DNA from: Stegostoma tigrinum
Lineage: Eukaryota
Length of the DNA: 64,000 nucleotides
Direction of reading: 5' to 3'
Assembly: GCF_030684315.1 (NCBI RefSeq)
Contig: NC_081404.1
Coordinates: forward strand, 18,109,140 to 18,173,139
Numbering within the stretch: position 1 is the stretch's first letter; every line of letters begins with the position of its first letter. Of the stretch, positions 1 through 64,000 are shown in pieces. The translations under genes and the position numbers were made by a program. The notes under the pieces were generated by a model that worked only from the letters and a program-made list of their open reading frames with translations, made no database searches and was not told the origin of the DNA.

Positions 1-550
1 TATGAGAGGGGAGTGCTGATTGAGGTTGGTAAATAATCATTGTTGGTCGAAGCATTGTAGTGGGGGCGGTGGGTCAAGATGAAGGGCTGCAAGAACACGG
101 GGGTCAGGAAGAAGGGCTGCAAAAGGAGAATGCGGTCTTTTAAACTTTTCAACAAAGGATTATTCTCAGCTAACCTGGAAACAGTGTTGAGGCCATTCAC
201 TATTTTTCCTCAACTTTTGGTTTGAAACTGAGAGTTGCAATTGAGAATTGAACTTTGAACAGCTTGTTTCAAAAAAAAGAGAGAACAAAAGACTGATGTT
301 TGCTGTTAGGAATTGGCCTGGAAAGAAAAAGGAGGTTAATTACTGCTCTTAGAACATTATAGATGAAGCAGTTCTGAAATGTCATTATACTCAAGGACTT
401 GCAACTGGTTGGATACTGAATTGGGCAATTAAGGGAAGATGGTAATTCAAGCAAGATAGAATCCTATGTGCTTGTAATACAACCCATTAGATTTCACGAA
501 AGTTTGGTACTCATCATTTAAATGGTTATTAAGCAGGAACTAGCCTCCCT

Positions 551-1052
551 GCTAATAGAAAGGATGTTGTGAAACTTGAAAAGGTTCAGGAAAGATTTAC
601 AAGGATGTTGCCAGGGTTGGAGGTTTTGAGCTATAGGGGGAGGCTGATTAGGCTGCGGCTATTTTCCAGCATCAGAAGTTGAGGGGTGACATTATAGAAG
701 TTTACAAAATCATGAGGGGAGTGGATGTGGTGAATAGATAAGGTCTTTTCCCCCAGAGTAGTGGAGTCCAAAACTAGAGGGCATAGGTTTAAGATGAAGG
801 GAGAAAGATTTAAAACGGACCTAAGGGGCAACCTTTTCCAAGCAGACGGTGGTTCATGTATGGAATGAGCTGCCAGAGGAACTGGTCGAGGCTGGTAGAA
901 TTGCAACATTTAAAAGGCATCTGGATAGGTACATGAATAGAAAGGGTTTTGAGGGATATAGGCCAAATGGGACTAGATTTATTTCGGATATCTGGTCAGC
1001 ATATGCGAGTTGGACCGAAGGGTCTGTTTCCATGCTACATAGCTCTGACTAT
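551..1052 (+). mobile_element. CR1-type LINE 3' fragment
   Basis: Degenerate ORF2 end (ERVQERFTRMLPGL..., WNELPEELVEAG..FKRHLDRYM) followed by the tail ggaccgaagggtctgtttcc. Confidence 0.85.
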
Positions 1053-1672
1053 AACTTACGATTTTTAAAATTGTTTTCAATTTGTCTCTTGACTGCATCT
1101 GTCTGTCGGTTTTTGTGAGGTGGGGGTTGGTGATCAAAGAAGATTTGTATCATTGATATTAAAGAGATTGCCTTGTAGTTTCTGTATTCTGCTAAAGTTA
1201 CATTATTACACAAATTTTACATTTTTAGGTTCCAAGTTGGTGTTGGTTATTTGTAAAGTTTGTTTAGGAAGAATTGAGCAAATTTTGAAAATCATCAAAT
1301 GTTTTAATTTCACTCTGTTGCAAATCCAGCCCAAATCAAGTCTGATTTGGGCTAGCTTGCTATCCCTGTGTCCTAACATCAGGAAAACCTTAAATCACTG
1401 AGTTAATGAATTGTTTGCACATGGAGTTTCTAAGACTATGAAAGAACTACTACATTGGGAAAACATAGTGGATGCTGTTGTACTCAACACGGTGTCAATT
1501 GGACAATTTAATACAGCACTTAACAGTTTTATCTCAAAGATTTACACTTATGTCACATCTGAAAGCATCTCAAATGCAGTGAATACCCTGAGGAACAGTG
1601 ACTGTGTTACAAGCATACCCCATTTAGCTATGATGTCATTAGTTGACCAAAAGCATATGAAGGGTGATGGTA

Positions 1673-1818
1673 TCAGAGATAATGGGAACTGCAGATGCTG
1701 GAGAATCTGAAATAACAAAGTGTGGAGCTGGATGAACACACAGGTCAAGCAGCATCTTAGGAGCTCCCAAGATGCTGTTTGGCCTGCTGTGTTCAGCCAG
1801 CTCCACACTTTGTTATGT
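1673..1818. mobile_element. Palindromic Penelope-derived mini-element, hammerhead centre deleted, 12-bp TSD
   Basis: Inverted arms ataacaaagtgtggagctgg...ccagctccacactttgttat; AGGGTGATGGTA at 1661-1672 and 1819-1830. Confidence 0.8.
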
Positions 1819-2635
1819 AGGGTGATGGTAGTTTGTGTAAAGTGTTAGGTTTTAAATAAATTGTTGCTAACTTATGCCTGTTATCATGCCAATTTACACA
1901 TTGTTATGGCTGGTAAGTTTAGTGCTTTCCTTGAGAGTTGTGGCTTTTTAAGTTTAACAGTTATGACAATTATGGAGAATAATGATGTAATCTTCTAATT
2001 CTGCTTTGTTGAGAATCCAAATCCTACATATGTCAACAAAAATACAGAAGGCAGTATTACTATATGAATGCATCACACAATGAAATACCTGACGAAGATG
2101 AAAAATGAGCCCCTGAAAACCGAACATCTCCCGAAAAATCAGAAAGTGACCCTCAACAAAATCTTGAGGCGTGTTTTTTTGAATATTTTGAATCCATGGT
2201 TCAAAAGGGCACTAAACGGGCACCCCCTGCTGTTCTCGTATCACAGTCTTAAACAGGGGACTGAACGGTCTCCTTCAGCTCGTGTTAAAAGATCTAGGAA
2301 ACGTTTCTACATTGAAGGCGCTATCTAAATGCAATTACAATATATAACGATTTTCTTCCCAACTTTGCATTTTATTTACATAAAAGAACCTTGACTTACA
2401 CGGACTGTTCTTCAATAATAACAAATTACAGAATAACCCATTTTCTTTCCGTTTTGGACAAATCCCTCGCAATCTGAAGTAAACTACCCGTTGCTGAAGT
2501 AACTGAAAAGAAAAGCTCACATGACACACTCGGGCGCTCGGTGATGACGCACTTTCACGATCGCGAACAGTGCGCCGCTCTCGTGCTGTCATTTTCAGTT
2601 AAAATCCCGGCTGCCCCTTCACCGAATCGGCGATC

Positions 2636-11336
<8,701 letters not shown>

Positions 11337-11475
11337 GAGGAGTACTCCTTCATTTGACTTCACCGAGGCGAGTGATTAAAGAAGCGGTAAACACATATCG
11401 ATTGGAACAAACCAGACCTACTCTTGCAGCTGCAACATTGGGAGAAACTGCATTGAAGGTGGGGCGGCCCGTATA

Positions 11476-11481
11476 AATAAA
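11476..11481 (+). terminator. Candidate METTL1 polyadenylation signal
   Basis: AATAAA about 140 nt after the stop codon; a further AATAAA occurs near 12400. Confidence 0.5.
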
Positions 11482-11785
11482 CTGAAAATAACCTCAACAG
11501 TAGTCTTCAAATAGAAGTGTTGATAACTGTACGTTCTTGCATGAATGCTAGGTATCAAGTGAAGGGTTTAAAAATTGGTTCCCTAGGCACATTTTACAGA
11601 TTTTTATTTTTACGAACGATTTGGAGAGTATGAAATAAGGAATGTAGCATTGTACGTTTTACAATGTAAAAGATTCCACTGAAATATGTACATCAGAAGT
11701 CTTTTGCTGTGATTTGTTTGTTTATTTTTGTTGTAATTGAGAATTGTATCCTTTTTTTTAAGATGCCTGCTTATACATATAGCTT

Positions 11786-11853
11786 GAACATAGAACAATA
11801 CAGCGCGGAACAGGCCCTTCGGCCCTCGATGTGCGCCGACCTGTGAACAAATC
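11786..11853 (-). mobile_element. Very short CR1 3'-end insertion
   Basis: Reverse complement of the tail at 47600-47675; CpGs retained. Confidence 0.7.
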
Positions 11854-12622
11854 AAACTTTATTTTAAACTGCTATTAAATTTGCAACAATAATGACATTT
11901 CCCAAAACCAATTAATTACTTCCAGATTTCCTGAGGCTGTGAAAGGCACTATAGAAATGCAAATCTGCCTGCCTGTCTCGACATCAGAGGGTTTATCAAG
12001 CAGGCTCAATGCCATGTTCATAATAACTACTTTTTGCTTCCTTTAGTACTTTGAGTGTCACCTTGCCTCTGAGTCACAGGATTGTGAATTTGAATCCCAC
12101 TCATAATATAAGGACTGTCACACTGTTGGAAGTCTCTTCACTGAAATAATTATCTTCTATCTTTAAAATTAATATCGTCCATTCAGAGAATTCTCCCAGT
12201 GTCCCGGTTAACATGCATCCCTCATCAATGTCCGCAACACGGTCTTATTGTGAATAACTTCACTCCTGCACATGAGTACATAAGTAACTACGTTTCAAAG
12301 ATAATTATGTAAACGTATACCACTGTAGGACATCCTGCAGACATACAAAATAAATTCAAGCTGGTTCATTGGTTTCTTTTTATTTATTTTCAGCTATGGA
12401 ATAAAACTAAAATTGGCTAGCTGACTATGGTCACTTGGGGCCAACGATTGAATTAAAAATTTATTTTGATCTTAATCCAAGTTGTAATGAAAACAGACTA
12501 TTTTGACCTTCTTGGCTTTTCAACAGTAGCTGTTCAATATTCTGATTCAACTTTCTGATCAGAAAGTTTGATTTTTAAACAGTGGACTGCTGGAACTGAC
12601 ACCTGCAACATAACACTCTAAA

Positions 12623-12837
12623 GTTTTGGAGTAGTTCTGTAGCTCAGGTTGTGGGTGTTGAGGTTGGTTGGCTTTTGAGCTGGTTTGTTGTTCTGCAGAT
12701 GTTTTGTTATGGTGCTTGGTAACATCCTCAGTGCAACCTCTGATGAAGCTTCAGAGGCTGCACTGAGAATGTTACCAAGCACCGTAACGAAACGTCTGCG
12801 GAACAATAAACCAGCTCGGCGAGCCAACCAAACTCAG
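12623..12837. mobile_element. Palindromic mini-element (second family) with two hammerhead-like motifs, 9-bp TSD
   Basis: Arms inverted around cctctgatgaagcttcagagg; ctgagaat-gttac...gtaac-gaaacgtc at 12763-12796; CACTCTAAA at 12614-12622 and 12838-12846. Confidence 0.75.
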
Positions 12838-13439
12838 CACTCTAAACACACTTCAGTTTCATAAATTCTCCCAAATTTTTTTTGTCCCCAAATTAGTTCC
12901 CAATAAATTACCCTTTTAAGAAAAAACAAGAAACAAAATTCACCTCATACAAATTTGCCATTAATTGGAACTTTATATAATATTGCTGGGGTTTCTACAA
13001 TCAGAGTGTCAGCAAGTGTTAATATCAGTCTGGTTCGTTGCTTGTATTGATGCTAGAGCTGTCACAACAGGTTCCAAGTTCACTAGCATCATTACCAAGT
13101 ATGATCTATAATCTCACTTCTCGTTGACTTTGTTCAATCCAATCTATTATCAATGTCACGTTGTACCACGTGTTACAGGCCAAATGTACAATTCTTAGAC
13201 ACGGAATCTTTGGCTATTTGCAGCAAAGTTGCTGTGCTTTGAGGTGAGGAGGTCAGTAATTACAGTAAATGGCTTATAAAAGAAGGGCAAGAATTAACTA
13301 AAAGGGTCACTGAGTTAGAACTGTAAGGAGCCAAATGTGTGTGTTTGTTTTTAAATTTGATTTCAACATAGGTTAATTGAATACTTTTTTTCTTCTTGGT
13401 AGGCTAAGTTCTGCAGGCAAATCATGCTTTCTTACATGT

Positions 13440-13760
13440 GGCATGTTAGCACTGTTGCCTCACAGTGCCAGGAACCCAGATTCAATTCCAGCCTTGGGCA
13501 GCTGTCTGGGTGGTGTGTGCACATTCTCCCTGTGTCTGTGTGGGTTTCTTCTTAGTCCAGCGATGTACAGTTTAGGTGGATTGGCCATGCTAAATTGCCC
13601 ATAGCGTCCAGGGACATGTAGGTTAGGTGGCTTAGCCATGGGAAATGCAAGGTTACAGTGACAGGGTAGGAGGGTGAGGGGAAAAGAGTCCGGTTGGGGT
13701 ACTCCTTGAATTGGTGTGGATTTGTTGGGCCGAATGGCCTGTTTCCGTGCTGTAGAGATT
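13440..13760 (+). mobile_element. HE1/V-SINE-like SINE
   Basis: Similar to 4226-4559 and 42340-42640. Confidence 0.8.
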
Positions 13761-14814
13761 TTAATTCTTTTTTCTTTTAAGTGATCTTTATGATTTTAAA
13801 CACTGTATTTATAATTTGTGTGTATGAAATCTGCTGTGGTTTTGCAGAAACTCTTGCTTCACTTTTGTTCATTCTTGTCCACATACTCTTGAGTTGGGAT
13901 CCTGATGTCACTCTGTGTATTTTATAAATATGCCTTTACTTCACCCATTCACCAGTTTTAAAAAATGCAGGTTTATGTTCAGCGTGTACTCTAAATTTTT
14001 TAAAAATTGTGACCATTCAGAAAATATAGCCACTTTTGATGGAATGAAGTGATGCTTTTTTTTGAGGCCACTGAGAATGATGTTTGTGTTTTTAACAACA
14101 CTTAAGCTGAAGTAGCTTTTTCTGTAATATTTTAAGTGTATTTCAAATTTGCAATCTGCTCTTAAACCCTCTATTTGCCATCTACTATGAATAAAGCCTT
14201 TTTATAAAGGAAGGTTCACCGGACCTGAAATGTTAACGTTTTTTTTCTTCTCAGATGCTTGCCAGAGCTGCTGAGCTTTTCCAGCAACTTTTTTTTGTTC
14301 CTTTTTAGAATAATTTCAGAATCTCTGAAGATTTCATGACTCACAATCTTAAAATGCTGTGCCCTTCTTAGTAGGAAACTAGCCATCTTATTTCAGTTTA
14401 TTAGATCAAGCAGCAACTTAAGGTGCTCCACAAGCATTATCGGCCAGTTATTTGGAATGAGCCATATTGTGATAGTAGGACAGATTTAGGTATGGTTTAA
14501 CAAGCAGAGGGGGACTTAGGAAGGGAATTCCAGAGCTTAAGACCCAAGTAGCCAAAGACACAGCTGCACCTATGATGAAGCAGTTTTAAAAATTGGGGCT
14601 ATGTGAAGGGCCAAATCTAGTGGAACGCAGAGGTACGGAAGAGGTTAGAGAGATAGTGGGGTATGTTCATCAGCGATAGCTGCCACTGGTGGAGTGATGG
14701 ATATCCAAGAATAGACAAAGCAACAGACTTGGAGCATAGAGTTCAGTAGGTTTTAGGGCAGAATATCTGCAAATATTTTTGTAGATCAGTGAGATTATTG
14801 TGGGGAGGGGAATT

Positions 14815-15480
14815 AAGGACATACAGCATGGAAACAGACCCTTCAGTCCAACTAGTCCACACCAACCAAACATCCTGATCTGACCTAGTTCATTTGGTCC
14901 ATATTCCTTCTAAACTCTTCCTGTTCATATTGCCATTGATTATGTCTTTTTTAAATGTTGTAATTGTAGCTGCCTCCACCACTTCCTCTGGCAGCTTCTA
15001 TTCATGCACTGCCCTCTGCATGAAAAGAGTTATGCCTCTTCTCCTTTTTCAATATTTCCCCTCTCACCTTTAAACCTATGCCCTCTAGTTTTGGACTGTC
15101 CTACAGTGGGAAAAGGGCCTTGGCTAGTCACTCCATCCATGCCCCTCAAGATTTTATAAACCTCCTAAAAGGTTGCCCCCTTCAGCCTCTTCCCTATAAC
15201 ACAAGCCCTCCAATCCCAGCAACATCCTTGTAAATCTTTTCTGCACCCTCTCAAATTTAACAACATGCTCACTATAGAAGGGCAACCAGAAGTGCCTGCA
15301 GTATTGTTTAAAAAATGGCCTCACTAATGTCCCAACTCTCATACTCTATGATCTGAGCAATGAAGCCAAGCATGCCAAACACCACCTGTACCACCCTGTC
15401 TATATGCAATTCCACTTTTCAAGGAACTATGCACCTACGCCCCTCGGACTCTTTGTTTGGCAACATTCCCCGTGACCCCA
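14815..15480 (-). mobile_element. CR1-type LINE 3' fragment
   Basis: Minus-strand LVRPFFKQYCRHFW...ERVQKRFTRMLLGLEG. Confidence 0.8.
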
Positions 15481-16326
15481 CCATTAATTTCAGCACGTTC
15501 AGTGATTTGACCCGTTTGGTCACCGAGATTGCAGTGCAGGATTGACATCTGTTGATTTTGCTGGGTTGTGTTTGATATATAAACAAGACAGATGGAAAGC
15601 TTTGCCCTGGATCTTTGCCACGGTTGGAACAATTAAAGTGGTGAGATATGGAAAAAGTACTAAGTAATAAAACAAGTCCTCCTAGTTCATTGAGCCTGAC
15701 CTTTCTTTTTGCCTCTTTCTAATGGCTGAATGACTAATAGATCTTTGTACAGATGTACAGTCAATGACCTTTTTAACACACACTGTGCAAAAGGTTCAGT
15801 TACTAAACATGTGGTGGGTTTTTTAATGTATGTATTTGGGACAGAAACTTTTTTTTCTGACAAAACTGCTAATGACTTGTGCACTTCAACAAATGTTAAT
15901 GACATTCTGTATAGCAATAGTTAGTTATTTTAAAAAGTTTAAAAGGTAGCAGTTTTAAATACAAAAACATGATTAAACATGAGCATAACAAAGATTTATC
16001 AACATTCTGCAAAGTGAAATAAGCAGTGTGATAGGACTATTACATTATATAAATTTCCAGTTCTATTTTGTGGACAAAAATAATCATAGAACACTGAGAG
16101 CACATTGCCTCTTTCTGTACTATCTTGTCTATGCTAACTCTGTGTGTGAGCAACTCACATAGTCCTACTCCCCAAACTTGCCCCTGCAGCCCTGCAACTG
16201 TGTTTTCTTCAGATAATTATCCAAATTTCTCTTCAGCAGTGGTGTCCCTACCTCAGAGGCAGGAGGTTAGGTTCAAGTCCTACCTGCTTCAGAGATGTGT
16301 AATGACATATCTGAACAGCCTGATTA

Positions 16327-16806
16327 GAAATAGTAGGAACTGCAGATGCTGGATGCCACCTGAAGGTTGCAGGAACAGCACCTTTATATTTCACTTGGGA
16401 ACCCTGCAGCCCAATGGTAACAATGTGGACTTCACAAACTTCAAAATCTCCCTTCCCCCTACCCCATCCCAAAACCAGCCCAGCTCGTACCTGCCTCCCT
16501 AACGTGTTCTTCCTGCCACCTCAAGCCCCACCCCCATCTCCTACCTACTAGCCTCATCCAACCCCCTTGACTTGTTCATCCTCCCTGGACTGACCTATCC
16601 CCTCCCTAACTCTACCTGCACTCCCCTTTACTGGCTGTACCTCTGCCTCTTTGACCTGTCTGTCTCCTCTCTACCTATCTTCTCCTGTATCTATCTTCTA
16701 TCTGCCCTTCCCCTCCCCCATTTCTGAAGAAGGGTCTAGGCCCGAAACGTCCGCTTTCCTGCTGCTTGGCCTGCTGTGTTCATCCAGCTCTACGCCTTGT
16801 TATCTT
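16327..16806 (+). mobile_element. 5'-truncated Penelope-like element with a short inverted terminus, nested in a tRNA-SINE
   Basis: GIY-YIG end FIFHLGTLQPNGNNVDF; C-rich 3' UTR; ctgaaga-agggtctaggccc-gaaacgtc at 16724-16751; direct repeat AGCCTGATTA(GAAA) at 16317 and 16807. Confidence 0.85.
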
Positions 16807-18711
16807 AGCCTGATTAGAAAATACCTTTTTAAAAGTCTTTTTAAAGCCCTTGATTGAATCTACCTCTACTGTACTCTTGAGCAGTACATTCCAGATCCTA
16901 ACCATTTGCTGCTTTCGAAATGTTTTTCTCCTCTTAGCAAACAAACCAAAGGCAATCACCATAAACCTGTGTCTCTCTGGTTCTCAACTCTTTGACCTGT
17001 CTATCTGCTATATACATCCATCTCAAGATTTTGAACATCTCTATTAAATCTCCTCTTGATCTTCTCCAAGGAAAACACCCTCACCTTCTCCGATTTATTC
17101 ACATAATGTAAATTATTCATCTTTGGAACCATTAGCAGTAATGTCATTAACTCTTAACTGTCTTCTGAAATTGTTTAGCAAGCCTCTCTCGGTTCTCTCA
17201 AACCACTAAAAGGTCTGAGAGGAGCACCAGCAGTGACCTCTGAACCAAAAATTATAAGGGACAGATTTGTCAATACTGCAAGGTATGATTCTGTGAGTAT
17301 GTAATGTCCCAGATAACACCGTTCCCATCCCTACGTATGTCCTAGCCAATGGGCAGGACAGACTTAACAGAAGTGGTAGCACAATGGTAGACAGTTGGGA
17401 AGGGGTTGCTGTGGGAATGCTCAAAAGTGACCCTGGACGCCAAAAGGTCTTGTGGCATTGGGTCAAACATGGGTAAGGAAACTTTCTCGTTACTGTGTAC
17501 CATGACCCCCAAATCAACTGCTGAAACAGTTGAACACCACTTGAGGAAGCATGGAAGGTGGCTTTGTGGTGGATATCGAAGTCCTTCAGCCAGACTAGCT
17601 TAATAGAACTATTACTGAGTTGGAAAGGACACAGCTGCTAGACTCAGTCTGTGGCAGGTAGTGAAGGAACCAAGAAGAGGGTAAAACCTACTTGATCTTG
17701 TCCATGCCGATCAGATTGCCACAAATGTATCTGCATGTCAGAACTAGTAGGAGTGGCCATGCATAGTCCTAGTAAAGGTGAAGTCCCGTTATGGATACCT
17801 TCCACCATGTGTAGCAATACTACTGTGCTGAATAGATGGGGTTGTGAACAGATCTCGCAACTTAACTGGATGGCCGTTAGGTATTGTAGGCCATCAGCTA
17901 AAGCAGAATTGTACTCCAACACAATCTGCAACCCAACAGCCTGGCATAGACATGCTCAACCCTTACCATCAAGCCAGGGGATCAACCCTGGTTTGTCTAA
18001 AAGTGCAGGGAGGCATGCCAGGAGCAGCACCAGGCCCACCTAAAAAATGTACTCTCAGCCTAATGAAGCTCCAATGGAGGATTACAAATTCCACAACCAA
18101 GATATGAAATTGAAGCCCTGCAAGACCCGCCATATTTGTTTGTAAATGGTGATGTACAATTAAACAACTCACTAGAGGGGGAGGATCCACAAATATTCCC
18201 CTCCTCAATGTTGGATGAGCCCAGCACATCAGAGCAAAATATAAGCTGAACTATTTGCAACAAAAGTGGATGATCCACCTTGGCCTCCATGATATATCCC
18301 CAATATCATAGGATACTAATCTCCAGCCAATTTATTTCACTCCATGCTATAGTGACAAATGGCTGAAGGCACACAATACTCCAAAGCCTACAAGCAATGA
18401 TAATATTATGGCAACTTGCTGAGTCCCTAAACAAGCTATTCCAGTGCCACTACAACACTGGCATCTACACAGCAATGTCAGAAATTGCCCAGACACGAAG
18501 TGGGACAAATTCAAGTAACCAATCATCAATAAAGTGATTATAAGGGGTAGTCAACAGTGCTATCAAGCAACATTTGCTTTGCAATAACCTGCTCACTGAC
18601 TTTCAGTTTGGGTTCCGCAAAGGGTAATCACCTCCTGACTTCATTGCAGCTTTGGTTCAAACATAGACAAAAAAACTAAATTGCAGAGGTCAGGTGGGAG
18701 TGACTGCCCAT

Positions 18712-19160
18712 GGGGAGGTGATGGCCTAGTGGTACCAGTGCTGGACTGTTAATCCAGAGATCACGTCCTTGGGACCTGGGTTCGAATCCTGTTGTGGCAG
18801 ATGGTGGAATTTGAATCTGGTGCATGTCTGGAATTAAGAATCTAATGATGACTGTGAATCCCATTGCTGATTGTTGGGGGTAAAAAAAAATTGGTTTGCT
18901 AATGTCCTTTTGGGAAGGAAACTGCCACCTTTACCTGGTCTGACCTACATGTAACACCAGACCCACAGCAAATTGGTTGACTCTTGGTCCCAAGATAACA
19001 AAATAAAACGTATCTGCAAATATAAATCCACTGCATAGATTCACATATGTGTGTGTGTGAGAGAGAGAGAGAGAGTGTGAGAGAGTGTCAGCGCGTGAGG
19101 GTGGAGAGCAATAAATGCTGCCTAGCCAGTGATGCCCCTCATCCTGTGAATAAATAAAAA
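18712..19160 (+). mobile_element. tRNA-derived SINE sharing its 3' tail with the CR1/L2-group LINE
   Basis: gatggcctagtgg...ggttcgaatcc...gcagatggtggaatttgaat...caataaatgctg; other copies at 38705-39050, 44680-45000 and 62907-63222. Confidence 0.75.
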
Positions 19161-19621
19161 AAATCAATGCCACATTTGACTGAATGTGGCATCAAGGATC
19201 TGTAACAAAACTAGAGTTGATGGGAATCGGGGGCAAACTCTTCAATGGTTGGAATCATATCTAGCACAAAGGAAGATGGTTGTGGTTATTGGAGGTCAGC
19301 CATCTCAGTTCCAGGATATCTCTGCAGGAGTTCCGCAGGGTAGTGTCCAATGCTTGACCAGCTGCTTCATCAAGACCGCCTCTCCATCATAAGGTCAGAA
19401 GTGGGGATGTTTGCCAATGATTGTGCAATGGTCCACACCATTGACAACTCCTTAGATACTGAAGTAGTCCATATTCAAAGCCAGCAAGGCCTAGGCTTCA
19501 GCTCTCAAGCAACAAGTAACATGCATGTGCCAGGCAATTACCGTCTCCAACAAAAATCTAGCAATCACCCCAAGACATTCCTAACATGCCACTGCTGAAT
19601 TCTCTCACTAACATCATTTTT

Positions 19622-20690
19622 GGCAGACAGGAACAATCCCTCTCAGTGGGGGAACATTTCAGCAGTCAAGGATGTTGGGGCTCAGATCTTTAGGTAAACG
19701 TCCTCCAAGGCGGATTTTGGGATACACAACAATGCAGAATCGCTGAGCAGAAACTGATAGCCAGGTTCTGTACCCATGAGGACGGCCTCAACTGGGATCT
19801 TGGGTTCATGTCACACTACAGGTGACCCCACTGCACTATTTTTTTTCTTTCTTTCTCTCTCTCTCTTCCCCACCTCCCACACACAAAAATACTCTCTCTC
19901 TACCCCCACCAAACATACACACACGCGCACACACACACTCTTTCTCTCTCTCCCCCCTCACTCGCTGACACTCTCTCACACTCTCTCTCTCTCACACACA
20001 TGCACACACATATGTGAATCTATGCAGTGAATTTATATTTGCAGATACGTTTTATTTTGTTCAAAAAGCATACAATTTATAGGAAGTCAGTCAATATGGT
20101 GCTTTATAAATTCCCACTTTAGAAATAAAACCAGTCTGAATCCAAATTAAAACACAAAATGATTGTAAACAAGGTCTCACATCTAACATAGGAGATAACA
20201 AGGTGTCGAGCTGGACGAACACAGCAGGCCAAGCAGCATCCCAGGAGCAGGAAGGCTGATGTTTCGGGCCTAGACCCTTCTCCAGCATCTGCAGTTACTA
20301 CTGTCTCCTCACACCGAACATGCAGTGTCTGAACTAAAATGTCACATCTTCTTTACACTGATTAAAACTTTCAGTTCTCTCAGGACCGTGACTTGAAAGG
20401 AATTCAGGTATTTACATATACATATTACTCAATTAAAAACTAATGGATTGAAGATTTAACAGCATCTTAGGTTTGTTTAGTATATCCTCCCAATGGTGTG
20501 AACCTTTGATCTTTTATTTTTAAATTCTGTGTCTGATACTACCTCTCTCACTAATACCTGAAGAAGGACTGAGGATCCAAAAGTTTGTGTTTTGAATAAA
20601 TCTGTTGGACCATAACCTGGTGTTGTGTGATTTCTGACATTGCGTGATTTCTGACCTTGTCCAGCCCTGTCCAACACTGGCACCTCCACA
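19622..20690 (+). mobile_element. Penelope-like element 3' part (third family) with CT/CA microsatellite and a degenerate hammerhead
   Basis: GIY-YIG-end-like AEQKLIARFCTHEDGLNWDLGF; ctgaagaagga...tccaaaag at about 20558; terminus ataaatctgttggaccataacctggtgttgtgtga. A first-family piece is nested at 20190-20307. Confidence 0.65.
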
Positions 20691-21639
20691 TCCTCAACCT
20701 GGGGGTTACTACTGACCAGAAACTGGACTAGACTAGCCATATGAGTACTGTGGCTATGGGCACAGGTCAGAAGATAGAAATCCTGTAGTGAGTAATGCAC
20801 CTCTTGACTCCCCACCAAAGCCTGTGCACCAACTACAAGGCACAAGTCAGGAATACAATGGAGTATAAAAACTGACAGAACTGCAGATGCTGGAAATCAG
20901 AAACACTGTAGAGAGAAAACTCAGTTCTGAGGAAGGGTCACTGGACCCAAAATATTTCTCTCCACAGAAACTGCCAGACCTAAGCTTTTCCAACAATTTC
21001 TGTTATTGTTTATGATGGAATATACCCTATTTGCCTGGATGAGTGCAGCTTCAACAACACCGAAGCTCAACACCTTCCAGAACATAGCAGCAGTGTGTAC
21101 CATTTACAGGATTCATTGCAGAAATTCACCAAGGCTCCTTAGCACCTTCCAAACCTATGACTTCTACCATTTAGAAGGAAAAGGGCAGTGTCGTTATGGA
21201 AACACTACCACCTACACCACCCTGACTTGAAAATATATCGCTGTTCCCCCAATACTCAAAATCCTGGAACACCTTCCGTAACAGCATTGTGGGTGCATTT
21301 AGACCAAATGGACTGCAGCAGTTCAAGAAGGCAGTTCACCACCCCTACTCAAGTGTAGCGAGGGAAGCCATAAATGCTAACCCAACCAGCAATGCCCACA
21401 TCTGATTTCTTTCCAAAAAACCAAGTGTGAATGTTCTGTTCCATCTCTAATGCCTTCACATTCTTACGGCAATTAATAATTACATCTTTACTCTTCAAAG
21501 GAAGAACATTCACTGTGAGTACGTGAAATAGATTTCACACATCAGTGCTGGGACTGTATTTCTATTCTTGCAGTTTTTGAAAAAAATCTGTCTTCAATAT
21601 GGGATTCATAGGAAGTAACATAAGCCTCGAATTGGAACT

Positions 21640-21955
21640 GTGGCTCAGGAGGTAACAGACTCATCTCTGAATTAGAGAGTCATGGATTCAGGTTCTACTC
21701 AGCTGGCTTTGGGATGAAGTGTTAAACCAAGGCCCTGTCTGCCCTTTTAGGTGGATGTAAAAGATCTGATGGTGCTGTAACCAGAATCATTGAAAATAGA
21801 TTTTCCAGTCATTATTGATATTCATTGGAGCTTGTTGTGGACGTTGGTCACTTTTCCTGCATGACAATAGTGACTACACTTCATAAGTATTTCATTGGTT
21901 CTAAAATGCTTTGGAATGTCCTGGGCTGTTAAAGATGTGACAAAAATGCAGGTGT
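21640..21955 (+). mobile_element. DeuSINE/SacSINE1-like ancient SINE
   Basis: Core gatgaagtgttaaaccaaggccctgtctg and tail atgctttggaatgtcctgggctgttaaag; related copies at about 12050-12350, 28990-29345, 52000-52375 and 52490-53500. Confidence 0.55.
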
Positions 21956-22107
21956 CTGGTATAATGTTTCCACATAGTATAGGAACGTTTGATAAATGCT
22001 TCCTTTTTCACTGTCCCTGGCTTCCCATTGTTGAAACTGGCCATGAGTTATCCCTTTCCAAGCTAGCCTTTCTTTTATATCTGTATGTGAAACAACAATT
22101 CCATTAG

Positions 22108-22290
22108 AACAGAATCCCTGCAATGCGGAAACAGGCCATTCAGCCAATGAGTCTACACCACCCCTCCGAACAGCATCCCACCCAGACCCACCCCATCCCT
22201 AAATCCCTGCATTTCCCATGGCTAACCTACCTTGCCTACGCATCCCTGTACACTATGGGCAATTTAGAGTGGTCAATCCACCTAACCATT
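22108..22290 (-). mobile_element. HE1/V-SINE-like 3' fragment abutting a Penelope terminus (22309-22387)
   Basis: Reverse complement of the SINE tail, then ggcccgaaacgtcagcttttgtgc...ctttgttatctc. Confidence 0.7.
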
Positions 22291-23919
22291 ACCTTAAAGG
22301 TGCCACTCGGCCCGAAACGTCAGCTTTTGTGCTTCTGAGATGCTGCTTGGCCTGCTGTGTTCATCCAGCTTCACACTTTGTTATCTCACATAAATAGAAG
22401 TTGTTTTATTTCCACAGATTCCATTTGAACTTTGTGAATGTGCTCTAGTTCAGCTAAATATCGCGGATTGAGAAAACGGAAAGATTTTGGCAATTATTTT
22501 GCACAGAATTTAACCTCTCTTGTAGCCAACACCACACCACCCTACCCGCCGAGAATGAACTCTGGACTGGCCACTTTGAAGATGAGGGATAATTTGGTAA
22601 ATGAAAACATAGATATCATACTTTACTGATTTGGAAATCGGGTAGAGGGTGAAAGGATTCTGTTGAAATCTGTGTACTACTTCCATGGAGAATAATTCCA
22701 CTGCATGTTGCAAGACCCTATGCAATCGAATGAATTCAAGTTGTAGTTTTCCATTTGTCGCATTTCCCGAGTATTGCTATTACTTCTGTGCACCTTGTCT
22801 AACTGAACACTGAATCACCTACAGCAAACCACTCCAGGATGTAAAAGTCCAAAACACTGATAGATAAGATGGTCACTCGGACATACACTCTATATTGACG
22901 TTTTTGAAGTGTCTAAATGCCCTTCACATTTTCCCTGATGATCCAGCTCACTTTTTTTCCTTATCTGCCTTCTGATCGATTGCCGATATTCTACTTTCCG
23001 GTTTCTTGACATTCGTCCAACTTCTTTCGCCCATGCTACTTTCTGCCTTTACAGTCACTCATATGATTGAACTCTACACTTAGTCGCCTATAGCTTCAAA
23101 CAAGGAAAGAAAGGCTATGTCCCCATCAGAGATGAGCGAGCATCTGGCCAAATATTAGATCTGCCAGTCTGGAACTGTGCTGGAGGGATTTCCCTGTTTG
23201 ACACATTCACTTCTCAATTCAGTTGCTCCGGTGATGGGAGATGATCAACGCTTGGTCATGTTACTAAGTTACAATGTCTGGTGAAGTCGAAAACCCTCAG
23301 TGTAACTGGGATTAAGTCCCATCGTCTACACCTTTTTAAAAAATTTAACTGGCTATAAGTATAATACATACCTATCTAGCTTCACTCCTGGACATGCGAT
23401 GTACAGAGGGTCAAGCAGCGTAACATCGCCTTACAGCGAGTTCTGCTTGTTGCTTTTCCAACTCTGAAAGAAACGCACACTTTCGATTCACAAATTAAGT
23501 TTATTTTTACCTGATTTCTCTTTCCACAACCTCACCGTCCTCCTCCCATAACTTGTGAAAACTCCTTTCGGGTGCTATTTGTTTTTCAAGTTAGGAAATC
23601 TTTTATTTTTAATTTTTTTAAAAAAACCTAAAACGTACACATTTCATGTTTTCTGTTTCCTCAGTTGTTTTGTATACATTTCCTTGATCCCAATCGCTTT
23701 GCACAGCGCTCTCAATCACTACTTCACCCTGAAATTGCTGTTGGGATTGTCTCTTTAAATAGCTGGCAAATGCCTCAGCTCAACAGAAACTTGTTTGTCA
23801 CTCCTGAATGGTTGAAGGGGTCATTTATTTCCATCTCGAATCCCGACTGGTCACCTACGCTGTCAGTCAAGGCCGTTTCCTTGCCACCAAACTTGGTTGA
23901 GCGGTCAGTGCTGCAGCGG

Positions 23920-23925
23920 TATAAA
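23920..23925 (+). promoter_or_regulatory. Candidate TATA box of CYP27B1
   Basis: TATAAA about 60 nt upstream of the ATG at 23982. Confidence 0.5.
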
Positions 23926-23981
23926 GACTATGTGAATGAAGGTGAGGAGGATTGCATTGCTTAATTTACAGAACGATTACA

Positions 23982-24179
23982 ATGTCCTTCGTCCTAAAGA
24001 TAGTCAACCGATTCCCTGTCTGTTGCAGGTACGTTACAGAAATGGTGAAATCTGCCTTGTCCAAGAAGCAAGAGGCCAAGAGCTTGAGAACTATGTCTGA
24101 GATGCCGGGTCCTAGCGCTCTACGATTTGCACATGATTTGTTCTTCAAGAAAGGGCTGGCCAGGTTACATGAGATGCAG
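23982..24179 (+). CDS. CYP27B1: CYP27B1 exon 1 (mitochondrial presequence plus MPGPS motif)
   Basis: [17 protein letters not shown]...[27 protein letters not shown]; donor GTAAGG. The start ATG is inferred. Confidence 0.85.
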
Positions 24180-27100
24180 GTAAGGACAAGGTAACTCTGC
24201 AACAAGTCATATTTAAATCTGGAATCTGATCGTAGTGCCAGCATTGAATAGTCGTACTACCAAGATTGGAATTTAATAGAATCGTAGAATCTCTGCAATG
24301 TCCAAGTAACCCAGTTGGCCCATTGAATCCACACCAACCCTCTGAAGAACATCTCACCCGCACCCACTCACCCCTACCCTATCCCCATAACCCTGCATTT
24401 GCCATGGCTAATCCATTTAGCCTGCGCATCCCTGGACACTACGAAAATTTAGTACAGCCAATCCACTTAACCTGCACGTTTGAATGGAAAGATACTATGA
24501 AGGATGAGAATTCTTGTATATGATTCTCTCTTTAAAAGTTGAAAAGGCAGAAATTTAATGTTAGTAATCAGTGCATATTAAAAAAGTTTTTCTTCATTAA
24601 TGTCTGCTATTTTAATGATGGTGCAATCGTTGAAGGAAAATGTATTTGAATATCAATCATTTTCAGTCTATTGTCACTAACTTTCCAAAAAAATTCAAAA
24701 AAGTAACTGAATTTAAATGTAATTCTGCACATAATTTCACTATCTTCTGAATGATATCTCAGTTGTGGCTTAAGTTTCCAGATGATAGAGCTACATAATG
24801 CAACAGAGTAGCGATCTACCGCTGTTGGCAGTTATCTAAGCCTACTACGGGGCCTCAGCCTTGTCTGACCAACTTTGCACAATTCTGCCCTCAGTTTCCC
24901 CCACCAGTCTCAGCATTTAAAAGATCATCCTCCACCATTTCCACCACCTCCAACAGGATGCCACTGCCAAACACATCTTGCCCTCCCTTGTCAGCATTCA
25001 CTCCTGTCACTCCGAACATCTCCTCACCATCAGCACCATCGTCTCTGACCCACTCACAGCGCCTTCCACACAATCATAGAAGGTGTAACACTTCTCCATT
25101 CACCAACTCCCTTCTCCCTGTCCAAGACCCAATCGCACCTTCCAAGTAAAACAGCAGTTTATGTGTACTTCTTTCAATCTAGTCTATTGCATTTGCTGCT
25201 CACAATGCAATCTCCTCTACATTAGTGAGACCAATTGCAGACTAGTGACTGCTTTGTGAAACTCTCTACTCGATGTGTAATGACCCTGACCTGCCAGTCA
25301 TCTGCCATTTCAATATACCATTTTGTTCTCATGTTAACATTTCCACCTTGGGCCTGCCAACATGTTTCAGTGAAGTCCAATGCCAGCTGGATGAATAGCA
25401 CTTCACTTTCCATGCAGGCACTTCACTGTCTTCAGTACTCAAACCAAGTTCAAGAACTTGAACATGAACATGTCCTCCACTTTGATTACACCCACTTCTC
25501 CCAAACAAGTGTCTTGTTTGCATGGATTTGCTCTCAAAAATAGCTAATCTATTTTCTGCAATTAGTACCTACCATTAATATCTATTCCTCACCTGTATCC
25601 CTCCTCTACTCCTATTAACACTTCATTTGCCTCTTGCTCTGGCCACTCTCAACATTTGCTTCACTTGCTTCTCCTCCTCTTTCCTCAACAGCATAAAAAG
25701 TAACACAATTTTCCAGTTCCTTTCAGTTCCAGAAAGGAGTCGTATCGTATCATACCCAAAGTATTAACTTTACTTCTCTCTCCTCAGATGCTGCCAGACC
25801 TGCTGGGTTTCTCCAGCATAGAAGACATAGAGTTGCACGGAAACAGACCCTCAATCCGACTCATCCACATCAACCAGATATCCCAAATTCATCTAGTCCA
25901 ATTTGCCAGCATTTGAACCATATTTCTCTAAACCTTTCCAATGCATGCACCCATCCAGATGCCTGTTAAATGCTGTAACTGTACCAGCCCCCACCACTTT
26001 CTCTGGCAGCTCATTCCATACACACACCACCCTCTGTGTGAAAAAGTTGCCCCTCAGGTCCCTTTTAACTCTTTCCCCTCTCACCTTAAACCTAGTTCTG
26101 GACTCCTCCCACCCTGGGAAAGTGACCTTGGCTATTCACCCTATCCATGCCCCTCAGGATTTTATAAACCTCTATAAGGTCACCCCTCAGCCTCTGATGG
26201 TCCAAGGGAAAACCTCTGTTTATATTTTAGATCTCCAGCATCCACAGTACTTTGCTTTTAAAAATGTTAATGTTTGACAACTCCATCAACACCCCTTGAC
26301 CTGTGACTCTCATTGAACTGGAATCTGAAGGGCTAAAGGATTGTACTGCCAATGTCTTCACTGCTTTGTTTTTGCTTGTTAGCTGGAGGGGAAGGCAAAG
26401 TATGGTCCTGTGTGGAAGGCACGTTTTGGGCCTATCTTGACAGTACACGTGGCAGATCCATCATTAATCGAACAAGTCTTGCGGCAGGAAGGGACACTTC
26501 CAATCCGTTCTGATTTATCATCTTGGAAAGATTACAGACAATATAGAGGGCATGCTTATGGACTCCTCACAGCGTGAGTACAACCAAATCAGCTCTGAAG
26601 TTACAGCAGATGTAAAAGAAATGAGTGTTTGTATGTTATCATGTGAAACAGCCCCCAAGTGCAACTGATAGCTGGAGAATGTGACTTTTCATCTGCTTGG
26701 ATGAGACATTAAATAGAACAATAAAAACTAGTATTTATATAGTGGTTTGATTCAATATCTCAGGTTGCTTCACAGAAGTATGTTTCATTGGTTCAGATTT
26801 CCTGGCACAATTTGAAGAACACGGAATTTTCATGGTATCCTGGCCAACATTCCTTATTGAACAGACATCACTGCTTATCCTTCCATGTTGTGGGGTCTTG
26901 CTGTACATAAGTGTCTGCCACACTGACCTACAGGATAGTTTCAATAGTATGAAGGCAAATGATGGTAGGAAGACATCGCTCGCCATTGATCAAAGCTGAT
27001 TGACCTAAGCACAGGAACATGAGGAGGTTAACTAGCCCCTTAAGTTTTGACTGTAAAACATTGACAGTGCAACAGCTATGGAAATAATGACCTCTTGATC

Positions 27101-30100
27101 AATTGAAACCAAGGTTTACTAGCTTCCAGAGATAATGGGAACTGCAGATGCTGGAAAATCCAAGATAACAAAGTGTGAAGCTGGATGAACACAGCAGGCC
27201 AGGCAGCATCTCAGGAGCACAAAAGCTGACGTTTCGGGCCTAGACCCTTCATCAGAGACCTCTCTGATGAAGGGTCTAGGCCCGAAACGTCAGCTTTTGT
27301 GCTCCTGAGATGCTGCTTGGCCTGCTGTGTTCATCCAGCTTCACACTTTGTTTACTAGCTTCCACTAGCTTCTACGGTACTTCCTCCTTGGGAAAAGGAA
27401 TACTGCATTGATAAGTTAACACGGGGTGACAGTAATCACATAGGGTCACTACTATCTGCTGATTCTTGGCCATTCCTGGAGGTTTTTAACATTTCCATGG
27501 ATCTGTTGCCAGCCCCATGACCCAGAGACAGTTGGTGATTTTCTTTTTTTTAGATTTCTTAGTCATGATTAATTTGTGTGTTGCTTTCAGTCCTTTGTCA
27601 AAAGCTTTACAGTGAAAACAAAAGCACAATGGGTGCAGTAATAAGCAAAAAGAAGAAATGACTCGTATGCCTGCTGGTTCTGCCCCTCAGTTGATAGCCT
27701 GAAGGCTGAATAATAAGGCTTCTGAACTGAGCTCTGCCCTTAAAGCAGAGTTCGAAAATACAGGTTCCACTCTCCTCAACAGAAAATCAGCAAAAACTTT
27801 ACAAAAAAATTAATCACAGGATGTGAGTATTGCTGGTTGGGACATTCATGGCTCATTACTAATTGCTTTGGAGAACATGACAGTGAGCTGCCTTATTGAA
27901 CTGTTGCAGTTCATGGCATGTAGGGACACCCACAATACTGTTAGAAGGAGTTCCAGGATTTTAACCCAGAAACACTGAAGAAATAGTGAAATATTTCCAT
28001 GTCAGAATGATGTGTGGCACTAGGAGGGGAATTTGCAGGCGTTGGTGTTCCCATGCACCTGCTGCATTTATCTTCAATTGTGGAGGTACGAGTTTGGGAA
28101 GTGCTGTCAAAAACAGCCTTGGTGGGTTGCAGCAGTGCATCTTATAGATGATACACACTGCTGCCACTGAGTGTCAGTGATGGAGGGACTGAATGTTTGT
28201 GGATGTGGTGCCAATCAAGGGGGCTGTTTTGTCACATATCATGCTTCTTGCGAGTGCTGTTGGAGCTGTGCCCATCCAGACAAGTGGGAAGTATTCTATC
28301 ACATTCAAGACTTGTGCCTTATAGATGGTGGACAGGCTTTTGGGGAGTCAGGTCGTGAAAGACTGTTTGTAGAAAAGAGAGAAAAAAAGTGATAAAAAAA
28401 GCCACCACCTGTAGTAGAGACCAGACTAGGGACCATAAATATAAGATAGTCATGAATAAACTTTAAGGGAATCCAGCAGAATGTCTTTACCCAGAGAGTT
28501 GTCGGAATCTCAAAATTACTGCCATAAGAAATAGTTGAGCTGAATTGTATAGCTGTATTAAGGTGAAGATGGCTAAATGTATAAGGGAGAAAGGACTAGA
28601 GGATGTGCAAGTTTTACATCAGTATTTTACGTTGGCATCGAACATGGTTCTACTGCTCTCATTACCAATTGAATGATAGGTTAATATCAAAGACTTTTTG
28701 TCCCCACAGAGGATGTTAGTTGTACAGATCTTTTCTAATCACCTGTTCAGAGGTATTATTACACACCTTTTCAGCAGGTGTGATGAACCCAGAACTCCTG
28801 GTCCAGAGGTAGGGACACTACCACTACACCACAAGAGCCCTGTGTTAGTTGTACATTGAATGCTTTACAATGAGAGGTGGACAGTGCAGGATAAATTGCC
28901 AATTTGCCACCTCATTCTTCCAACAGGGAGCTGTGCTCAAAGTGGGAAGAGACCAGAGAATTGATACCACCTCTTACTGACTCATCTCCAATGCCTGTTC
29001 CCTTTGCATGTAGCCCTGCATCAGTTAATTTGCCTTTGGATGAGACATGAAACCAAAATCCCACTGATGCCCTCAGGAGGATAAAAAATAACCCCACAGC
29101 CCCCATTTTGAAGGACAGCAGGGGAATGCTCCTTGGAATCCTAGCCAATACCTATCCTTCAACCAACATCACTAAATCAGATGATTTGATCATTGTCACA
29201 GTGCCGTTTGTGGAAGTTACCTGGATGCAAATTAGTTTTGAGAGGTCTTCCATCACAACAGTGACTTCAAAAATACTTAACTGACTGTAAAGCACTTTGG
29301 CATGTCTGGAAATTGTGAAAGGCATTGTAAAAAAATTGCAAGTTCTTTTTCCTTCCTATTCTAATGCCACTTTAAAGTGAATTCGATAAGTATTTAAAAG
29401 GAATAATATAAAAAGAATGCAGTGGAAGAGCAGGGGAAAAGGAATTAGATTAGATTAGGCTCATTTGAAAAGTTAGCATCAGCACAGGTGGAATGAGTCA
29501 AATGGCCTCTCTTCTGTTGACCCAACTATATCAAACTGTCAGTGATCTCTTACCTCATAAACGATAGTGATGGTTAATGTATATAAAGATACCTTGTGAC
29601 CTTCTGACCTTGTAAGCAGTAAGCTGTTTGGCCATTGCTGTTAGTTCTGCTGTGTTAAGGGCTTTCTTTCTTGCAGAGAAGGAGAGGAGTGGCAGAGGCT
29701 CCGCAGCATGCTCAGCAAACACATGCTGAAACCAAAGGAAGTGGAAGCATACGGTGGTGTCCTCAATGAAGTTGTGACTGACCTGATCCACAGGCTCCGG
29801 CACCAACAAACCAAGAATGACCAGGTCTTGGTGAAGGATCTGGCAGAAGAGTTTTATAAGTTTGGATTAGAAGGTAAGGGCCACTTATAGAAAGAGGGGA
29901 AAGGACAGAGAATGTAATTCATAGAATCCCAACAGTGTGGGAGCAGGCCATTCAGTCCATCAAGTCCACACCAACCCTCTGAAGAGCATCCCATCCAGAC
30001 CCACTTTCCTACCTTACATATCCCATGGCTGATCCACCTACCCTGCACATCTCTGGACCAATGGACAATTTAGCATCGCCAGTCCACCTAACCTGCACAT

Positions 30101-33100
30101 TTTTGGACTGCTGGATTAAACCGGAGCACTCAGAGGAAGCCCATGCAAACATGGGGAAAATGTGCAAACTACACACAGTTGCCTAAGGCAAGAATCTAAT
30201 CTGAATCCCTGGCGCTGTGAGGCAGCACTGCTAACCACCGAGCTACCATGCTGTTCAATCCTCTCAATAGATCCTTATTGTCCTTTTACACCCATTCAAC
30301 ATGGCTCTGTTAATCCACTCAAGAATAAATCTGGACAGGGTATTAAATCAGCAATGCACCCAATCCTGTGGGCTTTACACCAGGTGTTAGGATATCATTT
30401 TTTCCGACAGAAACACCTGTTCATCTGATAATAATCAGATTTCCTGGTCAATGACCCACATCTTGTGAATTTTTGGAAAAATTGAAATTAAAAGTGAAAA
30501 TTGATGACTGCTATCCAGTCACACCTCTTGTACCTGAAGGAACATTACTGAAACTGATGATCTGGTCATTACCATGTAAAATATTTTAAAGCAAGTACAA
30601 AGGCAGGGAATGATGAAAAGCAGATGGAAAGGGAAAAAAAAGGAAGGTTTACGATAGCATGGAAGGCCAAGGCATTGAATGACAAGGGACAATGGTGAAA
30701 GGTAAAATGGGGTGATAGTGGACCAAGTAAATTGACAAAAGATTGGATTGGAGATTATATAAATTACATCAACAGAATCACCAACAGCACTGAACAAACA
30801 GAGGCAGAGGTGATGATCTGAAATTGTTGAACTTAATAATAAGTCCCAAAAGCATGAAAGTGCCAGAGAGATGAAAAGGCAGAGGTTAAAAATGTACAGC
30901 AAAGAGAACTGGCAGCATTAAAAGATATGCCGTATATATATAGACGTGAAGTGTATAGTGAATAAAGCCAATGCGCTGAGAGCACAGATAATATATCATA
31001 CAATCTGATTTAAAAGAGACAAGGCTGCTCAACATCCCTGGATAGTTTTCAGGCAGGATAAAGAGGAGGACACAAAAGGTGGAACAAGGAGGATTGATGA
31101 GGGCAGTGTGGTGGATGTTGTCTGTATGGATTTTAGTAAGGCATTTGACAAGGTCCCACATTGCTGTCAGAGAAATTAAAGCCCATCGGATTCAGGGAAT
31201 GTGGCAAAGTTGGCTCAATGACAGGAAACAATGACACGGTCAACAGATATTTTTTCAATGGAAAGTGTTTTGCAGTGGTGGTCCACAGGGATCAGTGCTG
31301 GGTCCCTTGCTGTTTGTGATGTGTGTTAATGATTAAAACTTAAATTTGGGAGGCATGATTGGGAAATTTGTAGACAACATATGTTGGCTGGGTAGTTGAC
31401 AGTAATAGAGGGGATCACTGTTGACTGCAGGAAGATATCAATTATTGAGCGTGAGGAAAAGTGACAAATGGTATTCTATCCAGAGAAGTGTGAGGTAATG
31501 CATTAGGGGAGGATATACAAATGAAAGGAATACATAATAAATAGCAGGGTTTTGAGAAGGCTAAGGGAAGTGAGACACCTTGGAGTGCATGCTCAGACAT
31601 CTCTGAACGAGGCAGGACAGGTAGATAAAGTGGTAAAGAATGTATGGGGGTGCTTTCCTGCATTGAGTGAACTACTGATTACAAGGGGGAGGGAATGCAA
31701 TGCTGGACTATTATAAAACACTGTTTAGGCCACAGCTAGAGTTCTGTGTACAATTTTCGACACTGTATTACAGGAAGATCATAATTGCTCTGGAGTGTGT
31801 GCAGAGAAGATTTACAAGAATGTTGCCTGATCTTGAAAATTGCAGGTATGAAGAAAGATTAGATAGGCTAGATTTGTTTTTCTTGGAACAGTGCGGGCTG
31901 AGAAGTGGCTTTAATTAAAGTGCACAAAATAAAGAGGGTCTTGGATAGAGCAGACAGGGAAGATCTGTTTCTCCAAGTAGAGAGGTCAATTGCCATGGAG
32001 GGCAGATTTAAGGCAATTGGTAAAAGAATTAGTGGGACATGAGGAAGAACATTTTCACCCAGCGAGTGATCAGTGTCTGGAATTCGCCGCCCAGTCTGGC
32101 AGAAACTCAATTAAATTCAGGTCATTTAAAAGGAACGTGGGTCTGTAACTAACAAGGCTAAAGACCAGGGGCTGAAAAGTGGAATTAGAATGAGCAGCTA
32201 GTTTATTTAGCTGACATAGATGCTGGGCTGAATAGCCTCTTTCTGTGCTACAACATTGCTATGGTTCTTCAATTCACTGGAACAGTGCAGGAGGACAAGG
32301 ACAGGGAGGTCAGTGTGGGTGTGGCATAAAGTATTAACTTGATAAAATGAAGAGTTGGCCTGTGGACCCAAGAATTAACAGGCTTAAGCAGAAGGGAACA
32401 GCTCAGGGAGTTCACATTCCTGAAAGTGAAACAAAATCCAAAAGCCTTCTGAGAGCTGTGGCTCCATTCAGGTTCCAGGACTAACAGAATAATGTTTTAA
32501 ACCAATCAGCCCCAAATAATATTGAGATTACTAAGCTAGTTTTTAAACTTTCAAAGCAGTAATCTCTGTTCACCTCTGCTAATTTTTCCAGGTATCTCTT
32601 CGGTGCTCTTTGAGACACGGATTGGCTGCCTCAAGTCTGATGTTCCCAAGGAAACAGAAGATTTTATCCAGTCCATTAACACCATGTTTCAAATGACACT
32701 CATCACCATGGCAATGCCGAAGTTTCTGCACAAAATCTACCCAAAACCTTGGTGCAAATTTATTGCCTGCTGGGATTACATGTTTTCTTTTGGTAATTTG
32801 AGATGTTTGTCGAAATGGCAGTGGAGTTGGTACACAGTTCAATGCTATGGACTGAGGAAGCAGACAAGGATGTAGGAGGGATGTTGATCATGTTGCACCA
32901 CAAACAGCAGACTGTGAAATTAATTCACGTTAAATTGGGTCAGTATTTGAAAAGAGAGAAAAGAATACAGTGAAAGGGTAAGGAAACTGCCAGTTTTAAA
33001 GCTACACCATTTGGCATTCAGTGCCCAACTAAAAGTAAAAACTTACCCCGGTGTCTGTGTCCTGTTTTATACATCTAAATGTCTGCACTTCCAGCCTGGC

Positions 33101-36100
33101 AGGTTCCCAGAGTTGAGGGTGATGGTGCCCTTTGCAGTGCTGGCAGACAGGTGCTCACAGTGGAAGCAGCATGTGGTCTGTGACATAGCTCAGTGATCAC
33201 TACCATTTGTTTAAAAGAAAAAGTCTCTGCAAACACTGTCTCCAAGGTATCTGGAAGTAGAAAGTCTCGGAGTGTGTCATTGTGGTGCAGATTGCTGGGA
33301 ATCTCTAGTGCTGCTCAATCAGCAGAACCTCTCAATTACTTTTCCTCCTCCAGTGAATTTGAATACAGTATGAAAGCTATAATTACCTCTTTACAACTGG
33401 GAGTGGGAAGGGGTCTGTTAGCTCAGTCAGTTATAGCACAGTGCAAAATAACACTAAGAGCACGGATTCAATCCGTGTATCACCTGAGAGAGTTCTTGAA
33501 GCCTGCTTTGTTTCCTTAACCTGGAGTGATATTCTTGGCACAAACTTTGATTTACCAAACCTTGGACAATGAAGATGCTACATAGACAGAGAGAAAAAAA
33601 AGGGCAAGCAAGTTGTCAGGAGTTCCATGGAAAGGCACAAGGGAAAATCATTAAGCAGAATAATAAACATACAATGTTGCACTCGAGGAGAAGATCACAA
33701 AAACTCAGTGTTTTAAACTCATCTCCCTCTCCCAAGATTTGTTACCAATCACCTGAAATCTTTAGCAGCAACAAAAAAAACAAACAAAATCTGGTACTAT
33801 TATGCTGGTGCTGAGTTCCTGGGTACTGTTATTCCCTCAATGAGATGAGAAAGTCCTTTATTTTTTCAGGTTTGAAAATAACACCACTGTGCTATACCGA
33901 AATCAAACATTTTCTCTTGACGGGTTTATGTACAACTCCACTTAGAACATTAGATTGTGCCAGGAGCAGTGTTGTCTTGCTCCAGGTTGCTATTCCAACA
34001 GAGATTCACTGGTCAGTGCAAACTAGATAAAGTGCTGTTCTCCATAGCATTATCCTTGAACCCATGTTGCAACTATTTTTCAGCTAAAGGACACATAGAC
34101 CGAAGAATGGCTGAAATTCAACAGAAAGTAGCTAGAAAGGAGCCAATCGAGGGGAAATACCTGACTTACTTTCTGTCATCGCAGAATCTCCCCATGAAAA
34201 CTATTTATGGCAATGTCACAGAGTTGTTACTCGCTGGTGTAGACACAGTAAGTGCTTGTCAATATTAGTTCTTGTGGTGTTCAAACTCTGTAAAACTCAT
34301 CGGGGTAATTCTGTCAGAGCTCACTGGGTGAAAACCTGCTGGATTGGATGGAATGCTCAATGTCCACCCTAACAAATATTATTGTCTGTCAATGTCAGAG
34401 TTGGCAGGTTATTCCACTACAGAAGCATCACACCCAAATCCAGTCCTGTCTTCTGCCAATCATAGTGACTGGGCCAGGGGGCATCGGTAAATAGTTTCTC
34501 ATGTAAGTTTAAGGATATTTAGCACATTTGTAACACTAGTTGAGAACTAAAAGCAGAAACTGAGAGCTGACTTTCTTACCTGTATCACTCATTGCTACAC
34601 TAGGTGGTTCGCCTTCCTTTCAGCACCAGTATCACATTGCTCCCTTTCTCTCTGTTTCCTATAGATTTCCAGCACGATGTCGTGGACATTATATGAGTTG
34701 TCCAGGCACTCAGACATTCAGGCAGCCCTCTACCGAGAAATCAAAGCAATAGTTGGAGACAAACAAATCCCCTCAGCCACTGATGTGGCAAAGATGTCCC
34801 TCATGAAAGCTGTTGTGAAGGAAGTACTGAGGTGAGGTTAAAGAATAAGTGTTGTTACCTTGTTAACGTGGGTGTCCCTTTGATATGTTTCATCTTCTGT
34901 CCAGCATCTCTGTTGTTGCACCCAAGAATTTGTGTCTGCAAGACGCAAGTACAAATTCTGACCTGAAAACCAAATGCAAACTTGTTTATTTTCCCTCAAT
35001 GAAGGAACAGCAACTTATCAAAAAAATTAACAGAGGTCAGCACCCAATTGGAAAAATGAAAGATCTGAAAGTTCATTTACCTTTCATCTGTAGAGAATGA
35101 GCATGAATTTGTTGGGAGTTTTCTAGAAATGTTACTACTTTTTGCCAAGGCTGGTATGCAAAGTGAGCAAATGGCAGTCGGGGCAGTGTTCTGAGATTGG
35201 AGCAGAGGTACATCAATGGTGCAGATTAAAGGGAATTGTTCTCCAAGTGGGCAGTGCCAGATGCCAACCCTGGTCAAAAGCAGACAAAGTATTCAACTCT
35301 CAAGTGCAGATGTCCATCATCAGAAGACAACACACTGATGAGAGAAATGGCCAATGACCTGAGGAGTACATGAGGGAATTCTGACTAAACCATGCATGTA
35401 ATGTACCATTTTTTTACCTTTTCTTAGGCTTTATCCTGTAATCCCAGGAAATGCTCGTGTGATTCCAGATAAAGATATCCAAATTGGAGAATACATCATT
35501 CCCCAAAAAGTAAGCAGCATAGAGGTTTGTAAGATTTTTGCTTAAATCTAGAGGGTATGGGGAGTCCCTGTCTGCCAAAGCCCTAAGCTCTGGAATTTCC
35601 TCCCTAAATTTCCCTCCCTCTCCCTAAAGGATTCCCTATTGGATTTATTAGTGATTAGATTACATTTTACACCCACCTTGATTTGGACTTCCCCAAACAA
35701 GTGTAAACATTTCAGTATGTACCCTACTAATCGCTTTCATAGTCTTAAATGTAATAATTGTTTACTTACCAAATCCCTTTAAGATCTCTACTACATACAT
35801 AAAACAGTGCAGTAAATCTTTACTTAATGTTGTTGTATCATTCCTAAGAATTGCAACAACTTTAAGCGAATCAGGTTTTCCCATTAAAACCAATGTAAAA
35901 GCTGTAGTTAAGTCCTACAGAACGTTTCTCTTCAGAAAAAAAACAAACTGTTGAAATAAATTCTTAAATTCCTAAATTTGTAAATGAAATAACTTTGTAA
36001 AAAATATCTAAAGTACAAAAAAACTAATTCTTTCTACATGACCCCCCCATTGCAAATTTACCCAACAGCCTCTGCTGCTCATTGCTTCTCTCTCCCACCT

Positions 36101-37472
36101 ACCGACCTTCCTGATCGCTGCTTCCATCTCCTGAACCCTTGCTGTGAGTAAGGGCCTAAGATAGGGATGTAGAGATGAAGAAAGGGAATGAGAGGGGCTG
36201 TGAGCAGGAGAGAGATGAGATGTGGAAGAGAGCCAGGTAGTAGGAGAGCTTGCTCCAAAACGGCACTGATCACATTATGCAATATTACATTTGTTCTATG
36301 AGGTGGAGGTGCTTGTGTTGGACTGGGGTGGACAAGGTTGGTGGCCTTTCTGACATTTATCCTAGTGTAAAATAACACTGAAGCAGTAGTCTTGATATTA
36401 AGCACACTCATTATAACTGTGAGATGAAAGCAGAGCAACACAATGATGCAGCTTAAAATGAGGACTGGCTGTATAAAATAGCAAATGAAATGAGATTTCA
36501 CAAGTAATTCTTACATTGGGCAGCAAATTCAACCATAACCAACACCTTTAGGTGGCAGGTTAATTTTTAAAAATTCTTCCACAAGATCCAACAAAGCGCT
36601 TTGTTCTTTTCACTGACCTTGAAGATGTGAACTACCACCTGTGTCTGTTTGAGGTACACTGCATGGAAATACTGCTGCACCCTCATGGTGTCCATGTGTT
36701 TTGATAGCTGATCATTGTTCTGATGGTGCCTCAATAATTCTGAATGGTCTTCAATCTTCTAAACAGACTCTGATTACGCTGTGTCACTATGCAACCTCAC
36801 GAGATAAGGAAGTCTTCCCCAATCCTGACTGCTTTCAGCCCAAACGATGGCTTCACAAGGATCAGAGTTTTCATCCCTATGCATCCATCCCATTTGGATT
36901 TGGCAAGAGGAGCTGCATTGGAAGAAGAATTGCAGAGTTAGAGATCTACCTAGCACTGTCTCGAGTAAGTTGGGGAATTTAGACTGTGCTGGGCACAATA
37001 GAAAATAGGTTTATTGTTTCATGGCCATGATATTTAATATTTTTACGTGAAATGGTTATAGCAGTAACTGACTCAGTAGTATGTGTAAGATTTGCATTAG
37101 CTTCTGACTTGTTAAATCATTTCTAGATGATGGTTTTATCAATAACTAGGAATAGGAGGAGGTCATTCAGCTCCTTCAGCCTGCTCCACAACTCAGCTAG
37201 ATGATGGCTGATCTGGACCGACTCAACTTGATTTACTTGCCTTTGCTCCATATCCCTTGCTTACCTGCTGAAAGATTCATCAATCTCAGTCTTGACATCT
37301 CCAATTATCTGCCAGCATTCGCAATATTTCATGATGGTGCATTTTGTTTTTTTTTCAGATTCTAATCCACTTTGAGGTGAGACCAGAGTTTAAGGGAGGC
37401 ATCGTTAAGCCAATGACTCGAACTCTGCTGGTGCCAGAGCAGGAAATCAATCTACAATTTATTGACAGATGA
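23982..37472 (+). CDS. CYP27B1: Mitochondrial cytochrome P450, 25-hydroxyvitamin D 1-alpha-hydroxylase: join(23982-24179,26383-26573,29677-29873,32592-32792,34084-34247,34665-34831,35428-35509,36767-36964,37359-37472), 503 aa
   Basis: Nine GT-AG exons, 1512 nt in frame. I-helix [10 protein letters not shown]-helix KEVLRLYP, PKRW, heme motif [13 protein letters not shown]27B1-like segments [32 protein letters not shown]. Lies next to METTL1, as in mammals. Confidence 0.93.
24280..24480 (-). mobile_element. HE1/V-SINE-like 3' fragment
   Basis: Reverse complement of the V-SINE body and tail. Confidence 0.7.
24905..25820 (+). mobile_element. Old degenerate Penelope-like element (GIY-YIG region plus terminus)
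   Basis: tctagtctattgcatttgctgctcacaatgcaatctcctctacatt ([18 protein letters not shown] pattern); terminus gatgctgccagacctgctg. Confidence 0.7.
25825..26210 (-). mobile_element. CR1-type LINE 3' tail
   Basis: [24 protein letters not shown] on the minus strand. Confidence 0.85.
26383..26573 (+). CDS. CYP27B1: CYP27B1 exon 2
   Basis: [26 protein letters not shown]...AYGLLTA; ttgttag / GTGAGT. Confidence 0.93.
27129..27352. mobile_element. Palindromic Penelope-derived element with back-to-back hammerhead motifs
   Basis: 92-bp inverted arms at 27167-27258 and 27261-27352 (1 mismatch, 2-nt spacer); TSD TACTAGCTTCCA at 27117-27128 and 27353-27364. Confidence 0.9.
27264..27291 (+). ncRNA. Minimal type-I hammerhead ribozyme motif (Penelope type)
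   Basis: CTGATGA-A-GGGT(CTAG)GCCC-GAAA-CGTC; mirror copy on the minus strand at 27228-27255. Confidence 0.7.
27812..28355 (-). mobile_element. CR1/L2-group LINE 3' fragment
   Basis: [17 protein letters not shown] on the minus strand; same family as 40060-40660, 43145-43490, 58157-59750 and 61615-62320. Confidence 0.7.
29677..29873 (+). CDS. CYP27B1: CYP27B1 exon 3
   Basis: [19 protein letters not shown]...EEFYKFGLE; ttgcag / GTAAGG. Confidence 0.93.
29920..30250 (-). mobile_element. HE1/V-SINE-like SINE
   Basis: Near full-length reverse complement of 42340-42640. Confidence 0.8.
31095..32268 (+). mobile_element. CR1-type LINE fragment (RT to 3' end)
   Basis: [44 protein letters not shown]...[10 protein letters not shown]. 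Confidence 0.85.
32592..32792 (+). CDS. CYP27B1: CYP27B1 exon 4
   Basis: [13 protein letters not shown]...WDYMFSF; ttccag / GTAATT. Confidence 0.93.
34084..34247 (+). CDS. CYP27B1: CYP27B1 exon 5
   Basis: KGHIDRR...[15 protein letters not shown]; tttcag / GTAAGT. Confidence 0.93.
34665..34831 (+). CDS. CYP27B1: CYP27B1 exon 6
   Basis: [15 protein letters not shown]...KAVVKEVLR; cctatag / GTGAGG. Confidence 0.93.
35428..35509 (+). CDS. CYP27B1: CYP27B1 exon 7
   Basis: [27 protein letters not shown]; tcttag / GTAAGC. Confidence 0.93.
36767..36964 (+). CDS. CYP27B1: CYP27B1 exon 8 (heme-binding Cys)
   Basis: [13 protein letters not shown]...[25 protein letters not shown]; aaacag / GTAAGT. 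Confidence 0.95.
37359..37472 (+). CDS. CYP27B1: CYP27B1 exon 9
   Basis: [10 protein letters not shown]...[19 protein letters not shown] then TGA; acceptor tttcag. Confidence 0.93.
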
Positions 37473-38704
37473 CCATGTCCACAGGACTCTTTCACAGTTA
37501 AAACTAAGAAAAAGAAACTTGCCAAATCAGGTTATATCATTTAGCCAATTTGATGGGGAATCATGAGTGGGCCATTGTCAGCCCAGTGCTGAATCCACAA
37601 ATATGACCAGTGCAGCCCAAAGGCTGAGGCCACAAGGTCTAAATGCTCGTGGTAATTGGAGAAAAGACTGTATATCACATATACATTATAACCTTACCAT
37701 GTCTTCGAAAAATTTCAAGATGTTTCACAATCAACTAAGTTGAAATCTGCGGACCATTTCATTTGGAAGTCATCTTTGGAAAGTGAAAACTCTCTCAAAC
37801 TGCAAAAATATGGGACAATATTTATTGACTAAGCTAGGAAGGGCAGACCAGGTTGAAAAGATTTTAGTCCACCTTAATTTAGTTTTTATTACTGGGTTAC
37901 AATGCTGAGGGCATGGATGCATTGGCAAGGGGATATACTGATTTTTGTTTAATAAGGTCCTCTGGCTAGATGGTGTGGCCCCCATTTTCAGGGTGGTTGT
38001 ACAAATAATTTAACTTGCACTGAACATATTACACAAACTGTTGCAAATTATTGAGATAAAATAATGAAAAAATTAATCACACCATATTCCTGGTAAATAG
38101 AACAAGTTGAATTCAGGAATTTATTAATGGTCGAGGTGGTGACCTTGAGAGAGCAGTGCTGGTAGATTATGGTTGCCAGAAATTTATTTGAAAACAGGAA
38201 GGTGAATAACACCATAATATCTGTTGGGTACAAATAGTTCTTTTTATAGACGTTGCAAAAGTGATTTGTTAGAGCACTTCAACCAGTGACTGAAACATAG
38301 TCCAACAGACAACAACACTACACTCCTTCCTGAAATACGCCATCACCACCATGTCACCTGGTGTAATGATCACTGATCAATTCTATTCAAATCTGGGCAA
38401 TGATCTTCCTTTAATTTCAAGTCTTAGTTTTGTCTTCTTTGAAAGGGAATTTTGACAATTTATCCTCATTTTGTATCTGAGACACTAGTATCAGTAGATA
38501 TGGTTGTTTTGTGTGCATTTGTTTGACTTTCAGTGTAAATGTGTGCAATGATTTGAAATTCTTTTAGGCATATGTACATTGTATTGATAATTTAAAATAT
38601 TTCGTAATTTTGATTTTTGAAGTCTGTTTAGAATGAGATTATCCAGTTATACACTACAGATCAGACTGGGCAAAGATGGCAGATTCCAATCAACCCTCAC
38701 ACAC

Positions 38705-39050
38705 TCGGGGGAATTGGTGGTATAGTGGTAAAGTCACCAGACTAGTAACCCAGAACCCAAGCATGTTTCCAGGAAATGGGTTCAAATCACCTCAGGGCAG
38801 ATGGTGAAATTTGAATGCAATAAAAATCTGGAATTAGAAGCTAATGGTGACCAGGTAACCATTGTCAATTGTTATAAAAAACTCCTCTGATTCAAAATAT
38901 CTTTTTAGGGAAGGAAATGTATTGTTTTGGCCTACGTGTGATTCCAGACACACAGCAATGTTGGTGACTCTTAACAACCCCCTGGGCAATTAGGGATGGG
39001 TAATAAATGCTGTCCTAGCCAGCAATGCTCACATCCCACGAATGAACTAA
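38705..39050 (+). mobile_element. tRNA-derived SINE
   Basis: Same family as 18712-19160. Confidence 0.7.
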
Positions 39051-40059
39051 AAACCACAAGCACAGACCGTAGTGAATTAAACAGGCTGGCTGTTTTGTAA
39101 GTCATTGAAACTAACTTTTTATCCCAGACCTATTATCCCAGGCCACTGTGCTACTGTCTCCATGTTTTAAAAAAAGCACTAATCATTTGCAAATAAAACA
39201 GTTCAAAACAAGATTTAAGAACCGTAAAAATGAAATGCTCATTTTTAGAGGTGCTAAGGTAAGCTTTTAAATATTAGTAATGGCAGACTTGCTGATATCA
39301 GATGTACAGGGTAAGACTCTCAAAACTAGTTACATTTCATTCCTCTTTATGGACTGAATACAAGAGACTTTTATTTATTACACTCAGCAGACATGTTTTT
39401 GCTGTCCAACAGCAATTTCTGTCAGACAGTGGCCTGAGTTTGGAGTCTTCACTGATAATGTTAAGGGGCATTTCAATCAGTTTTTGCTGACCTACTTCTT
39501 GCTCCTGGTCACTATTCATCCATCCCTGCTGGATACTGGGTGTGAAGTAGGAAAGGAGCCAGGAGGGTTCCAAAGAAGAGTCATTGGAGTTGAAACATTA
39601 ATTTTGTTTCCCTCTCCACAGATGCTGCTAGACCTGCTGAGTTTCTCCAGCACTTGTTTTTATTCCAGATCTCCAGCATCTGCAGTACTTTTGCTTTCAT
39701 TCAGGAGAACATCTACCTACAGCCCTCCACTGATGAATTCCTGCCAACATTTACTTTGGCATCGTGCAGAGGTAACTTGTGCCTGTCAAATTAAGTAACA
39801 CATTTATAGGCTACCATTAATAACTTCAGGATGTACCAAAATGAGATATAGCCAATGCTGAGTTCTTTGTTTGAAACGTAGTCACTGTTGTAATCTAGAA
39901 GATGTCACAGATAATTATTTGCACAGCAAACTCTCACAAACAATGAAGAGAAAATGACTTGTGGTTGAGGGATAAATATTGACCAGGACACTGGGGGAGC
40001 CACCCCTGCACTTCTTTAAATAGTGTCTATTGGGTCTTTTGTATTCAACTTGCAACTGA

Positions 40060-40660
40060 TGTGAAACTGAACTGGACTAGCCAAATAAAATACCATCGCT
40101 TCAAGAGCAGGTCAAAGGCAAGGAATACAGCAGTTAATAACTCAACTTGTGACTCCCCAGTCTTGTCCACCATCAACAAGGCACAAGTCAGGGATGTGAT
40201 GGAATACTCCCCACTTGCCTGGGTGGTTGCAGTTCCAACAACACTCAAGAAGCTCAACACCATCCGACAAAGCAGCCCACCTGATTGGCACCATAGCCAC
40301 AAACACTTACTCCCTCCAGAATTGATGGATAGTAGCAGGAGTGTGTGGCATTTATAAGATGCAGTGCAGAAATTTACCAAGACTCCTCAGGCAGCATCTT
40401 CCAAACCCACAACCACTGCCATCCAGAAGGACACATAGGAACACCACTTCCAAGCCACTTACCATCCTGACTTGGAAATATATCGCCATTCCCTAAATGT
40501 TCTCAGGTCAAAATCCTAGAATTCCTTTCCTAAGGGCACTGTGGGTCTACCTACAGCACATGGTCTGCAGCAATTCAAGAAGCCGCATCTTCTTAAAGGC
40601 AATTAGGGATGGGCAATAAATGCTGGGCTGGCCTAGTCTGTGATTCTCACGTCCTGTGAT
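40060..40660 (+). mobile_element. CR1/L2-group LINE 3' fragment
   Basis: LSTINKAQVRDVMEYSPLAW; tail ggcaattagggatgggcaataaatgctgg. Confidence 0.75.
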
Positions 40661-40726
40661 TTTTTAAAACTAAAACTGAGAGGACAGATGGAGTCTGCCT
40701 GGCAGTGCAGCACTCTCTCAGTAATG

Positions 40727-41419
40727 AAATGTGAGGCTGGATGAACACAGCAGGCCAAGCAGCATCTCAGGAGCACAAAAGCTGACATTTCGGGCCTAGA
40801 CCCTTCATCAGAGAGGGGGATGGGGTGAGGGTTCTGGAATAAATAGGGAGAGAGGGGGAGGCGGACCGAAGATGGAGAGAAAAGAAGATAGGTGGAGAGG
40901 AGAGTATAGGTGGGGAGGTAGGAAGGGGATAGTTCAGTCCAGGGAAGATGGACAGGTCAAGGAGGTCAGATGAGGTTAGTAGGTAGGAGATGGGGGTGCG
41001 GCTTGGGGTGGGAGGAAGGGATGGGTGAGAGGAAGAACAGGTTAGGGAGGCAGAGACAGGTTGGACTGGTTTTGGGATGCAGTGGGTGGAGGGGAAGAGC
41101 TGGGCTGGTTGTGTGGTGCAGTGGGGGGAGGGGACGAACTGGGCTGGTTTTGGGATGCGGTGGGGGAAGGGGAGATTTTGAAGCTGGTGAAGTCCACATT
41201 GATACCATTAGGCTGCAGGGTTCCCAAGCGGAATATGAGTTGCTGTTCCTGCAACCTTCGGGTGGCATCATTGTGGCACTGCAGGAGGCCCATGATGGAC
41301 ATGTCATCTGAGGAATGGGAGGGGGAGTTAAAATGGTTCGCGACTGGGAGGTGCAGTTGTTTGTTGCGAACCGAGCGGAGGTGTTCTGCAAAGCGGTCCC
41401 CAAGCCTCCGCTTGGTTAC
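40727..41419 (-). mobile_element. Young 5'-truncated Penelope-like element with 16-bp TSD
   Basis: Open GIY-YIG C-terminus TKRRLGDRFAEHLRSV...VANHFNSPSH...EQQLIFRLGTLQPNGINVDF; hammerhead on the minus strand at about 40783-40810; CACTCTCTCAGTAATG at 40711-40726 and 41420-41435. Confidence 0.9.
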
Positions 41420-41444
41420 CACTCTCTCAGTAATGTTTCTTTGA

Positions 41445-41558
41445 CAATGTAACATCCCTGAGTGCTGACCATCTGATGGGGTGATACTCCCTCAGTACTG
41501 CTCCTGCAACAGTGCAGCTCTCCCTTGGGACCAACCCTCTGTCGGTGCAGTACCCTTT
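41445..41558 (+). repeat. Degenerate ~32-bp tandem minisatellite (gcagcactccctcagtactgaccctc-like)
   Basis: Several diverged units; the first unit at about 40702 is split by the Penelope insertion. Confidence 0.5.
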
Positions 41559-41559
41559 T

Positions 41560-42130
41560 AGACCATAAGACATACAAGTGGAAATACGGCCATTCGGCCC
41601 ATCAAGTCCACTCCACCATTTAAATCATGGCTGATGGGCATTTCAACTCCACTTCCCTGCACTCTCCCCGTAGCTCTTGATTCCTTGTGAGATCAAGAAT
41701 AGGTCGATCTCTGCCTTGAAGGCATCCAACGTCCCGGCCTCCACTGCACTCTGTGGCAATGAATTCCACAAGCCCACCACTCTCTGGCTGCAGAACTGTC
41801 TCCTCATTTCTGTTTTAAATTTACCCCCTCTAATTCTAAGGCTGTGCCCACGGGTCCTAGTCTCCCCGCCTCACGGAAACAACTTCCCACCATCCACCCT
41901 TTCTAAGCCATACATTATCTTGTAAGTTTCTATTAGATCTCCCCTCAACCTTCTAAACTCTAATGAATACAATCCCAGGATCCTTAGCCATTCATCATTT
42001 GTCAAACCTACTATTCCAGGGATCATCCATGTGAATCTCCACTGGACATGCTCCAGGGCCAGTATGTCCTTCCCGAGGTGTGGGGCCCAAAATTGGACAC
42101 AGTATTCTAAATGGGGCCTAACTAGAGCTA
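41560..42130 (-). mobile_element. CR1-type LINE 3' fragment
   Basis: [32 protein letters not shown]...[13 protein letters not shown]. Confidence 0.88.
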
Positions 42131-42339
42131 ACTTTTGGAACTGATCCACTGACAATGGGGCACTACTTCACTATTACACTGGAATGTCAACTTGGATCAT
42201 GTGCTCAAGTCACTGGCGTGAAACCTAAATCCTCAATTTTCTGACTCTGTAGTTGGAATGAGGTACCTACTGAGGCTGAGCAAGAGATCATTGTTTTCAA
42301 TACAGAAAGGAAGATGATTTACTGAGTAGAGAGGAGACA

Positions 42340-42640
42340 CAGCACGGTGGCTCAGCGGTTAGCCTCACAGCGCCAGGGACCCAGGTTCGATTCCCGCCTT
42401 GGGCGACCATCTGTGTGGAGTTTGCACATTCTCCCCATGTCTGTGTGGGTTTCCTTCGGGTGCTCTGGTTTCCTCCCACAGTCCAAAGATGTGCAAGTTA
42501 GGTGGATTGGCCATGCTAAATTGCCTGTAGTGTTCAGGGGTGTGTGGGCGATAGGGGGATGGGTCTGGGTGGGATGCTTCAAGGGTTGGTGTGGACTTGT
42601 TGGGCCAAAGGGCCTGTTTCTACACTGTAGGAAATCTAAT
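42340..42640 (+). mobile_element. HE1/V-SINE-like SINE, well preserved
   Basis: gcacggtggctcagcggttagc...ggttcgattcc...V-domain-like core...aatctaatcta tail. Confidence 0.85.
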
Positions 42641-44679
42641 CTAATAAATAGAATTTGGGTGGCATTCAGCACTGACTAATAGAAATTCTGTTTGCCTGTG
42701 GCAGAACAACCAACCATTGCAGAAAGAGTTACAGCAGTAGGTGAGACTGCTGTCTGCATATGCTACCAGCATCAATTCACAAACTGCACTCTTTATTGCT
42801 TACAGAACCTTTATGGGGCTATTGACCCAGAAATTTGGGTCAGGGCCAGAGCTAGATGGTACAAAGGTTCGACCCATTCGTAAGGCTCGTGTTCACAGGC
42901 AAATATAGTGTAATGTTTACAGAAATGAAGTATTACTGTAGCAATCTATTGTGTTCTATGCAGAAACACATAGCTAAAAGACTGACTAGAACTAGCTAAG
43001 TTCTTTCAGACTGTTTTCCCAATCACATGTGGACTGAAGTTTTTTTTGTTTCATGTCGGTTATGCCTGTTTTCATCCATAAGCACCCAAACCCCACGGCC
43101 TGGTTCCAGAGCAAGGCCAGCATGTGTCAACTAGCCTTTTCTTTAATCATTCATGGGAGTTAGCTACCACAGCCAGGGCAGCAATTTATTGTCCATCACT
43201 AATTGCCCTGAAAAGGTAATTATGTCTTATAAGCTGCCTTCTATCCGCTGCAGTCTGCTGTGTAGCACTTGCTGTTAGGGATGGACTTCCAGGGTTTTTG
43301 ACTTGGCATCACTGAAGGAATGCTAATATATTTCCAAGCCAGGATGCTGTGGGGCTTGGAGGGGAACTTTCAAGTAGTGGTGTTCCCATGCATCTGCTGC
43401 TCTTGATCTTTGAGATGTTATAGGTCATGGGTTTGGCAGGTGCTGCCAAAGGAGGCTTGGTGAATTCCTGCAGTCCAAATGTGCCTCCGCTGTGACCCCA
43501 TCTCAAGTATAGTTAGGTGCTTGTTTTTGGCTGGCGCAGACTCGAAGGGCCTTTTTCTGTGCTGTAGGTAATTCTGAAGCCCCAATTGAGATCAGCTGAC
43601 TCAGAACAAACCATATTCAGAAGCCTAAATTCCATCTTTAATACCATAGTGCTGTGTAAAATTTAATCCAGATGCACCAGGATTATACAGCTACAGGCCA
43701 TACTGAGAGCAAGATCTTGTCAGGCCTTTAGTTCGACCTCAATCTAGTTGAACCACTGACCAATAATACTAGATTTCAAACGGTGCAGTTCACTGAACAC
43801 AGGGCACCGTATAATCTCCACATTATATCACGCAGTTTTGAAAGCCAAAAAAAATGTCATTCCGGATGAGCTAATCAACATCCAACAAGTCAGCATCATT
43901 GTGTTTCTGCTTGTTTGGTTTTTCCAAGGTATAGCTCAGGCGATTTCAGACGGCCAGCAGCAAGTGAAGCAAGAACTGCCTACGTGGCAGGGGAACCGAG
44001 AGGGGAGTCCATGGCCAGAAGATACAAGTGAACATTGTCCCTCAGGAGCAGTAAATGTAATCAGTCTCACTGTACATTAAAAGAACCTTAACCCATTGAG
44101 AACAGCACATCTCTCAACCTGCAAGCAATACAAACCACTCCACTTTCTTACTTCACCCCATGCTGCCAATGTAACAGTGACAGCTCTTCAAAAAGAACTC
44201 AGTAGAGGTATAGTACTGTGTTAATTCATGCTGAGTTCACACAGGCTGGCAAGACGTAATGGGCTGGAATCCCAATGTTGGATGTGGATATATCAGAGAG
44301 TTACAGTGAAAACACTGACAGATCAGGTAGGAGAAAGGACAAAAATAACAAAGAACCCAGTGATCAAGTTAAATTAGTACAAGGGAAGTTATCAAGTCTT
44401 GGGTACTTTTGAACAATTCAGAATAAGCTGTCAGTATTAAAGACTAAACTCCTTGATTACAAATCAGTAGTGTCTGTGAGACTGGAACAGGGGCAGACCA
44501 TTCAGCCTCTCAAGGCTATTTTGCCATTTGAGCTTCGAGCACTGAATAATTGTAAAGTGAGAGCCTGGCAACACTAGACCGAGTGCGAGAACTCAGGAAG
44601 TTTGGTCAACCAGAACACGGACGGGTGAAAGCATAGCCCTTCAATATCAGGGTAAAGAAATGAAAAAAAATTAAAGAAA

Positions 44680-45000
44680 ATGGGAGGTGTTGGCTGATCA
44701 CTGTACTGTGAATCCAGAGACCCAGATAATGTTCTGGGGACATCGGTTGGAATCCCGCCACAGCAGATGGTGGAATTTGAATTCAGGCCATGAATTCACT
44801 GTTGATTGTTGGAAAAACCCATCTGCTTCACTCATGTCATTTAGAGAAGGAAACTGCCATCCTTACCTGGTCTAGCCTACATGTGACTCCAGACCCACAG
44901 CAATGTGGTTGACAATTAACTGCCCTCTGAGCAAAGAGGGATGGACAATAAATGCTGCCTGGCCAGGGACGCCCTCATTGCATAAATGAGTAAAGAATAA
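44680..45000 (+). mobile_element. tRNA-derived SINE
   Basis: Same family as 18712-19160. Confidence 0.7.
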
Positions 45001-45789
45001 AAGAGTTATCTTAATATTTATTATTTACATTACATTTAATTAAACAGCATTCTTGGAAGTGATATTCTTGTTACTTCCCAATATAAATACAGTCTCTGTG
45101 TTAAATAAACTGACATTTCCAGGCACAACAGGTTCACTTGAGTCCCGGCCCATACTGGCAGTTAACCATTGAGGCGAGTGCACTCAGCATGCCAGACAGC
45201 ATGATACCATCGTGATGGGTATTTGTCCTCAGGTCAATTACCATTATGTTACACTTAGGAAGTTACTCAGTATGCTGTTTAATCTCAGTCTGTACAATGG
45301 CATCCTCCCTGCTACCCCCAACCTTTTCAGATTTCATCGTAACATTCCATTATCAACTTGGAACACAGCAATTTATAATGGAAGAATAAGTGGATGATAA
45401 TTGGGGCGAGATTGAAACTCATTCAAAAGCAAATTGCACATAGATAAAATCAGAACTAAAGTTTATGTCTTTAAAATGAAAAGCAGAATTGCATTCACAA
45501 GCTCTATGACAACCTGCATTTATACAGTGTCTTTACTAAAGTTAAAACATCCCAAGACAGGAGTGCAATTCTGATAGATTTTGACATAAGCCAGTGTTGC
45601 AGTGTCATTTACAGCACAGGAGACGACCATTTGGCTTTCTCTGTGGAACAATCCAGTCAAAGCTATTCCCCTGCTTTATCCCTGTAGTCCTGCAAGTTTA
45701 TTTGCTTTAAGCGTTTATCCATTTTCCTTTCAAAATCATTCAATGTCTCCACCTACATCATCCTCACTGAAACTGAGTTCCAAGTTATT

Positions 45790-48560
45790 AAGACCATAAA
45801 ATATAGGAGCAGAATTAGGCCATTTGGCCCATCAAATCTGCTCATCATTCAATCATGGCTGATACATTTCTCAACCTCATTCTCCTGCCTTCTCCCCATA
45901 ACTCTTGATCCTCTTGCTAACCAAGTACCTATCTACCTCTGTCTTAAATGCACTCAATGACTTGGCCTTTGTGTGGCAATGAGTCCCACAGATTCACCAC
46001 CCTCTGGTTGAAGAACTTCCTCCTCATCTCAGTTCTAAAGGGCCATCCCCTCGATCTGAGGCTGTGCCCTTGGGTCCCAGTCTCTCCTACTCATGGAAAC
46101 ATTTTTTTCATTCCCACTCTAGCCAGGCCCTCAGTATTCTGTAAGTTTCAACCAGATCCCCTCCACATCCTCCTAAACTCTATCAAGTACAGACCGAGAA
46201 CCCTCAACTGATCCTCATAATAACAAGCCCTTTATCCCCAGGATCATTCTTGTAAACCTCCTCTGGATTCCTTCCAATGCCAACACATTCTTCATCAGAT
46301 ATGAGGCCCAAAACCGCTCACAATATTCCAAATTTGATCTGACCTGAGCTTTATACAGCCTCAGCAGCATGCTCAGGCTCTTGTTCTAGCCCTCTTGAAT
46401 CTCGTCCTCTTAATACTAGCATTACATTTGGCTTCCTGATTGCCAACTGGGCCTGCTTGATAACCTTAAGAGAATCGTGAACGAGGACTCCTAAGTCCCT
46501 TTCAAGTGCTTCAGATTTCCAAAACCTTCCCCATCTGGAAAATAGTCTATGCCTCTATTCTTCCCACTGGAGTGCATAACCTCGCACATTCCCACATTGT
46601 ATTTCATCTGACACTTTTTTGCCCACTCTCCCAGCCTGCCCAAGTCCTCTGCAGCCTCCACACTTCCTCATCACTACCTGTCCCTCCACCTACCTTCGTG
46701 TCATCTGCAAACCAAGCAACAATACCCTCAGTTCTTTCATCCAGATCGTTAACGTATAATATGAATAGCAGTAGTCCCAATAATAACTCCTGTGGAACTG
46801 GCTGCCATCTTGAAAAAGACACCTTTATCCCCAATCTCACCTTCCTCCAGTCAACTATTTATGCCAGTATTTTGCCCTGAACACCAAGGGCTCGTCTTAT
46901 TTAGCAGCCTCCCTTACAGCACCTTGTTAAAAGCCTTCTGGAAATCCAAATAGATCATGTCCACTGGTTCTTTTGTCTAATTTGCTTGTTACCTCCTCAA
47001 AGAATTCAAACAGATTTGTCAGGCATGATCTTCCCTTGATGAAGCTATGCTGACTCCGCCCTATTTTACCATACACTTCGTATTCAACGATCACATACTT
47101 AATAACGGACTCTTAATGCTGCAACCGTACAAGACGCTGGTGCGGCCTCACTTGGAATATTGCGTGCAGTTCTGGTCGCCCCATTACAGGAAGGATGTGG
47201 AAGCATCGGAAAGGGTTCAGAGGAGATTTACCAGGACGTTGCCTGGTCTGGAGCGAAGGTCTTATGAAGAAAGGCTGAGGGACTTGGGTCTGTTCTCATT
47301 GGAGAGAGGCTAAGTGGGGATTTCATAGAAACATACAAGATGATCAGAGGATTCAATAGGGTGGACAGTGAGAGTCTTTTTCCTAGGATGATGACATTGG
47401 CTTGTATGAGAGGGCATAGCTGCAAATTGAGGGGTGGTAGATTTAAGATGGATGTCAGAGGCAGGTTCTTTACTCAGAGTGGTAAGGGCGTGGAATGCCC
47501 TGCCTGCCAATGTAGTTAACTCAGCCAGATTAGGGGCATTTAAACAGTCCTTGGATAAGCATATGGATGATGATGGGACAGTGTAGGGGGATGGGCTTAG
47601 ATTAGTTCACAGGCCGGCACAACATCGAGGGCCGAAGGGCCTGTTCTGCACTGTATTGTTCGATGTTATATGTTCTATAAAATGTTACCAATGACCGAGG
47701 TCAAGCTAACCAGCCTATAATTCCATGTCTTCTGCTTCTCTCCCTTCTAAAACCGGGGTGTTACATTCGCCATTTTCTAGTCCTCTGGTATCCTCCCTGA
47801 CTCCAGTGATTCTTGAAAGATCACCACCAATGCCTCCACAATCTTACCCAGCTGACTCCTTCAGAACTTTGGCATGTAGTCTACCTGGTCTGGATGATTA
47901 ATGTGCCTTCAGACCTTTCAGCTTCCCCAGAACTTTCTCTTCAGTGATGCACTCTGCCACCGGACTCCCTTGAAGTTCTGATATGCTGCTGGTGTCTCCC
48001 ACTGTGAAGACTGAAGCAAAATACCTATTCAGTTCCTGTCATTTCTTTGTCTCCCATTATCACTTCTCCAGTCTTATTTTCCAGCAGTTCAACAACCATT
48101 CTTGCATCTCTCTTACCTTTTTTTATGTGCCTAATCAAAAATTCCTACTTTTTTTTTATATTACTAGCTAGCTTAACCTCACACTTCATCTTCTCTCTCT
48201 CCTTATTGCTTTTTTTAGTTGTCCTCTGTTGGGTTTTAAAGTCTTCCTAACCCTCTGGTTTCCCACTAATCTTCATCACATTGTTTGCATTTTCATTTGC
48301 TTTTGTGCTATCCCTGACTTCCCTAGTCAGCCACACCCTCCATTGTCCTCCACTTAATATGTTAATATGTTTCTTCTTCCTTGGGAGGAGTTTTTGCTGT
48401 ACCTCCTAAATTATCCAGGATAGCCATTGCTGCTCCACCATCTTCTCTCCAAGGCTCCCTTCTAGTCAACTCTGGCCAGCTCCTCCCTCACATCTTTGTA
48501 GTTACCTTTACGCAATTGTAACATCATTATATTTGATTCCAGCTTCTCCCTCTCAACTGC
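45790..48560 (-). mobile_element. CR1-type LINE (about 2.2 kb) interrupted by an opposite-strand CR1 fragment
   Basis: LFILYVNDLDERTEGIVAWFADDTKVGG (RT FADD motif) on the minus strand. Confidence 0.85.
47114..47677 (+). mobile_element. Younger CR1 3' fragment nested in the minus-strand LINE
   Basis: [34 protein letters not shown]; tail atgttatatgttcta; the host sequence resumes after it. Confidence 0.85.
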
Positions 48561-48564
48561 AATA

Positions 48565-48975
48565 TCACAGATCAGCCCTTTGAGCATGCTCTGTCATTCA
48601 TCACGATCATGGCTGATCGTCCAACTCAATGGCCTAGTCCTGCTTTCTCCCCATAACCTTGGATCTCATTCACCCCAAGTGTTATATCTAGCTGCCTCTT
48701 AAATATGTTCAATGTTTTGGTATCAACTACTTCCTGTGGTAATGAATTCCATAGGCTTGCCACTCTTTGGGTGAAGAAATGTCTCATCTCCATTCTAAAT
48801 GGTCTACACCAAATCCTCAGACTGTGACCCTGGTTCTGGACACATCCACCATCAGGAACATCCTCCCTGTATCTACCCTGTCTAGTCCTGTAGATGCTGC
48901 TTGGCCTGCTGCGTTCATCCAGCTCTACACCTCGTTATCTCAGATTCTCCAGCATCGGCAGTTCCTACTATCTCT
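48565..48975. mobile_element. CR1 tail (-) fused to a complete Penelope terminus (+, 48892-48974)
   Basis: gatgctgcttggcctgctgcgttcatccagctctacacctcgttatctcagattctccagcatcggcagttcctactatctc. Confidence 0.7.
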
Positions 48976-49299
48976 TGCTCACATTTGTCTCCTTTTCCTC
49001 AAAACCTTAAAGCGCTGTCTCAAAAGGTTCAAAGGATCATATCGTACTGAAATCACACCAGCAGCTAAGGAGTTATTATGTCAGGTATCCAAAAGCTTGG
49101 TCAAAGGGATAAGTTTTAAGGAGCATCTTAAGTGAAGAAGGAGGAGGAGGTTTAAGGAGGGCTAGAATCAATTATCCTGTACCCTCTGACCCTACTTCCC
49201 CTGAAGAGTACATCCATAAACGCCAGGAAGATATATTAGCTAGCCTTCATATTTTGACAGATTATTTTCTTGCCCTGTCAGTAGCTGGCTTTAGCCAGC

Positions 49300-49990
49300 A
49301 GTGGGAGCTGTTTAAATTCCATCTTCACGTGATACGATTTCGAGAAGCTCTAGGCCGTACACCGAGAAGTTTGGTCCTGTTATCTTTCCGTTGGCTGGTT
49401 GAGGTCGGTCACCAGCGAGTCGGCGTTTCACGGACAAAGGTTTCTCTTTATCTGCCATCAAAAAAAAGTTTTAAAAAACCAACAAACTTACATACGCATC
49501 CGCAATTAGCAGATAGCTGGATGACTGAGGTTAGGCGCTCATGATCGGTGACGTGTGACCGGCAGCCAGGTTGATCAATCAGAAACGGAACTGTCCACGT
49601 GCGGTATCTTGAATGGACCAATCAGACGTGTGTGTCAAGGGCGGACCATACCCGAGATGCCGGTGTCGATAACAAAGTGTGGAGCTGGATGACAACAGCA
49701 GGCCAGGCAGCATCCCCCTTTTCTGATGAAGGGTCCAGGCCCGAAACGTCAGCTTTTGTGCACCTGAGATGCTGCTGGGCCTGCTGTGTTCATCCAGCTC
49801 CACACTTTGTTATGTCGGACCATACCTGGTTTTAATTGAAAACACGAGCGCTCTTAACATCGTAAGTTTGTGTTTTCAAATAAATCTGTTGGACTATAAC
49901 CCGATGTCGTGTGATTTCTGACTTTGTCTACTCTAGCCCAACACTGGCACCTCCATAACCATATTGTCAGGTTCGACGAAGCGTGTTTTG
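49300..49990. promoter_or_regulatory. CpG-rich region, probable EEF1AKMT3 promoter / non-coding exon 1
   Basis: CpG cluster with CACGTG E-boxes (about 49326 and 49596), TGACGTG (about 49549) and CCAAT (about 49618), 2 kb upstream of the acceptor at 51541. Confidence 0.55.
49653..49815. mobile_element. Palindromic Penelope mini-element with an intact + strand hammerhead, 11-bp TSD
   Basis: CGGACCATACC at 49642-49652 and 49816-49826; ctgatga-a-gggtccaggccc-gaaacgtc at 49723-49750. Confidence 0.85.
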
Positions 49991-50594
49991 GAGTAATGTT
50001 GCATGTGGTTTTTTTTTTATTCGTAGAGTCACAAACTATTGTAACACACTAGAGTTGTGATAGAAGTGCTCCAAAACGTATTTAAATGTATTAATGTGTT
50101 GCTCCGTGTTAGACAATGCAGAGTACTCGTTAACTGAAGAGACACTTGAAATTTTTCATCTTGCACTCTGCAAGAATGTCAAATTTCCAAGGGAAGAACA
50201 GTTTATACAGCATAAGAGAAGGGTTGTAGTTAGTTGTTCCCTGCTGTATTCTCCAAAGCTTGGAAATGTGAAGGTGGGGTCAATCGAGACATTCAAAAGG
50301 GCATTGGATGACCTGTCTAGATATAAGTAATGTTTGAACGTATAAGTAAAAAAGAGGAGATTGAAATTTGGTCATGATGCTTGTTTGAAGAGCTGGTGCA
50401 GGCACAAGGGGCTCAATGCCCTCCTATGCTGTAAGACTTCTGAATACCCTTCACAATCACAGTCCACATGCCAGCCAATTGGCACCATCTTCTCATGCAG
50501 TATAAATTGTTCTGATTTGAGGTTACAATTCTGTTCTGATGAATACAAGATGAAAAACTTTGACAGCCTATCTATTATTTTTCAGCAATATGAA

Positions 50595-51090
50595 TAAGAC
50601 CATAATATGTAGAATTAGGCTATTTGGCCTACTGAGTTTGCTGTGCCATTTGATTGTGGCTGAGATGTTTCTTAATGATGTTCTTCTGCCTTCTACCTGT
50701 AACTCTTTCCCCCCCCCCCCCCACCGCCCTGCCCTTACTAATCAAGAACTTCTCTATCTTAAATGTACTCAATGACTTGGCTTTCACAGCCTTCTGCGGC
50801 AATGACTTCTACAGATTTACTACCCTGTGGCTGAAGAAATTCTTCCTCATTTCAGTTCTAAAGGTCCTAGTGGAAACATCATCTCTATGTCTATTCTATC
50901 CAGGCCTGTCAGTATGCTGTAAGTTTCAATCCGATTTCCCCCTCATGCTTCTGAACTCCAAGTTCAGACCCAGAGTCCTCAACTGTTCCTCATCTGACAA
51001 GCCCTTCATTGTTGGGATTATTTTTGTAAGTTTCCTCTGGAACCCCTTCTGAGGCCAGCACATTCTTCCTTTTGATATGGAGCCCAAAAT
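50595..51090 (-). mobile_element. CR1-type LINE 3' fragment
   Basis: Closely parallels 45790-46320. Confidence 0.8.
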
Positions 51091-51600
51091 ATGTGCACAT
51101 TTTTCTAAATCAAAACATGATTGGTGTACTAAAGCAATAGTTTATGAGCTCTTGAAGAGCTATCCTGCTAACAACATATTGCAGTTACTGTGCATCTAAT
51201 ATACTTCAAGATCTCTTGATTCTTTCTTTAAAAAAAAGTTATTTCTGACTTAATTCTCCTGGCCTCACTCAGGTAGGAGCTAGAAATTTATATGCAGCTA
51301 CTAATCCACAGATGTTTCTTCTTTTAAATTCTGACTGCTTCAGAACAGCTTGTTTAGATGTTTTGACTGCTTAGAGCACCCAAGTAGTGGCCTGAACCAT
51401 GTTGGTAATGTAGCAACTAAACACATCCACATCAATCCCTATTGTGTTACACATGGGATCATGTTGAATGTTTTAAAATCTGTATCCCTTCCAAAATGAA
51501 TTGTTATATGTTTATATTTTGCCTGTTTTACATTTTACAGAATAAAACACAACTTGGAACAAATTCATCCTGCAATTGGTGTGGAGGCAAGGGAGACTGA

Positions 51601-55550
<3,950 letters not shown>

Positions 55551-57328
55551 CCAAGAGAAATCTATCATTTTAATATGACAGTCAAGATGAGGCAGACCTT
55601 CTGTGGGTGACCCATGTAGTACTTGTTTTGAAGAATTTTCTGTCTTGTGATAAGAATATTTCTAATTTTCTTTTTGACTTCCTTGAAAATCTGTTTAGTT
55701 CTTGAAGTTGGTAGCATATCCTAGGATGCAGTTCAATGTATTTCACTGATAATCTGTTTCATTGACAACTTAGCTAAATGGCTACTTTTCACATCAGCTG
55801 CAAGAGTTTAATGGGCCATTTTACCGTTTAGGACACGACAACCAAGGCCCATGCTGTTCGACCATCTATGGCTTGTTGTTTCTCCATCTCCAACCCCATC
55901 CTTGGTCCAAGGGGACTGAAATCACTGGGAAGAGTTGCTGGTGCCTCTTTGGCTGAGAACCTCGCTGTAGTAATTCAGTGAGCTGTCAGATGTGGTTTTT
56001 TTTTTTTGAACAAATATAATGGTTTTGTTTAAGCAGTAAGAAATTATTGAGAGAGTGAATTTGTGGAGAGACAAGGACAGCTGAACAAACGCAGACAGCT
56101 GAAATAACATGTTTGATTATTATCTGCCTGCTGTTATTTACTCAACTTTCTCACAGTTGCACTTCAGCAGAGAGCAACACTGGCACTATACAAAATATAT
56201 CAACAAAAATAAGCATAAAACTGATTTCTCTGCCTGTAGCTAGGGTGCCAGTTTGGGACATCCATGTGGAAGGGGTGCCCTCCAAAACCTCAGTTAAGTT
56301 GGCAGCATTAATATGTGGACAGTATAGCTCAGGTGGTTTGATAAAGGGGAGATGTTCAGAATGAAGCCTGAAGCTGTACTTACCTGACATGTCTTTGTGT
56401 GCGCACACACACGCACGCACGCACGATCAGGAGCAGGGACTCTCTCTTCCCTCATCCCAACCAATAAATACTGAGGCCAAATGTAATGTTGCCATTGCTG
56501 CCTAGGTTGACTCCATATTAACACTTGTTTAATGTACTTAACATTTCAGTAAAGTATTAATCTTGGTATTCTTAGAATAGAAACTCCATGGAAAACTCAC
56601 TGAACGATCTGAGAGCTAACATTGATAATAATTATGTAGATGTTACTATCTTTCTGATTGAAGTAAGATACATTTTGGATGAAGAAAACAACAAAATTAT
56701 GTACATTGAAATTATGCTGCAGTGAGGAATGTTAGTGCTGGACAAAAGAATATTTTTCCATACTTGGTATTGAATGGTTATCTTTATTCAACACATGCTA
56801 TGGACCTTGGATCTTCACTGGCAGCTCACCTTCAAAGAATCAACTGCATGGTGTTGACTTTGCATGTCTTTCAATACAGTAACAATGTGTCTTAAATCAT
56901 GGCACAGGCAAGCATCCTTAACTCACTAGCCTGACTTTTCCTCAGCTTTAAAGTGTAATTCATGCCATAGACTTTCACTGGATCTACAATAAATGGATCA
57001 TGGACGTGCCCAAATTCATTTCACAGACATCTATTGGAAGGACTACTTATTACACCATTCTGTGTTGAATTTAAACCAGGTTAGCTGAAAGACCAACTGC
57101 ACGAAGCCATGCTACCCAACTCACACTTGCCAAAAATAATTATATTTATGATTACATTTATGGAAATTTTTTCAGTTGTTTTTCAAACATAAATAGTTCC
57201 TCAAAACTGAACATAATATTGAAGAAAAGTGCCTCCAAACCAACTGTGCCTGTTTGGCTGTACTGTGTGTCAGCATTTTGTGTAGCTGTGTTACCAAGTT
57301 TCTGTATGCTGACCACTTTGTGTTTACA

Positions 57329-57560
57329 GACATAGTAGGAACTGCCGATGAATTCTGAAAATCTGAGATAAAATGGTGTGAAGCTGGATGAACAGAGCAG
57401 GCCAAGCAGCATCAGAGGAGCAGGAAAGTTTGATGGTTTAGGTCGAGACCCTGCTTCATACTTTTCTAAAGAAGGGTCTCGACCCGAAACGTCAAACTTT
57501 CCTGCTCCTCTGATGCTGCTTGGCCTGCTGTGTTCATCTAGTTCTACACTGTTTTATCTC
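57329..57560. mobile_element. Palindromic Penelope mini-element, hammerhead cores mutated
   Basis: Arms at about 57365-57451 and 57474-57560; ctaaagaagggtctcgacccgaaacgtc; flanking repeat CACTTTGTGTT at 57314 and 57560. Confidence 0.8.
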
Positions 57561-58156
57561 ACTTTGTGTTATATTTGCTTTAACTCCCAAGCTAAGAGAA
57601 TTGTATTGCAATTGCCAAAGAGAAACAGACACCGAAGGAATTATCACTATTCTGAAACTTGGTCAGTAGTTTTATTCTGTAAAATGCAACCAAACTGTTC
57701 ATAAAGACAAAATATTTCAAACACCTTGTCATTTTGTTAAATTGAAAGAACAAACATGTATTTCTGCAGTGCCTTTCATATTAAGATATCCCAAAAGGTT
57801 TCACTGTCAATGAGGCACTTCAACAGTCTAGTCACTGTTGCTACAAAAGTGCTATGTCTTGCTAAGCAAGGTTCAACAGATGCCAGAAAACCTCTGATAC
57901 CTTACCCAAGTAGTCATTCACGTGAGATGAGACAGACCATTTGACTTTAGAAGGCATCCGATATTGATGTTTTGTCTTTCCTCTCTAGCTAATAAGCGCT
58001 GAGGAAAATTATAGTGTCATTCTACCTTAGGTAATATTTGCTACTACAGCAGAGGCTTGGGATCAAGCCTAGGACCATCTGATCTATGTAGCTAAATTCC
58101 AAATTGATCACATAAGTTTCACAAGAAAATTGCAAATGAGAAAGTTCACTTTCTTA

Positions 58157-59750
58157 TTCACTCTTGAGATGTGAGCAAAGTTAGCTGGCCAGCATTTTTA
58201 TTGCCCATCTCTAATTGCCCTTGAGAAGGTGGTGATAAGCTGCCTTCTTGAATCACTGCAGTCCACCTGTGGGTTGACCCACAATGCCCTTGGGGGGGGG
58301 GGAGAGTAATTCCAGGGTTTTCACCCACCGACACTGAAGGAACAGTGATGTATTTCCAAGTCAGGATGGTGGGTGGCTTGATCAGGAACTTGAAGGTGGT
58401 AGTGTTTCTGTATATCTGCTGCCCTTGTCCTTCTAATTGGAACTGGTCATGTATTTGGGAGGTACTGGCTACGGATCTTTGCTGAATTTCTATAGTGTAT
58501 CTTTTCGATAGTACACACTGCTGCTCCTGAACGTTGGTGGTGAAAGAAGTGAATGTATGTGAATGAGGGGCTAACCAGGTGGGCTGCTTTGTCCTGGATG
58601 GTGTCAAGCTTCTTGAGTGTTGTTGGAGGTGCACCCATTCAGGCAAGTGGAGAGTATTCCATTACACTCCTGACTTACGCCTTGCAGATGGTGGGCAGAC
58701 TTTGGAGAGTCAGGTGATGAGTTACTCACTGCAATATTCCTAGCATCTGACCTGCTTTTGTAGCCACAATGTTTATGTGGCGAGTCAAGTTGAGTTTCTG
58801 GTCAATGGTAAACCCAAGGATGTTCATTGATCATTACACAGTTGAATGTCAAGGGTTGGTGATTAGATTATTTTTATTGGTGATGGTCATTGCATGAGAT
58901 TTGTGTGGCATGAATGTGACTTGCCACTTATCATTCCCAAGCCTGGATATTGTCCAGATCTTGTTCCATTTGAACATGGACCGCTTCAACATCTGAGCAG
59001 TTGAAAATAGTGCTGAATGTTGTGCAATCATTGGTGAACGTCCCCACTTCTGACGTTATGATGGAGCGAAGGTCATCGATGAAGCAGCTGAAGATGGTCG
59101 GGCACAGGACACTACCCTGACTTATACCTGTGCCAGGTGTGACTCCAACTAGTGGAGAGTTTTCTCCTGATATCCATTGATTCAAATTTTGCTATGGCTC
59201 CTTGATGCCACACTCAGTCAAATGCAGCATTGATGTCAAGGGCTCTCACTCTGACTTCACCTCTGGAATTCAAGTCTTTTGTCCGTATTTGAACCAAGGC
59301 TGTATGAGGTCAGGAGCTGAGTGACCCTGGTGGAACCCAAATTGGGCATCATTGAGCAGTTGTGCTTGATAGCACTGTTACTGACACCTTCCATCACTTT
59401 ACTGATGATCGAGAGTAGACTGATAAAGTGGTAATTGGCCAGGTCGGATTTGTCCTGCTTTTTGTGTATAGGACATACCTGGGCAATTTTCCACTTTGTC
59501 AGGTAGATGCCAGTGTTGTAATTGTGCTGAAAGATCTTGGCAAGGAAAGTGGCAAGTTCTGGAGTACAAGTCTTTAGTACTATTGCTGGAATGTTGTTAG
59601 GGCCCATAGCCTTTACACTATTAAGTGCTTCCATCCACTTTTTGATATCATATGGAGTGATTTGAATTGGTTGAAGACTAGTATCTGTAATAATGGGAGG
59701 AGGCCAAGATGAATCATCCACTTCGGCACTTCTTGCTGGAGATTGAAGAT
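58157..59750 (-). mobile_element. CR1/L2-group LINE RT fragment with 3' tail
   Basis: KAMGPNNIPAIVLKTCTPEL...WKIAQVCPIHKKQDKSDLANYHFISLLSIISKVMEG; ISQGSVLCPTIFSCFIDDL; frameshifted. Confidence 0.85.
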
Positions 59751-60550
59751 TTGGCCCATATTGGTCTGTTAGAAATAGAAGAGGAAACCATCTTTTATAT
59801 CGTTATCATGTGTTACAGATTACTTTATTGCCTACAATTTTCTTTCCTTTTCTCAAAGCTGCTAATTGATATACGCACACAGCAGCCAATTTATGCACAG
59901 AAAGCTCTCACAATGGATACATGATTAGTTCATCTGTTTTTGGTAGTGTTGGTTGAGGAAGGCATGTTGGCTAGGATAAACAGCACCCACAGATATTTTG
60001 TTTTTAAGCCCACAAACGCATGGGGATGTTCATTTAGCACCCCCACTGCAAAGACATCACCTGGAGGTGTCAGCCTAGGCTATAGGCTCAAGTCTCTGCT
60101 GGGAGATCTCATAGAAACCTATAAAATTCTAATGGGACTAGACAAATGCAGAAATAATGTTCCTGATGATGGGAGGATCCAGAACCAGGAGTTGTAGTCT
60201 AAGAATACAGAGTAGACCACAGGATTGAGATGAGAAGTAATTTCTTCACCCAGAGCCTGTGGAATTCAAAAGAAAGCAGTCAAGGCCAAAACATTGTATG
60301 ATTTGACAGAGTTGGATATAGCACTTGAGTTAAAGGGATCAAAAGATAAGGGGTGAAATGGGAAAAGCCTATTGAGGTAGAGAATCAGCCATGATCATAA
60401 ATGAGTGGTGAAACAGGCCCGAAGGGCTTACTACTTTTTTCTGTGTTTCTATGACTCCAACCATGGTCTAATTTTGAAACTTGAATCCTGCATTCAGTTA
60501 AACAATGCTTCTGCTTTCGAAAATATTTCTTGAACAGTTGGAGAGACACT

Positions 60551-60803
60551 GAACAAAAACAAAGTTGCTGGAAAAGCTCAGCAGGTCTGGCAACATCTGT
60601 GATGGAGAAAACAAGAGTTAACGTTTCAGGTCGGGTGACCCTTCCTCACAACTGAACGGTTGAACGCAGTACGAAGAAGGGTCACCCGACCTGAAACGTT
60701 AACTCTTTTTTTTTCCTTCACAGATGTTGCCAGACCTGCTGAGCTTTTCCAGCAACTTTGTTTTTGTTCCTGATTTACGGCATCTGCAGTTCTTTTGTTT
60801 TTA
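60551..60803. mobile_element. Palindromic Penelope mini-element (ggtcac..gacc subfamily)
   Basis: Arms gaacaaaaacaaagttgctgg...gacccttc and gaagggtc...ccagcaactttgtttttgttc, plus the extension gcatctgcagttc. Confidence 0.85.
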
Positions 60804-61330
60804 TTTGGACACCGAAGTTGTGTATCAGTCACCTGCTTCAGCCACCAGTGGGCGCCATCAGAAACTTTGAGCTGCAGAGCAACCTTCAAAGTAGTTTGTT
60901 CTTGGTTCGTTCTCCTGAACAGGCGCAACTTGTAGTTTGTTCTTGCTGGCTTTGGTAACGCTTTGTTCGTAACGCTGACCCTCTCAGAATGCGCAGCACC
61001 ATGGCCGCCTTCTACGCTTTGCGGAGCACTCGGATCGATGTCTCCAAGGTAGAGCGAAACCCTTCTCATTCTGTTCCTGATCGTTTTTTTTTTCGGGTTT
61101 TAAAGTACCAATGGATAGGCTTTCGAAGGCCGCAGTTTGTGCGGGGGTAGTCTAACATGCTGGGATTGATTGATTGGCAAGCAGATTGACCAATCGAAAG
61201 AGGCGGTTTGGGAGCGTCTGTTGTTTCTGTGAGATTTAGATGTGAGCCCACCCTCCGCCAGCAAGTTCGGTTGAACCTTTGCCGCATGATGTTTGAATGG
61301 GAGGAGCATGTAGAACTAACCTCTGATCGC
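60800..61330. promoter_or_regulatory. CpG-rich promoter / first-exon region
   Basis: Local CpG enrichment; TGCGCA at about 60990; CCAAT/ATTGG boxes at about 61165-61195. Confidence 0.55.
61001..61048 (+). CDS. TSFM: Probable first coding exon of mitochondrial elongation factor Ts (the rest is not identified in the window)
   Basis: Strong Kozak accATGG in a CpG-rich patch; MAAFYALRSTRIDVSK followed by a phase-0 donor AAG|GTAGAG. An in-frame ATG also lies at 60989. The identity rests on synteny (TSFM follows EEF1AKMT3 in human), not on sequence similarity. Confidence 0.5.
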
Positions 61331-62534
61331 TGAAAATTATTTAGCTAAGCATTTACTTTACGATTTCAACACAAAAATAGAAGATGGTAGAACAGTTAAA
61401 CAATTGACAAAAAATCCAGTAGGATTAGAAAATTAGCAGCAAATTGGAATAATCTGCCAGTCAAGGGCAGTGGGCTCAGTTGTAACTTTAAAACTGGAAT
61501 TGGATATATAAATGATGAAATCGCAGAGCAGGCATGGGAAGAGCGGGGGAATGTACTTTGAAAGAACTGCCACGGATACTGAGCAAATGGCCTTGTTTTA
61601 TAATTTTCAAAATTTTAATCATGGGATGAGATGTGCCAGTATTTATTGCCCCATCCCTAGTTGCCCTTTGGGAAGGTGATGGTGAACTGCCTTCTTGAAT
61701 CACTGCCGTCCATGTGATGTAGACTGACCCACAATGCCCCTAGGGAGGCAATTCCAGGATTTTGACCAAGTCAGGATGGTGAGTGGCTCAGATGGGAACT
61801 TGCAGGGGATGGTGTTCCTATGTATCAGCTGCCCTTGACCTTCTTGTTGGAAATGGTTGTGGGTTTGGGTGGTGCTGTCTAAGGGATCTTGGTGAATGCT
61901 TCCCAAATGTTTTCCCTCTGTGACCCCATTTTTAGTCTTGAAAGTTGATGTGACCTCTCAGTAAGACCTGTTAGAGCGAATGGACAGCTGTACAGTTGTT
62001 ATTAATTCGCCAGAGCTCCATGGTATCTATTGCTGCTTCAGAGCTCACAAACCTACTTATGGTCCCAGTCCCTCACTTTGAGAAGCCCTGCTGTAGATGG
62101 TACACATTGCTAGCACAGTGTGTTGATGATGGAGGGAGTGGATGCTGAAGGCAGTGAGTGGGGTGCCAATCAAGCAGGCTGCCTTGCCCTGAATGGCACC
62201 AAGAAGCTGCACCCTCCCAGTGGACAGGGTTCTATGACATTCCCGACTTGTGCCTTGTAGATGGTGGATAGGCTTTGGGGGGAGTCAGCTGGTGAATCAT
62301 TCACTGCAGGATTCAAAATGCTGGAACTCCCTTCACATTGTGGGGGTCCCAACTCGACATGAACTGCAGTGGTCAAGAAGATAGCTCATCATCTTCAGGG
62401 CAACTAAAATTGGGTAGTAAATGCTGGCATAGCCAGCACCACCCACATCCCATGACTTATTTTTTTAAAAAAAGCTCCTGTAGTGATGTCCTAGGATTAA
62501 GATGACTGACCTCCAAAATTGACAATCTATTTTG

Positions 62535-63850
62535 TATCACCTCCCTGTACCATGATCACACCAGTAAACTATTATTTCCACAGTCATCACTGATCTCATC
62601 TGGGGATTTGATCCCCAACAACCTTCCACCTTATTGCCCCTGCAACCCTGAATGGCCCACTTCCGCCACCTTCCCAAAATCCACATATAGGACTGGCCGG
62701 GCAGATTCATTTGTTCCAGCTTGTTCCTGCCCCATGGAACTTGCTTCTTCCTACCACTTACATCATGATTCTTCTGATGTCTTATGATCAGTTTCAAAAC
62801 TTCCAGTTTGCTGGAATCTGCCATCTCCTCTTCACCATGGACATGTAATCCTTCCACATGTCCATCCCCATCAGGCTAGTCTGAGGGCTCTGTCTCTTTC
62901 TCAAGGGGGAGGCATTGGCCTCATGGTATTATTACTAGACTATTAATTCAAAGACCCAGGTAATATTCTGAAGCCCCAAAATTGAAATTCACCATGGTAC
63001 ATGGTGAAATTTGAATCTAATAAAAATCTGGAATCATTGTTGATTATCAATAAAAAAAATCTGGTTCACTAATGCCCTTTAGGGAAGGAAACTGTTGTCC
63101 CTACCTGGTCTGGTCTACATATTCCAGACCCATAGCAATGTGCTTGATGCTTAACAGCACTGTGAGCAATTAGGGAGGGGCAATAAATGTTGACCCAGCC
63201 GGCAATGCCAACATCCCATGAACAAACTTTTCAAAAGTAGGCCTGAACCATCCCTATCCGCCATCACCCTTCTCCTGGCTGAGCTTGTCCCTACTTTGAA
63301 CAACTTCACCTTTAACTTTTCTCACTTTCTTCAGGTCAAAGGTGTGGCCATGGGTACATGCACAGGCCCCAGTTATGCCTGTCTCTTTGTGGGTTACATG
63401 GAACATTCCTTGTTCCAGACCTACTAGGGTCCCTCCCTACAATTCTTTCCTGGTACATTGATTAATTAGTGCTGCTTCCCTCTCCCACCCAGAATTGGAA
63501 AACAAATCAATTTTTCTAAAAGTTTCTACCCTGCTCTCACCATCACTTGGTCCTTTTCTGACTCCTCCCACGTCTTCTTTGACATCTTGGTTTCCATTGC
63601 TGGGGAGAGGCTGGCCACCAAAATCCACAAGAAACCCACTGACTCCCACAGTTACCTCGGCTATACATCCTCACAAACTGCCTTCTGTAAAGACTCTATT
63701 CTATTCTCCCAGTTTCTCTGTCTCCATTGCATCTATTCTGATGATGCAGCCTTCTGCAGGGGCCCTTAGAAATGTCTGTCTTTTTCCTCAAACAAGAATT
63801 CCCTGCCATCACAGCAGAGCCCTCAGCTGTGCCTGACCCATTTCCTGCAC
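62535..63850 (+). mobile_element. Degenerate Penelope-like RT region interrupted by a tRNA-SINE (62907-63222)
   Basis: LAELVPTLNNFTFNFSHFLQVKGVAMGTCTGPSYACLFVGYME; IHKKPTDSHSYLGYTSS; in-frame stops. Confidence 0.8.
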
Positions 63851-64000
63851 TGTGACCTCATGCAGTCATAAATATTTCAACTAAAATTTTATTTTGTCCA
63901 TCAGTTTTGAGGATCTACAGTTCACTGTCAGGTTAGGTTTTCAAACCTGTATAAAAATTTGGATGGTCTGTGAATGCATTTGAAAAGCCAAGTTTCTCAA

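Follow-up and report, generated by a model that had tools for sequence, protein, structure and literature searches.

The stretch of DNA analysed here (64 kb of Stegostoma tigrinum, referred to as the window) contains CYP27B1, for which protein mapping gave nine exons on the + strand. Exon 2 (approximate bounds 26383-26574, +) shows 100% identity to a shark 25-hydroxyvitamin D-1 alpha hydroxylase; among the 120 matches listed for it, those with a name were CYP27B1 or hypothetical proteins. A short palindromic unit lies about 540 nt downstream of this exon (543 nt from its donor), and exon 3 (approximate bounds 29677-29875, +) follows ~2.3 kb downstream of the unit. The mapping thus placed the unit in intron 2, as proposed in an earlier note on this DNA. 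Upstream of CYP27B1 and on the same strand, a Methyltransf_4 gene has its exons within 5627-11360; we take it to be a METTL1/Trm8-like tRNA methyltransferase gene, and the order of the two genes on one strand is presumably that of the human locus. Two decayed remnants of Penelope-like elements (PLEs) were also seen, one from the linker/GIY-YIG region of an ORF in CYP27B1 intron 1 (24900-25422) and one from a reverse transcriptase (RT) region near the window end (63239-63799). Both share 36-52% identity with the homologs P0001 and P0002 described below.

The whole unit is 224 nt long (27129-27352), and no ORF is left between its arms. Two arms of 92 nt each (27167-27258 and 27261-27352) face each other with one mismatch, exactly as the earlier note had described. 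Since this mismatch (27202/27317) is a G.U pair in + strand RNA, the predicted + strand hairpin is uninterrupted; in - strand RNA it is A.C. The hairpin has a minimum free energy of -203.4 kcal/mol (z -27.6), and 0 of 200 shuffled sequences folded equally well. The dinucleotide CC is indeed present between the arms, but it is not a spacer: comparison with a longer sibling at 40722-41419 showed that CC continues the template of the right arm as its next two bases. The centre junction is therefore blunt, without any untemplated base. Counted with the CC, the right arm spans 27259-27352 (+) and ends at a short, tail-less terminus, and the left arm (27167-27258, element sense on -) covers arm positions 1-92. 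The arms stop 3 and 5 nt short of C3 of the hammerhead core.

Only the left arm carries a 38-nt extension (27129-27166, -; arm positions 93-130), the PLE "tail". Its match to 48886-48974 was confirmed, with 85% identity between the tail-bearing arm and that locus over arm positions 43-130; the locus itself is a single tail-bearing arm and not a longer Penelope terminus, as had been assumed. The unit is flanked by an exact direct repeat of 12 nt (27117-27128 and 27353-27364), in agreement with the proposed target-site duplication (TSD). The repeat reaches 15 nt when GTT, which also ends the right arm, is counted (27114-27128 and 27350-27364, +), and the last CA of its left copy also matches the tail end of the family. 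Among 2000 random position pairs none reached a 12-nt repeat and one reached 11 nt. The eight bases to the right of the TSD (27365-27372) repeat the inner part of the TSD in tandem and were probably part of the pre-insertion site.

The arms belong to an element that encodes an RT together with a GIY-YIG domain at the C-terminus, which supports the PLE origin claimed before. In the longer single-arm sibling (40722-41419, -), flanked by a 16-nt TSD, the C-terminal half with GIY-YIG leads into the pseudo-LTR (pLTR) that is found in the unit; this copy supplies the native upstream sequence. An 83-aa remnant of this sibling matched 38 of 67 candidate proteins, with the shark proteins P0001 (98%) and P0002 (94%) at the top; both proteins align to 40770-41452 at 85-97%. 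In Pfam, P0001 scored 23.2 bits for GIY-YIG, above the cut-off of 22.6, and 22.7 bits for RVT_1, below the cut-off of 29.6, and the more distant homolog P0035 reached 37.4 bits for RVT_1, above the cut-off. When Pfam was run on the window's own remnant, the GIY-YIG half was not detected; the domain is seen in the homologs. The frame of the right arm equals the C-terminus of P0002 at 14 of 15 residues, and P0002 reads through into the terminus. Because the GIY-YIG half of the sibling runs into the arm and the P0002 C-terminus matches it, the arms are the pLTR of an RT/GIY-YIG PLE, and the unit is composed of two 5'-truncated pLTR copies, head to head. The nearest homolog, P0001, has a Cys-rich linker between RT and endonuclease (EN), a mark of Neptune and Nematis in the PLE survey of Craig et al. 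(2021, PMC8557442). Judged from this linker, the parent may well be a Neptune-type element; a full-length copy was not recovered.

Each arm contains an intact hammerhead core, as had been noted. In the right arm (27264-27291, +) helix I comprises 2 bp (27262-63 with 27292-93), helix II spans 27272-27283 and there is no helix III; by motif position the predicted cut falls after GUC at 27291, the site named before. The left-arm motif (27255-27228, -) consists of CUGAUGA, an extra A, a 4-bp helix II and GAAAC-GUC, with the predicted cut after 27228. Both show the features of PLE minimal type-I hammerheads, namely an extra base after A9, G10.1-C11.1, a palindromic 15.2-16.2 and no helix III. Helix I measures 2 bp not only in the two arms but equally in the long sibling, which has its native upstream sequence, so truncation does not account for the short helix; across all 7 motif matches of the window helix I spans 0-3 bp. 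Covariance models, which the earlier note had suggested as a check, gave no Rfam hammerhead in the window scan. The best local match, to Hammerhead_3 (27226-27293), scored 15.6 bits against a threshold of 48.5 (E 0.58), and we rejected it, as in this alignment the left arm supplies helix III and no helix I adjoins that GUU site. The scan also returned ~37 matches to miRNA families, all below the gathering score, which reflect the perfect hairpin.

The idea that either strand of the unit encodes a hammerhead is true of the motif only: each RNA contains one hammerhead with a 2-bp helix I, and its antisense arm is transcribed first. As there is only one hammerhead per RNA, the two cores cannot form the dimer that PLE minimal hammerheads need. 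The head-to-head arrangement places the antisense arm first on either strand, and in CYP27B1 pre-mRNA or in antisense RNA this arm would capture the hammerhead arm as it is transcribed. Folding predictions agree with the sequestration of the ribozyme in the hairpin that had been suggested. In the whole-unit fold, the pair probabilities of helices I and II were 0.000 and a hammerhead-like fold cost 64.5 kcal/mol; C3 was paired to the antisense (left) arm with probability 1.000 at all 5 transcript lengths folded. A lone arm folded as an extended hairpin, its core paired to the strand of the cleavage site, with a probability of 0.0001 for helix I and a penalty of 7.8 kcal/mol, and for two sense arms in trans the cofold minimum was -38.0 kcal/mol compared to -5.5 kcal/mol for a double-hammerhead dimer. 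These are equilibrium predictions for RNA without protein, and the anole PLE hammerhead needs protein help (Frangieh et al. 2024, PMC11167929). Both arms read across an uncleaved GUC site. On the basis of these models, the unit is predicted to be catalytically silent.

To place the unit in its family, the arm was compared with the window by blastn. This gave 9 loci in 64 kb, about one per 7 kb, of which 6 have two opposed arms and 3 a single arm; a profile search recovers the same 9 loci by construction. A flanking repeat of 10-15 nt was present at all six two-arm loci, once with 2 mismatches, and at one of the three single-arm copies (16 nt). At the settings used, no TSD was found for 22306, 48886, 12620 and 20878. 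The centres of the six two-arm copies all differ, and in five of them the tail sits on exactly one arm. The exception, the copy at 49668, is the sole two-armed copy without a tail, and 15 nt (49653-49667) lie between its left TSD and its tail-less arm. At the inner junctions, four of the six copies share 2-4 nt, one is blunt and one has 6 unassigned nt. Expressed as arm positions, the inner ends are 1 and -1 in the unit at 27129 (blunt), 41 and 41 at 1676 (2-nt overlap), 5 and 3 at 57329 (6 nt unassigned), 49 and -7 at 49668 (4-nt overlap), 9 and 101 at 20190 (3-nt overlap) and 104 and -454 at 16327 (2-nt overlap), all taken from the per-row alignment values. At 20190 and 16327 a tail-only arm (positions 101-130 and 104-130, respectively) lies opposite an arm ending at 96-97, and the two arms have no common sequence. 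In the window, 7 of 15 arms end within ~16 nt of arm position 1. An older sibling at 57314-57570 has the same layout as the unit at 27129; its arms are 93 nt long, the left one bears the tail, the cores of both are decayed and the TSD measures 11 nt.

Within the window, blastn identified six self-inverted repeats shorter than 700 nt, all of which resemble PLE termini, the one at 12620-12879 being judged by eye from a hammerhead-like motif. Core remnants in both arms occur in three others (57364-57561, 60551-60769 and 12620-12879), and both cores are intact only in the unit at 27129. The palindrome at 12620-12879, between the METTL1-like gene and CYP27B1, has arms of ~130 nt and a symmetric centre and represents a third PLE-type family; each arm holds a decayed hammerhead-like core with a 5-bp helix II and a 3-4-bp helix I. 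A second PLE family is represented by the twin-core palindrome at 60551-60792, with 97-nt arms that are 96% complementary, 25 nt between them, the tail on the right arm and only an imperfect 9-nt flanking repeat. Many 5' ends of family copies (27259-27263, 49715-49722 and 40812-40820) fall in a pyrimidine run just upstream of the core, which presumably resembles a TCT-type initiator. If element transcripts start at this run, the RT would run off the 5' end of the RNA, and this would account for arms that are short and almost equal in length.

Contigs from 4 of 23 sequencing runs, with organism B represented by two studies, were compared over 26200-27280, an interval that leaves the right junction outside. 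In organism B, a related species, the match of two contigs (X7 record 25, X5 record 18) ends at 27128, beyond which they continue with 539 further non-element letters, a signal present in both organism B runs compared. From the position where the match ends, the run-on letters being unread, we infer that the organism B site is empty. The flank differs between the species by 40 letters and 4 gap letters in 896, or about 5%. The claim of a single insertion is supported by the TSD and by the exact end of the organism B matches at the last base of the left TSD copy, and the insertion is likely recent.

It is extremely improbable that the palindrome is a fold-back artefact of assembly or library preparation. 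Among the contigs listed for the locus over the compared interval none spans the centre or the whole unit, as an artefact would allow. Against this stand the exact TSD, the mismatch between the arms, the templated CC and the unequal arm ends, which coincide with the two natural termini of the family. Moreover, in two samples of organism A, contigs (X1 record 1 and X4 record 10) go from the unique flank 21 nt into the element with 0 differences, a distance that is shorter than the 31-letter bridging rule; sample S1 may be the assembly's own. In sample S2 a contig breaks at 26823-26851, where depth is 7.5 versus 10.9.

The same runs provided information on the family as a whole. From each organism A run ~140,000 contigs were aligned, and their loose ends pile up at 27127 (at least 746 in X1) and at 27162-27164 (at least 663, at least 2073 and at least 831). 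These pile-ups mean that there are thousands of insertions and that two termini, separated by 35-37 nt, are preferred. In both species, other loci yield contigs that cross a centre which coincides with that of the unit or adjoins it (gap row 27262, with 18, 13, 9 and 15 contigs in the four runs, and record 16). Joints between opposite strands (27127-27131 to 27159-27166) connect, among the best 15 (252 further were found), nearly always a tail end to a short end, and none of these 15 is tail-tail or short-short. Such joints may represent unitigs that have an adjacent insertion at either end, or palindromic units arrayed in tandem. Pattern scans for relatives of the arm gave 0 loci in the viral contigs and one in the metagenome contigs (L001), which holds only a 21-22-nt motif in an unrelated context and was taken as chance.

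The unit is very probably a dead-end product of PLE insertion. Its fuller description as two truncated, hammerhead-bearing PLE ends, placed head to head within a TSD, likely by one insertion event, and predicted to be silent, is somewhat probable. The full route that we propose, with one priming on each target strand, is about as probable. By this route, the endonuclease of the element would nick both target strands 12-15 nt apart. Primed by each 3' end, uncleaved element RNA would then be reverse transcribed, in one case from the tail start and in the other from the short start ~35 nt upstream, possibly aided by pairing of 2-3 nt (CA and GTT at the outer junctions). Synthesis of the two cDNAs would end immediately 5' of the hammerhead core, at 3 and 5 nt from C3, and the cDNAs would be joined, here bluntly, before fill-in gives the palindrome and the TSD. 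The target of the unit shares CA with the tail end of the family and GTT with its short end, which lends weak support to priming at both target ends. We also counted for double priming that the two termini 35-37 nt apart match the pair of RT start sites on either side of the tail in Poseidon PAc of Anolis, where both target strands are cut and extended and uncleaved RNA is used (Frangieh et al. 2024, PMC11167929).

The same dead-end product could have arisen by fold-back, in which the cDNA primes itself or an antisense template is used, and resolution by the endonuclease leaves the tail on one side. Arkhipova et al. (2013, PMC3846280) proposed self-priming as the origin of head-to-head junctions in PLEs, and the tail has been attributed to EN-mediated resolution (Craig et al. 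2021, PMC8557442). The arms are identical at 91 of 92 positions, and three of the six two-arm copies (27129, 57329 and 1676) are near symmetric, as fold-back predicts and as counts against double priming. Two siblings (16327 and 20190), however, have non-overlapping arms that fold-back cannot make, which is why two primings are favoured, and a third (49 versus -7) is strongly asymmetric. In addition, the centre bases of the unit continue the template of the tail-less arm, a strand that lacks the tail found on the second arm. Fold-back is rather unlikely. Double priming must also be weighed against the recurrence of some centres at other loci in both species and a sibling sample drawn from one window.

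That recurrence brings up a further reading, in which the PLE enzyme copies the 224-nt palindrome in trans and thereby mobilises it as a non-autonomous unit of MITE-like or retrozyme-like character. Both intact cores, the near-identical centres elsewhere and the many window arms that end close to position 1 would fit such a unit. The differing centres of all six two-arm copies in the window and the lack of head-to-tail tandem units do not fit it, and a recurrent centre is explained equally well by a hot-spot for stops or by the 5' end of an RNA. A 92-bp duplex is also expected to hinder reverse transcription. A MITE would have one fixed structure and a fixed short TSD; in the window the centres vary and the flanking repeats range over 10-16 nt. 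We consider a mobilised unit very unlikely. The same low probability applies to the more speculative version in which palindromes with a core-adjacent centre are self-propagating, self-silenced, ribozyme-bearing MITE-like units, tolerated in introns as the antisense arm would block the ribozyme. Two primings during a single PLE insertion remain our preferred explanation.

With regard to the host gene, the likely fate of the insertion would be that of a passive intronic 92-bp duplex, possibly A-to-I edited. Palindromic repeats in a frog and a lizard Penelope are heavily edited, and the elephant shark hyper-edits repeats (Porath et al. 2017, PMC5625713); by analogy, the duplex is a plausible ADAR substrate, with 44 adenosines within it. 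These observations, together with the intronic position close to the exon 2 donor, could speak for a hairpin co-opted to regulate CYP27B1 via editing, splicing or conditional ribozyme cleavage. We consider this highly improbable, because the unit is apparently absent from a relative whose intron differs so little, its + strand contains no GTRAG, poly(A) signal or pyrimidine-tract-AG, and family loci are so frequent in the window. Neutrality is the default, given that the insertion is young and the family dense. As one young insertion among thousands, the locus itself is of little import, although it could serve as a presence/absence marker of lineages. Of wider use are the thousands of short two-armed shark insertions, a natural data set in which double priming and fold-back could be distinguished from junction statistics alone. 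It bears on how PLEs form inverted repeats and one-sided tails, a question left by Craig et al. (2021, PMC8557442) and Frangieh et al. (2024, PMC11167929).

A search by title and abstract start, in a literature collection with few subscription journals, returned no publication that deals with palindromes of shark PLEs or with twin priming by PLEs. In L1 twin priming, the second target strand primes a second cDNA, which results in an inversion with microhomology. The siblings at 16327 and 20190 show the non-overlapping pattern of this process; the shark primings differ in that both would start no more than 40 nt from one end, so that the arms usually overlap. Non-LTR retrozymes resemble the unit in being short, non-coding and pLTR-derived with a type-I hammerhead. 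They form tandems in head-to-tail order and can dimerise (Li et al. 2026, 10.64898/2026.07.22.740005, the main text of which does not contain the word "shark"), whereas the shark unit is single and head to head. We rejected an identity with retrozymes, which comprise at least two head-to-tail units, as the arms are inverted and there is no tandem unit.

Cervera and de la Pena (2014, PMC4209133) defined the minimal hammerhead of metazoan PLEs, report no cleavage as a monomer and low cleavage as a dimer, and note that Schistosoma has dual motifs that lie on opposite strands and are separated by 100-700 bp. The shark motif shares the core, the extra nucleotide between 9 and 10.1, G10.1-C11.1, the palindromic 15.2-16.2 and the absence of helix III. 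It differs in a helix I of 2 bp, equal to the D. virilis variant, compared to 4-5 bp in Schistosoma, in a helix II of 4 bp and in cores only 8 nt apart. Poseidon PAc agrees with the shark unit in the two termini bounding the tail and in insertion from uncleaved RNA; it belongs to a PLE clade other than that of the shark parent, as far as the linker motif indicates, and inverted products are not explained in the sections of that paper considered here (PMC11167929).

The closest likeness in layout is to insertions of endonuclease-positive PLEs. For these, Craig et al. (2021, PMC8557442) describe a neighbouring copy that is inverted and 5'-truncated, and a tail of 30-40 bp that is often present at just one end. 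Arkhipova et al. (2013, PMC3846280) describe inverted pLTRs, mostly in head-to-head order, with a tail and with TSDs of 8-10 bp, and Schostak et al. (2008, PMC2377424) a 34-37-bp repeat and inverted termini that vary in size. Inverted termini, tails and TSDs are treated as routine PLE peculiarities (Goubert et al. 2022, PMC8969392). The shark unit has the head-to-head inverted truncated copy, the 30-40-nt tail at one end, a TSD within the ~8-16 nt range and a parent with RT and GIY-YIG. It stands apart in belonging to a shark family, in its extreme truncation to 224 nt without an ORF between the arms, and in a parent with a Cys-rich linker. Hence, the unit is most likely an ordinary insertion scar with an already published layout rather than a new kind of element.
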